In this document: positions 1-64,000 of the stretch, piece by piece | Position numbering within the stretch: the stretch's first letter is position 1 | How the letters are laid out: each line of letters begins with the position of its first letter | Assembly: GCA_963814885.1 (NCBI GenBank) | Contig: CAWFEO010000003.1 | Location: forward strand, 4,973 to 68,972 | DNA from: an uncultured Alphaproteobacteria bacterium | GTDB taxonomy: Bacteria; Pseudomonadota; Alphaproteobacteria; Rhizobiales; Xanthobacteraceae | Reading direction: 5' to 3' | Length of the DNA: 64,000 nt | Made by a program: the position numbers and the translations under genes | Notes under the pieces: generated by a model | Databases searched by the model: none | What the model saw: the letters and a program-made list of their open reading frames with translations, nothing else | What the model was told of the DNA's origin: nothing

Positions 1-163
1 CGATCTCGCCGGCAACCTTGTCGGCTTCGGTCCTGTTGGAGCGCACGTTGACCACCACCGCCGCGCCCGCTTGCGCGAGCGAACGCGCGATGGCGCGCCC
101 GATATTGCGTCCGGCGCCGGTGACCACGGCAACCTTGCCGGCGAGTTCGTTGCTATCGCTCAT
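1..163 (-). CDS. Short-chain dehydrogenase/reductase, N-terminal part (runs off window edge)
   Basis: Manual translation from ATG at 163: MSDSNELAGKVAVVTGAGRNIGRAIARSLAQAGAAVVVN, with the TGxxxxIG Rossmann motif; not in the ORF track because it is truncated. Confidence 0.9.
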   Translation of the reverse strand, partial: MSDSNELAGKVAVVTGAGRNIGRAIARSLAQAGAAVVVNVRSNRTEADKVAGEI

Positions 164-171
164 GACGTGAC

Positions 172-1536
172 TTACCCCCGCAATGCCGCAAGATCGATCT
201 TGCCATCGTAAAGCTTCGCCAGCAGCTTGAGCGCGGCGCGCGCGCGCGTCTCGTCCCAGCCTCCGTGGCGCGCATTGAGCATGAATTTTTCCTCAATGTC
301 GGCGCGCGTCAGCGGCTCCTGCGCGCCGCCGCGGAAATGCGGTTGCCGTTCCTCGACCACCCTTCCGTCGTTGAGCACGGCGCGGATGTGGCCGGTAAAA
401 GCGTTCGGATAAGGATTGGCCGGATCGATCACGTAACGCACTTTCGATGCGAGCGCGAGCACGGCCGGATCGTGGACCGCCGCATCGGTGAAGGCATCGA
501 GCCCGACGCCGCCGCGCACGAAACCGCTGGCGAGGATGAAGGGGGTCGAAAACTTGGCGGCATAGCCGTTGGGCGGACGCTGCTTGGAAGCTAGCGGCTC
601 CCAAAGGCGGTGCACCGTGCCCTCCGCCACTTCGCAGACGAGTTCCTTGACGTCGGCGGGCTTGATGCCGCGCGTGGCCAGCCGCCGGGCGCAGTCGATG
701 TAAGGGTGCGCCATGGTCCCGCAAGGGTAAGGCTTGAAGGCAAGTGTCTCGATGACCCAGCGGCTGCCGAAATCGCCGATCAGCGCGTCATAGTCGCCCT
801 CGGCGGTATGGGCGAAGCCGTGAAACAAGCCATGCACGCCCTCGAACACGGTGCGCGGACCGAAAAAACCGCCGCGCGCCAGCAGCGCGGCGCGCAAGCC
901 CGACTGCGCCGCCCAGCCGGGATGCAGCCGCTTGGTCCAGGCGCCCTCGCTGAGATACTCGATGATGCCGCCCGCCATGCTGCCGGCGATGCCGAGCGCA
1001 TCGACGATCTGTTTTTCGTTGAGCCCGAGCGCGGCGCCGACGCCGGCTGCAGCGCCCATGACGCCGAAGATCGCGGTCGGATGAAAACCGGCCTTGTGCA
1101 CGGCTTTGGGCACCACCGTTGAGAGCCGGCACATCACCTCGGCGCCGACGGCGATCCCGAGAAGCGCGGCGGCGCCGTCCGGCTTATGGCGCTCGCAGAC
1201 CGCCAGCACCGCCGGCACCACCACCGCGCCGGCATGCACCGGACCGCCTTCGAAAGTGTCGTCGAAATCTTCGCCATGCGCGGCCGTGCCGTTGACGAAG
1301 GCGGCACCGGCGGCCGTCAAGGTGCGCCTGTGGCCGATCGCCGTGCAGGCACCTTCGTCGTCGAGGCCGGCCATCGCGCTTTTGGTGTAGTCCTCGTTGC
1401 GCGCGGTTACGCAGAGGCCGGCGACGTCGACCAGCAGGTCCTCGCATTTTTCGCGAACCGCCGTCGGCAATTTCGCTTCGTCGAGAGCGACGATGCGCGC
1501 GGCCAGTCGTTCGGCAAGCGAGGGGGATTGCGGCAT
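172..1536 (-). CDS. MmgE/PrpD family protein
   Basis: 454 aa; motifs NGTAAHGEDFDD, HAGAVVVPA, GFHPT, KRLHPGWAAQSG, FKPYPCG. Confidence 0.92.
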   Translation of the reverse strand: MPQSPSLAERLAARIVALDEAKLPTAVREKCEDLLVDVAGLCVTARNEDYTKSAMAGLDDEGACTAIGHRRTLTAAGAAFVNGTAAHGEDFDDTFEGGPVHAGAVVVPAVLAVCERHKPDGAAALLGIAVGAEVMCRLSTVVPKAVHKAGFHPTAIFGVMGAAAGVGAALGLNEKQIVDALGIAGSMAGGIIEYLSEGAWTKRLHPGWAAQSGLRAALLARGGFFGPRTVFEGVHGLFHGFAHTAEGDYDALIGDFGSRWVIETLAFKPYPCGTMAHPYIDCARRLATRGIKPADVKELVCEVAEGTVHRLWEPLASKQRPPNGYAAKFSTPFILASGFVRGGVGLDAFTDAAVHDPAVLALASKVRYVIDPANPYPNAFTGHIRAVLNDGRVVEERQPHFRGGAQEPLTRADIEEKFMLNARHGGWDETRARAALKLLAKLYDGKIDLAALRG

Positions 1537-1544
1537 GACCAGCG

Positions 1545-3260
1545 TCAGGCGCCGCGCCGCGTGCCGAACTTCGGCAGGCTATTGGCGATGCCCACCACGG
1601 CGAAGGTGATCAGCAGCATGGTCAGGCCGAGAACCGCGATGGCCGCGAGATCCCCACTTTCGTTGAGATCGTATATGAGCACCGACATAACCTTTGTCTT
1701 CGAGGTAAACAGCATGATCGCCGCCGACAATTCACGAATCACGCCGACAAAGATAAAGCACCAGGTGGCGATCACGCTGGTGCGCAACAGCGGCGCGGTG
1801 ATCTGCCAGAGCGCCCGCAGCCGTGACGCACCGAGTATGCGACTGGCATCCTCGAGTTCCGGGTGCACGGCGCGGAAGGCCGATTGCAATTGTTGATAGG
1901 CTGCCGGCATCGCCAATGTGACGTAGGCGATCAGCAATATCCATAACGTGCCATAGAGCACGAAGGGCGGCCGTGTGTAGCTAAAGAACAACCCCACCCC
2001 CAGCACGATGCCCGGGATGGCGATCGGCGCGGTGGCGAGGAAGGAGAGCACGCGATGCCCGGTCATCGCCTTGCGCGCGGTGATGTAGCCGATGACCACG
2101 GCGAGGATGGTGCCGCAGGTGGCGGCGAGCAGGCCGAGGACGAACGTGTTCTTGATCGCCAGCGAGGTCGCCGATAGTTCAAAAAAGACGAAATCGATGT
2201 TCTGCAGCGTGAAATTATTGACGCTGATGATGCGCGACGCAAGCTTGGAAAAGGTGGCGTTGAGCAGCGCGAAATAGGGCAGGAACACCGGGCACATCAG
2301 CACCAGCATGCTCACGCCCAGCGCCAGCCACTTGTAGCGCCCGAGCCGCACGACGCGCGGGTCGCTGTTTTTGGCGCCGACCACCGAATAGCCGCGCCGG
2401 CCGAGCACCATGTGCTCGGCCCGCAGCAGGATGACGGTCAGCACGAGCAACGGCAGCGAGGCGGCGGCGGCGAGTTCGGGCTTGGGCGGGTACTGGAACA
2501 GGCTCCAGATCTTGGTGGTCATAGTGTGAAAGCCGGCGGGCAGCGCCAGGATCGCCGGCGACCCGAACAAGGTCATCGCCTGCAAAAATGCGACCAACGC
2601 GCCCGCGAGCAACGCCGGCAGCGCCAGTGGAATGGTGATGCGACGCGCGGTGTCCCAGGTGGTACCACCGAGAATCGCCGACGCATCTTCCAGATCGCCG
2701 GGCGTGCGGTCGAGCGAGTTTGCGACCAGGACGAAGACATAAGGGAAAGTGTAGCAGCTGATAACGAAAACGAGACCGGCAAACGAATAGATGTTGAGCA
2801 AGTGCACGCTCGGCTCGGCTCCGGCCAGATCGCGAAAGAGTTGATTAAGCAACCCGCTGTTCGGCGCCGCCAGTAGCTCCCAGGCGATGGCGCCAAGAAA
2901 TGGCGGCGTCACGAAAGAGGCCGTTACCAGCAGGCGCACCGTACGGCGCAATGGCATGTCGGTGCGCGACACGAGCCAGCCCATGGGTGCGGCGACAGCA
3001 CAGCAAATGAGGGCGGAGAACGTGGCGAGCTCGAAGGTGGTGAGCAGTGGATCGAGATAGGCGGCGTCGATTACCAGCCGTTGGAAATTCGCCAGGGTGA
3101 AGGCGCCGGTCTTATCGGTGAAAGCGTACACCGCAAGCCACGACAATGGCAGCACGATCAACCCGCAAAGCAGGGCAGCGAACAGCAACAGCACCGGCGT
3201 CGACGGGTCGAGGCCGAACCGGCGCCTTTCAAGGGGAGCGGTGGTCGCGAGCGTTGTCAT
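1545..3260 (-). CDS. ABC transporter permease, two-domain Fe3+/thiamine/2-AEP (FbpB-like) type
   Basis: About 12 TM segments; two EAA-like loops (LEDASAILGG, LEDASRILGA); start placed at MTTLATT (ATG 3260), downstream of the intergenic hairpin. Confidence 0.9.
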   Translation of the reverse strand: MTTLATTAPLERRRFGLDPSTPVLLLFAALLCGLIVLPLSWLAVYAFTDKTGAFTLANFQRLVIDAAYLDPLLTTFELATFSALICCAVAAPMGWLVSRTDMPLRRTVRLLVTASFVTPPFLGAIAWELLAAPNSGLLNQLFRDLAGAEPSVHLLNIYSFAGLVFVISCYTFPYVFVLVANSLDRTPGDLEDASAILGGTTWDTARRITIPLALPALLAGALVAFLQAMTLFGSPAILALPAGFHTMTTKIWSLFQYPPKPELAAAASLPLLVLTVILLRAEHMVLGRRGYSVVGAKNSDPRVVRLGRYKWLALGVSMLVLMCPVFLPYFALLNATFSKLASRIISVNNFTLQNIDFVFFELSATSLAIKNTFVLGLLAATCGTILAVVIGYITARKAMTGHRVLSFLATAPIAIPGIVLGVGLFFSYTRPPFVLYGTLWILLIAYVTLAMPAAYQQLQSAFRAVHPELEDASRILGASRLRALWQITAPLLRTSVIATWCFIFVGVIRELSAAIMLFTSKTKVMSVLIYDLNESGDLAAIAVLGLTMLLITFAVVGIANSLPKFGTRRGA

Positions 3261-3285
3261 GGGAGCGGCGTCGCGCGGGCGCCCT

Positions 3286-3309
3286 CCCTCTCCCCGCGCG
3301 GGGAGAGGG
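3286..3309. repeat. REP-like palindrome CCCTCTCCCC-GCGC-GGGGAGAGGG
   Basis: Perfect 10-bp stem between the SBP and permease genes; resembles the CCCTCTCCC...GGGAGAGGG intergenic palindromes of Rhizobiales. Confidence 0.75.
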
Positions 3310-3325
3310 AAAGCGACCGCGCAGG

Positions 3326-4393
3326 TCAAACGTGGAACAGCTTGACGTAGTGCGCCTTGATCTCCTCGGCGTGTTTGAGGACGCCGGCGGCATCGTCTTT
3401 CATCAGCTTGATTTTGCTGAGCGGCACGCGGCCGGGCTTATCCTTGACATGCGGATGCGCGGAGCGCAGACCGCCGAGGTTGACGTTGAGCTGCTGGCAC
3501 TCCGGCGTGAAGCAGTAGCTCTGGAACAGTCGCGCGGCGTTCGGGTTGGGCGCGGCCTTGAAGATTCCGTTCGGTCCGACGATGAGTGGCGTGCCTTCGG
3601 TGGCATAGACCGGCTCGACCGGCTTGCCCGATTCCTTCTCGCGGAAGATCAGGTACTCGACGCCGTCGGCCTGCACCGCGCGCTCGCCAAGCGCTAGCTT
3701 CTTCGGTGGAACGGAGGCGGACTGCACCTGCAGGACGTTCTGCTTGGCGAGCTTCTCGAAATAACCCCAGCCGAGATCGCGCGACATCTGGAATGTTGCG
3801 GTCATGATGGTGCCGCTGTAGCCCGGATGCGCCTTGACGATCTTGCCTTTCCATTTCGGATCGAGCAGCTCGGCAAAGCTCTTCGGCGCCTCGTCCTTCT
3901 TAACCAGTTTGGTGTTGTAGGCGATGACGCAAAGGAAGATGCGGAAACTGGCGAACATGCCGTCCGGGTCTTTGTGATCGGCAGGATAGAACTTGGCCAC
4001 GTCTTCCGGCACATAGGGCGCCAGCCAGCCCTTGTTCTTCCAGAGCACCAGATGCGAGGCATCCGACGAATTCGCCAGATCGACCGCGTGGATGTTGCTG
4101 GAATATTCCTGCGTGATCCGTTGCAGCAGCCGCTCGGCGCCGGTGCGTTCGACTTGAACCGGCACACCAGGATACTTTTTCTCAAAATTCTTTGCGATCT
4201 GCTCGGCCACCTTAAGATCGATCGAGGTGTACCAGACCACCTTGCCTTCCTTCTTGGCCGCCGCGATTAGCTGCGGCGTAATCGCACTCGGCGGCGGCGC
4301 GGCCGAAACCACGCGGGTGGAGAAAGCGGTGCCAGCCGCGAGCGCACTCGACCCGATCAGTATGCCTCGGCGCGTAAACCTTGAGCCACTCAT
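3326..4393 (-). CDS. ABC substrate-binding protein, Fe3+/polyamine (SBP_bac_6-like) family, Tat-exported
   Basis: Twin-arginine FTRRGILIG; AAKKEGKVVWYTS, IAYNTKLV, APNPNAARLF motifs. Confidence 0.9.
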   Translation of the reverse strand: MSGSRFTRRGILIGSSALAAGTAFSTRVVSAAPPPSAITPQLIAAAKKEGKVVWYTSIDLKVAEQIAKNFEKKYPGVPVQVERTGAERLLQRITQEYSSNIHAVDLANSSDASHLVLWKNKGWLAPYVPEDVAKFYPADHKDPDGMFASFRIFLCVIAYNTKLVKKDEAPKSFAELLDPKWKGKIVKAHPGYSGTIMTATFQMSRDLGWGYFEKLAKQNVLQVQSASVPPKKLALGERAVQADGVEYLIFREKESGKPVEPVYATEGTPLIVGPNGIFKAAPNPNAARLFQSYCFTPECQQLNVNLGGLRSAHPHVKDKPGRVPLSKIKLMKDDAAGVLKHAEEIKAHYVKLFHV

Positions 4394-4452
4394 CGACGTA
4401 CCCTCCTTGATGATTTGATCTAGTTTTTCTTATTCAACGAAATTTTGAAGCC

Positions 4453-5514
4453 TCATCCGGCCAGCGCCCGGCATCGTTCCGGCGGCAGGTGCAGGAAGAC
4501 TGCGCTGCCTTGCGCGATGTTCTCGCCGGCGCCGGTAACGACCCGAAGTTGCGTGCCGTCCTTGGCTTCAACCATATAGTCACGGCGGTCGCCGAGAAAG
4601 ACCTGTCTCGTTACCGTAGCCGGGACGACGTTTTCGGTCTGTTGCAGGCGGTCGGAGGAGATCGCGATATCGTGCGGCCGGATCGAGACCGCGGCCTCCG
4701 CGCCGGCCTTGACGCTGGCGCCGACGCAGCGCAGCACGACGCCGGCCAAGGCGATATGGGTCTCGTCCTGCCCCCTGCCCTTGATGACGTTGCTCGAGCC
4801 GATGAAGCGCGCGACCCATTCCGAGCGCGGGCGATCGTAAATATCCTCCGGCGATCCGGCCTGCTCGATCTTGCCGGCATTCATCACCGCGATCAGATCG
4901 GCGGTGGTCATCGCTTCGGCCTGATCATGGGTCACGTAAACGGTCGTGTAGCGATACGCGTCGTGCAAGCGCCGCACTTCGAAGCGCATTTCCTCGCGCA
5001 GGTTGGCGTCGAGATTGGAGAGCGGTTCATCGAGCAGTAGCGTCTCGGGCTCTACGATCAACGCGCGCGCGAGCGCGACGCGCTGCTGCTGACCGCCGGA
5101 TAATTCGCCCGGATAGCGGTCGGCCAACGGCGCCAGCCGCGTGGTTGCCAGAATAGCGTCGAGTTTTTGGCGAATAATGTTGCGGTCGAGCTTGCGCAGT
5201 TTGAGGCCATAAATGATGTTCTCCGCAACCGTCATGTGCGGCCACAGCGCATAGCTCTGGAAGATCATCGACATGTTGCGGCGCTCGGGCGGTACGCTGC
5301 CGGCGCTCGACGAAAGCAACTTGTCGCCGACGCGGACTTCACCACCGCTTGGCTCGACGAACCCGGCGATCAACCGTAGAGTCGTGGTCTTGCCACAGCC
5401 AGAGGGGCCAAGCAGGCAGACAAGCTGCCCGTGCTCAACGGTGAGCGAGACGTCGTCGACCACCGCGGTGTCGCCGTAGCGCTTGGTCAAACCCCGCAAC
5501 TCCACCGACGCCAC
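4453..5514 (-). CDS. ABC transporter ATP-binding protein (PotA/FbpC-like, TOBE C-terminus)
   Basis: Walker A GPSGCGKTT, signature LSGGQQQR, LLLDEPLSNLD; GTG start. Confidence 0.95.
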   Translation of the reverse strand: MASVELRGLTKRYGDTAVVDDVSLTVEHGQLVCLLGPSGCGKTTTLRLIAGFVEPSGGEVRVGDKLLSSSAGSVPPERRNMSMIFQSYALWPHMTVAENIIYGLKLRKLDRNIIRQKLDAILATTRLAPLADRYPGELSGGQQQRVALARALIVEPETLLLDEPLSNLDANLREEMRFEVRRLHDAYRYTTVYVTHDQAEAMTTADLIAVMNAGKIEQAGSPEDIYDRPRSEWVARFIGSSNVIKGRGQDETHIALAGVVLRCVGASVKAGAEAAVSIRPHDIAISSDRLQQTENVVPATVTRQVFLGDRRDYMVEAKDGTQLRVVTGAGENIAQGSAVFLHLPPERCRALAG

Positions 5515-5617
5515 GTACTTCCCTCCCCCTTAAATCGCGGGCCGACGACGGGCCCTTCTTTATTATCAACACCGGAGATGCCGCTTCCTGCGGCTTAGGC
5601 CCCGGCATTGCTTCTTG

Positions 5618-6418
5618 TTAGCTGCCCGTGAAGGCCGGCTTGCGCTTCTCCATGAAGGCTTTGCGGCCCTCGATATAGTCGCTGCTGGCGAAGCATTCCG
5701 CCACCAGATCGGCGCACTTTTTCATGTCGCGCTTGGATTCGTCCTTCACCACCTGGCCGACGATGTATTTGACCGCGTTCACCGTGAGCGGCGCGTTGCC
5801 GCTGATGGTGTCAGCATAATCCTTGACGTATTTCTCAAGCTCGTCACCCGGCAGCACGCGGTTGACGAGACCCATCTGCAGCGCCTCGGCGGCGGTGAAT
5901 TGGCGGGCGGTGAAGAAGATTTCCTTGGCGAACGACGGTCCGACCACGTCCACCAGCTTCTTGATGCCGGTGAAACCGTAGCCGAGGCCAAGCTTGGCGG
6001 CCGGCACGCCGAATTTCGAATTATCCGAACAAATGCGCAGGTCGCAGCACAGCGCCAGCCCGACGCCGCCGCCGATGCAGTAGCCGCGGATCATGGCGAT
6101 GGTCGGCTTGGGAAACTCGTAGACCGCGGTATTGGCCTTGTCGACCATGGCATTGTAGAGCTCGATGGCGGTCTTGCTGGAGCGCTCGCTCTCGAACTTG
6201 GAGATGTCGGCGCCCGAAACGAAGGCTTTGCCGCCGGCGCCGGTCAGCACCACCACGCGCACCTCCTTGTCGGCGGCGAAGTCGGCGAGGATGGCGGTGG
6301 CGGCCTCCCACATTTCCAGCGACACGGCGTTGTGGCGCTCGGGATTGTTGAAGGTCAGGATGCCGACGCCACCCTCCTTGCGCGACAGCATTTTGTCGGT
6401 CTTGGTCGCTACATTCAT
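5618..6418 (-). CDS. Enoyl-CoA hydratase/isomerase family protein
   Basis: AFVSGADI oxyanion motif, GYCIGGG, CDLRI, EALQMGLVN. Confidence 0.93.
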   Translation of the reverse strand: MNVATKTDKMLSRKEGGVGILTFNNPERHNAVSLEMWEAATAILADFAADKEVRVVVLTGAGGKAFVSGADISKFESERSSKTAIELYNAMVDKANTAVYEFPKPTIAMIRGYCIGGGVGLALCCDLRICSDNSKFGVPAAKLGLGYGFTGIKKLVDVVGPSFAKEIFFTARQFTAAEALQMGLVNRVLPGDELEKYVKDYADTISGNAPLTVNAVKYIVGQVVKDESKRDMKKCADLVAECFASSDYIEGRKAFMEKRKPAFTGS

Positions 6419-6484
6419 CGCACAGTTCCTTCTCTAACCGTCCAAGCCGCCTGAAGTGCGCGCCTTAATGAGCGCGTGATGGCG

Positions 6485-7678
6485 TCACACCGCCTTGGCG
6501 CGATGCAGATCCTCGATCTCGTCGGCGGCGAAGCCGAATTCCTTCAGCACCTCGTCGGTATGCTGGCCCTGTTCCGGCGGCGTGGCGACGATCTTGCTCG
6601 GCGTGCGCGATAGCGCGACGCCCTGGCCGACGAAGGTCTGATCGCTGCCGTCCGGCCGTTTGGCGCTCTGGGCGATCCCCAAGTGCTTGACCTGCGGATC
6701 GTCGAACATCTGGTCGATGGAATAGATCGGGCCGCAGGGCACGCCGGCCTTGCTGAAAATGTCGATCCACTCCGCGCTCGGCTTTTTCGCCGTGCGCTTC
6801 TCGATCTCGGCATTGAGCGCATCGCGGTTCTTGGAGCGCAGATCGCTGGTCTTAAACTCGGGATGATCGATCAAACCGGGCGCCTCGATCGCCTTGCACA
6901 AGCGCTCCCATATGACCTGGCCGGTGGAGGCAATGTTGATGTGGCCGTCTAAAGTCTTGAACACGCCGGTCGGAATGCTGGTCGGATGGTTGTTGCCGGC
7001 CTGTTTGGCGACCTGCTGCATTTGCAGCCAGCGCGCGGCCTGGAAGTCGAGCATGAAGATCTGCGCTTGCAGCAGCGAGGTGGAAACCCACTGTCCTTCG
7101 CCGGAAGTCTCGCGTTCGAGCAGCGCCACCATGACACCGAGCGCGCAGAGCAGGCCGGCAGACAGATCTGCGATCGGGATGCCGACGCGCATCGGACCCT
7201 GGCCCGGCTGACCGGTGATCGACATCAACCCGCCCATGCCTTGCGCGATCTGGTCGAAGCCCGGCCGGTCGCGATAGGGCCCGTCCTGACCGAAGCCGGA
7301 AATGCTGGCGAGCACGATACGCTTGTTGATCTTCTTGAGCTGCTCGTAGTCGATGCCGAGCCGCGCTTTGACGTCGGGGCGGAAATTCTCCACCACCACG
7401 TCGGCCTTCTCGACCATGCGCTTGAAGGCGGCGAGCCCTTGCGGCGACTTCAGGTCGAGGGTGATGCCGCGCTTGTTGCGGTGCAGGTTCTGGAAGTCGG
7501 CATTGGCGCGTGGGCCGCCAGGCGCCTCGCCTTTGTCCAGGTGCGGCGGCGTCTCGATTTTGATGACGTTGGCACCCCAATCGGCGAGCTGGCGCACGCA
7601 AGTCGGGCCTGAGCGCACGCGTGTCAGGTCGAGGACGGTGAAACGGGAAAGAGCCTGGGATGCCCGGTGAAACGGCAT
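6485..7678 (-). CDS. Family III (CaiB/BaiF) CoA-transferase
   Basis: VLDLTRVRSGP, HRNKRGITLDLK, ENFRP, PGFDQIAQGMGG (catalytic Asp), GIPIADL. Confidence 0.95.
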   Translation of the reverse strand: MPFHRASQALSRFTVLDLTRVRSGPTCVRQLADWGANVIKIETPPHLDKGEAPGGPRANADFQNLHRNKRGITLDLKSPQGLAAFKRMVEKADVVVENFRPDVKARLGIDYEQLKKINKRIVLASISGFGQDGPYRDRPGFDQIAQGMGGLMSITGQPGQGPMRVGIPIADLSAGLLCALGVMVALLERETSGEGQWVSTSLLQAQIFMLDFQAARWLQMQQVAKQAGNNHPTSIPTGVFKTLDGHINIASTGQVIWERLCKAIEAPGLIDHPEFKTSDLRSKNRDALNAEIEKRTAKKPSAEWIDIFSKAGVPCGPIYSIDQMFDDPQVKHLGIAQSAKRPDGSDQTFVGQGVALSRTPSKIVATPPEQGQHTDEVLKEFGFAADEIEDLHRAKAV

Positions 7679-8050
7679 TTCGACGCTCCGAACAGCTTAA
7701 AACGGCCTGGAATTGAACTTTCGGGCCCGACCATCCCCGATCTTCCGCGGCTTGTCCATCGGCCCGCCGGGGTGCAGCCCATGCACTTTATTCATCTTTT
7801 CGCGCTAAAGCCGCGTCCGGTGCCTTGAAAAGACCATCACGGCCTGTCATATGCACCGCAACGGATGAAGGACCCGATCTCGGGTTTGCGGGCTGCGTGC
7901 ACGAAAACTCTTAAAACGATTTTCGCCCCGCCTCTTCCGTTTCTCCAACCTAACCGACAACCCTGGCCACGCGGGATGTCTTTGAGAGACCCGCGATTCC
8001 GCCGCCCGCATGAGCGAGCCGGCCGATTTGCCATATCAGAAAGAGACTCT

Positions 8051-9439
8051 TTGACTTCATTTAACGATTTCGGCCTCGCAGAGCCGATCCTTCGCGCGCT
8101 GCGCGAGGAGAAATACGAAACCCCTACTCCGATCCAGGCCCAGACCGTCCCACTCGCAAGCCAAGGCCGCGACGTCATCGGTATCGCGCAAACCGGAACC
8201 GGCAAGACCGCCGCCTTCGCGCTGCCGATCCTCAATCACCTCTTCAACAAGCGGCAACGGCCCGAGCGCAAATCGGCGCGCGTGCTGGTGCTGTCGCCGA
8301 CGCGCGAATTGTCCGGCCAGATCGCCGACAGCTTCCGCGCCTATGGCCGCCACATTCGCCCGCTCGCCATTGAATTGGCGATCGGCGGCGTGCCGATCAA
8401 CCGGCAAATCCGCGGCGTCGCGCGCGGGTTGGAGGTCCTGGTGGCCACGCCGGGGCGCCTGCTCGATCTCGTGCAGCAACGCGCGCTACGCCTCGACCAG
8501 GTCGAAGTGCTGGTGCTCGACGAAGCCGATCGCATGCTCGACATGGGTTTCATCCATGACATCAAGCGCATCGTCGCCATGCTGCCGAAAGAGCGGCAGA
8601 CGCTGTTCTTCTCGGCCACTATGCCGCAGGAAATCACCCGGCTCGCCGACCAGATGCTGCGCAACCCGGCGCGGGTCGCGGTGACGCCGCAGGCCACCAC
8701 GGTCGAGCGCATTACTCAGCGCGTCATCCACACCGAAAAGGCGTCGAAACAGGGTCTGCTGGCCGAGCTGCTCAAAAGCGAGCCGGTCGAGCGCGTGCTG
8801 GTGTTTACGCGTACCAAACACGGCGCCGACAAGGTGGTGCGGTCCTTGCAAAAGGCAGGCTTTGCCGCCGAGGCGATCCACGGCAACAAGTCGCAGAGCC
8901 AGCGCGAGCGCGTGCTCTCCGCCTTCCGTGACGGCAAGCTGCGCACATTGATCGCCACCGACATTGCCGCCCGCGGCATCGACGTGGACGGCGTCAGCCA
9001 TGTGTTCAACTACGATCTGCCGAACATCCCCGAATCCTACGTCCACCGCATCGGCCGCACCGCGCGCGCCGGTGCCGACGGCGTGGCGATCTCGTTCTGC
9101 GACCACGAGGAGCGCGCATTCTTGCGCGACATCGAACGGCTGATCCGCATGTCGATCCCGTCAACCGACCGCCGCACCGGCGGGCGGCCGAACCCGCAGC
9201 CGGCGCAGCATGCGGCCAGCCGCAAGAACGGCCGGCCGCATCACCATGGCAACGGGCAAAAGCGCGGACCTAACGGCGGCAAGGGCCAGCATGGCCGGCC
9301 GAGCCGCAATGGCCATCAGAACAGCCGCCCACAGGCCCCCCGGCATGACGCCACCCAAGGGGAGCCAAACGCCATCGGAAATGTTACATTTATGCAGCGC
9401 CCGCACGGCCCGCGCCGCAACGCGGACAGCCGCGCGTAG
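8051..9439 (+). CDS. rhlE: DEAD-box RNA helicase (RhlE-like)
   Basis: Q-motif [36 protein letters not shown]; basic/Gly-rich tail; likely TTG start at 8051 (LTSFNDFGL). Confidence 0.9.
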
Positions 9440-9463
9440 ACGGACTTCATTGGAGACCACTGG

Positions 9464-9736
9464 ATGGCGAAGGAAGAACTGCTGGAATTCGACGGGACAG
9501 TCACCGAGGTTCTGCCGGACGGCAATTTCCGGGTGATGCTCGACAACGAGCACGAGGTGCTGGCCTATACGGCCGGCAAGATGCGCAAATTCCGCATCCG
9601 CACCGGCGTCGGCGACCGCGTGATCGTGGAAATGTCGCCCTATGACCTCAAGCGCGGGCGCATCAGCTTCCGCCACAAGGGCGACGCCCCGCCCCCGTCG
9701 CCGCAGCAGCGCCGGCCGAACTTCCGCCGCCGTTAA
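9464..9736 (+). CDS. infA: Translation initiation factor IF-1 (C-terminally extended paralogue)
   Basis: [18 protein letters not shown]...AYTAGKMRK...[21 protein letters not shown], plus a Pro/Arg-rich 18-aa tail. Confidence 0.95.
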
Positions 9737-9743
9737 CGGCACG

Positions 9744-9771
9744 CCGGCAGGCGGCTTGCCCCGCCTGCCGG
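9744..9771. terminator. GC-rich hairpin between convergent infA and FUSC genes
   Basis: CCGGCAGGCGG-cttgcc-CCGCCTGCCGG, 11-bp perfect stem; no clear U-tract. Confidence 0.6.
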
Positions 9772-9805
9772 AGCCAATGCGGACCGGCCCACACGCAAAG
9801 CGGCC

Positions 9806-10882
9806 CTAGACCGTTTTCCCAATCATTTTCTTGAACAGCAGATTGGTCGCGATCACCAGCGCGGCGCCGATGAGCGTGGCGACCAGGCGATCGATCAACA
9901 CGCCCAGTCCGGGCGGCTGGCCGGCATCCAGCAGCAAGATGATCAGCGGCGTCATGGCGACGGTGTAGGCGAGATAATTGCGCGCCCGCAGCAGCGGCCG
10001 CAGGCCCGCCAACACGCCCATGACGGCGACCAGCGCCCAGGCCGGCGGCGTATAGACCAGCAACAATCCGGTCGCCAGCACGCCGGCCGCCGCGCCGAGC
10101 GCGCGCTGCGTCGTCTTGACCGGAAAAGCCTCGATCTGCCACTCGGCCAGCAGCGCGACGGTGAGCGCGATCCAATGCAAATGATGGTCAGGCCAAAGCC
10201 AGCGCAGCGCGCCCGCGACGCTCAGGCAAATCACCAGCCTGAGCGCATATTGCCAGCCGGCAAGATGGGCGAGCACGCGGCGCCAGCGCGCCAACCGCTG
10301 GCGCAGCGTCATGGGTGCCGGCGCGGTGTCCGCGGACGAGTCTTCGCGGCTGCGCCGCATGCGCGCCAGCGCACCGAGCAAAAGGCTCACCGCCGTCGTC
10401 CAAAGGCCGCCGGCCATGATCAGCAACAACAACCCGCCGCGGCCGGCGATGCCGTCGGCCACGGAGACGGCGATGACCAGCAGCAGAATGAAACGGATCG
10501 CCATTGTGGCAACGGGCCGGCCCATTGCGGCCAAAATCGCCGCTGCGCCGGCCAGCAGCGTCACCAAGGCATCGCTCACCCAACCATGACCGGAAACAGC
10601 AACGGCAACCGACGCTGCCGCAGCAGCAGCAACAAGTGCGGCAGCAAGCGTCTTGATTTGCGCGCGCCAGTCGCGGCCGGCGCCCGTGCCGCCGACCAGC
10701 AGACTGCCGACCGCCATCCCTAAGCCGAGCGCGAGCTCGCCAAGCGCGGCGCCCAGCACGATCGGCGCCGCCATCCCGATCGCCGCGGCGAGAATCTCGA
10801 CCCAATCCGTCTTCGTCTCGGTCGACCAGTGGAAGGTTTCTACTAGATGCGATTTGGGTGATTTGGCGTTTTCCGGCTCCAT
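9806..10882 (-). CDS. FUSC/YccS-like inner membrane protein
   Basis: Hydrophobic segments plus HWIALTVALL, TTQRALG, RNYLAY, DRLVATLIG motifs of the FUSC_2 domain; start set to MEPENAK. Confidence 0.8.
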   Translation of the reverse strand: MEPENAKSPKSHLVETFHWSTETKTDWVEILAAAIGMAAPIVLGAALGELALGLGMAVGSLLVGGTGAGRDWRAQIKTLAAALVAAAAAASVAVAVSGHGWVSDALVTLLAGAAAILAAMGRPVATMAIRFILLLVIAVSVADGIAGRGGLLLLIMAGGLWTTAVSLLLGALARMRRSREDSSADTAPAPMTLRQRLARWRRVLAHLAGWQYALRLVICLSVAGALRWLWPDHHLHWIALTVALLAEWQIEAFPVKTTQRALGAAAGVLATGLLLVYTPPAWALVAVMGVLAGLRPLLRARNYLAYTVAMTPLIILLLDAGQPPGLGVLIDRLVATLIGAALVIATNLLFKKMIGKTV

Positions 10883-11014
10883 GTCACGCCCTGCGCCCGC
10901 CTTGCCCCACAAATCCCACAATGCGGCCGGCTAGATCGAACGGGGCCGCGCCGAACGGGCAGTATCGAATTGCCCGCCGCCGCTCGGCCGAGCGCAGCAC
11001 CATAGCGGGCCGCC

Positions 11015-12544
11015 ATGAAAAAGAACGCTCTGCTCCGTCTTGTCCTTGCCCTGGCGATCGTCTTCGCCGGCGCCTTCGGTCCCGTCGCCGCGCAAGACAA
11101 GAATCATCAAGACAAAGACCGTCAAAGCAAAAACGGCCAGGCGAGCCAAACCCAGCACCGGGCGCCCGCCGGCAAGGGCATCTTGCGGCTGCTGCCCGCC
11201 GATTCAGTCACCGAACATGCGATCGATACCGCGCAAGGCAAACTCGCTTACACGGCGACCGCCGGGACGCTTGCCTTCTACGACCTGTCCGGAGAGCAGA
11301 GCGCGGCCGTGTACTACACCGCCTACGTCGCCAAGAATGCGGGCAAGAACCGGCCGCTGACCTTCGCATTCAACGGCGGCCCGGGCGCAGCGTCCGCCTT
11401 CCTGCATCTCGGCCTGGTCGGCCCGCGCATTCTCGACATCGGGCGCGACCCGGCGCAGGCCGCGCTGCACGACAACCCCGATACGTGGCTGCGCTTTACC
11501 GACCTGATACTGATCGATCCCATCGGCACCGGCTGGAGCCGGACCCGCATGCCGGACGACGCCAAGCATTTCTGGAACGCGCGCAGCGACGCCAACGCGA
11601 TGGCCAAGGCGATCGCGCTTTACGTCGCCCGTAACGACCGCGCCGCCTCGCCGAAATATCTGCTGGGCGAGAGCTACGGCGGCTTTCGCGCCGCCATGAC
11701 GGCGCGCGCGATGGAAAAAGAACAAGGCATCGCCGCAGCCGGCATCGTCATGCTGTCGCCCATGCTGGAAGGCTGGCTCACTTTCGGCGACGACCAGTCT
11801 GCATTGCGCGCGGCCCTGGAATTGCCGTCGCTGGCGGCGACCGAATTGGAACGCAAGGGCGCGTTCAGCCGCGAGGCGCTGGCCGCCGCAGAAAAATTCG
11901 CCATGACGGATTATCTGACGACGCTCGCGGGCCCCCGGCCGCAAGGACCGGCTGCGCGCGCGTTCTACGAGAAGGTGGCCGAGATCACCGGACTGCCGCT
12001 GGATGCGGTGACGAAGGCGCGCGGGTTCATCAGCGACACCTACGTCAAGGCACTGCACGCCGGCAAGATCGTCAGCCGCTACGACGCGACTTTCGCCGTC
12101 GACGACCCCTACCCTGAGCGCGCGTCGGCACGCGGCCCGGACCCGATCCTCGACAGCCTGACGCGCGCCTATGGCGGCGCCTTCGCGGCTTACGCACGCA
12201 ATGAGCTCGGCTTCAAGACGCCGATGACCTATCAACTGTTGGCGAACGACGTCACACGCCACTGGGACTGGCATGGCGGCCGGGTGCAGGCGAGCGTAGA
12301 GGACGAACTGCGCGTGCTGCTCTCGTTCAGCCCGTCGTTCCGCCTGCTGGTTGCGCACGGGCTTTCCGACATGGTCACGCCCTATGCCATGTCGCGCTAC
12401 GCGCTAGACCATCTGCCGCCGGTCGAGCCGCCCGGGCGCGTTGCGCTCAAGCTCTACCGCGGCGGGCATATGCTCTATCTCGATCCGGCCTCGCGCAAGG
12501 CGTTTAGCCGCGACGCCGCGGCGTTCTACCGCGGCGGCGAATAG
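11015..12544 (+). CDS. S10 family serine carboxypeptidase, exported
   Basis: Signal peptide; FNGGPGAAS, IDPIGTGWS, nucleophile GESYGG, C-terminal GGHMLY. Confidence 0.92.
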   Translation: MKKNALLRLVLALAIVFAGAFGPVAAQDKNHQDKDRQSKNGQASQTQHRAPAGKGILRLLPADSVTEHAIDTAQGKLAYTATAGTLAFYDLSGEQSAAVYYTAYVAKNAGKNRPLTFAFNGGPGAASAFLHLGLVGPRILDIGRDPAQAALHDNPDTWLRFTDLILIDPIGTGWSRTRMPDDAKHFWNARSDANAMAKAIALYVARNDRAASPKYLLGESYGGFRAAMTARAMEKEQGIAAAGIVMLSPMLEGWLTFGDDQSALRAALELPSLAATELERKGAFSREALAAAEKFAMTDYLTTLAGPRPQGPAARAFYEKVAEITGLPLDAVTKARGFISDTYVKALHAGKIVSRYDATFAVDDPYPERASARGPDPILDSLTRAYGGAFAAYARNELGFKTPMTYQLLANDVTRHWDWHGGRVQASVEDELRVLLSFSPSFRLLVAHGLSDMVTPYAMSRYALDHLPPVEPPGRVALKLYRGGHMLYLDPASRKAFSRDAAAFYRGGE

Positions 12545-12551
12545 CCGGCCG

Positions 12552-13340
12552 CTAGCTGCGCGTCTCCGACACCATGCCCCAGCGCCGCACCGTCACGTTC
12601 TCCAGCGTCTGAAACACGAAGCGTTCGAAGAACACGCCGATCACGCCGATCGCGACCAGCGTTGCAAGCATCACGCCGGAATTGAGAAACTCCTTGGCGT
12701 TGAAGATGATCTCGCCCAGGCCCAGCTTGGGGCTGGCCAGCAGTTCGCCGCCGATCACCCCGATCCAAGCGCGGCCGAACGACAGCCTCAAGCCGGTGAT
12801 GATATAGGGCAGCGCGCCCGGCCAGATTACCTTGCGGAACAGCGTGGCCTCGTCGGCGCCCATGACGATCGCCGCGCGCAGCCAGATCGGATTGACCGCG
12901 CGCACGCCGGCCCACACCGCGTAGACCATCGGAAACGACGAAGCGTAAATGACCACCACGATGGTGGCGCGGTCGCCGATACCGAACCACAAAATGAACA
13001 GCGGCACCCAGGCCAGCGACGGGATCGGCAACAGTACGCTCAGCACCGGGTTGAAGATTCGTTCGGCCACCCAATAGCGCGCCATCAGCACCCCGACCGG
13101 GATGGCGATGGCGAACGAAATCGATAGGCCGATAAATACCCGCGTGATGGTTGCCAGCGTGTTGTCCAGCAGGGTGCCGTCGGCCATCATGGTCCACATG
13201 GTCGCGGCGATCGATCCCAGTGGCGGCGTCATGGCGGTGGAAAACATGCCGCTAAGCGCAAACACTTGCCATATGGCGAGCACGACCACGACGCCGGCCA
13301 CGCCGCGCGCGGTTGCGATCCATGAGCGTTTGGATTTCAT
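12552..13340 (-). CDS. ABC permease, NitT/TauT/SsuC family
   Basis: PIPSLAWVPLFILWFGIG, IITGLRLSFGRAW; true start MKSKRSW, the ORF-track extension is a shadow of the upstream gene. Confidence 0.9.
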   Translation of the reverse strand: MKSKRSWIATARGVAGVVVVLAIWQVFALSGMFSTAMTPPLGSIAATMWTMMADGTLLDNTLATITRVFIGLSISFAIAIPVGVLMARYWVAERIFNPVLSVLLPIPSLAWVPLFILWFGIGDRATIVVVIYASSFPMVYAVWAGVRAVNPIWLRAAIVMGADEATLFRKVIWPGALPYIITGLRLSFGRAWIGVIGGELLASPKLGLGEIIFNAKEFLNSGVMLATLVAIGVIGVFFERFVFQTLENVTVRRWGMVSETRS

Positions 13341-14107
13341 GCCGTCACCATGCCCCAGCGCACCACCGTGTAGCGTTCGACGCGGGCGAACACCTGCCGC
13401 TCGAGCACAATGCCGATCACGCCGATCACCGCGATGGTCGCGAGCATCACGTCGGAGTTGAGGAAGGTCTGCGCGCCGAAGATCAGCCAGCCGAGGCCCT
13501 GCTGCACCGACATCAGCATTTCGACCGCAATGAGAATTCGCCAAGCCTGCGCCAAGCCGAGCCGCAGGCCGATCAGGATGTAGGGCAGCGCGCCCGGCAT
13601 GACCACGCGCCAGAACAACTCACGGTCACGCGCCCCCATCACTTCCGCCGAGCGCAGCCAGATCGGCTTCACCGCCTTCACGCCCTTCCAGGTATTGATG
13701 ATGACGGTGAAGCTGGACGACACGCCGACCAGCAGAATGGTCGGCGTGTCGCCGAGTCCGAACCACAAGACGAATAGCGGGGCGTAGGCGAGGCCCGGGA
13801 TCGGATAGAGGAAGGTGACGATCGGGACCAGGGTGTCTTCCACCCATTGCCGCCGCCCCATCGCGATGCCGACAACAACGCCGATGACGGCGGCGATCAA
13901 GAAGCCGGTGACGAGGCGATAGAGCGTCGCCACGGCCGCCGCCAACATGATGCCATTGCCGGCGAGACGCACGAAGGCCTCGGCAATAGCCGGGAGGCCG
14001 GGCACCAGCTTGGGCGAGAACCCGCCGTACATGACGAAGAGTTCCCATGCCGCCGCGATCACCGCGAAGGTGACGAACGGCAGCCCGATCGACAGTGCCC
14101 GTCTCAT
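13337..14107 (-). CDS. ABC permease, NitT/TauT/SsuC family
   Basis: YPIPGLAYAPLFVLWFGLG, GALPYILIGLRLGLAQAW; 4-bp overlap with the next permease. Confidence 0.92.
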   Translation of the reverse strand: MRRALSIGLPFVTFAVIAAAWELFVMYGGFSPKLVPGLPAIAEAFVRLAGNGIMLAAAVATLYRLVTGFLIAAVIGVVVGIAMGRRQWVEDTLVPIVTFLYPIPGLAYAPLFVLWFGLGDTPTILLVGVSSSFTVIINTWKGVKAVKPIWLRSAEVMGARDRELFWRVVMPGALPYILIGLRLGLAQAWRILIAVEMLMSVQQGLGWLIFGAQTFLNSDVMLATIAVIGVIGIVLERQVFARVERYTVVRWGMVTA

Positions 14108-14113
14108 CCCGTC

Positions 14114-14146
14114 TCTTGCTCAGCTCTTGCTCAGTTCTTGCTCAGC
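14114..14146. repeat. 11-bp tandem repeat x3 (TCTTGCTCAGY)
   Basis: Units at 14114, 14125 and 14136; spans the SBP stop codon and the intergenic gap. Confidence 0.85.
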
Positions 14147-15131
14147 TTTTGGCGCGAGCCGTGTCCAGCAAGCTTTGATTGAGCAGCTTGTTCCAGTCCG
14201 GAATCGCCGAGATCTTCTTCTGCTTCACCAACACTTCCGACTGGGCCGTCAGATACTTCTTGAGCTCCGGCTTGAAGTCCGGAACGACGTCGATCTTCGA
14301 CAGCATCAGCTTGATGATCGTTTCGTCGACCTTGAAGCCTTTCTTGGCAAACTGCTCAAGCACGATTTTCGTGGCCTGCGCGCGATGGTCGTTGAAGATC
14401 TTCACGGCGGCGAGATAGCCGCGCAAGAATTCAACGACGCCCTTACGGTTCTTGTTGATGATGTCCGTGTTGGCGGCGAGGATGACCGGCTGCAGATCGT
14501 AGGGAGTGTAGTCGGTCAAGGCTTTGCCAAGCTTGTTGACTTCGGCGACCGACACGAACGGCTCGACGCCGGCGAAGGCGTCAACCGAGCCGGCAGCCAG
14601 CGCCGCCACATGGTTCTGGAAGCGGACGTTGACCATCTGCACGTCCTTTTCCGTCAAGCCTACGCTCGGCAGGATCTTGCTCTTGAACACGTGGTCGGTC
14701 GCCGAGCCGAATTGCGAGCCGACCTTATGGCCCTTGAGGTCCTTAAGCGATTTGATGCCCGACTTCGCGCTGACGACGACCGCCAGGGTCTTGGCGCCGT
14801 AGAGCGCCAGGCCGATCGCCTGCATCTGGCCCTTGGCCGCGCCGATCACGAAAGGCGTGGCGCCGATCACGCCGATATCCACGCGGCCCGAGATCATCGC
14901 GTCGCGGGTGGTCTTGCCGCTGTCAAAGCGGAAGATCTTGACGTCGGCACCCGCCTTCTTGAAGGTATTTTCGGCGTCCGCGATCATCCCGAGCGAGCCC
15001 CAGGACGAATTCTGGAAGCCGAACTTGATCGGCTCGGCGCCGAAAGCACGCACCATCGGGAACGCCGAAGTGGCGAGCGTGGCGCCGGCGATCGTCAAGA
15101 AGTCGCGTCGTGGTAGCACAAGTTTGGTCAT
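14142..15131 (-). CDS. ABC substrate-binding protein, SsuA/TauA/NMT1-like, Tat-exported
   Basis: PRRDFLTIAG Tat motif; SGRVDIG, LKDLKGHKVG, LAAGSVDAF. Confidence 0.9.
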   Translation of the reverse strand: MTKLVLPRRDFLTIAGATLATSAFPMVRAFGAEPIKFGFQNSSWGSLGMIADAENTFKKAGADVKIFRFDSGKTTRDAMISGRVDIGVIGATPFVIGAAKGQMQAIGLALYGAKTLAVVVSAKSGIKSLKDLKGHKVGSQFGSATDHVFKSKILPSVGLTEKDVQMVNVRFQNHVAALAAGSVDAFAGVEPFVSVAEVNKLGKALTDYTPYDLQPVILAANTDIINKNRKGVVEFLRGYLAAVKIFNDHRAQATKIVLEQFAKKGFKVDETIIKLMLSKIDVVPDFKPELKKYLTAQSEVLVKQKKISAIPDWNKLLNQSLLDTARAKS

Positions 15132-15209
15132 GGTTTCCTCCCGTTTTTAAACCGTGCGCTTTTCAGATACTCCATTCTTCCTGCAACTACTTCCCGTTTT
15201 CACTCTCCG

Positions 15210-15959
15210 TCAGTGACGCAAATGGCGCATGATCTCGCGCTGGGTCTCGACGAAGGGTTCGCTGAGCGGATCGCGCGGGCGCGGCAGGTCGAGCTTGAGC
15301 TCGGCCTTGACGGTGCCCGGATGCGCGTTGAGTACGATCACCTTGTCGCCAAGATAGACCGCTTCGGAGACGTTGTGGGTGATGTACACGATGGTCTTTT
15401 TGGTCTTCTGCCAGATGTCGGTCAGCAACTTCTGCATGTCGTCGCGCGTCATGGCGTCGAGCGCGGCGAACGGCTCATCCATCAGCAGCACCTGCGGATT
15501 GTAGGCGAGCGAGCGGGCAATGGCGACGCGCTGCTGCATGCCGCCGGACAGTTGGTGCGGAAACACGTCGGCGAATTTTTCCAGCCCAACGAGGCGCAAG
15601 AATTCGAGCGCGGTTTTCTCGCGCGTGGCCTTGTCGATTTTGCGCATTTCCAGGCCGAACTCGACATTGTGCTTGGCGGTGCGCCAGGGAAACAACTGGG
15701 CGAAGTCCTGGAACACGACGCCGCGGTTCTGCCGGTTCGTATCGAGCGCTGCGCCGCCGATGCGGATTTCACCGGCGGTCGGGTGCAGCAGGCCGGCGAG
15801 GATGTTCAGGATCGTGGTCTTGCCGCAGCCGCTCGGGCCGAGCAAGCACAGGAACTCGGACTGGCGGACCGAAAAATTGATATCCTTGATCGCCAGCACG
15901 CGGCCCTTGTCGACCTGGTATTCGAAGGTCACGTTCTTGACTTCAATCTGATCCGCCAC
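15210..15959 (-). CDS. ABC ATP-binding protein, NitT/TauT family
   Basis: GPSGCGKTT, LFPWRT, LSGGMQQR, MDEPFAALD. Confidence 0.95.
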   Translation of the reverse strand: MADQIEVKNVTFEYQVDKGRVLAIKDINFSVRQSEFLCLLGPSGCGKTTILNILAGLLHPTAGEIRIGGAALDTNRQNRGVVFQDFAQLFPWRTAKHNVEFGLEMRKIDKATREKTALEFLRLVGLEKFADVFPHQLSGGMQQRVAIARSLAYNPQVLLMDEPFAALDAMTRDDMQKLLTDIWQKTKKTIVYITHNVSEAVYLGDKVIVLNAHPGTVKAELKLDLPRPRDPLSEPFVETQREIMRHLRH

Positions 15960-15970
15960 CTGGTCCGTCC

Positions 15971-17068
15971 CTATCTCGCGCCGGCCGCGCTGCGGCGCTT
16001 GCCTTCGCCGGCAAGCTCGGCTTGCGCCGCCTCGATGATTTCGCTCACGGCCACGATGCGGCTGTTCTCGCGCGCCGACTTGATCGCGGCATAGACCGCG
16101 GCCACCGCCTGGCAGCCGTTTTCGGTCGACAACTCACATTCCTTGCCGCTGGTCACCGCGTCGGCGAAGATTTCCAGCTCGTCGCGGAACATGTCGCCTT
16201 GCGGTACCGGCAGCATTTCGCGCTCGTTCGGACCCTTGCCGCGCGCCTGCAGATAGAACGTCGCGTTCTCGTGGATGCGTTCGGGGGTGGGCCAGTAGGT
16301 CTGGTTGATGTCATAGAACATCAAGGCGTCGGCGCCGGTGGCGCGGATGCTGTAGGTGCCGGGGCTGGTCCAGTTCGAGAGCATGACGCCGAGCTTACCG
16401 TCGGCGAAATGCACCGCGACCACCCACTGATCCTCGACCTCGGCGCCGACCGGCGAATGGCGCGCGGCGCTGGCGCTGACGCCCGCGATATCCCCGCCCA
16501 GATAGCGCAGGGCGTCGAACTGATGCACGCCGATCTGACTGAGCGAACCACCGGGCGAGCTTTCCTGGTAAAAGCGCCAATCCTTGGCGGAAAGCCGCAA
16601 GCCGCGGTCGTTGGAGAAATTAGCCTCGAGTTGGCTGACCTTGCCGAGCTTGCCGGCATCCATGGCGGCGCGGATGGCGCGCACGCCGGAGAGCAGCCGC
16701 GCGCAATGGCCGATGACGACGCGCACGCCGTGCTTTTTCTCGAGCGCGGCGATGCGCAGCGAGTCGGTCATGGTGTTGGCGATCGGTTTTTCGATATAGA
16801 TGTGCTTGCCGGCTTCCGCGCCGCGCCGCGCAAACTCGTAATGCAGCTCGTTCGGCAGCGCTAAGACGAGGCCGGCGATATCTTTGTCGGCCAGCACCTC
16901 CTCGATACTGCGCGCCGGCAGGCCGAAATCCTTCGAGAACGCTTCGAGCCGCTCCGGGCTGCGGCCGACGCAGGCGACGACCTCGATCTTGTCGGAAACG
17001 CTCGCCGCCTTGCCCAGCACGCGCGCCCAGTTACCGACACCGATCATCGCCGTCCTGATACGCGCCAT
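15971..17068 (-). CDS. Gfo/Idh/MocA family oxidoreductase
   Basis: MARIRTAMIGVGNW, LPNELH, KHIYIEKP, GSLSQIGVHQFD; start at ATG 17068, just after the SDR stop. Confidence 0.9.
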   Translation of the reverse strand: MARIRTAMIGVGNWARVLGKAASVSDKIEVVACVGRSPERLEAFSKDFGLPARSIEEVLADKDIAGLVLALPNELHYEFARRGAEAGKHIYIEKPIANTMTDSLRIAALEKKHGVRVVIGHCARLLSGVRAIRAAMDAGKLGKVSQLEANFSNDRGLRLSAKDWRFYQESSPGGSLSQIGVHQFDALRYLGGDIAGVSASAARHSPVGAEVEDQWVVAVHFADGKLGVMLSNWTSPGTYSIRATGADALMFYDINQTYWPTPERIHENATFYLQARGKGPNEREMLPVPQGDMFRDELEIFADAVTSGKECELSTENGCQAVAAVYAAIKSARENSRIVAVSEIIEAAQAELAGEGKRRSAAGAR

Positions 17069-17070
17069 TA

Positions 17071-17802
17071 TTATTCGCCTCCCGTGCCGGTGACGCTGGT
17101 GCCGCCGCAAACATAGATCGACTGCCCGGTAATGTAGCCGCTGTTGCGGTCGAGCAGGAAGCTCGCGAGATGCGCGACGTCCTGCGGCGTGCCGATGCGC
17201 TTGACCAGAATCTTGTCGATCACCGTCTGCCGCTTGACCGAGCCGTGCGGGTGGCCGCGGTTGAAATGCGCCGTTTCCACCGGCCCCGGCATCACGCAAT
17301 TGACGGTGATGCCGTCAGCGCCGGTTTCGATCGCCACCACGCGCGTCATGCCCTCGAGTCCGGCCTTTGCGCTGGCGTAGACGACGCGCTCGGACTTGCC
17401 GAGGATCGCGCGCGAAGACATGTTGATGATGCGGCCGAACTTCGCGCGCCGCATGCCGGGCACGAAGCTCTGAATCAGCACCAGGGCGGCGCCAAGCGTG
17501 ATGGTGGTGACGTAGTTGAGTTCCTCGACCGTCGCCTTCTCCAGCGGGTTGGGCGCGTTCTCGCCGGCATTGTTGACGAGATAACGAACGGGAAACTCGG
17601 CGGCGACATCGTTTGCCACTTTACGCGTTGTCGCGAGGTCGGTCAGATCGATCTGGCGGAAATGCAGATTCTCGTGCTTGAGCTTCGGCGCCGAGCGTTG
17701 CAGCGTGACCACCGGGATGCCGCGTGCGAGCAGCGAGGTGGCAATGGCCTCGCCGATGCCGGAACTGGCACCCGTCACCACCGCCGTATCCGCCATCGCC
17801 AT
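17071..17802 (-). CDS. Short-chain dehydrogenase/reductase
   Basis: TGASSGIG, NNAG, YASAK (YxxxK), PGPVET. Confidence 0.93.
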   Translation of the reverse strand: MAMADTAVVTGASSGIGEAIATSLLARGIPVVTLQRSAPKLKHENLHFRQIDLTDLATTRKVANDVAAEFPVRYLVNNAGENAPNPLEKATVEELNYVTTITLGAALVLIQSFVPGMRRAKFGRIINMSSRAILGKSERVVYASAKAGLEGMTRVVAIETGADGITVNCVMPGPVETAHFNRGHPHGSVKRQTVIDKILVKRIGTPQDVAHLASFLLDRNSGYITGQSIYVCGGTSVTGTGGE

Positions 17803-18020
17803 GCGACCCCCTTCAAGGTGCGCCGTTCAGCGAGAGTCGATGAATTTTCCGCCGACGGGCTCTCGCCGCTGCCTGAAGCGACAGCAGCGGCGCGCGACGC
17901 GGAAAAGGGCATCCTCCCAAAATGCTCGCTTTGTAATTCAGATGGCGAGCCTTACGGGAAGCGTAGAGCGGCACCAAAATAGATCAAGTGTATTCTGGTT
18001 ATCGTCGCAATTGATTTCAT

Positions 18021-18947
18021 CTATGAAGCACGCACAGGAAAACGCTTGCCGCGCGGCACGGCTTTTTCCTTCTGGCCATAGGCCGCCCTGACCATCTCGG
18101 CCATGCGCAGCGCCGCCGCCGAACGATGACCGTCGCGCCGCCAGAGTATGCCGACCATGCGCTTGGGTGCCGGATCTGTCAGCCGCACGATCTGCAATCC
18201 ACTGGCGTCGAGGATGGCGCCGGACGACAGCACGGTGGCCAGCCCCGAATTGCGCGTGGTCGCCAGGATGGGGTCGATCGCGTTCATTTCCAGCACCACG
18301 TGCGGCTTCTGTCCTGTTTCGGTAAAAAAACGGTCGACGAACTGGCGTGCGCCAAATTCCGGCGTCAGCAGGATAAGCGGCAGCGTGGCAAGCTCGCGCA
18401 TCGGCATCGATTTGCGGCCGGCCTGCGGGCACTTGGAGCCGGCCACCAGCACCAGTTCCTCGGCGAATAACGGCTCGGCGACGATCTGATCGTTATCGCC
18501 GGCGACATAGGCTACCGCCATGTCGAGCTCGGCATTGATCAGTTCGCGCTCCATGTCCAAGCGCGGCACCAGCCGCGTGATGACGTGCACGCCGGGATAG
18601 CGCAGCGCGAATTCCGACATGATCGGCGGCAGCATGGAGTGCGAGAAGGAATGAAACACCGCCATGCGCAGCGTGCCACGCATCAGGCCCTCGAGCTCGG
18701 AGATGGCAAGCGCGCTCGATTCGATCTCCTTCAAGACGCGCTCGCAATACGGCTTGAACAGCTTCCCCGCGGCGGTGAGATCGACTTCCTTGGTGCTGCG
18801 ATCAAACAGCATGGTGCCGACCATCGATTCCAGCTGCTTGATCTGGTGCGACAGCGTGGGCTGGGTGACGTGCAGGCGCTCGGCCGCGCGCGTGAAGCTG
18901 CGCGTGTCGGCGACGGCGAGAAAGTAACGGAGATGGCGTAGTTCCAT
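18021..18947 (-). CDS. LysR-family transcriptional regulator
   Basis: MELRHLRYFLAVA...SFTRAAERLHVTQPTLSHQIKQLE HTH. Confidence 0.95.
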   Translation of the reverse strand: MELRHLRYFLAVADTRSFTRAAERLHVTQPTLSHQIKQLESMVGTMLFDRSTKEVDLTAAGKLFKPYCERVLKEIESSALAISELEGLMRGTLRMAVFHSFSHSMLPPIMSEFALRYPGVHVITRLVPRLDMERELINAELDMAVAYVAGDNDQIVAEPLFAEELVLVAGSKCPQAGRKSMPMRELATLPLILLTPEFGARQFVDRFFTETGQKPHVVLEMNAIDPILATTRNSGLATVLSSGAILDASGLQIVRLTDPAPKRMVGILWRRDGHRSAAALRMAEMVRAAYGQKEKAVPRGKRFPVRAS

Positions 18948-18980
18948 GGGCTTAGGATATACGGCCCGGCGGCGTCCGCG

Positions 18981-19967
18981 CTAGCTCATTGCCAACACCA
19001 CCGCGCAGGTGGTGACGATATCGTCCTCGCTGGCGCCGCGCGACAAGTCGCTGATCGGCTTGGCAAAGCCTTGCAAAAACGGACCTATTGCCTGCGCGCC
19101 ACCCAGCCATTGGGTCAACTTGTAGCCAATATTGCCGGAATCGAGATCCGGGAAAATAAGGACATTGGCCGCACCCGCAACGGGGCTGGCCTGTTTGAGC
19201 TTCTTGGCGGCCACGCTCGGCACCAACGCCGCATCGGCCTGAAATTCGCCGTCGACGGCGAGCGAGGGCGCGCGCTGGCGCACCAAGTCGAGCGCCGCGC
19301 GTACCTTGTCGACACGCGCATGTTGCGCGCTGCCCTGGGTCGAAAACGACAGCATCGCGACGCGCGGGGTTTCGCCCAGCAGGCTTTCCGCGCTGCGCGC
19401 CGAGGTGATGGCAATGTCGCAGAGCTCTTCAGCCGTTGGATCGGCATTCACGGCACAATCGGCAAATACGAAGGCGCGCGGGCCTTTTTTGAGAAAATCC
19501 GGCGCCACCATGAGGAAACAACTCGACGGCAGCGCGATACCCTCGGCCAGGCCGACCGTCATCAGGCCTGCCTCAATCACGCGGCGAGTTGGGTTGGAGG
19601 CGCCCGCCACCATGGCGTCGGCGTCGCCCTGGCGCACCATCATGCCGCCGAAATACAAGGGTTTTGCGACCAGGCGCGCGGCGATCGCCGGCGTCATCGA
19701 GCCGCGCGCGGCTGCGCAGGCCGCGCCATAGGATTTGAGCCGCGGGTCGCCGCGCGGATCGGTCAATTCTATGCCGTCGAGCGAAGCGCCTAATTCGCCC
19801 GCAACGCTGCGGATTGTGTCGGCCGCGCCGAGCAAGATCGGCTGCGCGATTTTCTCATTCTTGAGACGCAACGCGGCCGCAACAACGCGGGCATCCTCGC
19901 CCTCCGGCAAAACAATTTTGCGATAGCGCCGACGTGCGTTATCAAACAGCCGACCGATCAAGTCCAT
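18981..19967 (-). CDS. pta: Phosphate acetyltransferase
   Basis: [62 protein letters not shown]; start MDLIGRL preceded by GGTGA. Confidence 0.93.
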
Positions 19968-20038
19968 GCATCTCACCGCGTGGGAAAACGTTGAGTTGGC
20001 GCTCGCACCAAGATCATGCGTAACCGAAGGGTGCATCA

Positions 20039-21187
20039 ATGACTGAAACAGCCGAAGCGATCAAGATTCACCGCGGCCTCAGGGGTGTCTATTTCGATCG
20101 TTCGCCCTGCACTTTCATCGACGGCAAGGCCGGCGAACTACGCTACCGTGGTTATTCGATCCACGATCTCGCCGAAAATTCGACCTTCGAGGAGACCGCC
20201 TGGCTTCTGCTTTACGGCGATCTGCCGACCGCGCAGGAACTGGCCGGCTTCGACGCACAGCTCAAGTCGGCGCGCAAGCTGCCAGCGCCGGTGCTGGATA
20301 TCGTGCGTTCGATCAAGGACGCGCATCCGATGGACGTGCTGCGCACGGCGGTCTCCGCGCTCGCGGCTTTCGATCCGGAAACAGCCGACAATTCCCGCGA
20401 TGCCACCCTGCGCAAGGCCGTGCGGCTGACCTCGCAAGTGCCGGTGATCGTCGCCGCGCATTCGCGCATCCGTGCCGGGCAAGACCCGGTGCCGGCCGAC
20501 GAAACGCTCACCCACGCGGAAAACCTGCTGTGGATGCTGCGCGGCGAAAAACCGTCCCGCGACGCATCGCAACTGATCGACCGCGACTTGATCCTGCACG
20601 CCGAGCACGGCTCGAATGCCTCGTCCTTCGCGGCGCGGGTGGTAATCGGCACCGAGGCCAATCTTCATGCCGCCATCACGGCGGCAATTGCCGCGCTGTC
20701 GGGGCCGGCGCACGGCGGCGCCGCCGAGGACGTCATGAAGATGGCGGAAGAGATCGGCGATCCGGCGCGCGCGGCAGACTACGTCAAGGACATGCGCAAG
20801 TCGGGCGCGGCCGTCACCGGCTTCGGCCACCGCGTCTACCGCGCCGAAGATCCGCGCGCGCGCCATATGCGCGCCGGCGTCGAGCGGCTGTCGAAGGAAA
20901 TGGGCCAGCCGAAGTGGTTCGAAATCCTGCAGGCAGTGGTTAAGGCGATGGCGCCCTATGCCCGCCACGGCGTCAACGTCAACGTCGATTTCTATTCCGG
21001 CGTCGTCTACCACCTGCTGGGCGTCAAGCGCGACCTGTTCGTGCCGATCTTCGCCATCGGCCGGGTGCCGGGATGGGTGGTGCAGGTGCTCGAACAACTC
21101 GACAACAACATCCTGATCCGCCCGCTCACCCTCTACAACGGGCCGGAGGCGCGGGCTTACCGGCCGATCACCGAGCGCGGTCGCTGA
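20039..21187 (+). CDS. Citrate synthase / 2-methylcitrate synthase family (short type)
   Basis: [35 protein letters not shown]. Confidence 0.92.
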
Positions 21188-21275
21188 GCGAGTCAAAATC
21201 TCATCAGGTGAGAGCGCCAGTCGCATTGCGCCATTGCGGGCGCAATGCACTTTGGCTTATTCTATAAGAAAGATG

Positions 21276-21292
21276 GTCTCACTAGATGAGAC
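21276..21292. promoter_or_regulatory. Candidate operator GTCTCA-N5-TGAGAC upstream of the TTT-sau operon
   Basis: Perfect 6-5-6 inverted repeat in an AT-rich patch about 175 bp upstream of tctA; the link to the IclR regulator is inference. Confidence 0.45.
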
Positions 21293-21420
21293 TTTGGCGA
21301 CCGGCGACAAGCCGGCGCTGCAACGGGAGGACCACATGCAGTGCGCGCGCGGCCACGCTCTGCCGGCCGTTATTGCCTCACGCAAGCGCTGGACATGGTT
21401 GAACGCCCTCCTCGCGGGTG

Positions 21421-21438
21421 CACACGCGCGCGCGTGTG
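21421..21438. repeat. 18-bp perfect palindrome of alternating purine/pyrimidine (CACACGCGCGCGCGTGTG)
   Basis: Seen directly, about 30 bp upstream of the tctA TTG. Confidence 0.7.
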
Positions 21439-21466
21439 AACGCGCGCACTAGCAGGGAGAGCACGC

Positions 21467-22990
21467 TTGGACTTTATTCGATACCTGCCGGAGATTTTCG
21501 AGCCTTGGAACCTTGTGGTGCTGGCGCTGGGGACGGCCGGCGGGCTGATCCTGGGGGCGGCGCCGGGCTTGAGCCCGACCATGGCGGTGGCGCTGCTGAT
21601 CCCGTTCACCTTCCACATGGACTCGACGACCAGCCTGATCCTGCTCGGCGCCGTCTATACCGGCACGGTGGCGGGCGGCGCGGTCAGCGCGATCCTGATC
21701 AATATACCGGGGGCGCCGGCCAACATCGCCACGGTACTGGACGGCCACCCGATGGCGCGGCAGGGACGCGCCACCGAGGCGTTGCACTACGCCTTCATCT
21801 CTTCGGTGATCGGCGGCGTGCTCGGTGTCTTGGTGCTGATCTTCTTCACGCCGATTCTCGCCGAATTCGCGCTCAAGTTCGGGCCATCGGAACTGTTCTG
21901 GACGGCGGTGCTGGGCGTCACCGTGATCGGTTCGCTCGGCTCCGGGTCGATGCTGAAAGGCCTGTTCGCCGGCGTGTTCGGGCTGTGGCTGTCGACTATC
22001 GGCTACGATCCGGTCAACGGCGTCGAGCGGTTCGTCTTCACCGAACATCTGCAAGGCGGGATCAACATCATCGCCGCGCTGATCGGACTGTTCGCGCTCC
22101 CGCAGGTGTTCGGCATGTTCGAGGGCGCGACAGGCATGCAGCACGGCACCATTTTCGAGATGGAAAACCGCAGCGTGTTCGAGTCGCTGCGCACCAACCT
22201 GCGGCGGATCAAAACGCTCGTCATCGGCAGTGTCGTTGGGATTTTCGTCGGGCTGATCCCTGGCGCCGGCGCCCAGATCGCCGGTCTGGTCGCCTACGAC
22301 CAGAGCCGGAAGTTCAGCTCGCACCGGGACAATTTCGGCAAAGGCGAGCCGGACGGCGTGATCGCCTCGGAGTCGGCAAACAATGCGGTGGTGGGGCCGT
22401 CGCTGGTGCCGCTGCTGACGCTCAGCATTCCGGGCAGCCCGACCGCCGCCGTGCTGCTGGGCGGCCTGCTCATCCACGGCCTGTTTCCGGGGCCGAACCT
22501 TTTCACCGTCCACGCCAAGGTCACCTGGACCTTCATCGACTCGCTGCTGCTGGGGCAGATCTTGATGGGCGTCTTTGGCCTGACCCTGAGCCGCCTGAGC
22601 AGCTGGGTGATGCAGGTTCCCAGCAATTACATGGCGGCGGCTGTCGTCGTGCTGGCGGTGTTCGGGACTTACAGCATCGAGAACAGTTTTTCCGACGTGC
22701 TGGTGATGATGACGCTGGGCACCGGCATGTATTTCGCCACCAAGGTCGGCTTCAGCCCGGCCCCGGTCGTGCTCGGCATCATCCTGGGTCCGATCGCGGA
22801 GACCAATTTCCTGCAAGGGCAGTTGATCGCCAACACCCAGGACGGCCTGTTGCCCTATTTCTGCACCGGCGCGATCAATCTCTTCTTGATCGGCCTGTGC
22901 GTGATGTCGATCGGCTACAGCGCCTATGCCGAGCTGCGGGCGAGAAAGCAGCGCAAGATGCAGGAGGTCGAGTCATGGCAGCGCGCTTGA
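21467..22990 (+). CDS. tctA: Tripartite tricarboxylate transporter large subunit
   Basis: GAAPGLSPTMAVALLIP, NIPGAPANIATVLDGHPMARQG, ESANNA, LSIPGSPTAAVLLG; TTG start. Confidence 0.93.
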   Translation: MDFIRYLPEIFEPWNLVVLALGTAGGLILGAAPGLSPTMAVALLIPFTFHMDSTTSLILLGAVYTGTVAGGAVSAILINIPGAPANIATVLDGHPMARQGRATEALHYAFISSVIGGVLGVLVLIFFTPILAEFALKFGPSELFWTAVLGVTVIGSLGSGSMLKGLFAGVFGLWLSTIGYDPVNGVERFVFTEHLQGGINIIAALIGLFALPQVFGMFEGATGMQHGTIFEMENRSVFESLRTNLRRIKTLVIGSVVGIFVGLIPGAGAQIAGLVAYDQSRKFSSHRDNFGKGEPDGVIASESANNAVVGPSLVPLLTLSIPGSPTAAVLLGGLLIHGLFPGPNLFTVHAKVTWTFIDSLLLGQILMGVFGLTLSRLSSWVMQVPSNYMAAAVVVLAVFGTYSIENSFSDVLVMMTLGTGMYFATKVGFSPAPVVLGIILGPIAETNFLQGQLIANTQDGLLPYFCTGAINLFLIGLCVMSIGYSAYAELRARKQRKMQEVESWQRA

Positions 22991-23415
22991 CCGCAATCGC
23001 CTGCATTCTGTTCGGCGGGTTTCTGTACTGGACCGCGTATGGCAGCGACACGCCGCGGGCCTATTTCTTTCCGCAGATGCTGGCCGTGGCGATGGTCGTG
23101 ATGGGCGCGGCGATGCTCGTCATGGATTTGCGCAGTCGCGGCGTACGGCAAGCGGCCGAGCCACCAACCCAGTGGTACAAGATTTGGCCGGGCATGATCG
23201 TGCTTGTGGTCTTCATGGCGATCGCGGAGTGGGTCGGCTTCTACGTGAGCTCCTGGCTCGCCTTCACGTCGATCGGGGTTCTGTACGCGCCGACCGGCGA
23301 CCGCCTGGCAACGGCCAAGCGCTGCGTACCGATCGCTATTGTTTTTCTAACCGTGCTCTACCTCGTCTTCTGGACGCTGCTTCGCGTTCAGTTGCCGCAT
23401 GGTTTCGCATTCTGA
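22975..23415 (+). CDS. tctB: Tripartite tricarboxylate transporter small subunit
   Basis: 146 aa, 4-5 TM, YFFPQ and C-terminal LRVQLPHG; occupies the 3' part of ORF-track 21418..23415. Confidence 0.85.
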   Translation: MAARLTAIACILFGGFLYWTAYGSDTPRAYFFPQMLAVAMVVMGAAMLVMDLRSRGVRQAAEPPTQWYKIWPGMIVLVVFMAIAEWVGFYVSSWLAFTSIGVLYAPTGDRLATAKRCVPIAIVFLTVLYLVFWTLLRVQLPHGFAF

Positions 23416-23432
23416 CCGAAGGGAGGACGACA

Positions 23433-24413
23433 ATGACAATCGCTTCAAGACTAATATGCAGACTGGGAATGGCGCTCGTTGCCGGCATGGCATTCACCGC
23501 CCCGGGCGCGCTCGCCGCCGACTATCCGGACAAGCCGCTGCAGCTGATGGTGTCCTATCCGCCGGGCGGGGCGACCGACTTCCAGGCGCGCATCGTGACG
23601 ATGATGGCCGGCAATTACCTCAAGGAGCCCATCGTCATCATCAACAAGGCCGGGGCCGGCGGACAGGTCGGCTGGAACTGGTTCGCATCGAGCGCGAGCA
23701 AGGACGGCTACGATCTCGGCGCCTATAACCTGCCGCACTTCATCGCCCAGTCGATCGTATTCAAGACCAAGTACAACGTCGGCAATGTCGAGCCGATCGC
23801 CAACTGGGGCGCCGACCCGGCGGTGCTGATCGTGCCCAAGAGCAGCCCGTTCAACTCGGTGAAGGACCTCGTCGACTACGCCAAGAAGAACCCGGGCAAG
23901 ATCACGGTGTCCGGCGGCGGCCTCTACATCGGCCACCACATCGCCATGCTGCAGCTGGCGAAGGCCGCTGGGATCAAGCTCACTTACGTGCCGGCCAAGG
24001 GCGGCGTGCCGGCCATGCAGATGGTGCTGGGCAGCAAGGTGATGGCGGGCTTCAACAACCTGTCCGACGCCTACCGCAGCCAGGACCGTCTCAAGATCCT
24101 GGCGATCGCCGACAACGAGCGTAACAAGGAGTTTCTGCCGAAGGTGCCGACGTTCAAGGAGAGCGGCATCGACGTCGACAACTCCAGCGTCAACTTCCGC
24201 GGCATCATGGTGCCGAAGGGAACCCCGCCAGCGGTCATCGCCATGCTGTCCACGAACGTGCCGAAGATGTTCGACGACAAGAAGGTGATGTCGAAGATGA
24301 AGGCGGGCGGTTCGCCGCTGCGCGTCATGAGCCGCGAGCAGGTCCAGAAGATGTTCCAGGATCGCACGAAATACCTGGAGGCGCTGCTCAAGGAGCTGCG
24401 TACGAAGAAGTAA
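23433..24413 (+). CDS. tctC: TTT substrate-binding protein (TctC/Bug)
   Basis: Signal peptide; YPDKPLQLMVSYPPGGATD, NKAGAGG, DGYDL, PKVPTFKESG, PKGTP; RBS GGGAGGA. Confidence 0.93.
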   Translation: MTIASRLICRLGMALVAGMAFTAPGALAADYPDKPLQLMVSYPPGGATDFQARIVTMMAGNYLKEPIVIINKAGAGGQVGWNWFASSASKDGYDLGAYNLPHFIAQSIVFKTKYNVGNVEPIANWGADPAVLIVPKSSPFNSVKDLVDYAKKNPGKITVSGGGLYIGHHIAMLQLAKAAGIKLTYVPAKGGVPAMQMVLGSKVMAGFNNLSDAYRSQDRLKILAIADNERNKEFLPKVPTFKESGIDVDNSSVNFRGIMVPKGTPPAVIAMLSTNVPKMFDDKKVMSKMKAGGSPLRVMSREQVQKMFQDRTKYLEALLKELRTKK

Positions 24414-24430
24414 CGCGGCTGGAAACCGGC

Positions 24431-24466
24431 GGCCCCGCATGGCACAAGACGCCGCCATGCGGGGCC
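24431..24466 (+). terminator. Hairpin after tctC
   Basis: GGCCCCGCATGGC-N10-GCCATGCGGGGCC, 13-bp stem directly after the stop codon. Confidence 0.6.
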
Positions 24467-24529
24467 GGCCAAACACTGTTGGCCGGCGCGCCACGCGCCG
24501 ATTGTCGTAATGCGTTGTGAGGTAGAAAA

Positions 24530-25417
24530 ATGGGCATGAATCCTGGCATCGGCGTGAGGCGCCCCACCGTGCGGCCGGCAAGGGAGGGCCCGGGGAATGT
24601 CGCGACCTTAACGCCGCGCCGTTCCGTCGCCGGCAGCGCCACGATCAAGAGCCGCGCGCAGAAGCTCGGCGCCACCGCGCGTTCCTTCGCGATCCTCGAT
24701 CACGTCGCCGCCTCGCCCGGGCCGGTGGACGTGCTCGATATCATTGCCTCGCTCAAACTGCCGAAAGCGACGGCCTACCGCCTGGTCGATTGGTTCGTCA
24801 CCCATGGCTATCTTGCGCGCGAGCCGGGCCGCAAGCGCCTGATTGTCGGTCCCAGGCTGACCAATCTGGCGTTCGGCGTTCTGTCGGCCTCGATGCGCAA
24901 CGACGCGCCCCATGTCGTGCTTCAGCGCCTCGTGCGCACGCTCAACGAAACCTGCAATATCGGCACGCTGCTCAACGGCGAAGTGGTCTATCTGGACCGC
25001 GTTGAAGCCGAGCATTGGCCGCTGCGGCTGCACTATACCAGCGGTTCGCGCGTGCCCCTGCATTGCAGCGCGATCGGCAAGCTGTTCCTGGCGCTGGCGC
25101 CGGCGCCGCGCCGGCAACGCTTGCTGCAAAGCCTGGAGCTGCGCCGCTTCACCGACAACACCATCACCGAACGGACGCAACTCGAGGCCGAACTGCGGCA
25201 AATCCGCAAGGACCAGGTTTCATTCGACCGCGAGGAATATCTCGTCGGCGTGGTCTGCATGGCGGTGCCGGTTCTGGGCAAAAACGGCGAGACGCTCGCC
25301 GCGCTCGCGATGCAGGCGCCGGAAGCACGCATGAACGTGCAAACCGCGCAGGGCCACCTCCCCGCGCTGCGCCGCGCGGCAAGCGAAATCGCCGAAATCT
25401 TTCAGGACAAGTCCTGA
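24530..25417 (+). CDS. IclR-family regulator (SauR-like by context)
   Basis: HTH LKLPKATAYRLV; C-terminal PLHCSAIGK, DREEYLVGVVCMAVP; directly upstream of xsc. Confidence 0.9.
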   Translation: MGMNPGIGVRRPTVRPAREGPGNVATLTPRRSVAGSATIKSRAQKLGATARSFAILDHVAASPGPVDVLDIIASLKLPKATAYRLVDWFVTHGYLAREPGRKRLIVGPRLTNLAFGVLSASMRNDAPHVVLQRLVRTLNETCNIGTLLNGEVVYLDRVEAEHWPLRLHYTSGSRVPLHCSAIGKLFLALAPAPRRQRLLQSLELRRFTDNTITERTQLEAELRQIRKDQVSFDREEYLVGVVCMAVPVLGKNGETLAALAMQAPEARMNVQTAQGHLPALRRAASEIAEIFQDKS

Positions 25418-25430
25418 AAATCACCTTCAA

Positions 25431-25450
25431 TCCGCTCCCCTCGGAGCGGA
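25431..25450 (+). other. Stem-loop in the xsc leader
   Basis: TCCGCTCC-CCTC-GGAGCGGA, 8-bp stem between the IclR stop and xsc start; function unknown. Confidence 0.5.
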
Positions 25451-25503
25451 CCATTACCGTAATGACAGCCGAAGAAGGCCGAGATCGAAAAAAGGGTGCA
25501 GCT

Positions 25504-27279
25504 ATGAAGATGACGACGGAAGAAGCTTTTGTGAAAGTCTTGCAGATGCACGGCATCGAGCATGCTTTCGGCATCATTGGCTCGGCATTTATGCCGATCT
25601 CGGATCTTTTCCCGAAGGCCGGCATCACCTTCTGGGACGTGGCGCACGAATGCAACGGCGGCTACATGTGTGACGGCTATACGCGCGCGACCGGCAAGGT
25701 CGCGATGTGCATCGCGCAGAACGGCCCGGGCATCACCAATTTCGTCACCGCCATCAAGACCGCCTACTGGAATCATACGCCGATGCTGCTGATCACCCCG
25801 CAGGCGGCCAACAAGACCATCGGCCAGGGCGGCTTCCAGGAAGTCGAGCAGATGGCGCTGTTCCGCGACATGGTCTGTTACCAGGAAGAGGTGCGCGATC
25901 CGTCGCGCGTTGCGGAAGTCTTGAATCGCGTCATCTCGAAAGCGAAGCTGCTGTCGGCGCCGGCGCAGATCAACATCCCGCGCGACTTCTGGACGCAGGT
26001 CATCGACATCAGCCTGCCGGCCATCATCGAGTTCGAGCGCCCGGCCGGCGGCGCCCATGCCATAGCCGATGCGGCCAAGCTGCTGTCGGAAGCGAAGTTC
26101 CCGGTGATTCTGTCGGGCGCGGGAGTTGTGCTCGGCAACGCCATCCCGGAATGCGTCGCGCTGGCCGAGCAGCTCGACGCGCCGGTCTGCAACAACTATC
26201 AGCACAACGACAGCTTTCCCGGCAGTCACCGCCTTGCCGCCGGCCCGCTCGGCTACAACGGCTCGAAGGCCGGGATGGAGCTGGTCGCCAAGGCCGACGT
26301 GGTCTTGGCGCTGGGGACCCGGCTCAACCCGTTTTCGACCCTTCCCGGCTACGGCATCGACTACTGGCCGAAGAACGCGAAGATCATCCAGGTCGACATC
26401 AACGCCGACCGCATCGGCCTGACCAAGCCGGTCGCCGTCGGCATCTGCGGAGACGCCAAACTGGTCGCCCAGAGCATATTGGAGCAGCTTTCGCCCACAG
26501 CCGGAGACGCCGGCCGCGAGGAGCGCAAAGCCCTGATCCACACGACCAAGTCCAAGTGGCTGCAGACGCTCTCCAGCATGGATCACGAAGACGACGATGA
26601 CGGCACCACCTGGAACGCGGACGCCCGCAAGCGTCAGCCCGACCGCATGTCGGCGCGGCAGGCTTGGCGCGCGATCCAGGCCGGACTTCCGAAGGACGCC
26701 ATCATATCGAGCGACATCGGCAACAATTGCGCCATCGGCAACGCCTATCCGGCATTTGAGGAAGGGCGGAAGTATCTCGCGCCCGGTCTGTTCGGGCCTT
26801 GCGGCTACGGCTTCCCCGCGATCATCGGCGCCAAGATCGGCAATCCCGATATCCCTTGCGTCGGCTTCGCCGGCGACGGCGCATTCGGAATTTCAATGAA
26901 CGAGATGACCTCGGTCGGGCGCGAACAGTGGCCGGGCATCACCATGGTCATCTTCCACAACTTCCAGTGGGGTGCCGAAAAACGCAACTCAATCCTTTGG
27001 TACGCCAACAATTTCGTCGGCACCGAACTCGACCCGAATCTCAGCTATGCCAAGGTGGCCGAAGGTTGCGGTCTCGAGGGCGTAACGGTAAAGACGCAGA
27101 CCGAGCTGACGGAAGCGCTTCAAAAGTCCTGCGAAGCGCAGAAAAAAGGCGTAACGACTTTCATCGAGGTTATCCTCAATCAGGAGCTCGGCGAACCGTT
27201 CCGCCGCGACGCCATGAAGGCACCCGTGGTGGTGGCGGGCATCAAGCGCGAAGACATGCGCCCACAGCAAAGCGCATAA
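25504..27279 (+). CDS. xsc: Sulfoacetaldehyde acetyltransferase (ThDP-dependent)
   Basis: Diagnostic N-terminus MKMTTEEAFVKVLQMHGIEHAFGIIGSAFM, SSDIGNNCAIGNAYP, GDGAFG...NFQWGAEKRN, ELGEPFRRDAMK; 591 aa from ATG 25504. Confidence 0.96.
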   Translation: MKMTTEEAFVKVLQMHGIEHAFGIIGSAFMPISDLFPKAGITFWDVAHECNGGYMCDGYTRATGKVAMCIAQNGPGITNFVTAIKTAYWNHTPMLLITPQAANKTIGQGGFQEVEQMALFRDMVCYQEEVRDPSRVAEVLNRVISKAKLLSAPAQINIPRDFWTQVIDISLPAIIEFERPAGGAHAIADAAKLLSEAKFPVILSGAGVVLGNAIPECVALAEQLDAPVCNNYQHNDSFPGSHRLAAGPLGYNGSKAGMELVAKADVVLALGTRLNPFSTLPGYGIDYWPKNAKIIQVDINADRIGLTKPVAVGICGDAKLVAQSILEQLSPTAGDAGREERKALIHTTKSKWLQTLSSMDHEDDDDGTTWNADARKRQPDRMSARQAWRAIQAGLPKDAIISSDIGNNCAIGNAYPAFEEGRKYLAPGLFGPCGYGFPAIIGAKIGNPDIPCVGFAGDGAFGISMNEMTSVGREQWPGITMVIFHNFQWGAEKRNSILWYANNFVGTELDPNLSYAKVAEGCGLEGVTVKTQTELTEALQKSCEAQKKGVTTFIEVILNQELGEPFRRDAMKAPVVVAGIKREDMRPQQSA

Positions 27280-27300
27280 GGAAAGCTCGGGAGTTTGACG

Positions 27301-28725
27301 ATGACTGTGGCTGTAAAATCACCGTTCGATGCAAACACCACCGCGGTCGTTGACGAGCTGGTACGGCGCGCGCGTGCGGCGATGGCGGTCTTCGCCAATG
27401 CCGACCAGGCGCGCACCGACGAGGCGGTGACCGCGCTCGCCTGGGCGCTCTATAACCCGCCGCACGCCAAGGAGCTGGCCGCCCTGGCGGTCAACGACAC
27501 CAAGCTCGGCAATGTCCCCGACAAAATCATCAAGAAGCAGCGCAAGACCTTTGGGACTTTGCGCGACCTTCTGCGGGTCAAATCGGTCGGCATCATCGAG
27601 GAAGACCCGGCCCGCGGCATCGTCAAATATGCCAAGCCGGTGGGCGTGGTCTGCGCCATCACGCCATCGACAAATCCGGGGGCGACGCCGGTAAACAAGG
27701 CGATGTTCGCCATCAAGGGCCGTAACGCCGTCATCATCGCCGCCTCGCCCGCGGGCCTGAAGACTACGACGCTTACGGTCGACTACATGCGCGCCGAGCT
27801 GAAGAAGATCGGCCTGCCCGAGGACCTCGTGCAAATTCTTCCGCCACCGGCGTCGAAGGACATGACGCGGGCGCTGATGCAGGCCGCCGACCTGGTGGTG
27901 GCCACCGGCTCGCAGGACAATGTACGCCGCGCCTATTCCAGCGGCACGCCGGCGATCGGCGTCGGTCTCGGCAATGTGCCGGTGATCGTGGACGAAACCG
28001 CCGATCTCGACGATGCCGCGCGCAAGATCTGTGCCTCGAAGATTTTCGACAACGCCACCTCCTGCTCCTCGGAAAACTCGGTCATCATCGTCGACGCGGT
28101 TTACGATCAGACCATGGCCGCGCTCGAGCGCGCCGGTGGTTACCGCACCACGCAAGACGAGAAGGAGCGCATCCAGCAGGCGCTGTGGCCGGACGGAAAA
28201 TTGAGCCGCACGCTGATCGCGCGCGATGCCGACGTGTTCGCGCGCGGCTGCGGACTGCCGACGGCGGCGGAGAAGGCCAAGTTCTTCATGGTGGAGGAGA
28301 CCGGGGTCGGCCGCGACTTTCCGTTCTCAGGCGAAAAGCTGTCGCTGGCCCTGGCCATCTATCGCGTCAAGGATTTCGACGCGGCAATCGAGCGCGCCAA
28401 TGCCATCCTCGCCTATCAGGGCCGCGGGCATTCGGTCGGCCTGCACACCAAGGACCTGAAGCGCGGCCGCACGCTGGCGGAACGCTCGGACGTCGTTCGC
28501 GTGCTGGTCAACCAGGCGCACACCTTCGGCAACGGCGGCGGCTTCGACAACGGGCTGAACTTCACGCTCAGCATGGGCTGCGGCACCTGGGGCGGCAATT
28601 CCATCACCGACAACCTGAACTACAAAAACTTCCTCAACATCACCCACCTCGTAAACACCATTCCCGAGGACAAGCCGAGCGAAGAGCAACTGTTCGGCGC
28701 CTATTGGGAAAAATACGGCCGCTGA
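27301..28725 (+). CDS. sauS: CoA-acylating aldehyde dehydrogenase, sulfoacetaldehyde dehydrogenase (SauS)-like
   Basis: PSTNPGATP, ATGSQDNVR, FDNATSCSSENS, FSGEKLS, SMGCGTWGGNS, closely resembling Cupriavidus SauS as recalled; adjacent to xsc. Confidence 0.8.
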   Translation: MTVAVKSPFDANTTAVVDELVRRARAAMAVFANADQARTDEAVTALAWALYNPPHAKELAALAVNDTKLGNVPDKIIKKQRKTFGTLRDLLRVKSVGIIEEDPARGIVKYAKPVGVVCAITPSTNPGATPVNKAMFAIKGRNAVIIAASPAGLKTTTLTVDYMRAELKKIGLPEDLVQILPPPASKDMTRALMQAADLVVATGSQDNVRRAYSSGTPAIGVGLGNVPVIVDETADLDDAARKICASKIFDNATSCSSENSVIIVDAVYDQTMAALERAGGYRTTQDEKERIQQALWPDGKLSRTLIARDADVFARGCGLPTAAEKAKFFMVEETGVGRDFPFSGEKLSLALAIYRVKDFDAAIERANAILAYQGRGHSVGLHTKDLKRGRTLAERSDVVRVLVNQAHTFGNGGGFDNGLNFTLSMGCGTWGGNSITDNLNYKNFLNITHLVNTIPEDKPSEEQLFGAYWEKYGR

Positions 28726-28735
28726 GATCCAAGCT

Positions 28736-29863
28736 ATGAACTTCGAAGAATACGCGGCGAAAGCGCTGATCCTGGCGCCGGCCGGGATTGCAGTGCCGCG
28801 CGGTGTGCTGTGCGCGAGCGCGGCGGAAGCGGCCAAGGCGGCGGGCGAAATCGGCCCCTGCGTGGTCAAGGCGCAGGTGCCGACGGGAAAGCGTGGTAAG
28901 GCCGGCGGCATCAAACTCGCCAATACGCCCAAGGAAGCCGAGCAGGTGGCAAGGCAAATCCTCGGCATGCGCATCGGCGACTACACGGTCGAGCGCCTGC
29001 TGATCGAAGAGCAGGCGAAAATCGCGCGCGAGTTCTATGCCGCGGTGCTGCACGACACCGCCGCGCGCAAGCCGCTGATCCTGTTCTCGACCGAAGGCGG
29101 CATGGATATCGAGGAGATTGCGGCCGAGAAGCCGGCGGCAATCCGCCGGCTGCTGGTCGATATCGATGCCACACCTTCCGCCGCCGACATCGCCGGTATG
29201 TTGAAAGGCCTCGATCTGGGCGCGGCGCAATCGCAGATCGCCGATATCCTTGCGCGCCTGCACGCCGCCTACCGCGCGCGTGACGCCGAACTGCTGGAGA
29301 TCAACCCGCTGGCGCTGCTCGCCGACGGCCGCGTGGTGGCGCTCGACTGCAAATTCGTGCTCGACGATGCAGCAACCTACCGCCAGCCGGAGATTGCGGG
29401 CCACGGCTCGCCCGGCGCCATGACCGATCTGGAACAACGCGCCGCCGCGGCCAACCTCAAGCTCATCCAGCTCGACGGCAATGTCGGCGTGCTCGCCAAC
29501 GGCGCCGGCCTCACCATGACGACGATGGATGTGATCCGCCATTACGGCGGCAAGCCGGCGAATTTCCTCGAGATCGGCGGCGAAGCCTATACCAAGTCGG
29601 AAATCGCGCTCGATCTGGTGCTGTCCAATCCCGGCGTGAAAAGTCTGGTGATCAATTTCTGCGGTGCTTTCGCGCGCACCGACGTGATGGCCGACGGCGT
29701 AGTGAAGGCCTGGGCCAAGCTGAAGCCGAAAGTGCCGGTGTTCTTCTCCATCCACGGCACCGGCGAGGATGAGGCGGTGGCGCTGGTGCGCAAGGAACTC
29801 GCCATCGAGCCGTATGACGTCATGGAAGACGCCATCCAGGCCGCAGTAAAGGCCGCACAATGA
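28736..29863 (+). CDS. ADP-forming acyl-CoA ligase beta subunit (SucC-like; putative sulfoacetate-CoA ligase)
   Basis: VKAQV..GKRGKAGG, EINPL, LDGNVGVLANGAGLTMTTMD, PANFLEIGG; divergent from housekeeping SucC; substrate inferred from context. Confidence 0.85.
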   Translation: MNFEEYAAKALILAPAGIAVPRGVLCASAAEAAKAAGEIGPCVVKAQVPTGKRGKAGGIKLANTPKEAEQVARQILGMRIGDYTVERLLIEEQAKIAREFYAAVLHDTAARKPLILFSTEGGMDIEEIAAEKPAAIRRLLVDIDATPSAADIAGMLKGLDLGAAQSQIADILARLHAAYRARDAELLEINPLALLADGRVVALDCKFVLDDAATYRQPEIAGHGSPGAMTDLEQRAAAANLKLIQLDGNVGVLANGAGLTMTTMDVIRHYGGKPANFLEIGGEAYTKSEIALDLVLSNPGVKSLVINFCGAFARTDVMADGVVKAWAKLKPKVPVFFSIHGTGEDEAVALVRKELAIEPYDVMEDAIQAAVKAAQ

Positions 29864-30756
29864 TCGTCCGTAAAAAAGACCGCGTGGTCGTGCTCGGCAT
29901 CACCGGCAAGCAGGGCACGTTCTGGACCGAGAAGATGATCGCCTACGGCACCAACGTGGTCGGCGGCGTCAACCCCAAGCGCGCCGGCGAGACCCATGTC
30001 GGCGTGCCGATCTTCGCCTCCACCGCGGAAGCGGCGGCCAAGGTCGGCGCCGACGTCGCCGTCATGTTCATCCCGCCGCCAATGGCGAAGGACGCCGGCG
30101 TGGCGGCGGCCGAGGCCGGCGTCAAGCTGCTCGTGGTGCTGACCGAGCACATTCCGGCGCAGGACGTGATGGCGATCCATGCGGCGGCGGCAAAGCGCGG
30201 CACCCGCATCGTCGGTCCCAACACGGCCGGGCTGGTGACGCCGGGCGAATGTTTCGTCGGCATCATGCCGGCCTTCGTGCCCAGCGTGTTCGCCCCCGGC
30301 CGCGTCGGCGTGATCTCGCGCAGCGGCAGCCTTGGCACGCTGGTGTGCCTCAACCTCACCCGCGCCGGGCTCGGCCAATCCGCCTTCATCGGCATCGGCG
30401 GCGATCCCATGCTCGGCACGACGACGCGCGATGCATTACAGGCGCTCAATGAAGATCGCGGCACCGACGCGGTGGTGATCGTCGGCGAGATCGGCGGCGG
30501 CATGGAAGAGGCGGCAAGCGACTACGCCCGCACGGTTTCCAAGCCGATGGTCGCCTTTATCGCGGGCGCTGCGTCGCCGCCGGGCAAGCGGATGGGCCAT
30601 GCCGGCGCCATCGTCACCGGCAGCGCCGGCAGTTATGCGGGCAAACGCCAAGCCTTGGAAGCCGCCGGCGTCGTCGTGGTCGATACGCCTGCGCAGATCG
30701 CGCCCGCCGTTGCCGCCGGTCTCGGCGCGCCGGCGAAGCAGGCAACCCGCGCCTAA
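29860..30756 (+). CDS. ADP-forming acyl-CoA ligase alpha subunit (SucD-like; putative sulfoacetate-CoA ligase)
   Basis: GITGKQG, GPNTAG, SRSGSL, GIGGDP, GEIGG, phospho-His motif KRMGHAGAI. Confidence 0.87.
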   Translation: MIVRKKDRVVVLGITGKQGTFWTEKMIAYGTNVVGGVNPKRAGETHVGVPIFASTAEAAAKVGADVAVMFIPPPMAKDAGVAAAEAGVKLLVVLTEHIPAQDVMAIHAAAAKRGTRIVGPNTAGLVTPGECFVGIMPAFVPSVFAPGRVGVISRSGSLGTLVCLNLTRAGLGQSAFIGIGGDPMLGTTTRDALQALNEDRGTDAVVIVGEIGGGMEEAASDYARTVSKPMVAFIAGAASPPGKRMGHAGAIVTGSAGSYAGKRQALEAAGVVVVDTPAQIAPAVAAGLGAPAKQATRA

Positions 30757-31883
30757 AAACCAAACTCCGCATTGTGCGCACCGAGCGCGGGCGCGGAAGC
30801 GTCGGCCGCGGCGCCAGGATGCAGAGGCCTGTCGATCGGCACCGGGATCGCCGGCAGTGCCTGGCCTTTTTCGTTCAGCAGCCGCGCCGCGAACAGGCCG
30901 CGCGCCTTGAAGTGCGGATCGTCGAGGGCGGCACGGATGTCCTGCACGATCGAGCAGCAGCAATCGGCTTTGTCGAAAATCGGTTCCCATTCCGCGGCGG
31001 TCTTGCCGGCGATGATCTTGGTGACGCGGGCGATCGTCGCCGGTGGATCGCGTTCGTCGTCGGCGAATTCAGGCGCAAGGCCGATGGCCGCGGTGAAGGA
31101 TTCCCAGAATTTCTGCTCGAGCGCCGCGACCGCGGCGATCCTGCCGTCGCGCGTCTCGTAGAGGTGATAGCGCGGCGAACCGCCGGTGATGCGGTCGCCG
31201 CCATCGTCCGGCCAGGCGCCACTGGCAAGCCCGGCGCCAATCGCCCAATACAGGAAGGGAAACACGCTTTCCGTCATGCTGACATCGATAAAAGCGCCCT
31301 CGCCCGTGGCGTCGCGGCGGCGCAGCGCCAGCAGGATGTTCATCACCGCCGGATAGCTGCCGCCGGCGATATCGGCGATCAGCGCAGGCGGCACCACGCG
31401 CTGGCCCGGCGGGCCCGACGACAGCGCCAGCAGGCCGGCATCGCCGATATAATTGAGATCGTGGCCGGCGCGGGCCGCGCGCGGGCCGCTCTGGCCGTAG
31501 CCGGTGATGGCGCAATAGATCAGCCGCGGATTGACGGTCTTGAGCGCCTCATAGCCGAGCCCCAGGCGGTCCATGACGCCGGGCCTGAACTGCTCGACCA
31601 CGATGTCGGCGGCCTTGGCCATCGCGATGACGCGATCACGCACGCGCGGGTCCTTCAGGTCGGCCGCCACGCTCTTCTTGCCGCGGTTGAGCATGGCGAA
31701 CAGGACGCTTTCCTTGCCCCAATACGGCTGGAAGCGGCGCATGTTCTCGCCGTCCGGATGCTCGAATTTGATGACCTCGGCGCCGGCTTCGGCGAGCAGC
31801 AGCGTCGCCATCGGCCCCGGCAGCAGCGTGGTGAAGTCGAGCACGCGAATGCCGGCGAGCGGGCCTGGCTTGCCATCGGACAT
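30753..31883 (-). CDS. Family III (CaiB/BaiF) CoA-transferase, AMACR-like subgroup
   Basis: LPGPMAT, NRGKKSV, EQFRPGVMDRLGLGY, GHDLNY. Confidence 0.93.
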   Translation of the reverse strand: MSDGKPGPLAGIRVLDFTTLLPGPMATLLLAEAGAEVIKFEHPDGENMRRFQPYWGKESVLFAMLNRGKKSVAADLKDPRVRDRVIAMAKAADIVVEQFRPGVMDRLGLGYEALKTVNPRLIYCAITGYGQSGPRAARAGHDLNYIGDAGLLALSSGPPGQRVVPPALIADIAGGSYPAVMNILLALRRRDATGEGAFIDVSMTESVFPFLYWAIGAGLASGAWPDDGGDRITGGSPRYHLYETRDGRIAAVAALEQKFWESFTAAIGLAPEFADDERDPPATIARVTKIIAGKTAAEWEPIFDKADCCCSIVQDIRAALDDPHFKARGLFAARLLNEKGQALPAIPVPIDRPLHPGAAADASAPALGAHNAEFGF

Positions 31884-32018
31884 TTGCTTGTGTCTCCGCT
31901 GTTCGGGCGCTCAACGCTAATGGCTGAGCTTTCGCGCGGCAATCACCTGCGCGGCGGCAAGGCCAGCATCCCAGCGGACTTGGTCGAAATGGCGGCCGAC
32001 AATCCGGCCGCGCGCGCC

Positions 32019-33608
32019 TCAGACCTTACCCCAGTTCAATGAGTACAGGTCGAAGCGGCGGTCCCGCAAATTCATCACGGTGCCGTCCTGCCGCGACGCC
32101 CGCAGCGAATCGAGCTGAAGATCGGCGATCGCCACCATTTCGACGTTCGGCGTCGTGTCGGCGGCGACGCCGTCGCGCGCGAAGGGAAAGTCGCACGGCG
32201 TCAGCACGCAGCTTTGCGAGTACTGGATGTCCATGTTCTCGACATCGGGCAGGTTGCCGACGTTGCCGGCCATGACGACGTAACACTGGTTCTCGACGGT
32301 GCGCGCGTGCGCGCAATAGCGTACACGGTGATAAGCCTGTGGTGAATCGGTGCAGAACGGCACGAACAAAAGAAGCGCGCCCTGGTCGATCAGATAGCGC
32401 GTCATTTCCGGAAACTCGCAATCGTAGCAGATCTGCACGCCGATCGGGCCGCAATCTGTCTGCACGATGTTGACGTCGCTGCCGCCTTTTATGTTCCACC
32501 AATAGCGCTCGCTCGGCGTCGGATGGACCTTGCTGCGAGGATGCACGCTGCCGTCGCGCAGGCAGACGAAGCAAATGTTGTAGATTTCGCCGTCCGCCTC
32601 GCGCGTCGGGTGCGACCCGCCGATGATGTTGACGTTGTAGTTGACCGCGAGGCGGCTCATCAGTTCCTTGAACCTCTCGGTGTAATTGGTCAGCGTCAGG
32701 ATCGCCTCAGCGGCGGGGATGCGCTTATTGTCGATCGACAGGAGCTGAAGCGTGAACAGCTCCGGAAACAGAATGAAATCCGCCTTGTAGTCGGCGACCA
32801 CGTCGACGAAATATTCGACCTGCTTGGCGAACTCCTCGAACGAGGTGAGCGCACGTTGCTGATACTGCACCGCCGCCACGCGCACGGTCTGCAGCCCGCG
32901 CGTCGCCGTTCCGGCGACCACGACGGAGTCCTCCGGCACCTGCGGGTTGCGCCAGATCATATGCGTCGCGAAGCCGCGCGATTCATGGTCGACCGGAAGA
33001 TAATTGTGCAGGACCCTGAGCGGCTGGAAGCCGTTGCGGGTCTGGAAGCCGATCACCGGATCGCGCAGTTTTCCGGCGATCACCAGTTCAAGATACTTTT
33101 CCGCCGAGCCGACCGTATTCCATCGCCGCGCCAATTGCGGCATGCGGCCGGCGAACACAATGCCCTTCAACCGCAGATGCTGGCAAAGGCGCTTTCGTTC
33201 GTTGTAAAGCCGCTGGCCGATACGTTGGCCGCGAAAATCCGGGTCGACGCAGACGTCCATGCCGTAGAGCCAGTCGCCCTTGCTGTCGTGGCGCGACGCA
33301 AAACCGCGGCCGGTGATTGTCACCCAGTCATGCGGCTTGAGCGCCACCTCGCCCGCAATCCGGAACGTGACGCAATAGCCAACGATGGTGTCTTCATAGA
33401 TTGCGACGAACTGGCCCTCGGGGAACTGGTGCTGGTGACCGAGCAGCTGCGCTTCGGAATAAACCCCGACCGGACCCAGCGTGGCGTAGGCCTTGGCCAT
33501 GAGTGCCTTGATACCGGGAATATCGCCGGGGATGGCGTTGCGCACGACCAGCTTGGGGCCGGTGTCCTTGTCACGCAGCCGCTTGCCGGGTTCGATGTCC
33601 GTTTTCAT
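32019..33608 (-). CDS. Bifunctional GNAT acetyltransferase / carbon-nitrogen hydrolase
   Basis: N-terminal VDPDFRGQRIGQRLY acetyl-CoA motif; C-terminal nitrilase triad FPELF (E), SKVHPT (K), ICYDCEFPE (C). Confidence 0.9.
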   Translation of the reverse strand: MKTDIEPGKRLRDKDTGPKLVVRNAIPGDIPGIKALMAKAYATLGPVGVYSEAQLLGHQHQFPEGQFVAIYEDTIVGYCVTFRIAGEVALKPHDWVTITGRGFASRHDSKGDWLYGMDVCVDPDFRGQRIGQRLYNERKRLCQHLRLKGIVFAGRMPQLARRWNTVGSAEKYLELVIAGKLRDPVIGFQTRNGFQPLRVLHNYLPVDHESRGFATHMIWRNPQVPEDSVVVAGTATRGLQTVRVAAVQYQQRALTSFEEFAKQVEYFVDVVADYKADFILFPELFTLQLLSIDNKRIPAAEAILTLTNYTERFKELMSRLAVNYNVNIIGGSHPTREADGEIYNICFVCLRDGSVHPRSKVHPTPSERYWWNIKGGSDVNIVQTDCGPIGVQICYDCEFPEMTRYLIDQGALLLFVPFCTDSPQAYHRVRYCAHARTVENQCYVVMAGNVGNLPDVENMDIQYSQSCVLTPCDFPFARDGVAADTTPNVEMVAIADLQLDSLRASRQDGTVMNLRDRRFDLYSLNWGKV

Positions 33609-33773
33609 GAATTCGTTCTAGCCTGTGATTCGCCGTGTTCCATAACGAATTTATGCGATGAGACGGTCGTCGCATCGCTGCCTCGGCTAAAGATGGGTTC
33701 CACAATGGGCAATGCAACCGCATAAAATATCGCGGTTCCGCAGCATTCCGGCCGATTTCGGCGCAAACAGCGC

Positions 33774-34277
33774 TCAGAACTCCAGCTTATCCTGCACCGC
33801 CGCTAATCCGACCTTGGCGCAGGCCTCGTCCTTGTCGCCGCCGGGCGCGCCCGCCACCCCGACCCCGCCGAGCAGCGCGCCGCCAGCCTGGATCACCAGG
33901 CCGCCGACCAGCGGCGTCACCCCGGGCAAGCCGGTCAGGCCGGAACCGATCGTGCCGTCCTTGATCGCTTTGACGAACTCGCCGGTGTCACGGGTGAAGG
34001 TCACGGCGGTCCAGGCTTTGCCCTTGGCGATATCGAGCGCGGCCGCCGGCGCGAAACGGTCGCGCAGGCTCGCCAGTGGTGTGCCGAAACGGTCGAGCAC
34101 CACCACGGCGACCTGGAAGCCGTCCTTGCGGCACTGAACGATCGCGGCGCGCGCCAGATCGAAGGCGGCGTCGGGCGAAAGCGACTTGTAGGTGACGACG
34201 CCTTCCGCGGCGCGGGTGGGCGCTGCCGCCGCGATCGTTACCGCGGCGGCGACAACCAGCATGAGACCTTTCTTCAC
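33774..34277 (-). CDS. GlcG/HbpS-like heme-binding protein, exported
   Basis: Signal peptide; VAVVVLDRFG, KAWTA, GGVGVAGAPGGDKDEACA; GTG start 34277. Confidence 0.85.
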   Translation of the reverse strand: MKKGLMLVVAAAVTIAAAAPTRAAEGVVTYKSLSPDAAFDLARAAIVQCRKDGFQVAVVVLDRFGTPLASLRDRFAPAAALDIAKGKAWTAVTFTRDTGEFVKAIKDGTIGSGLTGLPGVTPLVGGLVIQAGGALLGGVGVAGAPGGDKDEACAKVGLAAVQDKLEF

Positions 34278-34315
34278 CTCAGCCTCCCTTGTTACGGAGC
34301 CGGGCCGGCCCCGCA

Positions 34316-34795
34316 TTACGGCTTGATATAAGTCCAGCCTTGTTCCTGCAGCTCGGTCAGGCGCACCACGCCGCCGGGCACGATGCGCGCCTCGGAGACG
34401 ATCTTGATCGGATGCCCTTCCTTCTTTTCCATCTTGCCCATGGTAACGTGGCAGGCCGAATAGGTCAGCTTCGACGGAAAAGCCACCTTCTTCAGATTCG
34501 CCAAGCGGTCCTTCACTGGCGACTTGTCGTCACGCAACATCATCAGACCCGGCCCATAAGCCACCACCTCGATTTCCGCCGTCTCGCCTTTCTCCTGATA
34601 AGCCTGCATTATGTTCTCGACATTGTTGAGAGCGAGAGCCATCTTCGCCTTGTCGTTCTGGCTAACCTGGAACACGATGTGGTGCACCTTTCCGCTCGCC
34701 TTTTTCATATTTTCGTCGGCATGACCCGGCGTCGCCGCCATCAATCCAAGAGCAAGTGCGGCGACAGCCAACACTGCGTATTTTGAACGCTTCAT
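34316..34795 (-). CDS. DsrE-family protein with signal peptide
   Basis: HHIVFQVS, ALNNVEN, IEVVAYGPGL, SACHVT, VPGGVVRLTELQEQGWTYIKP. Confidence 0.88.
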   Translation of the reverse strand: MKRSKYAVLAVAALALGLMAATPGHADENMKKASGKVHHIVFQVSQNDKAKMALALNNVENIMQAYQEKGETAEIEVVAYGPGLMMLRDDKSPVKDRLANLKKVAFPSKLTYSACHVTMGKMEKKEGHPIKIVSEARIVPGGVVRLTELQEQGWTYIKP

Positions 34796-34832
34796 TTCAG
34801 ATTCCTCCCGATGTTGAACTTGCGATTTCTTG

Positions 34833-35306
34833 TTATGGACGTACCAGCGTGTAGCCCTTCTTGGTCAAAGTGAGGATGCGGGCGACACCGACTTGCACCT
34901 TCACGGCTTTCGGATTGATATTCACGTGTTTGCCTTCACGCTCGAGCGTATCGACCGTGTTCATGCAGATGTCGAACTGAACGCCTTGCGAGATCAGGCT
35001 GTCGACCCGCGCGCGATTGGGGCTTTCCGCGCGCAGCAGGTCGATGCCGGCGCCGAACGCCACCACCTCGATGGCGATCTTGTCGGTCCCATAGGCCTTC
35101 AACAGATTGTTGGCGACGCTGAGCACCAGCGCCTGCTTGTCCGGTGCGCGGTCGGAGAGTTGCAGGACCAAATGGTGTTCGGCGAACGGCTTGTCCGGCG
35201 ACGGCGGGCTTGCGGGCGTCTGCGCGGCAGCCGGCGACAAGCCAATGGCCGTGACCGCCAGAACGAGAGCGGAAAACCGCGCCAAACGAGCGAGCGCAAC
35301 GGACAT
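34833..35306 (-). CDS. DsrE-family protein with signal peptide (second paralogue)
   Basis: HHLVLQLSD, LSVANNL, IEVVAFGAGI, DICMNT, GYTLVRP. Confidence 0.88.
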   Translation of the reverse strand: MSVALARLARFSALVLAVTAIGLSPAAAQTPASPPSPDKPFAEHHLVLQLSDRAPDKQALVLSVANNLLKAYGTDKIAIEVVAFGAGIDLLRAESPNRARVDSLISQGVQFDICMNTVDTLEREGKHVNINPKAVKVQVGVARILTLTKKGYTLVRP

Positions 35307-35314
35307 ACGTTCCT

Positions 35315-37060
35315 CTATCCGGCAAAGCCCGGATTGTTCGCCACGCCCTTGAGCGCGACCTGATTGAATTTCTTAGGCTTCGCGGTCTTTGCGCCGCGTA
35401 GGTAGTTCGCGAACACGTCCCACACCGGCTTGCCAGCTTGCGGATTGACCGAGGCCCAGCCGGCGACCTTATAGGTCTTGCCGGCTTCGAGCTTGCGGCC
35501 ATTGTCGAGCGTCAAATCTGAAATGCGCTGGCCGACTTTTGCCGCCGGCGCGCAGGCGTAGTCCATGCCGCCGATGCGCACCATATCGCCGCCCTGCTGG
35601 CGATAGGGATCGGGATTGAACAGGTTGTCGCAGACGTCTTCCATGATCGCCTTAATCTGGGCGCCGGTCATTTCCTGCACATAGACTTCCGGATAGGTGA
35701 TTGCGGTTTCCGACAACACGTCGCCCATGGTGACGGGCTCTCCCGGCAACACCGTATTGCCCCAGCGGAAGCCGGGCGAAAATGCCAATTCGGCATCGAG
35801 CTCATGGCGCAAGGCGTCGCAGATGAGCTGATCCATGGTGCCGTTGAAATTGCCGCGCCGGTACAGGAGATCGCCCGCCACCGCCAGCTTCTCGGAAAAC
35901 TGCGCCGCATGCGGCTTGCTGGCGCGATCGATCAACGCCTGCATTTCGGGATCGGGTTTCAGAAGCCCGGCATAGACCGGCAACAGGCGATAGCGCGCAT
36001 CCTTGACCGCGCCCTTGGCCAGTTCGAGATCGAGCACGACGAGGAACTTGCCGGTCGATCCGCCGTTGGCCACCAGAGTCTGGCCGCCGGAATTCTTCAC
36101 CGTCACCGGCCGCGGCACCACGTCGTGGGTATGGCCGCCGAGGATGACGTCGATGCCGGTGACATTGCTTGCGAGCTTGAGATCGACATCCATGCCGTTG
36201 TGCGAGAGCAGGATGACGGCGTCGACCTTGTCCTTTTGGCGCAATCCATCGACGACTTTCTGCATCTCGTCGTCGCGGATGCCGAAGGTCCAATCGGGCG
36301 TAAAGCGCTTGGGATGAGCGACCGGCACGTAAGGAAACGCCTGGCCGATGACGCCGATGCGGTGCCCACCGACTTCTTTCACGGTTGCCGGCTTGAACAC
36401 GCGGCCCGAGGCGGCGTCGAACGCCGGCTTGTCGTCGAACGCCGCTTCCTCGGTCAGGAACACGTTCTGCGCCAGGAACTCGCCCTTGAAGCGCTTGAGA
36501 TTGGCGCGCAGTTTTTCCTCGCCATAGGTGAATTCCCAATGGCCGGTCGTCAGCTCGACGCCGAGCAGATTGGCAGCATCCACCATGTCTTCGCCGTGCG
36601 TCGCATTAGCAACGCCGCTGCCCTGCCAGAGGTCGCCACCGTCGAGCAGCAGCGATTTGCCGCTGCCGGCGTCGGCACGCAGGCGGTCGATCAGGGTCTT
36701 GAGGTGCGCGAAGCCGCCGAGCCGGCCGTAACGGTGCGCGGCTTCAGCAAAATCGAGATAGGTGAAGGCATGCGCCTGCCGGCTGTTCGGCGCGATGCCG
36801 AAGTATTCGAGAAAAGCCCGCCCGACCAGGTGCGGGGGCTTGCCCGCCATGGCGCCGACGCCAAGATAGATGCTCGGCTCGCGGAAATAGACCGGCGTCA
36901 GCTGCGCGTGGGTGTCGGTCATGTGCAGCACGCGCGCGTTGCCGAAGCGGCCGATGTCATAAAGATCATCGGCCGCGGCGTCCGCGCCGCGGCTGATTCG
37001 AGGAATGGCACCAGATATCGCCGCGGCCGTGAGCGCCTTCAACAGGTCGCGGCGACGCAT
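35315..37060 (-). CDS. soxB: Thiosulfohydrolase SoxB
   Basis: Tat MRRRDLL; LHMTDTHAQL..VYFREPS, DGGDLWQG, GHWEFTYG, LSHNGMDVD, GGHTHD, RRGNFNGT, QQGGDMVR. Confidence 0.96.
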   Translation of the reverse strand: MRRRDLLKALTAAAISGAIPRISRGADAAADDLYDIGRFGNARVLHMTDTHAQLTPVYFREPSIYLGVGAMAGKPPHLVGRAFLEYFGIAPNSRQAHAFTYLDFAEAAHRYGRLGGFAHLKTLIDRLRADAGSGKSLLLDGGDLWQGSGVANATHGEDMVDAANLLGVELTTGHWEFTYGEEKLRANLKRFKGEFLAQNVFLTEEAAFDDKPAFDAASGRVFKPATVKEVGGHRIGVIGQAFPYVPVAHPKRFTPDWTFGIRDDEMQKVVDGLRQKDKVDAVILLSHNGMDVDLKLASNVTGIDVILGGHTHDVVPRPVTVKNSGGQTLVANGGSTGKFLVVLDLELAKGAVKDARYRLLPVYAGLLKPDPEMQALIDRASKPHAAQFSEKLAVAGDLLYRRGNFNGTMDQLICDALRHELDAELAFSPGFRWGNTVLPGEPVTMGDVLSETAITYPEVYVQEMTGAQIKAIMEDVCDNLFNPDPYRQQGGDMVRIGGMDYACAPAAKVGQRISDLTLDNGRKLEAGKTYKVAGWASVNPQAGKPVWDVFANYLRGAKTAKPKKFNQVALKGVANNPGFAG

Positions 37061-37094
37061 CGCGCGGGTCTCCCGGTTACGCTGCCAGCTCCGA

Positions 37095-37409
37095 TCAGCG
37101 GACGACAGCGTTCTTCCAAAGCTTTTTCTGCTCTTCGGCCTGCGCGATGGACGCGTTGGCCAGCGCCTCGGCTTTCATGGCGTGCTTGACGGCGTCGTCA
37201 AACTTGCCGGCGTCAGCCGCCTTTTTCGCGGCTTTTAGCTCACTGGCCGTTGTCAGCCATGCAGTCTTCATGGCGAGCGACTTTTTGTTCGCCGCCTCGG
37301 CCTTGGCATAGACCGCCTTGAAGTCGTCGGCCGACGCAGCAAACGCGGCCGTCACGAAGCCACCGACCGAAAGGACAACGGCCAACAGGATCAAAACACG
37401 AGTGCGCAT
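37095..37409 (-). CDS. soxK: SoxAX-binding protein (SoxK/SAXB)
   Basis: 104-aa exported Ala/Lys-rich helical protein (AEAANKKS..AWLTT..LKAAKKAADAGKFDDAVK..AEALA) between soxA and soxB. Confidence 0.75.
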   Translation of the reverse strand: MRTRVLILLAVVLSVGGFVTAAFAASADDFKAVYAKAEAANKKSLAMKTAWLTTASELKAAKKAADAGKFDDAVKHAMKAEALANASIAQAEEQKKLWKNAVVR

Positions 37410-37433
37410 GTTATTCCTCCACATGGGTCCGTT

Positions 37434-38276
37434 TTATGGGCGCGCGCCCGGCCCCGAGATCGGCAGGCCGTTGGCCATGTACGAAAGATAATATTCGACG
37501 TCGCTGTAGAGCTCATCGTTCGGTTTGAGCGGCACCGCGCGCACCTGGCTGTTGCAGGAGGTGATGCGGCGGCTGGTGGTGCCCATGCCGGCCCAGGCCG
37601 AGCGATAGATCGGCAGCGCGTTGAGAATGCCGAGCGCCGGCGCCAGCACCTCGGTACGGATATGCTTACCCGCGCTTTCCACGTGGCAGCTCGCGCAGGA
37701 GAAGTTGAGCTGGCCGCGGCGGGTGTAGAAATATTCCTCGCCCTTCTTGTAGGCGGCGAGCGCGCGCGGGTCGTTCGGGATCTTGATAGACATCGGCTTG
37801 CCGCGCGAGGTGTAGGCCATATAGGCGGTGATCACCGCCATGTCGTTCTTCTTGTAGTCGTAGGGCTTTTCGCCGTTGGCGGTGCGGCACTCGTTGACCG
37901 CCACTTCAAGCGTGATCACTTTGCCCGCCTTGGCGTCGAACATGGGATAGTTCTGGCGGATACCGATGCCCTTGTTCGGGAAGCAATCGGCGTAGGTTTT
38001 GCCGTTCTTGAACGGCGTACTGAACATCTGTTTGCCTTTTTCGACGGCGAATTCGTAGGGCGGGAATTCTTCTTTCGCCTGCCACTGCTTATGCAAGCCC
38101 GCATCCATCGAATAGGGGCCGTTGACAAAATCCTTGAGCGGCACTTTCGGGAACCGCTCCGTGAAATATTTCTGGAACGCCTTCCTGTCCGCTTCGGGGT
38201 TTACGTCACTGGCAGCCAGTAGAGGCTGCGCCGTGCCGACGACAATCGCGACCGCGACGAAAATATTGCGCAGCAT
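37434..38276 (-). CDS. soxA: SoxA cytochrome c, mono-heme type III-like
   Basis: Single CxxCH (SCASCH); first site degenerate (YADCF); YTRRGQLNFSC; catalytic-Cys region RRITSCNSQVR. Confidence 0.93.
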   Translation of the reverse strand: MLRNIFVAVAIVVGTAQPLLAASDVNPEADRKAFQKYFTERFPKVPLKDFVNGPYSMDAGLHKQWQAKEEFPPYEFAVEKGKQMFSTPFKNGKTYADCFPNKGIGIRQNYPMFDAKAGKVITLEVAVNECRTANGEKPYDYKKNDMAVITAYMAYTSRGKPMSIKIPNDPRALAAYKKGEEYFYTRRGQLNFSCASCHVESAGKHIRTEVLAPALGILNALPIYRSAWAGMGTTSRRITSCNSQVRAVPLKPNDELYSDVEYYLSYMANGLPISGPGARP

Positions 38277-38313
38277 TCACCAATCCTCCCTGTCACCCTT
38301 AACTAATCGGGCT

Positions 38314-38628
38314 TTATTGAATCTTGGCCATCAGTGAATCCGATGCGCCTTTATTGTCGACCCAGCTGATTTTCAGCTCATCGCCTTTCTTGCCGCCCTT
38401 GAAGCTGAACTTCAGGTACGGGTCTTTCGAGATGGCCGGCCCCCAAAAAGCGGTAAACACCGTTTTGCCGCCGAGTTCGAACTGCAACACCTCGATGTGG
38501 TGCGCCGGGATGGGCTTGCCGGTTTTCCTATCCTTCACGAAACCGGAATCCATCGGATGCCGGATCAGCGATTGGACCTGCGTCCTGCCGCCGCTCGAGA
38601 CGGCCTTCACGCGAATTGTCGATGCCAT
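38314..38628 (-). CDS. soxZ: Sulfur carrier SoxZ
   Basis: IRHPMDSG..KD..G..IPAHHI, ISKDPYLKF, WVDNKG. Confidence 0.95.
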   Translation of the reverse strand: MASTIRVKAVSSGGRTQVQSLIRHPMDSGFVKDRKTGKPIPAHHIEVLQFELGGKTVFTAFWGPAISKDPYLKFSFKGGKKGDELKISWVDNKGASDSLMAKIQ

Positions 38629-38658
38629 TGCTCTCGCCTCTCTGTTCGATGACGCCGA

Positions 38659-39150
38659 TCAGCCGCCGCAGCCGCCGACGGTGACCTTGACCTCCTTGGA
38701 CGCGCTGTAGAGCTTGCCGTTCGACTCCACGACCGCGACGACCTTGCTGGTTTTGGCCATTTTCAGCCGGTTCGCCACCGCGGCTTCGGTCCCTTCCGGA
38801 ATCTTGTAGGCGGCGGCGAGCACATTGGGATTGTTCAGCACCAGGATGGCGATGGCGGTGACCTTGGGCAGGTTGCTCGAAACCGCGATCGGCACCACCG
38901 CGCCGTTTTCCGCGATTTCCGGCGCGTCGAGACCGATTTTATCCGAGGCGGTCGCGGTCTTGCCGTAGAGCGCTTTCAGCACGTCGGCTTCGCTCTTCTG
39001 CTTGAAGGCGTCCGCCGGCCACCCCTTGGCGTCCTCGGCGTAGACCGGAAACGGGAAGCTGCCGAGGCCAAGCCCCGCCAGGCCGCCGGCGACGGCGCCT
39101 TTCAGGATCATGCGTCGCGCGGAATTGGGCGCGTCCGGAAAACTTTTCAT
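38659..39150 (-). CDS. soxY: Sulfur carrier SoxY
   Basis: Tat ARRMILKG; APEIAENGAVVP; C-terminal swinging arm VKVTVGGCGG. Confidence 0.96.
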   Translation of the reverse strand: MKSFPDAPNSARRMILKGAVAGGLAGLGLGSFPFPVYAEDAKGWPADAFKQKSEADVLKALYGKTATASDKIGLDAPEIAENGAVVPIAVSSNLPKVTAIAILVLNNPNVLAAAYKIPEGTEAAVANRLKMAKTSKVVAVVESNGKLYSASKEVKVTVGGCGG

Positions 39151-39182
39151 TGCATTTTCTCCTTGTTGGCCCACACGCGCGG

Positions 39183-39542
39183 TTAGCGGGTGTAGAGGAA
39201 ATCGACGATAGCCTCGATTTCCTTATCGTTCAGAATGAGATTGCGCTTGAACGGCGGCATCACCGTGAGCTCATTGCGTTTCGTTTCGTCGGAAACGATT
39301 GCGATCAGCTCCTTGCGTTCCGGAAAGCGCTTCTTCATGTCGTTGAGCGCCGGACCGATATTGCCGTTGTCGGGACCGCCCTTGATCGCATGGCAGGTCA
39401 GGCAATTACCTTTGCTGCGCGCGAACGCCAGCTTCTCGCCTTCCGACGGCGCCGCGGATACGGCACTCATGCCCAGCACGAAAGCGCCGAGGACTCCGCA
39501 GGCGATTGCCGCCAGCGCAAATTGCGACTGTCTTAATTCCAT
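39183..39542 (-). CDS. soxX: SoxX cytochrome c
   Basis: KGNCLTCH, GNIGPAL, VMPPF, EIEAIVDFLYT. Confidence 0.93.
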   Translation of the reverse strand: MELRQSQFALAAIACGVLGAFVLGMSAVSAAPSEGEKLAFARSKGNCLTCHAIKGGPDNGNIGPALNDMKKRFPERKELIAIVSDETKRNELTVMPPFKRNLILNDKEIEAIVDFLYTR

Positions 39543-39583
39543 CCTTTTTCCTCCCCAGCGCGTGTGGACCGTTATGCCCGGTC

Positions 39584-39995
39584 CTAATTCGGAATCGTTT
39601 CATCCAGAGATCTCACCGTCGGCGGCGTCAGTAACATTCTTTCCGCCGTTGACTCGATCTTCTTCTTATTAGGACCAGCACAGCCCTTCACGTATTCTTT
39701 TGCCGACGTATCGGGCCGCGGGTCCTGCTACTTAAAGTGGCCGCAGTTAAGTCTGTCCACTTTAGGCAAAGCGTCGCGATCTGCAACGAAATTATTTCCC
39801 ATCATATGGTTGATGTCGAGCACGTAAGCGGTGAGCGCGCAAACGTCGTTGGTCGATTGCGTTCGCGGCGCGAACGACCGCATCGCATGATTGATGATGT
39901 CGAACGGCATCGCGGCGAACGGCCAACTGCCGCCGAGCTCCGGCGCCGTCCGTTGCATGGCCGGCATCCGCTGCGATCGGTGTCCCGGTTGTCAT
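39584..39995 (-). pseudogene. soxD: Decayed SoxD-like cytochrome c
   Basis: GSWPFAAMPFDIINHAM...TNDVCALTAYVLDIN...DALPKV...HFK*QDPRPD...KGC...KIESTAE; in-frame TAG at 39728-39730, homology continues to TAG 39584; no intact CxxCH or signal peptide. Confidence 0.75.
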
Positions 39996-40251
39996 GGCCG
40001 CGAAAAAAATCCGGCGGCGAAGGACCGGCAACGTCATTGGTGTTTGGCTCCCTAGACCAATACATATTCAATTTGTACTATTTGTTTCGGGCCGTCCAGA
40101 ACAAACAGCAGCGCTGGCTTGCCCACGCGCAGGCTCCGCGAACGGTCCGGCGGCTCCGGAAAAAACCTTTGCCGCCAGAACGTTAGACGCGATTGTAATT
40201 TGCGCTGGGCGGATCGGCGGCTCGCGTCATGCGGTCGCAGCCGCGACGCTG

Positions 40252-42468
40252 CTACTTGGTCTCGAAGGCGAACACGCCATTCCAGTCCGCCGGCGGCGGA
40301 TCTTGCTGGAAGGCGGCGCAGCGGGCGGCGTAGAGGTCGCCGAGATGACCGAGGCCGAGCCCGTGGCTTGCCTCGCGGCAACGCAGGATCGCTTCTTGGG
40401 CGCCGGCGAAATCGCGCCGCCGATAGCACGCAAGCACCTCCCCGAAGACAGTCTGAATGTGCTTGAAGCTGTCGCTGCGGGCGACGTCCTCGCGGCCCAG
40501 AATCGTATAGATGTTTTCGGGCTCGGTTTTTCCTTTCACCGTGATGCAATCGAGCTCCAGCACGGCGAATTTCTCCTTCGCCAATTGCGCCGTCTTGGAG
40601 CCGACGACGACGGAAACGCCGTATGATTTGGTCTGACCTTCAAGGCGTGAAGCCAGGTTGACCGCGTCGCCGAGCACCGAATAGTTGAAGCGCAGATCGG
40701 AGCCCATATTGCCGACGACGCATTTGCCGGTATTGATGCCGACGCCGATCTTGATCGGGATGAAGCGCTGGCCGGTCTCTTGGGCGTCCTGCTCGCGCCG
40801 CCGGTTGAGCGTCTCGACGCGGTGGAGCATTTCGAGCGCAGCCTCGCAGGCATTGAGTTCGTGACCCGGATCGTGCAGCGGCGCGTTCCAGAACGCCATG
40901 ATCGCGTCGCCGATATATTTGTCGATGGTACCGTTGTGATCGATGATCGCGTTGGTCATCGGCGTGAGGAAATGGTTGATCAGTGAGGTCAGCCCTTGCG
41001 GGTCGTCCTTGTAGATTTCCGATATGGTGGTGAAGCCGCGCACGTCGCTGAACATGATGGTCATGTCGCGCTCCTCGCCGCCAAGCACGAGCGAATCGTG
41101 CGAATGGGCGAGTTGTTCAACCAGCGATGGCGCCAGATACTGACCGAAAGCCGTGCGAATACGGCGGCGCTGGATCTGCTCGCGGAAATAGTTGATGAAG
41201 ACCAGCGTCAGATAGATGAGGAATGTCGCCAATAGCGGATAACTGGCATCGATGAGGATACGGTGCTCGACGAAGAGGTACCAGGAACCCGCCGCCACCA
41301 CGGCGGCCACGGCGCCGCCCAGGACCAACATCATCGCGGCGCCGAGAATGGGCCCGAGCGCGATGATCGCCAGGCCGAAAATCACGGTAGTGGCCAGTTC
41401 GGCGCCGATGGCGTAGTCGGGATAGACAAGAACCGCGTTGCTCAGCACGCTTTCCAGCACCTGTGCGTGAACCTCGACGCCGGACATCGCTGGATCGATC
41501 GGCGTCGTCTTAATGTCGCGTAAGCCCACCGCCGAGGTGCCTATCAAAACCAGCTTGCGGTTGACCCGGTCGGCCGGCACGCGATCCTCCAGGACATCCT
41601 TGGCCGAGATGTAGCGGGCGGGGTCGTAGTGCGCGAAATGAACATAGAGCTGGCCATTGCGGTCGGTCGGCATGTCGAGACCGGGAACGGCGACGCTGTG
41701 GATGCCGGCGGCATCACTCTTGATCCTGATGGCGCCGGAGTGGGTGACGACGCGCAGCATTTCGAGCGTCAACGCCGGGACGATCTTGCCCTCTGCCTTC
41801 ATCACCATGGGCACGCGGCGCACGATGCCATCGGGTTCGGCGCGGATGCTGAGCATGCCGCGGCCGGCGGCGGCTTTTTCAAGCGCCGGGATATTCCGGA
41901 TCAGACCCGGAAAGGTCATGAGATAGGGGCTCGGGTCGGGACCCATCATGGCGAAGCCGGCGCCCGGCGGCTGCGGGCCGGACCGCGGCAAGCTCAGGTG
42001 GTGACCGGACTCGCCCAGGATCACGCGCGAGCGGTGGATGGCGTCGGCGAAAACGTCGTCATTGCTCGGTAGTTTCTGGAGTTGCGCGCGGGTCTGCGGG
42101 TCGAGATTGCGGAAGCTTTCCGCCGCGACGGCTGGTGACATGCGGTCGGGTTCGGCAAAGATGATGTCGAAGGCGATTGCCGCGCTTCCCAGCTTGGTGA
42201 GCTTGGTGACCAGATCGGCCAGCAGCGTCCGCGGCCACGGCCATTGTCCGAAGGCGGCCAGGCTCGCCTCGTCGATATCGACGATCACGGCCGGCCGCAG
42301 CTTGGCGTCGCGGGGTTTGAGCTCCTGGTAGAAATCGAAGGTGCGCGCGCGCAGGGATTGGAGCGGCCCGGGGTCCCAGATGCGCAAGGCCACCAGCCCC
42401 GCCAACAGGAACAGGCAGACCACGCGGCCAATGCCGAACGACTGCGCCAATCGGTAAAGCTTGTTCAT
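40252..42468 (-). CDS. CHASE2-domain class III adenylate cyclase
   Basis: IVDIDEASL..FGQWPWPR CHASE2, three TM, MFSDVRGFT, IDKYIGDAIMAFWNAP (ATP-specifying Lys), GDAVNLASRLE. Confidence 0.93.
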   Translation of the reverse strand: MNKLYRLAQSFGIGRVVCLFLLAGLVALRIWDPGPLQSLRARTFDFYQELKPRDAKLRPAVIVDIDEASLAAFGQWPWPRTLLADLVTKLTKLGSAAIAFDIIFAEPDRMSPAVAAESFRNLDPQTRAQLQKLPSNDDVFADAIHRSRVILGESGHHLSLPRSGPQPPGAGFAMMGPDPSPYLMTFPGLIRNIPALEKAAAGRGMLSIRAEPDGIVRRVPMVMKAEGKIVPALTLEMLRVVTHSGAIRIKSDAAGIHSVAVPGLDMPTDRNGQLYVHFAHYDPARYISAKDVLEDRVPADRVNRKLVLIGTSAVGLRDIKTTPIDPAMSGVEVHAQVLESVLSNAVLVYPDYAIGAELATTVIFGLAIIALGPILGAAMMLVLGGAVAAVVAAGSWYLFVEHRILIDASYPLLATFLIYLTLVFINYFREQIQRRRIRTAFGQYLAPSLVEQLAHSHDSLVLGGEERDMTIMFSDVRGFTTISEIYKDDPQGLTSLINHFLTPMTNAIIDHNGTIDKYIGDAIMAFWNAPLHDPGHELNACEAALEMLHRVETLNRRREQDAQETGQRFIPIKIGVGINTGKCVVGNMGSDLRFNYSVLGDAVNLASRLEGQTKSYGVSVVVGSKTAQLAKEKFAVLELDCITVKGKTEPENIYTILGREDVARSDSFKHIQTVFGEVLACYRRRDFAGAQEAILRCREASHGLGLGHLGDLYAARCAAFQQDPPPADWNGVFAFETK

Positions 42469-42668
42469 GTCAGGCGGCCAAATCGGCGGATTGGTTCATG
42501 ACGGAAACCGGGCGCGCCATGATATCACGCCTGCGGGCTAGCGCATGATCCGTTTCGATTGAATCATTGCGGCCCTGTAATCTTTCGCTTGCGCTTGATG
42601 CTTTTGAAAATTCGGGCGTTATCCCGGCTCATATCCGCGACACGGATATCCGCGACCACACGCCAGCG

Positions 42669-44033
42669 TCACTTCTCGCGAAATGTCCGCATGAACTGAT
42701 CGCGCAGCGGCTTCATCAGATAGGAGATGACCGTCCGGTCACCGGTCTGCACGAAGGCCTCGACCGGCATGCCGGGCAAGAGCTTGACGTCGCCAAGCAG
42801 GGCCGACACGTCCTGCGGCAAGGTAACGCGGATGGTGTAATAGCTCTGGCCGGTGCGTTGGTCGGTGGTCGTATCCGCCGAGACACGGGTTATTGTTCCG
42901 TTGATTTCCGGCGTCGTGCGCATATTGAAAGCGGAAAAGCGCAGAACCGCGGGCTGCCCGATCTGCACCTGATCGATGTCCTGCGGGCGGACCTTGGCTT
43001 CGACCTGCAGGTTGTCGGCGTCGGGAACGATCAGCATGATCGGCTCGCCTGCCGTGATCACCCCGCCGACGGTGTGAACCGCCGATTGAAACACGGTTCC
43101 GGTCTGCGGGGCGCGGATGTCGGTGCGGCGCAATTGGTCCTCGGCCGTCACCTTGCGTTCGACGAACTCGCCGATCTTACTTTCGATATCGCGCAACTCC
43201 TTGGCCACCTCGCTGCTGAGATCCTGATCGATCTGGATGATCTGCAGGCGAATTTCCGATATCTTGCCCCTCGTCTGCGCGGCGGATGCCATCAGCTGCG
43301 CACGCTCGCCGGCGAGCCGCGCCGCTTCGCGTTCAAGCTGGGTGAGCCGCGTTATCTGCACGAGGTTCTTGGCATAAAGCTCGCGCACGCCCTTGAGTTC
43401 GCGGCCGATCAGGCCGATCTCTTGGGTTTTCGCTGACTGTTGCGCCTCGATGCCGGAGACTTCCTGCTCCAATTGTTCGATCCGTTGCTGCAACTGCGCT
43501 TTCTGTCCGAGCCGCGCCGTCCGCCGCAACTGGAACAGCTTGCGCTCGCTGTCGACGGCATCTACGGCGTCGCGATTGTCGTGAGCAAGCAGCTCCGGCG
43601 GGAACGTGACGGTTTTCGCGCCGTCACGCTCGGCTTGCAGCCGCGCCTTGCGCGCCATGAGCTCATCGAGGCCCTTGGTGACGATCGCCAGGTTGGCGCG
43701 CATGACCGTTTCGTCGAGCTGAACGAGGATGTCGCCGGCCTTGACGTGATCGCCGTCGTGCGCGCGCAGCTCGCCGACGATACCGCCGGTCGGATGCTGC
43801 ACTTTCTTGACGTTCGAATCGACGACGACCGACCCCTCGGCGATTAACGCGCCGGCAAGCTCGGTGGTGGCGGCCCAGCCGCCAACGCCGCCGCCGAGCA
43901 ACAGCACGATGATGATGCCGGCGAATAGATGCCGGCGAATAGAGGCCAGCGAACTGCCGGGCGCCGGTGCCATAAGCCGCGCGGGCCAACCGAGGATTCG
44001 CGTGACGAAACTTGGAAGCTTCAGCTTGCTCAT
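42669..44033 (-). CDS. Type I secretion membrane fusion protein (HlyD/AprE/PrsE-like)
   Basis: KKVQHPTGG, long coiled coil, IRAPQTGTV, GGVITAGE, LLPGMPVEAFVQTGDRTVISYLMKP. Confidence 0.95.
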   Translation of the reverse strand: MSKLKLPSFVTRILGWPARLMAPAPGSSLASIRRHLFAGIIIVLLLGGGVGGWAATTELAGALIAEGSVVVDSNVKKVQHPTGGIVGELRAHDGDHVKAGDILVQLDETVMRANLAIVTKGLDELMARKARLQAERDGAKTVTFPPELLAHDNRDAVDAVDSERKLFQLRRTARLGQKAQLQQRIEQLEQEVSGIEAQQSAKTQEIGLIGRELKGVRELYAKNLVQITRLTQLEREAARLAGERAQLMASAAQTRGKISEIRLQIIQIDQDLSSEVAKELRDIESKIGEFVERKVTAEDQLRRTDIRAPQTGTVFQSAVHTVGGVITAGEPIMLIVPDADNLQVEAKVRPQDIDQVQIGQPAVLRFSAFNMRTTPEINGTITRVSADTTTDQRTGQSYYTIRVTLPQDVSALLGDVKLLPGMPVEAFVQTGDRTVISYLMKPLRDQFMRTFREK

Positions 44034-45784
44034 GCGCCCGCGCTCCCGCTATCGGGAACCACCTTCAGCGGCCGCAACGTGGTGGGTGGCCGTTGCAGCA
44101 CTGTGGACAGGACTTCGTCTTTCGGCCCGAACGCCTGCACCCGCCCCTGGTTCATGACCAGGAGTTGATCGACGCCGGCGATGGCGCTCGGCCGGTGCGC
44201 GATGACGACTATGATGCCGTTGCGTTCGCGGACGCCGAGGATGGCGCGGGTCAGCGCTTCATCGCCCTCAGAGTCGAGGTGGGAATTTGGCTCGTCGAGA
44301 ACGACCAGGAACGGATTGCGGTAGACGGCGCGGGCGAGCGCGACTCGCTGAGCCTGGCCGGCGGACAGCGCGGTACCATGATCGCCGACCGGCGTGCCGT
44401 AGCCTTCGGGCAGCCGCACGATCATGTCGTGAACGCCGACCGCCTTGGCCGCGGCAAGCACATCTTCGGCATCGGCGTCGGGCTCGAAGCGGGCAATGTT
44501 CTGCGCCACGGTGCCGGCCAGCAGCTCCACGTCCTGCGGCAAATAGCCGATGTGGCAACCGAGCGCGTCGGACGACCATTGATCGAGGGTGGCGCCGTCG
44601 AGCCGCACCTTGCCGCGCACCGGTTGCCAAACGCCGACCAGTAGCCGCGCCAGCGACGACTTGCCGGAACCGCTCGGCCCGATGATGCCAAGGCCTTGGC
44701 CGGCTTCAAGCTTGAAGCCAATGTCCTGCGCGACAATCTTCTGCACACCGGGGGGCGAGGCGCTGACGCTTTCGACCGCCAACCGGTGTGCCGGCGCCTG
44801 CAATGCCATCGGCGCGGCCTGCGCGGGCAATGCCGCCAGCAAAGCGTTCAGCCGATGCCAACTCTGCCGGGCTGCGACGAAGCCCTTCCAATGAGCAATG
44901 GCGAGATCGACCGGCGCCAGCGCGCGGGCGCTCAGGATCGATCCGGCGATGATGATGCCGGCGGTCGCTTCCTGGTGAATGACCAGATAAGCGCCGACCG
45001 CGAGCACGCCGGACTGCAGCATCATACGCAGCACTTTCGAGAGCGAGCCAAGTCCGCCGCTGACGTCGCTGGTCCGGCGCTGGTTGCTCAAGTATTCGCG
45101 GTTGGCTTCGCCCCAGCGTTTCGCCATGCGCGAGACCATGCCCATGGCGGTGAGCGCCTCGGCGTTGCGGCGGCTAGCCTCGGCGAGATTGTTGCGCGTA
45201 ATCGCCGCTTCGGTTGCCGCCTTGGTCGGCGTACGCATAAGCATCTCGGTCAACACGGTCAGCGCAATGAGCACGATCGCCCCGCCGAGCGCGGTAAAGC
45301 CGATAAGGGGATGGAATGCGAAACAGATCGCGAGATAGATCGGCAGCCAGGGCAGATCGAACATCGCGATCGGGCCGAGGCTGGAAAGATAGGAGCGGAT
45401 GGCGTCGAGATCACGAAGCGGCTGGTTGCCCTCGCTGCGGCGACCGACGCGCAATGGCACGCGCACCAGCGTTTCATAGACGCGGCTGCTCAGCGCCTCG
45501 TCGAGCGACCCGCCGATGCGCGCGAGAATGCGGGCGCGGATGGCGTCGAGAATACCGAGCGCCGCGAACAGAGTCGCGGCCAGCACCACCAGGCCGACCA
45601 GCGTCGCCATGCTGCGGCTCGGCACCACGCGGTCGTAGACTTCCAGCATGAACATCGCGCCGGTGAGCATGAGGATATTGCTCATGCCGCTGATCAGCGC
45701 CGTACCGACGAAAGCACTGCGGCAGGCGGCCAGCGCGGCGGACAGCTCGGACGATCTATCGGAGTAGTGCTGCGACTTTTTCAT
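44030..45784 (-). CDS. Type I secretion ABC permease/ATPase, PrtD/PrsD type (no C39-like domain)
   Basis: FMLEVYDRVVPSRS, FDLPWLP, GPSGSGKSS, GYLPQDVEL, LSAGQAQR, LDEPNSHLD; 584 aa. Confidence 0.95.
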   Translation of the reverse strand: MKKSQHYSDRSSELSAALAACRSAFVGTALISGMSNILMLTGAMFMLEVYDRVVPSRSMATLVGLVVLAATLFAALGILDAIRARILARIGGSLDEALSSRVYETLVRVPLRVGRRSEGNQPLRDLDAIRSYLSSLGPIAMFDLPWLPIYLAICFAFHPLIGFTALGGAIVLIALTVLTEMLMRTPTKAATEAAITRNNLAEASRRNAEALTAMGMVSRMAKRWGEANREYLSNQRRTSDVSGGLGSLSKVLRMMLQSGVLAVGAYLVIHQEATAGIIIAGSILSARALAPVDLAIAHWKGFVAARQSWHRLNALLAALPAQAAPMALQAPAHRLAVESVSASPPGVQKIVAQDIGFKLEAGQGLGIIGPSGSGKSSLARLLVGVWQPVRGKVRLDGATLDQWSSDALGCHIGYLPQDVELLAGTVAQNIARFEPDADAEDVLAAAKAVGVHDMIVRLPEGYGTPVGDHGTALSAGQAQRVALARAVYRNPFLVVLDEPNSHLDSEGDEALTRAILGVRERNGIIVVIAHRPSAIAGVDQLLVMNQGRVQAFGPKDEVLSTVLQRPPTTLRPLKVVPDSGSAGA

Positions 45785-45855
45785 CAGGACATCAGTACAT
45801 CACGGCCGATAAATGCAGCATCACCAGGACATCACGGCCGACCACGCGGCCGCAG

Positions 45856-48786
45856 CTACACAATAATATGGTTAATACTGTGTTGCAGATCGGTGGCGGA
45901 GATGCCCGCGAGCGTTACGGTGTCGCCGTTTCCAAAATCCAGTACCGCGTCGCCGGTCGTGTTTGATGTCAGCAGGGACAAAATATGGCTGATCTGATCC
46001 GCGGTCATGTTGGGCCCGAGATGGGCCGAATCTTGACCGTTGTTGTAATCGATCGAATCCGCGCCGAGCTGGAAATTCAACGCCGTATCGGTGCCGATGC
46101 CGGGCATGAACGAGAAGGTATCCGCCGCCACGCTGCCCCATGAGATCGAAACCGTTTGGGTCAACTGCCCGCCCGGCGCGCCGTCATCGATGGCGACATT
46201 ATAGGACTGGGTGATGGTGTCGCCATTCGGCAAGCCGTTGAGCTCGGTGCTCGTCAGGTTGAAATGCCAATCGACCGAGCCTGGCGTATTGCCATTCCCT
46301 TCCGTCACGTTGCTGTTGTCGTTTTGGGGGTCATCGAGCACGAAGGCGCCGACATAGTTGTTCCCAATGGCTTGCGCGGTCGCCGTATGCGTATCTGTCG
46401 GATCGGCGTCCGTGAATTGGATCGTGCCATTCGCCACCGGCGCGGCGCTGACGTTGCCCGACAGCACCTGAAATATATCGACGCCGGCGATGCCCGTATT
46501 TCCTAACGTGCTTTCGAGCGCAAGCGTCGCATTCTGATCGCCGGAGCCGGCTAATTCGAAATAATGAACGCCATCGCCAGATGAATAACCGGCGCGCGCC
46601 GCTGCTCCGGCGCTAAAGTCGCCCGAGGTCCAGTTGATGTCCTCGTAGCGGAACACGATATCAAAATTGCCGTCGCCAAATCCGATCAGTTGCATCTGGA
46701 AGGCGTTGACGGCGTCCGTGTGCGAAAAATAGGAGCCGACATCATCCCAGGTAATCGTCATCACATGATTCAGCGCATCCAAGCTGTAGTAAACTTGGTT
46801 CGATCCAGTCGAATTCCCGCCCGGTGACGCGGTCGTAGCACCGCCTCGCGTATCCACGTCCGCCCAAAACGGGGCAATGATCGGATTGTTTTCACCGCCC
46901 GTGATCTGAAACGGGGTATACGTACTGTGCGGGCCGGCGAATGTGATGTTGCCGTTGGAGTTGATGTAGAGCGTATCGTAGGTTTGCCCGAAGAAATCCA
47001 GTCCCGTCCCGAATACCGCGGTGATGTCGATGGCAAGTGAAGAGCCATCATCGCTTTGGTTGCCGCCGACGCCGGTATAGTCCGGCTGAAATGTGACGGG
47101 CTGTCCAAAACCGGAAGTCCCACCCAGCGTATTGATCAAATTATGATCGGCAATGAGATACGCCGCTGCGACCGCTGACAAGGTTGCGGTGGACGTCCCT
47201 TGCGACGAAGTAACACCGGCGAGGATCGGCACTTCATTGTTGTGCTCGACCGTGATCGGGATGATCTCAGTGGTTGTCGTTTGACCGTCATTGGTCGCAA
47301 TCGTTAGCGACGCAGGCCCAGAATAGCCTGGTTCCGGATTAAAGGTCAGACTGGCAAGCGCCGTATTGATATCGATCTGTAACCCGCTGAAGGTCATGGC
47401 CGGATCGTCCTGCCCATCACCTTGCGTAAATGTCAGTCCGGATAGGGTGCCCAGGCTGATTGTGCCGTGCTCACCCGTGAGCATCACCGTCAGAACATCC
47501 GTATCGGGATCGAAGACGGTTGGGTCGTTGGGGGCAGGAAAATCAAACGGCTGGTTGGCGGGGACCGTCTCATTCAACGGCGCGAAAATTTTCGGCGGCA
47601 GGTTGGCCGGTTCCGGCACCGGGAAACTGTACAATATCTCTTCGGTCGTTCCGGTAAGGGGATTGGTCTCGGTGGTCGTGACGTTAACCGTGAAGGTGTC
47701 CGGGCTATCGCTACCGTCTGTGTCGCCGGCGCCGTTGTTGGAAGCGTTCTGGATGTTCGCGGGAAGCGTGAATTCGATCTGCGTATGCGGATGATCGTTC
47801 GATTGCGGATTGGGGTTGTTCTGATACTGCTGGAGTATCTGCTCGCCGATCGCCTGCACGTTGATGATGTGCTGGAGCGCGGAGAGTTCGGTCGCCAATT
47901 CCTGCGGCGACTTTTGCACTTCCTCGGCCAAGATCTGCAACGGTCCCACCGGCCGCACGATGATCAGCGGGCCGTTCTGCACGACGTTGGCAATGACGTT
48001 GTTGTTGCTATCGAGAATGACCGCGCCGGTCGCGCTTTGCGACACATAAAAATGCACCGTCCCGTCGCTCGAATTCGTCACGCCGCCGACGGTGCCGCGA
48101 ATGCCCATGGTGGCGACCGGCGTGCCGATTTTCATGTCGCCGGTATGCGCAACCTGGCCCGAAATGAAGGTCAGCGAGCCCTGGACGAGATTAAGAATTT
48201 CCGAATTCGCCGTTCCGTGCGGGTCGAAGACGAATTCATTGACCACGAGGCGGGAATTCGAAGTCAGGTTGAGCGTGCTGCCGTCGTTGAAGGTGACGCC
48301 GAGCATGCCGCTGCCGGTCTGCAGCACGTCGCCTTTGAGCACGGCGTCGCCGGACGCGACCGTGATGGCAACGCCGTTGCGCAGGATGGTGGCATTGCCG
48401 CTCACCGCGGCGACGCGGCCGACCGCCTGGGCGTTCGTTTGCGTTGCCGTGGCTTGCGCGTATTGGCCGGCAGCCAGCGGACCCGCGAGCGCATCCACCA
48501 CGTTGGGCGCAAGCGCGGCGCCTTCCGGCGACAGCAGCGTCGGATGTTTATCGGAGGCGAAGTAATCGTGAACGGTGGCGGTCTTGCCGTCGTCGCCGGT
48601 CAGGACCAAATCCGATCCGGCGCGCTTGAATTCGGCATTGAACAGCAAATGCGCGTCGGGAATCGTCGCCGTCGGGCCGTTCGCGTTGTCGTCGATCGAA
48701 ATGACCGTCTTGCCGGCGTCCGCTACGGCGTCGTGCGCCTGGAAAGCAAAATGCTGACCATCCAAATCGTCTACGCTTCGCAGCAT
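45856..48786 (-). CDS. Large T1SS passenger/adhesin-like protein: N-terminal domain, FecR-like, cadherin/Ig-like, nidogen (NIDO)-like, VCBS-like, C-terminal secretion signal
   Basis: FecR-like GDVLQTG...TPVATMGIRGT; Ig-like LASLTFNP..GYSGPASLTIATND; NIDO-like LYINSNGNITF...IAPFWADVDTRGG...TWDDVG...FDIVFRY; VCBS-like GTIQFTDADPTDTH...ITQSYNV; C-terminal LDFGNGDTVTLAGI; no signal peptide; directly upstream of the T1SS genes. Confidence 0.85.
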   Translation of the reverse strand: MLRSVDDLDGQHFAFQAHDAVADAGKTVISIDDNANGPTATIPDAHLLFNAEFKRAGSDLVLTGDDGKTATVHDYFASDKHPTLLSPEGAALAPNVVDALAGPLAAGQYAQATATQTNAQAVGRVAAVSGNATILRNGVAITVASGDAVLKGDVLQTGSGMLGVTFNDGSTLNLTSNSRLVVNEFVFDPHGTANSEILNLVQGSLTFISGQVAHTGDMKIGTPVATMGIRGTVGGVTNSSDGTVHFYVSQSATGAVILDSNNNVIANVVQNGPLIIVRPVGPLQILAEEVQKSPQELATELSALQHIINVQAIGEQILQQYQNNPNPQSNDHPHTQIEFTLPANIQNASNNGAGDTDGSDSPDTFTVNVTTTETNPLTGTTEEILYSFPVPEPANLPPKIFAPLNETVPANQPFDFPAPNDPTVFDPDTDVLTVMLTGEHGTISLGTLSGLTFTQGDGQDDPAMTFSGLQIDINTALASLTFNPEPGYSGPASLTIATNDGQTTTTEIIPITVEHNNEVPILAGVTSSQGTSTATLSAVAAAYLIADHNLINTLGGTSGFGQPVTFQPDYTGVGGNQSDDGSSLAIDITAVFGTGLDFFGQTYDTLYINSNGNITFAGPHSTYTPFQITGGENNPIIAPFWADVDTRGGATTASPGGNSTGSNQVYYSLDALNHVMTITWDDVGSYFSHTDAVNAFQMQLIGFGDGNFDIVFRYEDINWTSGDFSAGAAARAGYSSGDGVHYFELAGSGDQNATLALESTLGNTGIAGVDIFQVLSGNVSAAPVANGTIQFTDADPTDTHTATAQAIGNNYVGAFVLDDPQNDNSNVTEGNGNTPGSVDWHFNLTSTELNGLPNGDTITQSYNVAIDDGAPGGQLTQTVSISWGSVAADTFSFMPGIGTDTALNFQLGADSIDYNNGQDSAHLGPNMTADQISHILSLLTSNTTGDAVLDFGNGDTVTLAGISATDLQHSINHIIV

Positions 48787-49210
48787 GGCGCGCGTCCCTC
48801 TGTGGCCTTGAGCGGTCAGTTTGTTGTTGTTCTGGGTTTAGAGCCCCCCGGCCGGGCTAATTAACGAATTCTTATCGATACTTACCGGTTAGTCAATGCG
48901 CAAAACGGCCGCAAGCATGTGAAATTACGGGCATATTGTTAATTGCCGGGCGCGCCGAGCCGGCCTCAACTTTTCTCTGTGGCCAGCAAAGATTCAACGC
49001 AAATTTTGCACAATTGAGCGGCAACCCGGTCATTTACCGCTTAAGCAACGCGCACCGCCTCCCGCTCGCGGCAGCCAACCCGCCGGCCGAGCAAACCTCC
49101 GCGGCGGCAAATCCAGGTAGCGGGAGGGCGCGGCAGTCTCGTAGTCTCGCCTCAACTGCTCAGGACACCGCAAAGCCCCGAATCGGGAACCGTCAGCGCC
49201 AACCTTTCCT

Positions 49211-50374
49211 ATGCCCCACCCCCGCACCGAAGAATTGATTGACCTGTTCGGGTCACTGAGACGCAGTGCCTATGGCATTGTGCAGTATTCCGTTTTGGCC
49301 ATCGGCCTGGCGGCAATGACGGCGATGACAATCCCCGGCCTGGGCGCCCGCTGGGAGACCTGGCTCGCCCTCACGCTCTGGTGCTGCCTCGGTTTTTACG
49401 CCGCCGAACTGGCGAACAAATCCTGGCCACGTGCCGACGCCAAAACCGCGCCCAGCTATCTGCTCACCGGTCCGGGCATAATCGACCTTTTGGCGGTGTT
49501 GCCGGTCCCGCTCGCTCTGCTGGCCGGAGCGCCGACCGACGCAGCCTGGCTGTTGGCCTCACTTTGGCTGCTCAAGCTTGCGCCCGTGGTCCCGGGATTG
49601 TCGCTGCTCTGGCACGTCATCGAGCAGGAAGCGCGGCCGCTGGCGAGCGTTTTCGTCATTTTCCTGATCGTTCTCCTGTTGTCCGCCGTGGCGCTTTATT
49701 TGGTCGAGCGCGCGGGCCAGCCGGAACAGTTCGGCAGCGTGCCGCGCTCACTGTGGTGGGCGGTGGCGACGCTGACCACCACCGGCTACGGCGACGCCGT
49801 GCCACAAACTCTCCTTGGCCGCATGATTGCGGCGCTGGTCATGATCTGCGGCCTCGGCGTGTTCGGGTTGTGGGCCGGCATTCTCGCGACCGGTTTTGCC
49901 GCCGAACACCGGCGCCGTGAATTCGTGCAAAACTGGGACCTGGTGACGAGCGTGCCCTTCCTGCGCAATCTCGACGCCCCTTCCGTCATCGAGCTGACGC
50001 GCATGTTGCGCCGGCTCGATCTGGCGGAGCGCAATATTGTAGTGCGGCGCGGGCGGCCGGGCGACTGCATGTATTTCATCGCTTCCGGAGAGGTTGAAGT
50101 AAGGCTCGAGCCACAACCGATCCGGCTCGGCGCGGGCGCGTTCTTTGGCGAGTTCGCGTTGCTCGACGGCAGCCCACGCACGGCGACGGTGGTGACGACG
50201 ACACCCTCGACCTTGCTGATCCTGGAGGTTGCCGACTTTCGCGCCTTCACCGCGCATCATCCTGAGCTTGCGCAGGCGATCGAGGACGAGGCCGCACGCC
50301 GAAAGCAAGCTCAAGAACGGCCTCGGCACGGGCACGCGGCCGCGCCGGCAATTCCTGGAAAGCAGCGCCGATGA
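49211..50374 (+). CDS. Cyclic-nucleotide-regulated K+ channel (MloK1-like)
   Basis: 6 TM; FGSVPRSLWWAVATLTTTGYGD selectivity filter; GLWAGILATGF; cNMP domain FFGEFALLDGSPRTATV. Confidence 0.92.
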   Translation: MPHPRTEELIDLFGSLRRSAYGIVQYSVLAIGLAAMTAMTIPGLGARWETWLALTLWCCLGFYAAELANKSWPRADAKTAPSYLLTGPGIIDLLAVLPVPLALLAGAPTDAAWLLASLWLLKLAPVVPGLSLLWHVIEQEARPLASVFVIFLIVLLLSAVALYLVERAGQPEQFGSVPRSLWWAVATLTTTGYGDAVPQTLLGRMIAALVMICGLGVFGLWAGILATGFAAEHRRREFVQNWDLVTSVPFLRNLDAPSVIELTRMLRRLDLAERNIVVRRGRPGDCMYFIASGEVEVRLEPQPIRLGAGAFFGEFALLDGSPRTATVVTTTPSTLLILEVADFRAFTAHHPELAQAIEDEAARRKQAQERPRHGHAAAPAIPGKQRR

Positions 50375-50514
50375 TCGATTCGCCGGTGCCGTCTTCGCCG
50401 CCGTGTCACAAAGGCAGTTTGCTTGAACTGTTGATTGCCTCGCGTTCATCGCGCGCACGGAATAGAATGCCGTGCGCCGATGGTTTAAGAATGCTGGACA
50501 CCGGGTAAGTTGCC

Positions 50515-51333
50515 ATGCGCATCCGATTTTGGGGAGTTCGAGGAAGTATTGCCTGTCCCGGACCGGAGACTATTCGCTATGGCGGCAATACGCCTTGCAT
50601 CGAAGTGCGCTGCGGCAAACATGCGTTGATTTTCGATGGCGGCACCGGGTTGCGGGCGCTCGGCAATGCGCTCATCAAGGACAAGACAATTCGCGAATGC
50701 GATATTTTCCTCACTCATTGTCACCTCGATCACGTCACTGGGCTGCCGTTCTTCGCGCCTTTTTTCACCGAGGGATATCGCGTCCGGATCTGGGCGGGAA
50801 ATTTGCTCCCCGCCGACAGTATCGAACATGTAATGCGAAAGCTGATGAGCTCGCCTTTGTTTCCGGTCGAGGTTGAGATCTTCAAGGCCACAATCGAGTT
50901 TCACGATTTCAGCTCCGGCGACATTCTGCGCCCTTATGACGACGTGACGTTACGAACCGCGCCGCTCGATCACCCGGACGGCGCCAGCGGCTATCGCCTC
51001 GAGCACGGCGGAAGCGTGTTCTCGCTGATCAGCGACACCGAGGGCTTTCCGGGCAAGCACGACAAAGAGCTCGTCGCGCTCGGCCGTGACGCCGACCTGA
51101 TCGTTTATGACGCTACTTTCACCGAAGAGGAAATCGCCTCCCGGCGCGGATGGGGGCATTCCACGTGGACGCGCGGGATTCGCCTGGCCGAAGCAGCCGG
51201 CGCAAAGCAGCTATGTCTTTTTCATCACGATCCGTCGCACGATGACGATTTTATGGATGTCCTCGCCGCCGATGCGAACGATGCGCGGCCCGGCACGATT
51301 GCGGCACGCGAAGGTCAAATCATCGACATCTGA
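50515..51333 (+). CDS. MBL-fold metallo-hydrolase (RNase Z/PhnP-like; candidate cNMP phosphodiesterase)
   Basis: MRIRFWGVRGS, YGGNTPCIE, THCHLDH (HxHxDH), SDTE, GWGHS, FHHDP. Confidence 0.85.
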   Translation: MRIRFWGVRGSIACPGPETIRYGGNTPCIEVRCGKHALIFDGGTGLRALGNALIKDKTIRECDIFLTHCHLDHVTGLPFFAPFFTEGYRVRIWAGNLLPADSIEHVMRKLMSSPLFPVEVEIFKATIEFHDFSSGDILRPYDDVTLRTAPLDHPDGASGYRLEHGGSVFSLISDTEGFPGKHDKELVALGRDADLIVYDATFTEEEIASRRGWGHSTWTRGIRLAEAAGAKQLCLFHHDPSHDDDFMDVLAADANDARPGTIAAREGQIIDI

Positions 51334-51464
51334 TCGCAGCGACTGCCGACTCTCCTGCGACACAGCGCGCACCCGGCCTGTCCCGAGTCTGGCGTCGCTG
51401 CGCGATTGACGGTATTTTGCCGCGCCGCGGACGGCCCAACCAATGCGTGAGGGGGAAAGGCGTA

Positions 51465-52106
51465 ATGGATATCCACGACTTTACTGTCGGCTTGGGATTT
51501 GTTGGGGGAATCCTTTACATCGCCAGTCACTATATGAAGACCATGGTGCCGTTGCGGGTCTGTGAAATCGCAAGCAACGCGCTCTTCGTCGTTTACGGCG
51601 CCATGTACCCGTCCTGGCCGACGCTGGCGCTGTACGGCATTCTCGTGCCGCTGAACTCCCTGCGGCTCTACGAAATGCTTCAACTCATCAAGAAGGTGCG
51701 CACCGCGTCGCAAGGCGATCTGTCGATGGATTGGCTGAAGCCGTTCATGCACAAGCACAGCTACAAGCAGGGCTCGGTACTGTTCAATAAGGGCGACCAT
51801 GCCGAGGAGATGTTCTACATCGTAAGCGGCCGGTTGCACGTCAAGGAACTGGGCTTGGAGCTTCCACCCGGTCACATGGTGGGCGAGCTTGGATTTTTGA
51901 CGCCCGATCACCAGCGCACCCAAACGGTCGAATGCCTCGACGACGTTGAGATGCTGGCCATTTCCTACGACAAGGTGAGGGAGCTTTATTTCCAGAATCC
52001 GTCTTTTGGATTCTATCTCCTGAGGGTCGCCAGCGAGCGGCTGCTGCAGAACGTCGACCGTATGGAGCGGGAGCTCGAGGCCCGCGCCAATCCGGCGCCG
52101 GCGTAA
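51465..52106 (+). CDS. 3-TM membrane protein with C-terminal cNMP-binding domain (Popeye-like architecture)
   Basis: YMKTMVPLRV...PLNSLRLYEM membrane region; LFNKGD.AEEMFYIVSG, VGELGFLTPDHQRTQTV. Confidence 0.8.
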   Translation: MDIHDFTVGLGFVGGILYIASHYMKTMVPLRVCEIASNALFVVYGAMYPSWPTLALYGILVPLNSLRLYEMLQLIKKVRTASQGDLSMDWLKPFMHKHSYKQGSVLFNKGDHAEEMFYIVSGRLHVKELGLELPPGHMVGELGFLTPDHQRTQTVECLDDVEMLAISYDKVRELYFQNPSFGFYLLRVASERLLQNVDRMERELEARANPAPA

Positions 52107-52109
52107 AGG

Positions 52110-54341
52110 TCAACTGGTGGCGTGCCGGAGATCTTCCGACGTCCGGCGCAACCGGCGCGCAAGCTCCCGCGCCGTATTACGCATGACCGTCGCCGCGATC
52201 GCCGGGTTCTCGCGTGAGAGCACGCCGAAATCGTCACCACTAAGCTCATAGCAAGTGACGTCCTCGTCCGCCACGATGGTGGCCGAGCGCCGCGCCCCCT
52301 CGATCAAAGCCATTTCGCCGAACACGGTGCCGCGCGTCAGGCTGGTGATCCGGCGGCTTACGCGACTATCGGCGACATCGAGGCGGACGCTGACGCTGCC
52401 TTTGACTAACAGCCACATCTTGTCTCCCGGATCGCCCTCGTGGCAGATCGCTTCGCCCGCCTTGAATTCGCGCAGCTTCAGGACCTGACGAAGCTGCGCC
52501 AAATCCTGCTCGGGAACGCCGTCGAAGAAATCGATCTCCTCGAGCGAGAGCGCGGCGGCCTGGCCCTGCTGATCAGAATTGCCGCGCAACGTCTCGTCTT
52601 CCATCCATTCCAGCGTCGATTCCAGATCTGGCTTGATCGCGGCCTCCGCCGCTTCCGAACTGTCGAACAAATCCTGCACAATCGCCATTTGCGCGGCCGG
52701 AACGTTGCAGAAGAACAGGCGTTTGCCCTGCTGACGGCTCCGGCTCACCAAATTGTTCAGAATATTGGCTCCGGACACGTCGATGTCGGTGATTGCCCTC
52801 ATGTCGAGAGCGACCATGTCGGCGCGGCCGAACAGTTCTTTGATTTCGTGTGCAAGATCTTCGGCGTTGCCAAAGAAGAGCACGCCTTCGAGCTGCAGAA
52901 CGGCGCGGCGCTCCCCGGCACGCTGCAAAAATTTTATGTCGTCGGCCGAGCGGATACGCTTGGAAAAACGCTCGTTGCCCCAAAATCGGCGCCGCACCAC
53001 CGGCCGGCTCATATTGATGACGAAGATGATGACCGACAGCAGGCAACCTGCGATCACGCCTGTGACGACCGTGGTCGCCGCGGTGATGCCCATCACCGCG
53101 GCGACTACGATGAGATCGTACAATGAGCGCTGCCAGCCGAGCGGCGACGATTTGCGCACGACCTGGCCGAGCAGGCGCAAGCTCCAACGGTCGAATATCA
53201 TGATGCCGATAGCGAGCAGGACGGCGGACAGGACGGCATTCGGAACCGCCGCCACCGCGTCTGAGAACAATACCCCAACGATCAAAATGAAAGCCGCGGC
53301 GGTGATGCCCGTGATGCGCGTGCGGCCGCCGTTGTGGTAGGCCGCCACCAGCAGGTTCGGCGTCATGGCGCAGGCGATGGGGGCGACCAGCGCGGCGACG
53401 CAATTGCCGCATCCTTGCGCGACCAAATCGCGAACCGGGCGGACCTCCTGGTCGGAGACCGATTGTGCGACACGCAACGCCATCAAGCTCTCCAGACTGG
53501 CAACGAGCGCGAGGACAAGTGAAACCAGCAGGATGTGCCAGCCGATGGTCCAAAGCTGCGCCGCATTGGCCGGCTGCAATGCCTGCAATAGTGGCGAGGC
53601 AAGCTTGATCGCCGGCTTTCCGACCGTCGGTCCGAGGTCAAGTGCCGGCTGCAGCCATTTGACCAGATGGTAGACGATGATGCCGAACCCGAAGGCAATG
53701 ATCGTTCCCGGTATTCTTGCCAGCGACGCGGGCAAAGCGAGTTTATTCACCAATGAACGATAAAAGATCGCCAGCAGCGCCAAGGCGACGATAAAAGCGA
53801 GCATGAGCGGGCGTTTAGGCAGCGCCAGCGCCGAGCTCGCACTATCGAAAAAGAACGGCATGATCTGCGACTTGATAATCAGCAGCGCCACGCCGTTGAT
53901 GAAGCCGGCGAACACCGGATGCGGCGTGAATTTGATGATCCCCGCGACCCGGAACAGGCCGAACAGCATCTGCCAGATGCCGGCCAGGAACACACACAGC
54001 GCCGCCGCGCCAAGGACCAAGCGCGGAGTTCCCGCAAACGCCGGATTGGCGAGCGTCGCCGCAATCAGGCTGGCAAGCACCAGCGAGGGGCTGCCGCGCG
54101 GACAGGTGATCGTGAACGACGACTTCGCCACCAGCGCGGCGACGGTGCCGGCCGCGATAGCGCCGTAGAGGCCAGCGGCCGCGCCTTCGGCAACGTAGGC
54201 TGGACCCAAAGGACCAAAAACAAGAACACCGGCGGCAAGGCAGATCGGCAAGGCGAGGATGCCGACAATGAGGCCAGCGACGATGTCGTGCTGCCATCGC
54301 GACAAGGCGGGCGCGCGAACTTCCGATGCCTCGACGGCCAT
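52110..54341 (-). CDS. SulP/SLC26-family transporter with STAS and cNMP-binding domains
   Basis: DIVAGLIVG, FTPHPVFAGFING, LESLMAL, LVAQGCGN, GGRTR; STAS LEGVLFFGNA...DVSGA; cNMP FGEMALIEGARRSATI. Confidence 0.9.
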   Translation of the reverse strand: MAVEASEVRAPALSRWQHDIVAGLIVGILALPICLAAGVLVFGPLGPAYVAEGAAAGLYGAIAAGTVAALVAKSSFTITCPRGSPSLVLASLIAATLANPAFAGTPRLVLGAAALCVFLAGIWQMLFGLFRVAGIIKFTPHPVFAGFINGVALLIIKSQIMPFFFDSASSALALPKRPLMLAFIVALALLAIFYRSLVNKLALPASLARIPGTIIAFGFGIIVYHLVKWLQPALDLGPTVGKPAIKLASPLLQALQPANAAQLWTIGWHILLVSLVLALVASLESLMALRVAQSVSDQEVRPVRDLVAQGCGNCVAALVAPIACAMTPNLLVAAYHNGGRTRITGITAAAFILIVGVLFSDAVAAVPNAVLSAVLLAIGIMIFDRWSLRLLGQVVRKSSPLGWQRSLYDLIVVAAVMGITAATTVVTGVIAGCLLSVIIFVINMSRPVVRRRFWGNERFSKRIRSADDIKFLQRAGERRAVLQLEGVLFFGNAEDLAHEIKELFGRADMVALDMRAITDIDVSGANILNNLVSRSRQQGKRLFFCNVPAAQMAIVQDLFDSSEAAEAAIKPDLESTLEWMEDETLRGNSDQQGQAAALSLEEIDFFDGVPEQDLAQLRQVLKLREFKAGEAICHEGDPGDKMWLLVKGSVSVRLDVADSRVSRRITSLTRGTVFGEMALIEGARRSATIVADEDVTCYELSGDDFGVLSRENPAIAATVMRNTARELARRLRRTSEDLRHATS

Positions 54342-54676
54342 GCCCGCAGGCCCCCTACCCCGGACCGCTCAACGTCCCTGCGCAATCACACCACAGAAGC
54401 CAGCACGGGCCAAGCAATGGCGTCGCGCGGGTTTCCTGGTTTCGTCATTTTCGCCGGCCGCCGGCCGGCGCTAACGAATGAGTCACCAAAACTGCGGCGA
54501 TTCATTCAAAATTGAACGACCGTCGTAGGCTACCATTCACCACAGCCGATGGAGCGGTTCCATATCGGCGCCCGCTTAACCGGGCCGAAAAGCTCCGCGC
54601 CCTAGCGTCGCTCCTGCACGACGGGGAAAACGGTCCAAGAAGGCCGGCACCACGCCCCGCGCGCAGGGGCGTCTGA

Positions 54677-55459
54677 GTGCGTATTTCGTTGCAATTGCGC
54701 GCGGTAGCGCGCGTCCTGGCGGTTCTTGGTCTCGTTGGCCCGTGTGCCAGCGGGGCGATAGCGCGGTCCGTGCCGGAACTGCGGCCCGCCACGCTGAGCC
54801 CGACGGAAATCGTTCCACAACATGCCGCGCCGCCGACGTACCGCGGACCGTTCGGCCTGACAGATTCCGAGGACAGCCCATTGTCCGCGCGCTGGCGCGG
54901 CTTGCAATCGGCCATCCGCATGGAAACGCAAATATTGGCGCTGTGCCGTTCCAATCCGGCAATTTGTCCGCCTGCCGCGGCGCGCTTCCTGGCCATTGTC
55001 GAAAGCGCGCGCGCCCGCAGCGGCCGCGCGCGCGTCGGCGAAGTCAACCGCGCGGTCAATCTCGCGATCCGGCCGGCGAGCGATCTCGCCAGGTTCGGCG
55101 TAGCGGATGTGTGGGCGACGCCGCTCATGACATTCGCCGCCGGCGCCGGCGATTGCGAAGACTATGCCATTGCCAAATATGTGGCCTTGCGCCAGGCCGG
55201 CGTAGCCGACGAAGACCTGCGGCTCGTGATTGTACATGACCGCCTGGTCGGACAAGACCACGCGGTCGTCGCTGCGCGGGTCGAAGGAGACTGGCTCATC
55301 CTCGACAACCGCACCATGTTGTTGCCGAACGACGCGCATGTGCGCAATGTGAAGCCACTGCTCGCGCTCGGCAGCGGCGGCAAGGACCGCGCGCCCTTCA
55401 CCATCGCGACGCCGCAGCAGCAACCTGATGCCGGCCTGGCGCTGGCCAGCCGCAACTAG
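54677..55459 (+). CDS. Bacterial transglutaminase-like cysteine peptidase (BTLCP/C93, LapG-like), exported
   Basis: EVNRAVN, DVWATP, GDCEDYAIAKY (Cys), DHAVV (His), LILDN (Asp); N-terminal signal-like segment; GTG start. Confidence 0.9.
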   Translation: MRISLQLRAVARVLAVLGLVGPCASGAIARSVPELRPATLSPTEIVPQHAAPPTYRGPFGLTDSEDSPLSARWRGLQSAIRMETQILALCRSNPAICPPAAARFLAIVESARARSGRARVGEVNRAVNLAIRPASDLARFGVADVWATPLMTFAAGAGDCEDYAIAKYVALRQAGVADEDLRLVIVHDRLVGQDHAVVAARVEGDWLILDNRTMLLPNDAHVRNVKPLLALGSGGKDRAPFTIATPQQQPDAGLALASRN

Positions 55460-55469
55460 CCGTCAGTTT

Positions 55470-64000: not shown

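What the first reader, a model, noticed from the sequence alone, without database searches (positions are those of the whole stretch)
33774..35306. Two exported DsrE-family proteins and a GlcG/HbpS protein appended to the sox operon
Seen: soxB is followed after 8, 37 and 38-bp gaps by two DsrE-like genes and a GlcG/HbpS-like gene. All three have N-terminal signal-like peptides, and each DsrE keeps the conserved Cys (SACHVT; DICMNT). Established: characterised DsrE sulfurtransferases are cytoplasmic. Inference: periplasmic DsrE paralogues may accept or shuttle sulfane sulfur from SoxY, a function of particular value in a SoxCD-less system.
Basis: partly seen in the sequence, partly recalled or inferred. 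Interest (0 to 1): 0.6.

Follow-up and report, generated by a model that had tools for sequence, protein, structure and literature searches.

The report
Exported DsrE-like proteins after soxB
Two secreted single-cysteine proteins of the DsrE fold and a secreted HbpS-like protein are conserved tail genes of a sulfur-oxidation (sox) operon, and they are good, still untested candidates for passing sulfur from the periplasmic carrier SoxYZ towards the cell interior.

Summary
On the minus strand, soxX-Y-Z-A, a SoxAX-binding-protein-like gene and soxB are followed by two paralogous genes (D1, D2) and a GlcG/HbpS-like gene. All three have good ribosome-binding sites, Sec-type leaders and no promoter or terminator between them.

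D1 and D2 belong to the uncharacterised MTH1491 branch of the DsrE superfamily. Each has a single, almost invariant Cys.

D1 sits directly after soxB in 67 of 80 related loci. In 12 of the other 13 it sits directly after a YeeE/SoxT-like sulfur transporter gene.

In 301 genomes of the same order, all 30 with a close homologue have SoxB. None of the 186 without SoxB has one.

A complex model places D1 on the conserved face of SoxYZ (score 0.69, best control 0.00).

The SoxCD-less emphasis is not supported: 37 of the 67 soxB-linked loci also carry soxC just upstream. This genome itself has no SoxC above the cut-off and carries an sHdr-LbpA cluster with a YeeE-like gene.

A periplasmic DsrE-like protein in a sox operon was noted once in print (Methylovirgula thiovorans, PNAS 2022), with the same speculation and no test.

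Verdict: a new member of a noted but uncharacterised kind, of moderate interest.

The parts
39791..39819 (-). sigma-70-like promoter match upstream of soxX
   Evidence: 10 of 12 hexamer positions match. It is the only minus-strand promoter-like site in 33400-40300. This is a consensus match only.
39183..39542 (-). soxX (c-type cytochrome)
   Evidence: TIGR04485, 86.9 bits (cut-off 61).
38659..39174 (-). soxY (carrier protein with twin-arginine leader and C-terminal GGCGG)
   Evidence: TIGR04488, 159.4 bits (cut-off 125). Searches show the leader and the C-terminus.
38314..38628 (-). soxZ
   Evidence: TIGR04490, 126.7 bits (cut-off 76).
37434..38276 (-). soxA
   Evidence: TIGR04484, 233.1 bits (cut-off 110).
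37095..37424 (-). small exported protein resembling the SoxAX-binding protein (SAXB/SoxK)
   Evidence: NF052674, 48.5 bits, below the cut-off of 95, so this is a resemblance only. The gene is syntenic in most related loci.
35315..37060 (-). soxB (thiosulfohydrolase, twin-arginine leader)
   Evidence: TIGR04486, 847.8 bits (cut-off 550).
34833..35306 (-). D1: exported MTH1491-type DsrE-fold protein, single Cys at residue 114 (DICMNT), N-terminal DKPFAEH motif specific to the D1 clade
   Evidence: PDB sequence matches; model and fold searches; Cys counts; leader; gene order; tree; complex model.
34316..34795 (-). D2: exported paralogue of D1 (33% identity), single Cys (SACHVT)
   Evidence: Pfam; comparison with D1; PDB sequence match; model and fold search; Cys counts; tree; leader.
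33774..34277 (-). exported GlcG/HbpS-like (DUF336) protein of a Sox-linked clade
   Evidence: PF03928, 90.4 bits; start codon and ribosome-binding site; tree of paralogues; leader; homologue lengths and names.

Best explanation
D1 and D2 are soluble periplasmic proteins of the MTH1491 branch of the DsrE superfamily, each with one Cys. They are made together with SoxXA(K)B-YZ.

D1 docks on the conserved face of the SoxYZ carrier. It takes the sulfane sulfur left on the SoxY cysteine after SoxB has released sulfate, and holds it as a persulfide on its own Cys. D1, alone or via D2, then presents that sulfur to a YeeE/SoxT-type membrane channel.

In this genome the sulfur would next be oxidised in the cytoplasm by the TusA/DsrE3/sHdr-LbpA system. 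In relatives with SoxCD the same relay could instead serve signalling to a SoxR-type repressor, or feed a cytoplasmic persulfide dioxygenase-rhodanese.

The HbpS-like protein is an accessory ligand- or haem-binding protein of the same periplasmic module.

Shown: gene order, export signals (by heuristic), fold, conserved Cys, co-occurrence with Sox, adjacency to YeeE, and a supportive docking model.
Inferred: persulfide chemistry, direction of transfer, hand-over to YeeE, and the role of the HbpS-like protein.
For: Operon: gaps of 8, 37 and 38 bp, ribosome-binding sites, and no promoter or terminator match between soxB and the last gene.

Fold: the D1 model has pLDDT 94.4 and the D2 model 94.3. 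For D1, VIA-align gives MTH1491 Z 19.4, YchN Z 14.1 and TusD Z 12.6. Foldseek matches DsrE 2hy5_A at E 1.7e-3 for D1 and 1.4e-4 for D2.

Cys: kept in 21/21, 101/102 and 67/67 sequences. It lies at the end of a strand and the start of a helix. It aligns with the Cys of this genome's own DsrE3 proteins, though weakly (hhalign E 0.0019 and 0.011).

Gene order in 80 loci:
- soxB is directly upstream of D1 in 67.
- A YeeE-like gene is directly upstream in 12 of the other 13.
- D2 follows in 55.
- The HbpS-like gene follows in 41.
- A cytoplasmic MBL-rhodanese fusion follows in 25.

Other families: soxB-D-YeeE in 4 of 4 f33 genomes and in G621 (f96). soxB-D-HbpS-like in G534 (f112).

Co-occurrence:
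- Order sample: 30 of 30 genomes with a close homologue have SoxB, and 0 of the 186 without SoxB have one.
- Phylum sample: 33 of 55 SoxB genomes have a family hit, against 12 of 346 without SoxB (tallied by hand).

Docking: D1 with SoxY and SoxZ scored 0.69 (median of 3 runs) and the best of 3 controls 0.00. Runs agree in at least 90% of contacts and the partner's pLDDT is at least 89. This mark was reached by 116 of 157 solved complexes and 2 of 215 mismatched pairs. The counts hold only roughly here, because my own alignments and three chains were used. The contacts involve the invariant SoxY stretch APEIAEN..V.P and the D1-specific Pro-Phe of DKPFAEH.

This genome: no SoxC above the cut-off. 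It has an sHdr-LbpA cluster with 3 DsrE3-like genes, 2 TusA genes and an adjacent YeeE-like gene.

Literature: Li et al. 2024 (PMC11582611, passages) say the SoxY-bound sulfur reaches the cytoplasm 'by unknown means' through SoxT1A. Gwak et al. 2022 propose a periplasmic DsrE-like carrier. Their homologue carries a SignalP Sec signal (0.98) and was detected in proteomes (Dataset S3).
Against: - No member of the MTH1491/COG1416 branch has a demonstrated function. The 6 papers found with those terms report none.
- In the docking model neither D1 Cys (mature residue 86) nor the SoxY arm Cys is among the confidently touching residues. The D1 contacts lie at the N-terminal ends of strands 2 and 3, while the Cys is at the far end of strand 3.
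- No YeeE gene is next to D1 in this window. The nearest is on another contig.
- D2-like genes in other families of the order stand alone among housekeeping genes.
- Two genomes of the phylum sample (G532, G501) have a close homologue but no SoxB hit.
- The Methylovirgula homologue was not induced by thiosulfate in the proteome.
- Co-occurrence counts are not phylogenetically independent.
- Export rests on heuristics, not on SignalP or an experiment for these proteins.
Confidence: 0.5

Rival explanations
1. Sensor role. D1 and D2 report the periplasmic sulfur (or SoxY loading) state to a signalling route, rather than carrying the bulk of the sulfur. For example they could feed a SoxT/YeeE-SoxR relay, or act like the DsrE-like periplasmic domains of anti-sigma factors.
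For: - In Afipia-type loci, YeeE-D1(-D2) lies back to back with a second YeeE-like gene plus an ArsR-type regulator, next to soxVW and a complete soxXA/YZBC cluster.
- In L114 an ECF sigma factor is followed by a 232-aa protein whose last ~127 residues match the D-family profile (E 1.1e-11), inside a sox cluster.
- Li et al. 2024 assign a signalling role to SoxT1B and to SoxT in complete Sox systems.
- D1 occurs with SoxCD in 37 of 67 soxB-linked loci, where bulk import is not needed.
Against: - D1 and D2 are free soluble proteins with no output domain.
- No regulator gene lies in this operon.
- In this genome, which has no SoxC, bulk transfer is needed anyway.
- The two roles are not exclusive.
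Confidence: 0.2
2. Carrier maintenance. D1 and D2 keep SoxY usable by removing dead-end adducts or extra sulfur atoms from its Cys. This is the job ascribed to SoxS/SoxW-type thiol-disulfide proteins in other sox clusters.
For: - This operon type has no soxSVW genes within the loci examined.
- The docking model puts D1 on SoxYZ.
- In other lineages D-like genes sit beside thioredoxin-like, redoxin or MsrAB genes (L108, L115, L116).
Against: - A single-Cys protein cannot complete a disulfide reduction alone.
- Afipia-type clusters have both soxVW and D1.
- The YeeE adjacency is not explained.
Confidence: 0.15
3. A periplasmic stand-in for SoxCD. D1 and D2 exist to deal with the sulfane sulfur specifically where SoxCD is missing.
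For: - This genome has no SoxC above the cut-off.
- In the order sample a close D homologue is found in 17 of 39 SoxB+ SoxC- genomes, against 13 of 76 SoxB+ SoxC+ genomes.
Against: - 37 of 67 soxB-D1 loci have soxC in the same locus.
- Family members follow soxB in soxCD clusters of other families.
- 11 of 39 SoxB+ SoxC- genomes have no family hit at all.
- The enrichment is driven partly by stand-alone D2-like genes and by related genomes.
Confidence: 0.05
4. Not a sulfur carrier. D1 and D2 are periplasmic proteins of the MTH1491 family with an unrelated job (metal, redox or small-ligand binding) that merely travel with sox genes.
For: - The family has no known function.
- D1 has no Pfam hit and D2 only a marginal one.
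- The Methylovirgula homologue is expressed constitutively.
- Stand-alone D2-like genes have unrelated neighbours.
Against: - All 30 genomes of the order sample with a close homologue have SoxB.
- Adjacency to soxB or YeeE recurs in at least five families.
- The single Cys is almost invariant.
- The docking model is specific, with all controls at 0.00.
Confidence: 0.1

Closest known systems
MTH1491 (PDB 1l1s) and ST0148 (PDB 2pd2): the archaeal COG1416-type branch of the DsrE superfamily
   Same: Closest by sequence (profile E 2.6e-18 and 7.9e-5) and by fold (Z 19.4 and 17.6). The Cys aligns with MTH1491 Cys72 (alignments; residue numbers from PMC5495134, passages).
   Different: The archaeal proteins are about 110 aa with no leader, and their function is unknown. 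D1 and D2 carry Sec-type leaders, and D1 has an extra conserved N-terminal motif. MTH1491 is a homotrimer. The oligomeric state of D1 and D2 was not tested.
MHY1_00068 of Methylovirgula thiovorans HY1 (Gwak et al., PNAS 2022, PMC9371685)
   Same: The authors describe it as a periplasmic DsrE-like sulfurtransferase gene inside a sox operon of a SoxCD-less organism, with a proposed role in passing sulfur inward (passages). It has a SignalP Sec signal, matches PF02635, is 172 aa and was detected in proteomes (Dataset S3).
   Different: That organism uses rDsr and a membrane DsrE2A. This genome has sHdr-LbpA and YeeE. I could not obtain its sequence, so whether it is orthologous to D1 or to D2 is untested. 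There is one gene there and two here.
Cytoplasmic DsrE-type sulfurtransferases (DsrEFH, TusBCD, DsrE3)
   Same: Same fold (TusD Z 12.6, DsrH Z 12.3; DsrE E 1.4e-4 for D2). One conserved Cys at the strand-helix junction aligns weakly with the DsrE3 Cys.
   Different: Those proteins are cytoplasmic and most are heteromeric. Sequence identity is only 10-19%. No sulfur transfer has been shown for the MTH1491 branch.
Proposed periplasmic hand-over factors for SoxT1A/SoxT1B in Hyphomicrobium denitrificans (DsbA, SoxS; Li et al. 2024, PMC11582611)
   Same: Same proposed step: releasing SoxY-bound sulfane sulfur and presenting it to a YeeE-like channel, upstream of TusA and sHdr-LbpA (passages).
   Different: A different protein family (thioredoxin fold). 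That paper mentions DsrE once and does not propose a periplasmic DsrE-like protein.
SoxL, the periplasmic rhodanese encoded with sox genes of Allochromatium vinosum (recalled from memory, not checked in any call)
   Same: An exported single-Cys sulfurtransferase proposed to take sulfane sulfur off SoxY in a SoxCD-less system.
   Different: It has a rhodanese fold, not a DsrE fold. That organism stores the sulfur in periplasmic globules.
HbpS (Streptomyces reticuli), the PduO C-terminal domain and EfgA: characterised members of PF03928/DUF336
   Same: The third gene matches PF03928 at 90.4 bits. Like HbpS it is exported. Sources name its homologues 'GlcG (DUF336)' or 'heme-binding protein'.
   Different: No haem, iron or formaldehyde binding was tested. 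The Sox-linked proteins form their own clade apart from the other five paralogues of this genome. No paper found links this family to sox (I saw only titles and abstract starts of that listing).

Membership tests
DsrE/DsrF superfamily (Pfam PF02635) | Sequence match over the curated Pfam cut-off | tested here: inconclusive
   D2 scores 24.2 bits against a cut-off of 22.7. D1 has no hit at E<=0.01.
DsrE/DsrF superfamily (Pfam PF02635) | YchN/DsrE alpha-beta fold | tested here: met
   The D1 model (pLDDT 94.4) gives YchN Z 14.1, TusD Z 12.6 and DsrH Z 12.3. The D2 model (pLDDT 94.3) matches DsrE 2hy5_A at E 1.4e-4.
MTH1491 / COG1416 branch | Significant sequence and structural match to PDB 1l1s over the whole domain | tested here: met
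   phmmer E 6.1e-8 (D1) and 1.8e-7 (D2). Profile E 2.6e-18. TM-score 0.92 and 0.90 on the target, Z 19.4.
DsrE-type sulfurtransferase (functional class) | Conserved active-site Cys at the equivalent structural position | tested here: inconclusive
   The Cys is kept in 21/21, 101/102 and 67/67 sequences. It aligns with the Cys of this genome's DsrE3-like proteins, but hhalign probabilities are only 14% and 4%. No residue-level structural superposition on DsrE Cys78 was available.
DsrE-type sulfurtransferase (functional class) | Persulfide formation on, and transfer from, the Cys | not testable with these tools
   Needs mass spectrometry with loaded SoxYZ.
DsrEFH/TusBCD-type hetero-oligomer | Paralogous subunits assemble into one complex | not tested
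D1 occurs without D2 in 25 of 80 loci, so a D1-D2 heteromer cannot be obligatory.
Exported (Sec) periplasmic protein | Cleavable N-terminal signal peptide | tested here: met
   By heuristic only: a basic N-terminus, an uncharged stretch of 18-27 residues, small residues at -3/-1, and no lipobox Cys. Leader ends are conserved. 71 of 89 full-length family representatives have a strong N-terminal hydrophobic stretch. SignalP was not available. A published homologue has a SignalP score of 0.98.
Partner of the SoxYZ carrier | Physical binding to SoxYZ | tested here: inconclusive
   The model supports binding but does not show it: score 0.69, best control 0.00, mark reached by 116 of 157 solved complexes and 2 of 215 mismatched pairs.
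Truncated (SoxCD-less) Sox system coupled to sHdr-LbpA | SoxXA, SoxYZ and SoxB present; SoxCD absent; sHdr-LbpA with TusA/DsrE3 present | tested here: met
   Sox genes are over their cut-offs. The best SoxC score is 168.7 bits against a cut-off of 420, in a genome that is 91% complete. The sHdr-LbpA cluster is on contig C39. Absence from an incomplete genome is not proof.
HbpS-like / GlcG (PF03928, DUF336) | Sequence match over the curated cut-off | tested here: met
   90.4 bits against a cut-off of 25.
HbpS-like / GlcG (PF03928, DUF336) | Haem or other ligand binding | not testable with these tools
   Needs purified protein.

The most novel reading that the evidence does not exclude
D1 is the missing periplasmic link of truncated and regulated Sox systems. 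It is a new SoxYZ-binding partner that docks through its clade-specific DKPFAEH motif onto the invariant SoxY face, takes the sulfane sulfur, and feeds YeeE/SoxT channels. The same exported DsrE fold has been reused across Pseudomonadota as carrier (D1, D2) and as sensor domain of anti-sigma factors. A Sox-specific clade of exported HbpS-like proteins is a further undescribed component of the module.
Probability: 0.35. Interest if true: 0.7.

Novelty: new member of a known kind. Interest (0 to 1): 0.5.

Why it matters
How the sulfur atom left on SoxY reaches the cytoplasmic oxidation machinery (sHdr or rDsr) in SoxCD-less bacteria is an acknowledged gap. Li et al. 2024 write 'by unknown means'.

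The exported DsrE-fold proteins described here are widespread. 33 of the 55 SoxB-carrying genomes in a phylum-wide sample have a family member. They are tightly linked to soxB or to YeeE/SoxT genes, and D1 is predicted to dock on SoxYZ.

That gives a concrete, cheap set of experiments: binding, persulfide transfer and deletion in Bradyrhizobium or a similar tractable relative. It would also assign a first function to the MTH1491/COG1416 family, and possibly to a Sox-linked HbpS-like clade.

Tried and rejected
- RNA evidence: no RNA holder listed, so co-transcription could not be checked with reads.
- A PF02635 search of this genome missed D1 and D2 and found only two DsrE3-like genes on C39. 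I used the family's own profile (A1) from then on.
- Stand-alone D2-like genes of other families (20 loci fetched, tblastn, 29 neighbouring ORFs scanned) showed no recurring sulfur-related neighbour.
- A CHASE2 cyclase next to soxX is syntenic only in L003, L005 and part of L013 (3 of 80 loci), so it is not part of the module.
- Masuda et al. 2010 (PMC2849208) is not held. I therefore could not tell whether the D1-linked locus of Bradyrhizobium is the essential 'locus I' or the dispensable soxY2 locus named in PMC5748708 (passages).
- Looking up D1 and D2 by sequence in the scan's earlier findings gave nothing.
- The protein atlas only repeated 'DsrE family' names.
- A D1-D2 heteromer, a D1 homotrimer and D1 with YeeE were considered for the single complex job and left out in favour of D1 with SoxYZ.
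- The complex tool answered 'queue full' many times before the job was accepted.
- The hhalign comparisons with DsrE3 are too weak to settle equivalence of the active site.
Full report
**1. What is in the sequence**

The finding lies on the minus strand. Reading right to left, the genes are:

| Gene | Coordinates | Evidence (unless stated) |
|---|---|---|
| soxX | 39183-39542 | over the NCBIfam cut-off |
| soxY | 38659-39174 | over the cut-off; twin-arginine leader, C-terminal GGCGG |
| soxZ | 38314-38628 | over the cut-off |
| soxA | 37434-38276 | over the cut-off |
| 109-aa exported protein | 37095-37424 | resembles the SoxAX-binding protein: NF052674 48.5 bits, below its cut-off of 95 |
| soxB | 35315-37060 | TIGR04486, 847.8 bits (cut-off 550) |
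| D1 | 34833-35306 | 157 aa |
| D2 | 34316-34795 | 159 aa |
| GlcG/HbpS-like | 33774-34277 | PF03928, 90.4 bits |

- The third gap assumes the GTG start at 34277. That start has a GGGAGG ribosome-binding site and gives the 164-167 aa typical of homologues.
- An ATG at 34316 overlaps the D2 stop and has no ribosome-binding site.
- D1 and D2 also have ribosome-binding sites.
- A pattern scan found one promoter-like site upstream of soxX, and no promoter-like or terminator-like site on the minus strand between soxB and the last gene.

So the three genes are most simply the tail of the sox operon. No RNA data could be laid on it (see Tried and rejected).

**2. The two DsrE-like proteins**

- D1 and D2 are paralogues: 33% identity over 122 residues, E 4e-17.
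- D2 just passes Pfam DsrE (24.2 bits, cut-off 22.7). D1 has no Pfam or NCBIfam hit.
- Both match one solved structure by sequence: MTH1491 of Methanobacterium (1l1s), at E 6.1e-8 and 1.8e-7. A family profile matches it at 2.6e-18 and ST0148 (2pd2) at 7.9e-5.
- AlphaFold models of the mature parts are confident, pLDDT 94.4 and 94.3.
- For D1, VIA-align gives MTH1491 Z 19.4, ST0148 Z 17.6, YchN Z 14.1, TusD Z 12.6 and DsrH Z 12.3. Foldseek agrees for both models.

They are therefore DsrE-superfamily proteins of the MTH1491 branch. The literature I could search gives that branch no function: 6 papers hold 'MTH1491' or 'COG1416', and none is functional. One of them uses MTH1491 as a homotrimer scaffold (passages).

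Each protein has exactly one Cys. It is kept in 21 of 21, 101 of 102 and 67 of 67 aligned relatives. In both models it sits at the end of a strand and the start of a helix. Profile-to-sequence alignments place it on the Cys of this genome's own DsrE3-like proteins, but weakly.

**3. Export**

SignalP was not available. By a simple hydropathy reading:

- D1, D2 and the HbpS-like protein each start with 2-3 basic residues.
- An uncharged stretch of 18-27 residues follows, ending in small residues (AAA-Q, GHA-D, TRA-A).
- There is no twin arginine and no lipobox Cys.
- SoxZ and the downstream GNAT-nitrilase gene lack such a stretch.

The ends of the leaders are conserved in homologues while the hydrophobic cores drift. 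Of 89 full-length family representatives, 71 have a strong N-terminal hydrophobic stretch. A published homologue (MHY1_00068) has a SignalP Sec score of 0.98 and was found in proteomes (Dataset S3 of PMC9371685).

**4. Comparative genomics**

*The 80 best loci.* D1 has 3261 and D2 has 638 database relatives at E<=0.001. In the clustered library D1 has 816 representatives at E<=0.001. I fetched the 80 best genome loci. Their records are labelled Pseudolabrys, Undibacter, Afipia, Bradyrhizobium, Nitrobacter and uncultured Alphaproteobacteria. I mapped the window's proteins on them:

| Feature in the 80 loci | Count |
|---|---|
| soxB directly upstream of D1, same strand | 67 (77 loci had room) |
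| of the 13 without, a YeeE-like (Sulf_transp) gene directly upstream of D1 | 12 (Afipia type) |
| of the 13 without, D1 follows the SAXB-like gene | 1 |
| D2 follows D1 | 55 |
| HbpS-like gene follows | 41 |
| all three present | 36 |
| D1 alone | 20 |
| cytoplasmic metallo-beta-lactamase-rhodanese fusion follows directly | 25 (Bradyrhizobium/Nitrobacter type) |

*SoxC.* A SoxC homologue lies about 2 kb upstream of soxX, on the same strand, in 37 of the 67 soxB-linked loci. It also lies beside the other sox cluster in 6 Afipia-type loci. The query protein for this mapping scores 662 bits on TIGR04555.

*Tree.* A maximum-likelihood tree separates a D1 clade (23 rows, support 99/91) from a D2 clade (16 rows, 100/98). 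The D2 clade is nearest to stand-alone D2-like genes of other families. The duplication is therefore old.

**5. Genome co-occurrence**

*Order sample* (301 genomes):

- 30 genomes have a close homologue (E<1e-30), and all 30 have SoxB.
- None of the 186 genomes without SoxB has a close homologue.
- Close homologues occur in 17 of 39 SoxB+ SoxC- genomes and in 13 of 76 SoxB+ SoxC+ genomes.
- 11 of the 39 SoxB+ SoxC- genomes have no family hit at all.

*Phylum sample* (401 genomes, tallied by hand):

- 33 of 55 SoxB genomes have a family hit (E<=1e-5), against 12 of 346 genomes without SoxB.
- Two genomes (G532, G501) have a close homologue but no SoxB.

These genomes are related to one another, so the counts overstate independence.

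*Distance to soxB* (hand tally from the listed places):

- In the order sample the hit lies within 10 kb of the reported soxB in 20 of the 57 genomes with both.
- Outside the order it does so in 10 of 20.
- Many assemblies are fragmented, and only the best soxB place is listed per genome.

**6. Context in other families**

- f33: soxB-D-YeeE in 4 of 4 genomes (G032, G166, G201, G261).
- G621 (f96): the same order after soxCD..YZAX.
- G531: D lies divergent from a YeeE gene, 0.6 kb away.
- G534 (f112): soxX-Y-A-(small gene)-B-D-HbpS-like, the same architecture as this window.
- G177: a D-like-MsrA-MsrB unit convergent with soxB, with an HbpS-like gene beside the sox genes.
- G652: an ECF sigma factor plus a 232-aa protein whose C-terminal part matches the D profile, inside a sox cluster. 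Earlier notes of this scan describe the same thing.
- Outside family f1 the close D2-like genes stand alone among housekeeping genes.

**7. This genome**

- It is 91% complete and has one set of sox genes.
- D1 and D2 occur only at this locus.
- It has no SoxC above the cut-off. The best hit scores 168.7 bits against a cut-off of 420.
- Contig C39 carries a full sHdr-LbpA cluster. It includes lipoate-maturation genes, three DsrE3-like and two TusA genes, an LbpA, an SQR-like gene and an adjacent YeeE-like gene.
- That YeeE-like protein is 42% identical to the D1-linked YeeE of the Afipia type.

This is the Hyphomicrobium-type arrangement: truncated Sox outside, sHdr inside. For that arrangement Li et al. 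2024 (PMC11582611, passages) state that the SoxY-bound sulfur reaches the cytoplasm 'by unknown means'. They suggest DsbA or SoxS as the factor that presents it to SoxT1A/B.

**8. Docking model**

- The tool's verdict is that the model supports binding but does not show it.
- The score is 0.69 (median of three runs: 0.65, 0.69, 0.70). The best of three controls is 0.00.
- The runs agree in at least 90% of contacts, and the partner's pLDDT is at least 89.
- The mark was reached by 116 of 157 solved complexes and by 2 of 215 mismatched pairs. These counts hold only roughly here, because my own alignments and three chains were used.
- Confident contacts on SoxY are residues 38-44, 47, 49 and 90 of the mature chain. 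These include the invariant APEIAEN..V.P stretch.
- Contacts on SoxZ are residues 6, 8, 19, 21, 69 and 71.
- Contacts on D1 (mature numbering) are residues 12-13, 38, 41-42, 45-48, 71-72, 74-76 and 78-80. Residues 12-13 are the Pro-Phe of the D1-specific DKPFAEH motif.
- Neither the D1 Cys (mature 86) nor the SoxY arm Cys is among the confident contacts. The model therefore speaks for docking, not for a transfer geometry.
- I know of no solved complex of a DsrE-fold protein with SoxYZ (recalled, not searched). A pass from memory of a like complex seems unlikely but cannot be excluded.

**9. The HbpS-like protein**

- This genome has six PF03928 genes.
- In a quick tree the Sox-linked ones form one clade (19 rows, SH-aLRT 97), apart from the other five paralogues. 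The clade includes those that follow D genes, the Afipia type beside soxXA, and those of G177 and G534.
- That tree has long branches and only this genome's paralogues as outgroup.
- Sources name the homologues GlcG (DUF336) or haem-binding protein.
- Characterised relatives bind haem or iron (HbpS, PduO C-terminal domain) or sense formaldehyde (EfgA). I saw only titles and abstract starts for these.
- No listed paper ties the family to sox.
- Its role here is open. I guess it is a ligand- or haem-binding accessory of the periplasmic module.

**10. Reading**

The best-supported reading is this. D1, and with it D2, are periplasmic single-Cys carriers. They work on SoxYZ and pass sulfur on towards YeeE/SoxT-type channels, for oxidation by sHdr in this genome and perhaps for signalling or a cytoplasmic persulfide dioxygenase elsewhere.

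The emphasis on SoxCD-less systems is not.

The rivals cannot be excluded without experiments: a sensor role, a SoxY-maintenance role, a SoxCD stand-in, or an unrelated periplasmic job. The sensor role fits the Afipia-type and anti-sigma contexts well.

**11. Novelty**

A search for 'periplasmic DsrE', 'DsrE-like' and 'sox operon' found 3 papers with at least two of the terms. Only one held 'periplasmic DsrE'. That paper is Gwak et al. 2022. It names such a gene in the sox operon of Methylovirgula thiovorans and speculates that it passes sulfur to a membrane DsrE2A (passages).

Earlier notes of this scan also report exported DsrE-like proteins in several sulfur-oxidiser operons. None of them is on this DNA.

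The kind is therefore noted but uncharacterised, and this locus is a new member.
- the breadth of the soxB-D1 synteny;
- the alternative linkage to YeeE;
- the independence from SoxCD status;
- a specific docking prediction;
- the Sox-linked HbpS-like clade.

Noticed in passing
window 40252-42468 (-): A 738-aa CHASE2 + adenylate/guanylate cyclase gene sits directly upstream of soxX, where many relatives carry soxCD. It is syntenic only in the closest loci (L003, L005, part of L013). A CHASE2 cyclase also follows a stand-alone D2-like gene in L088.
   Followed up: partly
window 33774-34277 (-); L107 11683-12183; L108 4047-4547; L111 7314-7919: Exported HbpS/GlcG-like proteins linked to sox clusters of different architectures form one clade, apart from this genome's five other paralogues (quick tree). 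I found no paper on this.
   Followed up: partly
G000 contig C39, 158000-178300 (L085, L117): A complete sHdr-LbpA sulfur-oxidation cluster: lipoate-maturation genes, three DsrE3-like and two TusA genes, an SQR-like gene with DUF1641, and a YeeE-like transporter. A LysR regulator and a small membrane protein follow.
   Followed up: partly
L114 9825-11091 (G652): An ECF sigma factor gene is followed by a 232-aa anti-sigma-like protein whose C-terminal ~127 residues match the D-family profile. The pair is inserted between duplicated soxY/soxZ genes. This agrees with earlier scan notes e1-3803515 and e1-2995874.
   Followed up: partly
L106 3534-4604 and 25 of the 80 loci: A cytoplasmic metallo-beta-lactamase + rhodanese fusion (persulfide-dioxygenase-like, no leader) directly follows D1/D2/HbpS-like in Bradyrhizobium/Nitrobacter-type sox operons.
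   Followed up: partly
L108 9579-11408 (G177): A D2-like exported gene forms a unit with MsrA and MsrB genes, convergent with soxB.
   Followed up: no
window 32019-33608 (-): A 529-aa GNAT + carbon-nitrogen hydrolase fusion lies 165 bp downstream of the HbpS-like gene. It is syntenic in several close relatives: L003, L005, L008, L010, L013, L020. No link to sulfur is evident.
   Followed up: no
window 37095-37424 (-): The small exported protein between soxA and soxB scores only 48.5 bits on the SoxAX-binding-protein model (cut-off 95), yet it is syntenic in most related loci. It may be a divergent SAXB/SoxK.
   Followed up: no

Follow-up and report, generated by a model that had tools for sequence, protein, structure and literature searches.

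The sox operon of an uncultured Xanthobacteraceae bacterium, which lies in the 64,000-nt stretch of DNA analysed here (the window), carries a short open reading frame upstream of soxX. This raised the question whether the organism has lost SoxCD and, if so, how the loss came about and where the sulfur now goes. The frame encodes 79 amino acids on the minus strand (39728-39967) and starts with ATG. The SoxD-like motifs that the initial annotation had quoted from it were present in the minus-strand translation, and when its TAG was read through, the frame stayed open to a second TAG. The features of this part are as follows.

39584 to 39937, minus strand: soxD pseudogene relic, the last ~113 soxD codons, with the original stop TAG at 39584-39586
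39728 to 39730, minus strand: premature TAG in the relic, opposite TGG (Trp) in the congeners G018 and G024, and also found in the metagenome contig L055

The read-through peptide was searched in 40 related genomes, and uninterrupted frames were found in G018 and G024, both of the same genus. With tblastn/phmmer, the relic matched the SoxD proteins of these two genomes with E = 2.7e-35 and 2.6e-34. The identity was 53% over residues 6-126 of the read-through peptide, and the alignment crossed the internal stop. The tBLASTn comparison that had been proposed as a check on SoxD therefore returned a significant alignment (E ~1e-34). In both congeners the SoxD gene is located between a molybdoenzyme gene and soxX, and the molybdoenzyme gene is a true soxC (TIGR04555, 660-667 bits; cut-off 420). 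The DNA was collinear with these relatives over the 3' soxD sequence, the intergenic spacer and soxX (75% and 69% identity), and the relic had no indels against G018 over ~340 nt. The premature TAG aligned exactly with TGG in both, which bears out its reading as a Trp-to-stop change. In the PDB, the sole significant match of the read-through peptide was 2xts_B, the SoxD chain of the Paracoccus SoxCD (E = 8.2e-5), where the relic aligned with residues 75-154; the intact congener orthologue matched the same chain with E = 3.5e-46 over 181 residues. Pfam and NCBIfam gave no useful match for the 79-aa frame or the read-through peptide, so that the homology comes from the congeners and the PDB only. 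Weaker SoxD homology possibly reaches ~39967.

The relic is far from a complete gene. The N-terminal ~165 codons of soxD are absent, and neither a complete reading frame nor an export signal was found. None of the minus-strand frames of 39584-40251 has a CxxCH motif, and the CAGCH of the relatives lies ~35 codons upstream of where the window homology begins, that is, in the missing part. The initial annotation was correct that soxD has lost its haem motif and 5' part. Intact SoxD proteins of this clade are short (~225 aa) and monohaem, with one CAGCH, and the full-length SoxD of Paracoccus is longer and binds two haems. Compared with the Paracoccus pantotrophus SoxD (PDB 2XTS chain B), the relic keeps only the C-terminal ~40%, lacks the N-terminus and the haem-binding CxxCH, has an internal stop and evolves neutrally (see below). 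Based on the congener homology, the 2xts_B match and the collinear DNA, the region 39584-39967 is a soxD pseudogene, as had been claimed, and no functional member of the SoxD family.

Downstream of the relic the sox genes are intact.

39183 to 39542, minus strand: soxX, intact (TIGR04485, 86.9 bits; cut-off 61)
38659 to 39174, minus strand: soxY, intact, with a GGCGG C-terminus (TIGR04488, 159 bits; cut-off 125)
38314 to 38628, minus strand: soxZ, intact (TIGR04490, 126.7 bits; cut-off 76)
37434 to 38276, minus strand: soxA, intact (TIGR04484, 233 bits; cut-off 110)
37095 to 37424, minus strand: gene for a SoxAX-binding protein (SAXB/SoxK)-like product (NF052674, 48.5 bits, below the cut-off of 95)
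35315 to 37060, minus strand: soxB, intact (TIGR04486, 847.8 bits; cut-off 550)
33774 to 35306, minus strand: two DsrE-like genes and an HbpS/GlcG-like gene (Pfam DsrE, HbpS-like)

The SAXB/SoxK-like gene is kept in the sox module of relatives. The genes for the two exported DsrE-like proteins and the HbpS/GlcG-like protein close the module and are conserved in G018 and G024; the synteny of the window with these genomes ends at ~33890, right after the HbpS-like gene. A scan with one genome per species found 19 loci with the SoxD subtype of the window. All were intact, with soxC immediately upstream of soxD and soxXYZA..B downstream. The order soxCD-XYZAKB that had been expected of relatives was thus observed in G018, G024 and the 19 species-level loci. 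These intact modules, from related Xanthobacteraceae and Pseudolabrys-labelled MAGs (G018, G024, L017-L035), have the same gene order as the window and the same upstream element. From SoxX to SoxB the protein identity to the window is 75-87%. They keep the full soxC and soxD, whereas the window lacks ~1.5 kb and retains a soxD tail that is 45-57% identical.

We then inspected the DNA between the relic and the next gene upstream. A promoter and a stub of soxC were spotted by eye and then confirmed with a MAFFT alignment of 14 sequences.

39938 to 39983, minus strand: deletion junction zone, in which decay prevents exact placement of the break
39984 to 40037, minus strand: soxC 5' stub, which retains ~18 codons of the twin-arginine (Tat) signal region at the N-terminus and the ATG at 40035-40037
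40046 to 40052, minus strand: retained Shine-Dalgarno region GGGAGCC of soxC, conserved in relatives as GGTCTAGGGAGCC
40062 to 40099, minus strand: conserved putative sox promoter/operator element CTGGAC-N..-ACAAATAGTACAAATTGAATATGT
40252 to 42468, minus strand: CHASE2-adenylate/guanylate cyclase gene (Pfam CHASE2 and Guanylate_cyc), the upstream neighbour, outside the lesion

The stub was identified by alignment with the soxC starts of 13 relatives; with blastn, the DNA upstream of the relic gave only marginal matches to soxC upstream regions. The element at 40062-40099, which can also be given as CTGGAC...ATAGTACAAATTGAATATGT, follows the pattern CTGGAC-N9-10-(A/G)ACA-N-TAG-N-ACA(A/G)(A/G)TTGAATATG. 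It precedes soxC in 13 soxCD-bearing relatives, 40-110 nt upstream of the start codon, and from this conserved position it is probably the sox promoter/operator. The window was nearly identical to L026-L028 over the element, the Shine-Dalgarno region and the first soxC codons, and a chance resemblance of the stub is unlikely. The soxC homology stops at ...GACAACCGGG (39984) and clear soxD homology begins from CTCGGCGGCAGTTGGCCGTTC (39937), with ~45 nt in between that are too decayed to assign. The missing DNA amounts to ~1.5 kb by the coordinates of G018 and includes the soxC body and ~165 soxD codons. The soxC start codon now opens an 81-aa frame (39792-40037) that runs out of frame into the soxD relic. 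The initial annotation had stated that no soxC follows. This holds for the soxC body, and no intact partner gene adjoins the relic, but ~18 codons from the 5' end, the ATG, the Shine-Dalgarno region and the promoter remain.

A scan for promoters and terminators gave one promoter-like site in the relic and one weak hairpin with a T-run in the stub, both at the level of consensus matches, and the count of terminators was not above that in shuffled sequences. The hairpin (CCGG..CCGG), followed by a run of seven T, is located at 40011-40028 on the minus strand. The T-run is derived with respect to the intact relatives, is common to L055 and is terminator-like at the consensus level only. The promoter-like site is sigma-70-like (TCGACA-17-AATAAT, 10/12; 39791-39819, minus strand) and also occurs in L055. 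Its AATAAT is ancestral coding sequence (GNNF) and its TCGACA is lineage-specific, and the site is possibly a chance match.

Since the sox promoter, the Shine-Dalgarno region, the soxC ATG and ~18 codons are retained, both end points of the deletion lie inside soxCD. This bears on the proposal that soxC and the 5' part of soxD were lost in a recent rearrangement that brought in the cyclase/T1SS block (CHASE2-cyclase, HlyD, PrtD and a 976-aa protein). The proposal draws on the position of the cyclase gene, 215 nt ahead of the soxC ATG, and on the synteny with G018 and G024 stopping near the relic. Indeed, the synteny among the three genomes is confined to the sox module, between the promoter and the HbpS-like gene (~33890-39970), and the flanks differ in all of them. 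The conservation in G018 and G024, however, also stops at the sox promoter, which is therefore the normal border of the module. This border is intact in the window, and so soxCD was not cut by the cyclase/T1SS block. The cyclase block does not begin in place of soxC, as had been written, because the promoter/operator, the Shine-Dalgarno region, the ATG and the ~18 soxC codons lie between it and the relic. In addition, the lesion is old (see below). A rearrangement is unnecessary to explain the loss and, as its cause, very improbable; a deletion internal to soxCD remains the preferred reading.

An independent copy of the lesion was obtained when a protein search with the 79-aa frame returned an 86-aa product from a JGI metagenome. 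The corresponding contig, L055 (1136 bp, sample 3300004018), aligns end to end with the window at ~39645-40785. Both have the 3' end of the cyclase gene, the spacer, the promoter element, the soxC stub, the junction and the TAG. In the cyclase coding part, 15/531 sites differed between the two, all at third positions. In the stub and relic, 31/386 sites differed over all positions, and there were indels of 7, 1 and 2 nt. The neutral divergence was ~8% in both compartments. Since the junction and the TAG are common to the window and L055, both the deletion and the nonsense mutation are older than the separation of the two lineages. In L055 the 7-nt indel joins the frame of the soxC stub to that of the soxD relic, which results in a chimeric ORF of 86 aa (791-1051). 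The window version of this ORF is out of frame, and the ORF is thus not conserved between the two.

The same contig speaks to the quality of the assembly. The window comes from a MAG with visible indel errors: on contig C18 (~1750-4500) rpoB is split over several frames, with a longest in-frame piece of 348 aa around the GDKMAGRHGNKG motif, as against frames of ~1400 aa in the relatives. Small indels and frameshift pseudogenes in this genome therefore call for caution, and the indels of 1 and 2 nt relative to L055 may be errors. One could extend this to the lesion itself and suppose that an intact soxCD is really present and that the contig is collapsed, chimeric or a minority deletion variant. 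For the large features, an assembly artefact is excluded by the independent junction in L055, which also has the identical TAG. A mis-join could yield neither a nonsense codon nor 60 lineage-specific changes spread evenly over the codon positions. We regard an assembly or binning artefact as barely credible.

The spread of these changes was determined in a codon alignment of the window, G018 and G024, in which we counted the sites where one genome differed from the other two. At codon positions 1/2/3, the window-specific changes in the relic were 21/21/18. The matching stretch of soxD had 6/9/22 changes in G018 and 6/4/22 in G024. A third-position excess was observed in all nine intact genes of the window's module and was clearest in soxB (32/19/73) and soxA (14/7/32). 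The rate in the relic at positions 1 and 2 was 0.19 per site, at least as high as the third-position rate of the intact neighbours (0.10-0.15). The dN branch, derived from Nei-Gojobori distances, was ~0.25 for the window (G000) and 0.07-0.09 for the relatives. Relative to L055, the relic differed at 9/3/6 sites by codon position, along with the three indels. Neither comparison gave a sign of purifying selection on the relic. Among the 19 intact modules the closest relative of the relic was 57% identical. Judged by its even pattern of change, the relic has been non-coding for essentially the whole branch since the sampled soxCD-bearing relatives diverged. Therefore, the view that the change in sulfur physiology was recent is unsupported; moreover, the lesion is common to a lineage that is ~8% diverged at neutral sites.

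The same data weigh on the possibility that the 79-aa ORF, or the chimera of soxC and soxD remnants, encodes a small protein with a function, as a neo-functionalised C-terminal piece of SoxD. The ATG start, the lack of indels against G018 over the ~340 nt of the relic and the prediction of an ORF at this site by a gene caller in two assemblies are in its favour. The 79-aa ORF, however, has no signal peptide, no haem motif and no family match, and its changes fall evenly on the three codon positions, on the long branch as well as in the comparison with L055. The 7-nt indel, furthermore, alters the N-terminus and the frame in L055. A functional product is therefore extremely improbable, and we retain neutral decay of the relic.

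Next, the assembly of the organism (4.07 Mb, 91% complete, 46 contigs) was searched for SoxCD at other sites. No TIGR04555 match above the cut-off was found in it. With tblastn and congener queries, SoxD residues ~165-283 were matched at the relic locus only, and SoxC or SoxD was not found elsewhere in the assembly except for a 30%-identical SoxC paralog on contig C24. This match was rejected as a displaced soxC (170 bits, against the cut-off of 420) because it scored better as a SorT/SorA-like molybdoenzyme (C24:216381-218484, L001 654-2757; 254 and 235 bits, below the cut-offs). A cytochrome c gene adjoins it. Among the other 24 species of the genus, SoxB was present in 21, and all 21 of these had SoxC above the cut-off. 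The window genome is the only SoxB-positive one of the genus without it. A side observation in G018 was that contigs C11, C13 and C14 gave three identical SoxY-like matches at nearly identical coordinates, from a repeat or duplicated contigs.

These searches support the claim that SoxCD has been lost, within the 91% of the genome that was covered. Another copy could be located in the unassembled ~9%, in which case only the operon copy would be dead and the physiology unchanged; six of the 21 congeners do have a second SoxC, from paralogous soxCD copies. None was found by HMM or tblastn in the 4.07 Mb, however, and the copy in the operon has long been decaying while the rest of the operon was under selection, which fits a settled truncated system with sHdr. 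We consider a hidden second copy improbable, and a genuine loss of SoxCD is the reading followed here.

A loss of SoxCD implies a truncated Sox cycle, for which the remaining genes are in place: soxXA, soxYZ and soxB are intact and above the NCBIfam cut-offs. The initial annotation had pointed to Dsr or sHdr as cytoplasmic routes for the remaining sulfur. DsrA was not found in the genome, and the reverse-Dsr (rDsr) route was rejected for this reason. A complete sHdr-LbpA-type cluster, however, is present on contig C39 (166886-176611; 162016-177992 with flanking genes), which agrees with the cytoplasmic route. It encodes, in order, a DsrE3-like protein, HdrC-, HdrB- and HdrA-like proteins, a 289-aa protein, HdrC- and HdrB-like proteins and a GcvH-like protein, followed by DsrE2 (above the cut-off), another DsrE-like protein and a type III sulfide:quinone reductase (SQR). 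The five HdrC-, HdrB-, HdrA-, HdrC- and HdrB-like genes lie together at C39:167290-173034 and were called with methanogen Hdr family models that are not sHdr-specific, with scores below the cut-offs. They form the set by which sHdr is recognised, namely shdrA with shdrB1/B2 and shdrC1/C2 in one cluster (PMC13500833). The GcvH-like protein of 146 aa (C39:173526-173966) is the LbpA-like component. Two radical-SAM genes and an LplA-like ligase gene for lipoate assembly are found at C39:162016-165936, and a YeeE-type (Sulf_transp, YeeE/SoxT-like) transporter gene flanks the cluster.

In Hyphomicrobium denitrificans, a truncated Sox system is completed by sHdr-LbpA in thiosulfate oxidation, and in the Xanthobacteraceae complete and truncated Sox systems occur in similar numbers (PMC10451225; PMC13500833). 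The inventory of the window genome is the same as that of H. denitrificans (PMC10451225), with intact soxXA, soxYZ and soxB, no SoxCD, a shdrC1B1AHC2B2-like set, an LbpA-like protein, DsrE-type carriers, a YeeE/SoxT-like transporter and lipoate-assembly genes. Unlike the H. denitrificans type, the truncation in the window is visibly secondary, since the soxC stub and the soxD relic are still in the operon. A further difference is that the sox genes of the window lie in a single unidirectional operon, on another contig than shdr, and their function here is predicted. Within the genus, sHdrB1 was found in only 4/25 species: the window's genome, G017, G018 and G024. G018 and G024 have both SoxCD and sHdr. 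G017 (98% complete) has an sHdrB1 that is 89% identical, neither SoxB nor SoxC and only a weak SoxY-like match; this congener seems to have sHdr without a Sox module. In an RpoB-fragment comparison to see whether the sHdr-bearing congeners form a clade, identities of 93-97% gave no resolution.

Taken together, we consider it highly probable that an ancestral complete operon suffered a single deletion of ~1.5 kb in soxCD, and that the relic then decayed neutrally and the truncated Sox system came to pass its sulfur to sHdr. The ancestral operon was soxC-soxD-soxX-soxY-soxZ-soxA-saxB-soxB-dsrE-dsrE-hbpS, an order kept in about 19 related Xanthobacteraceae species. The deletion took soxC from ~codon 19 and soxD to ~codon 165, and spared the promoter/operator, the ribosome-binding site and the soxC start upstream as well as the last ~113 soxD codons downstream. 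What was left then drifted as non-coding DNA, with equal changes at the codon positions, one TGG-to-TAG change and indels in the sister lineage. Transcription of soxXYZA-saxB-soxB presumably still starts at the original promoter and runs through the relic. In the predicted truncated cycle, SoxXA would load thiosulfate onto SoxY and SoxB would release sulfate. The sulfane sulfur bound to SoxY could then not be oxidised in the periplasm and would be passed to the cytoplasm by the YeeE/SoxT-like transporter and the DsrE-type carriers, where the sHdr-LbpA system encoded on C39 would oxidise it to sulfite. The SorT/SorA-like enzyme on C24 is a candidate periplasmic sulfite dehydrogenase for this sulfite. 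Judging from the gene content, the truncated periplasmic Sox system of this soil bacterium most likely feeds the cytoplasmic sHdr.

It is plausible that sHdr came first and the loss of SoxCD second. SoxCD may have been dispensable because sHdr was present, and we infer from the fit with the data that sHdr made it so. A stronger version is that the loss was selected: SoxCD would have competed with sHdr for the SoxY-bound sulfane sulfur once the lineage had both, as G018 and G024 still do, and a precise deletion of soxCD that left the promoter and soxXYZAB untouched would have been fixed. We hold this rather doubtful. If it were true, the genus would hold all the stages side by side (complete Sox only, complete Sox with sHdr, truncated Sox with sHdr, and sHdr without Sox) and would be a natural experiment in swapping sulfur-oxidation pathways.

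[quoted passage not shown] The locus is a well-documented secondary loss from complete to truncated Sox; this is a known pattern and does not involve a new mechanism. It provides base-level evidence for the direction from complete to truncated in one lineage, with both scars visible, the lesion present in two lineages and an sHdr system able to take over in the same genome. When sulfur metabolism is predicted from genomes, this organism should count as truncated Sox with sHdr and not as complete Sox. The finding also flags a genus in which the Sox and sHdr routes coexist or replace each other.
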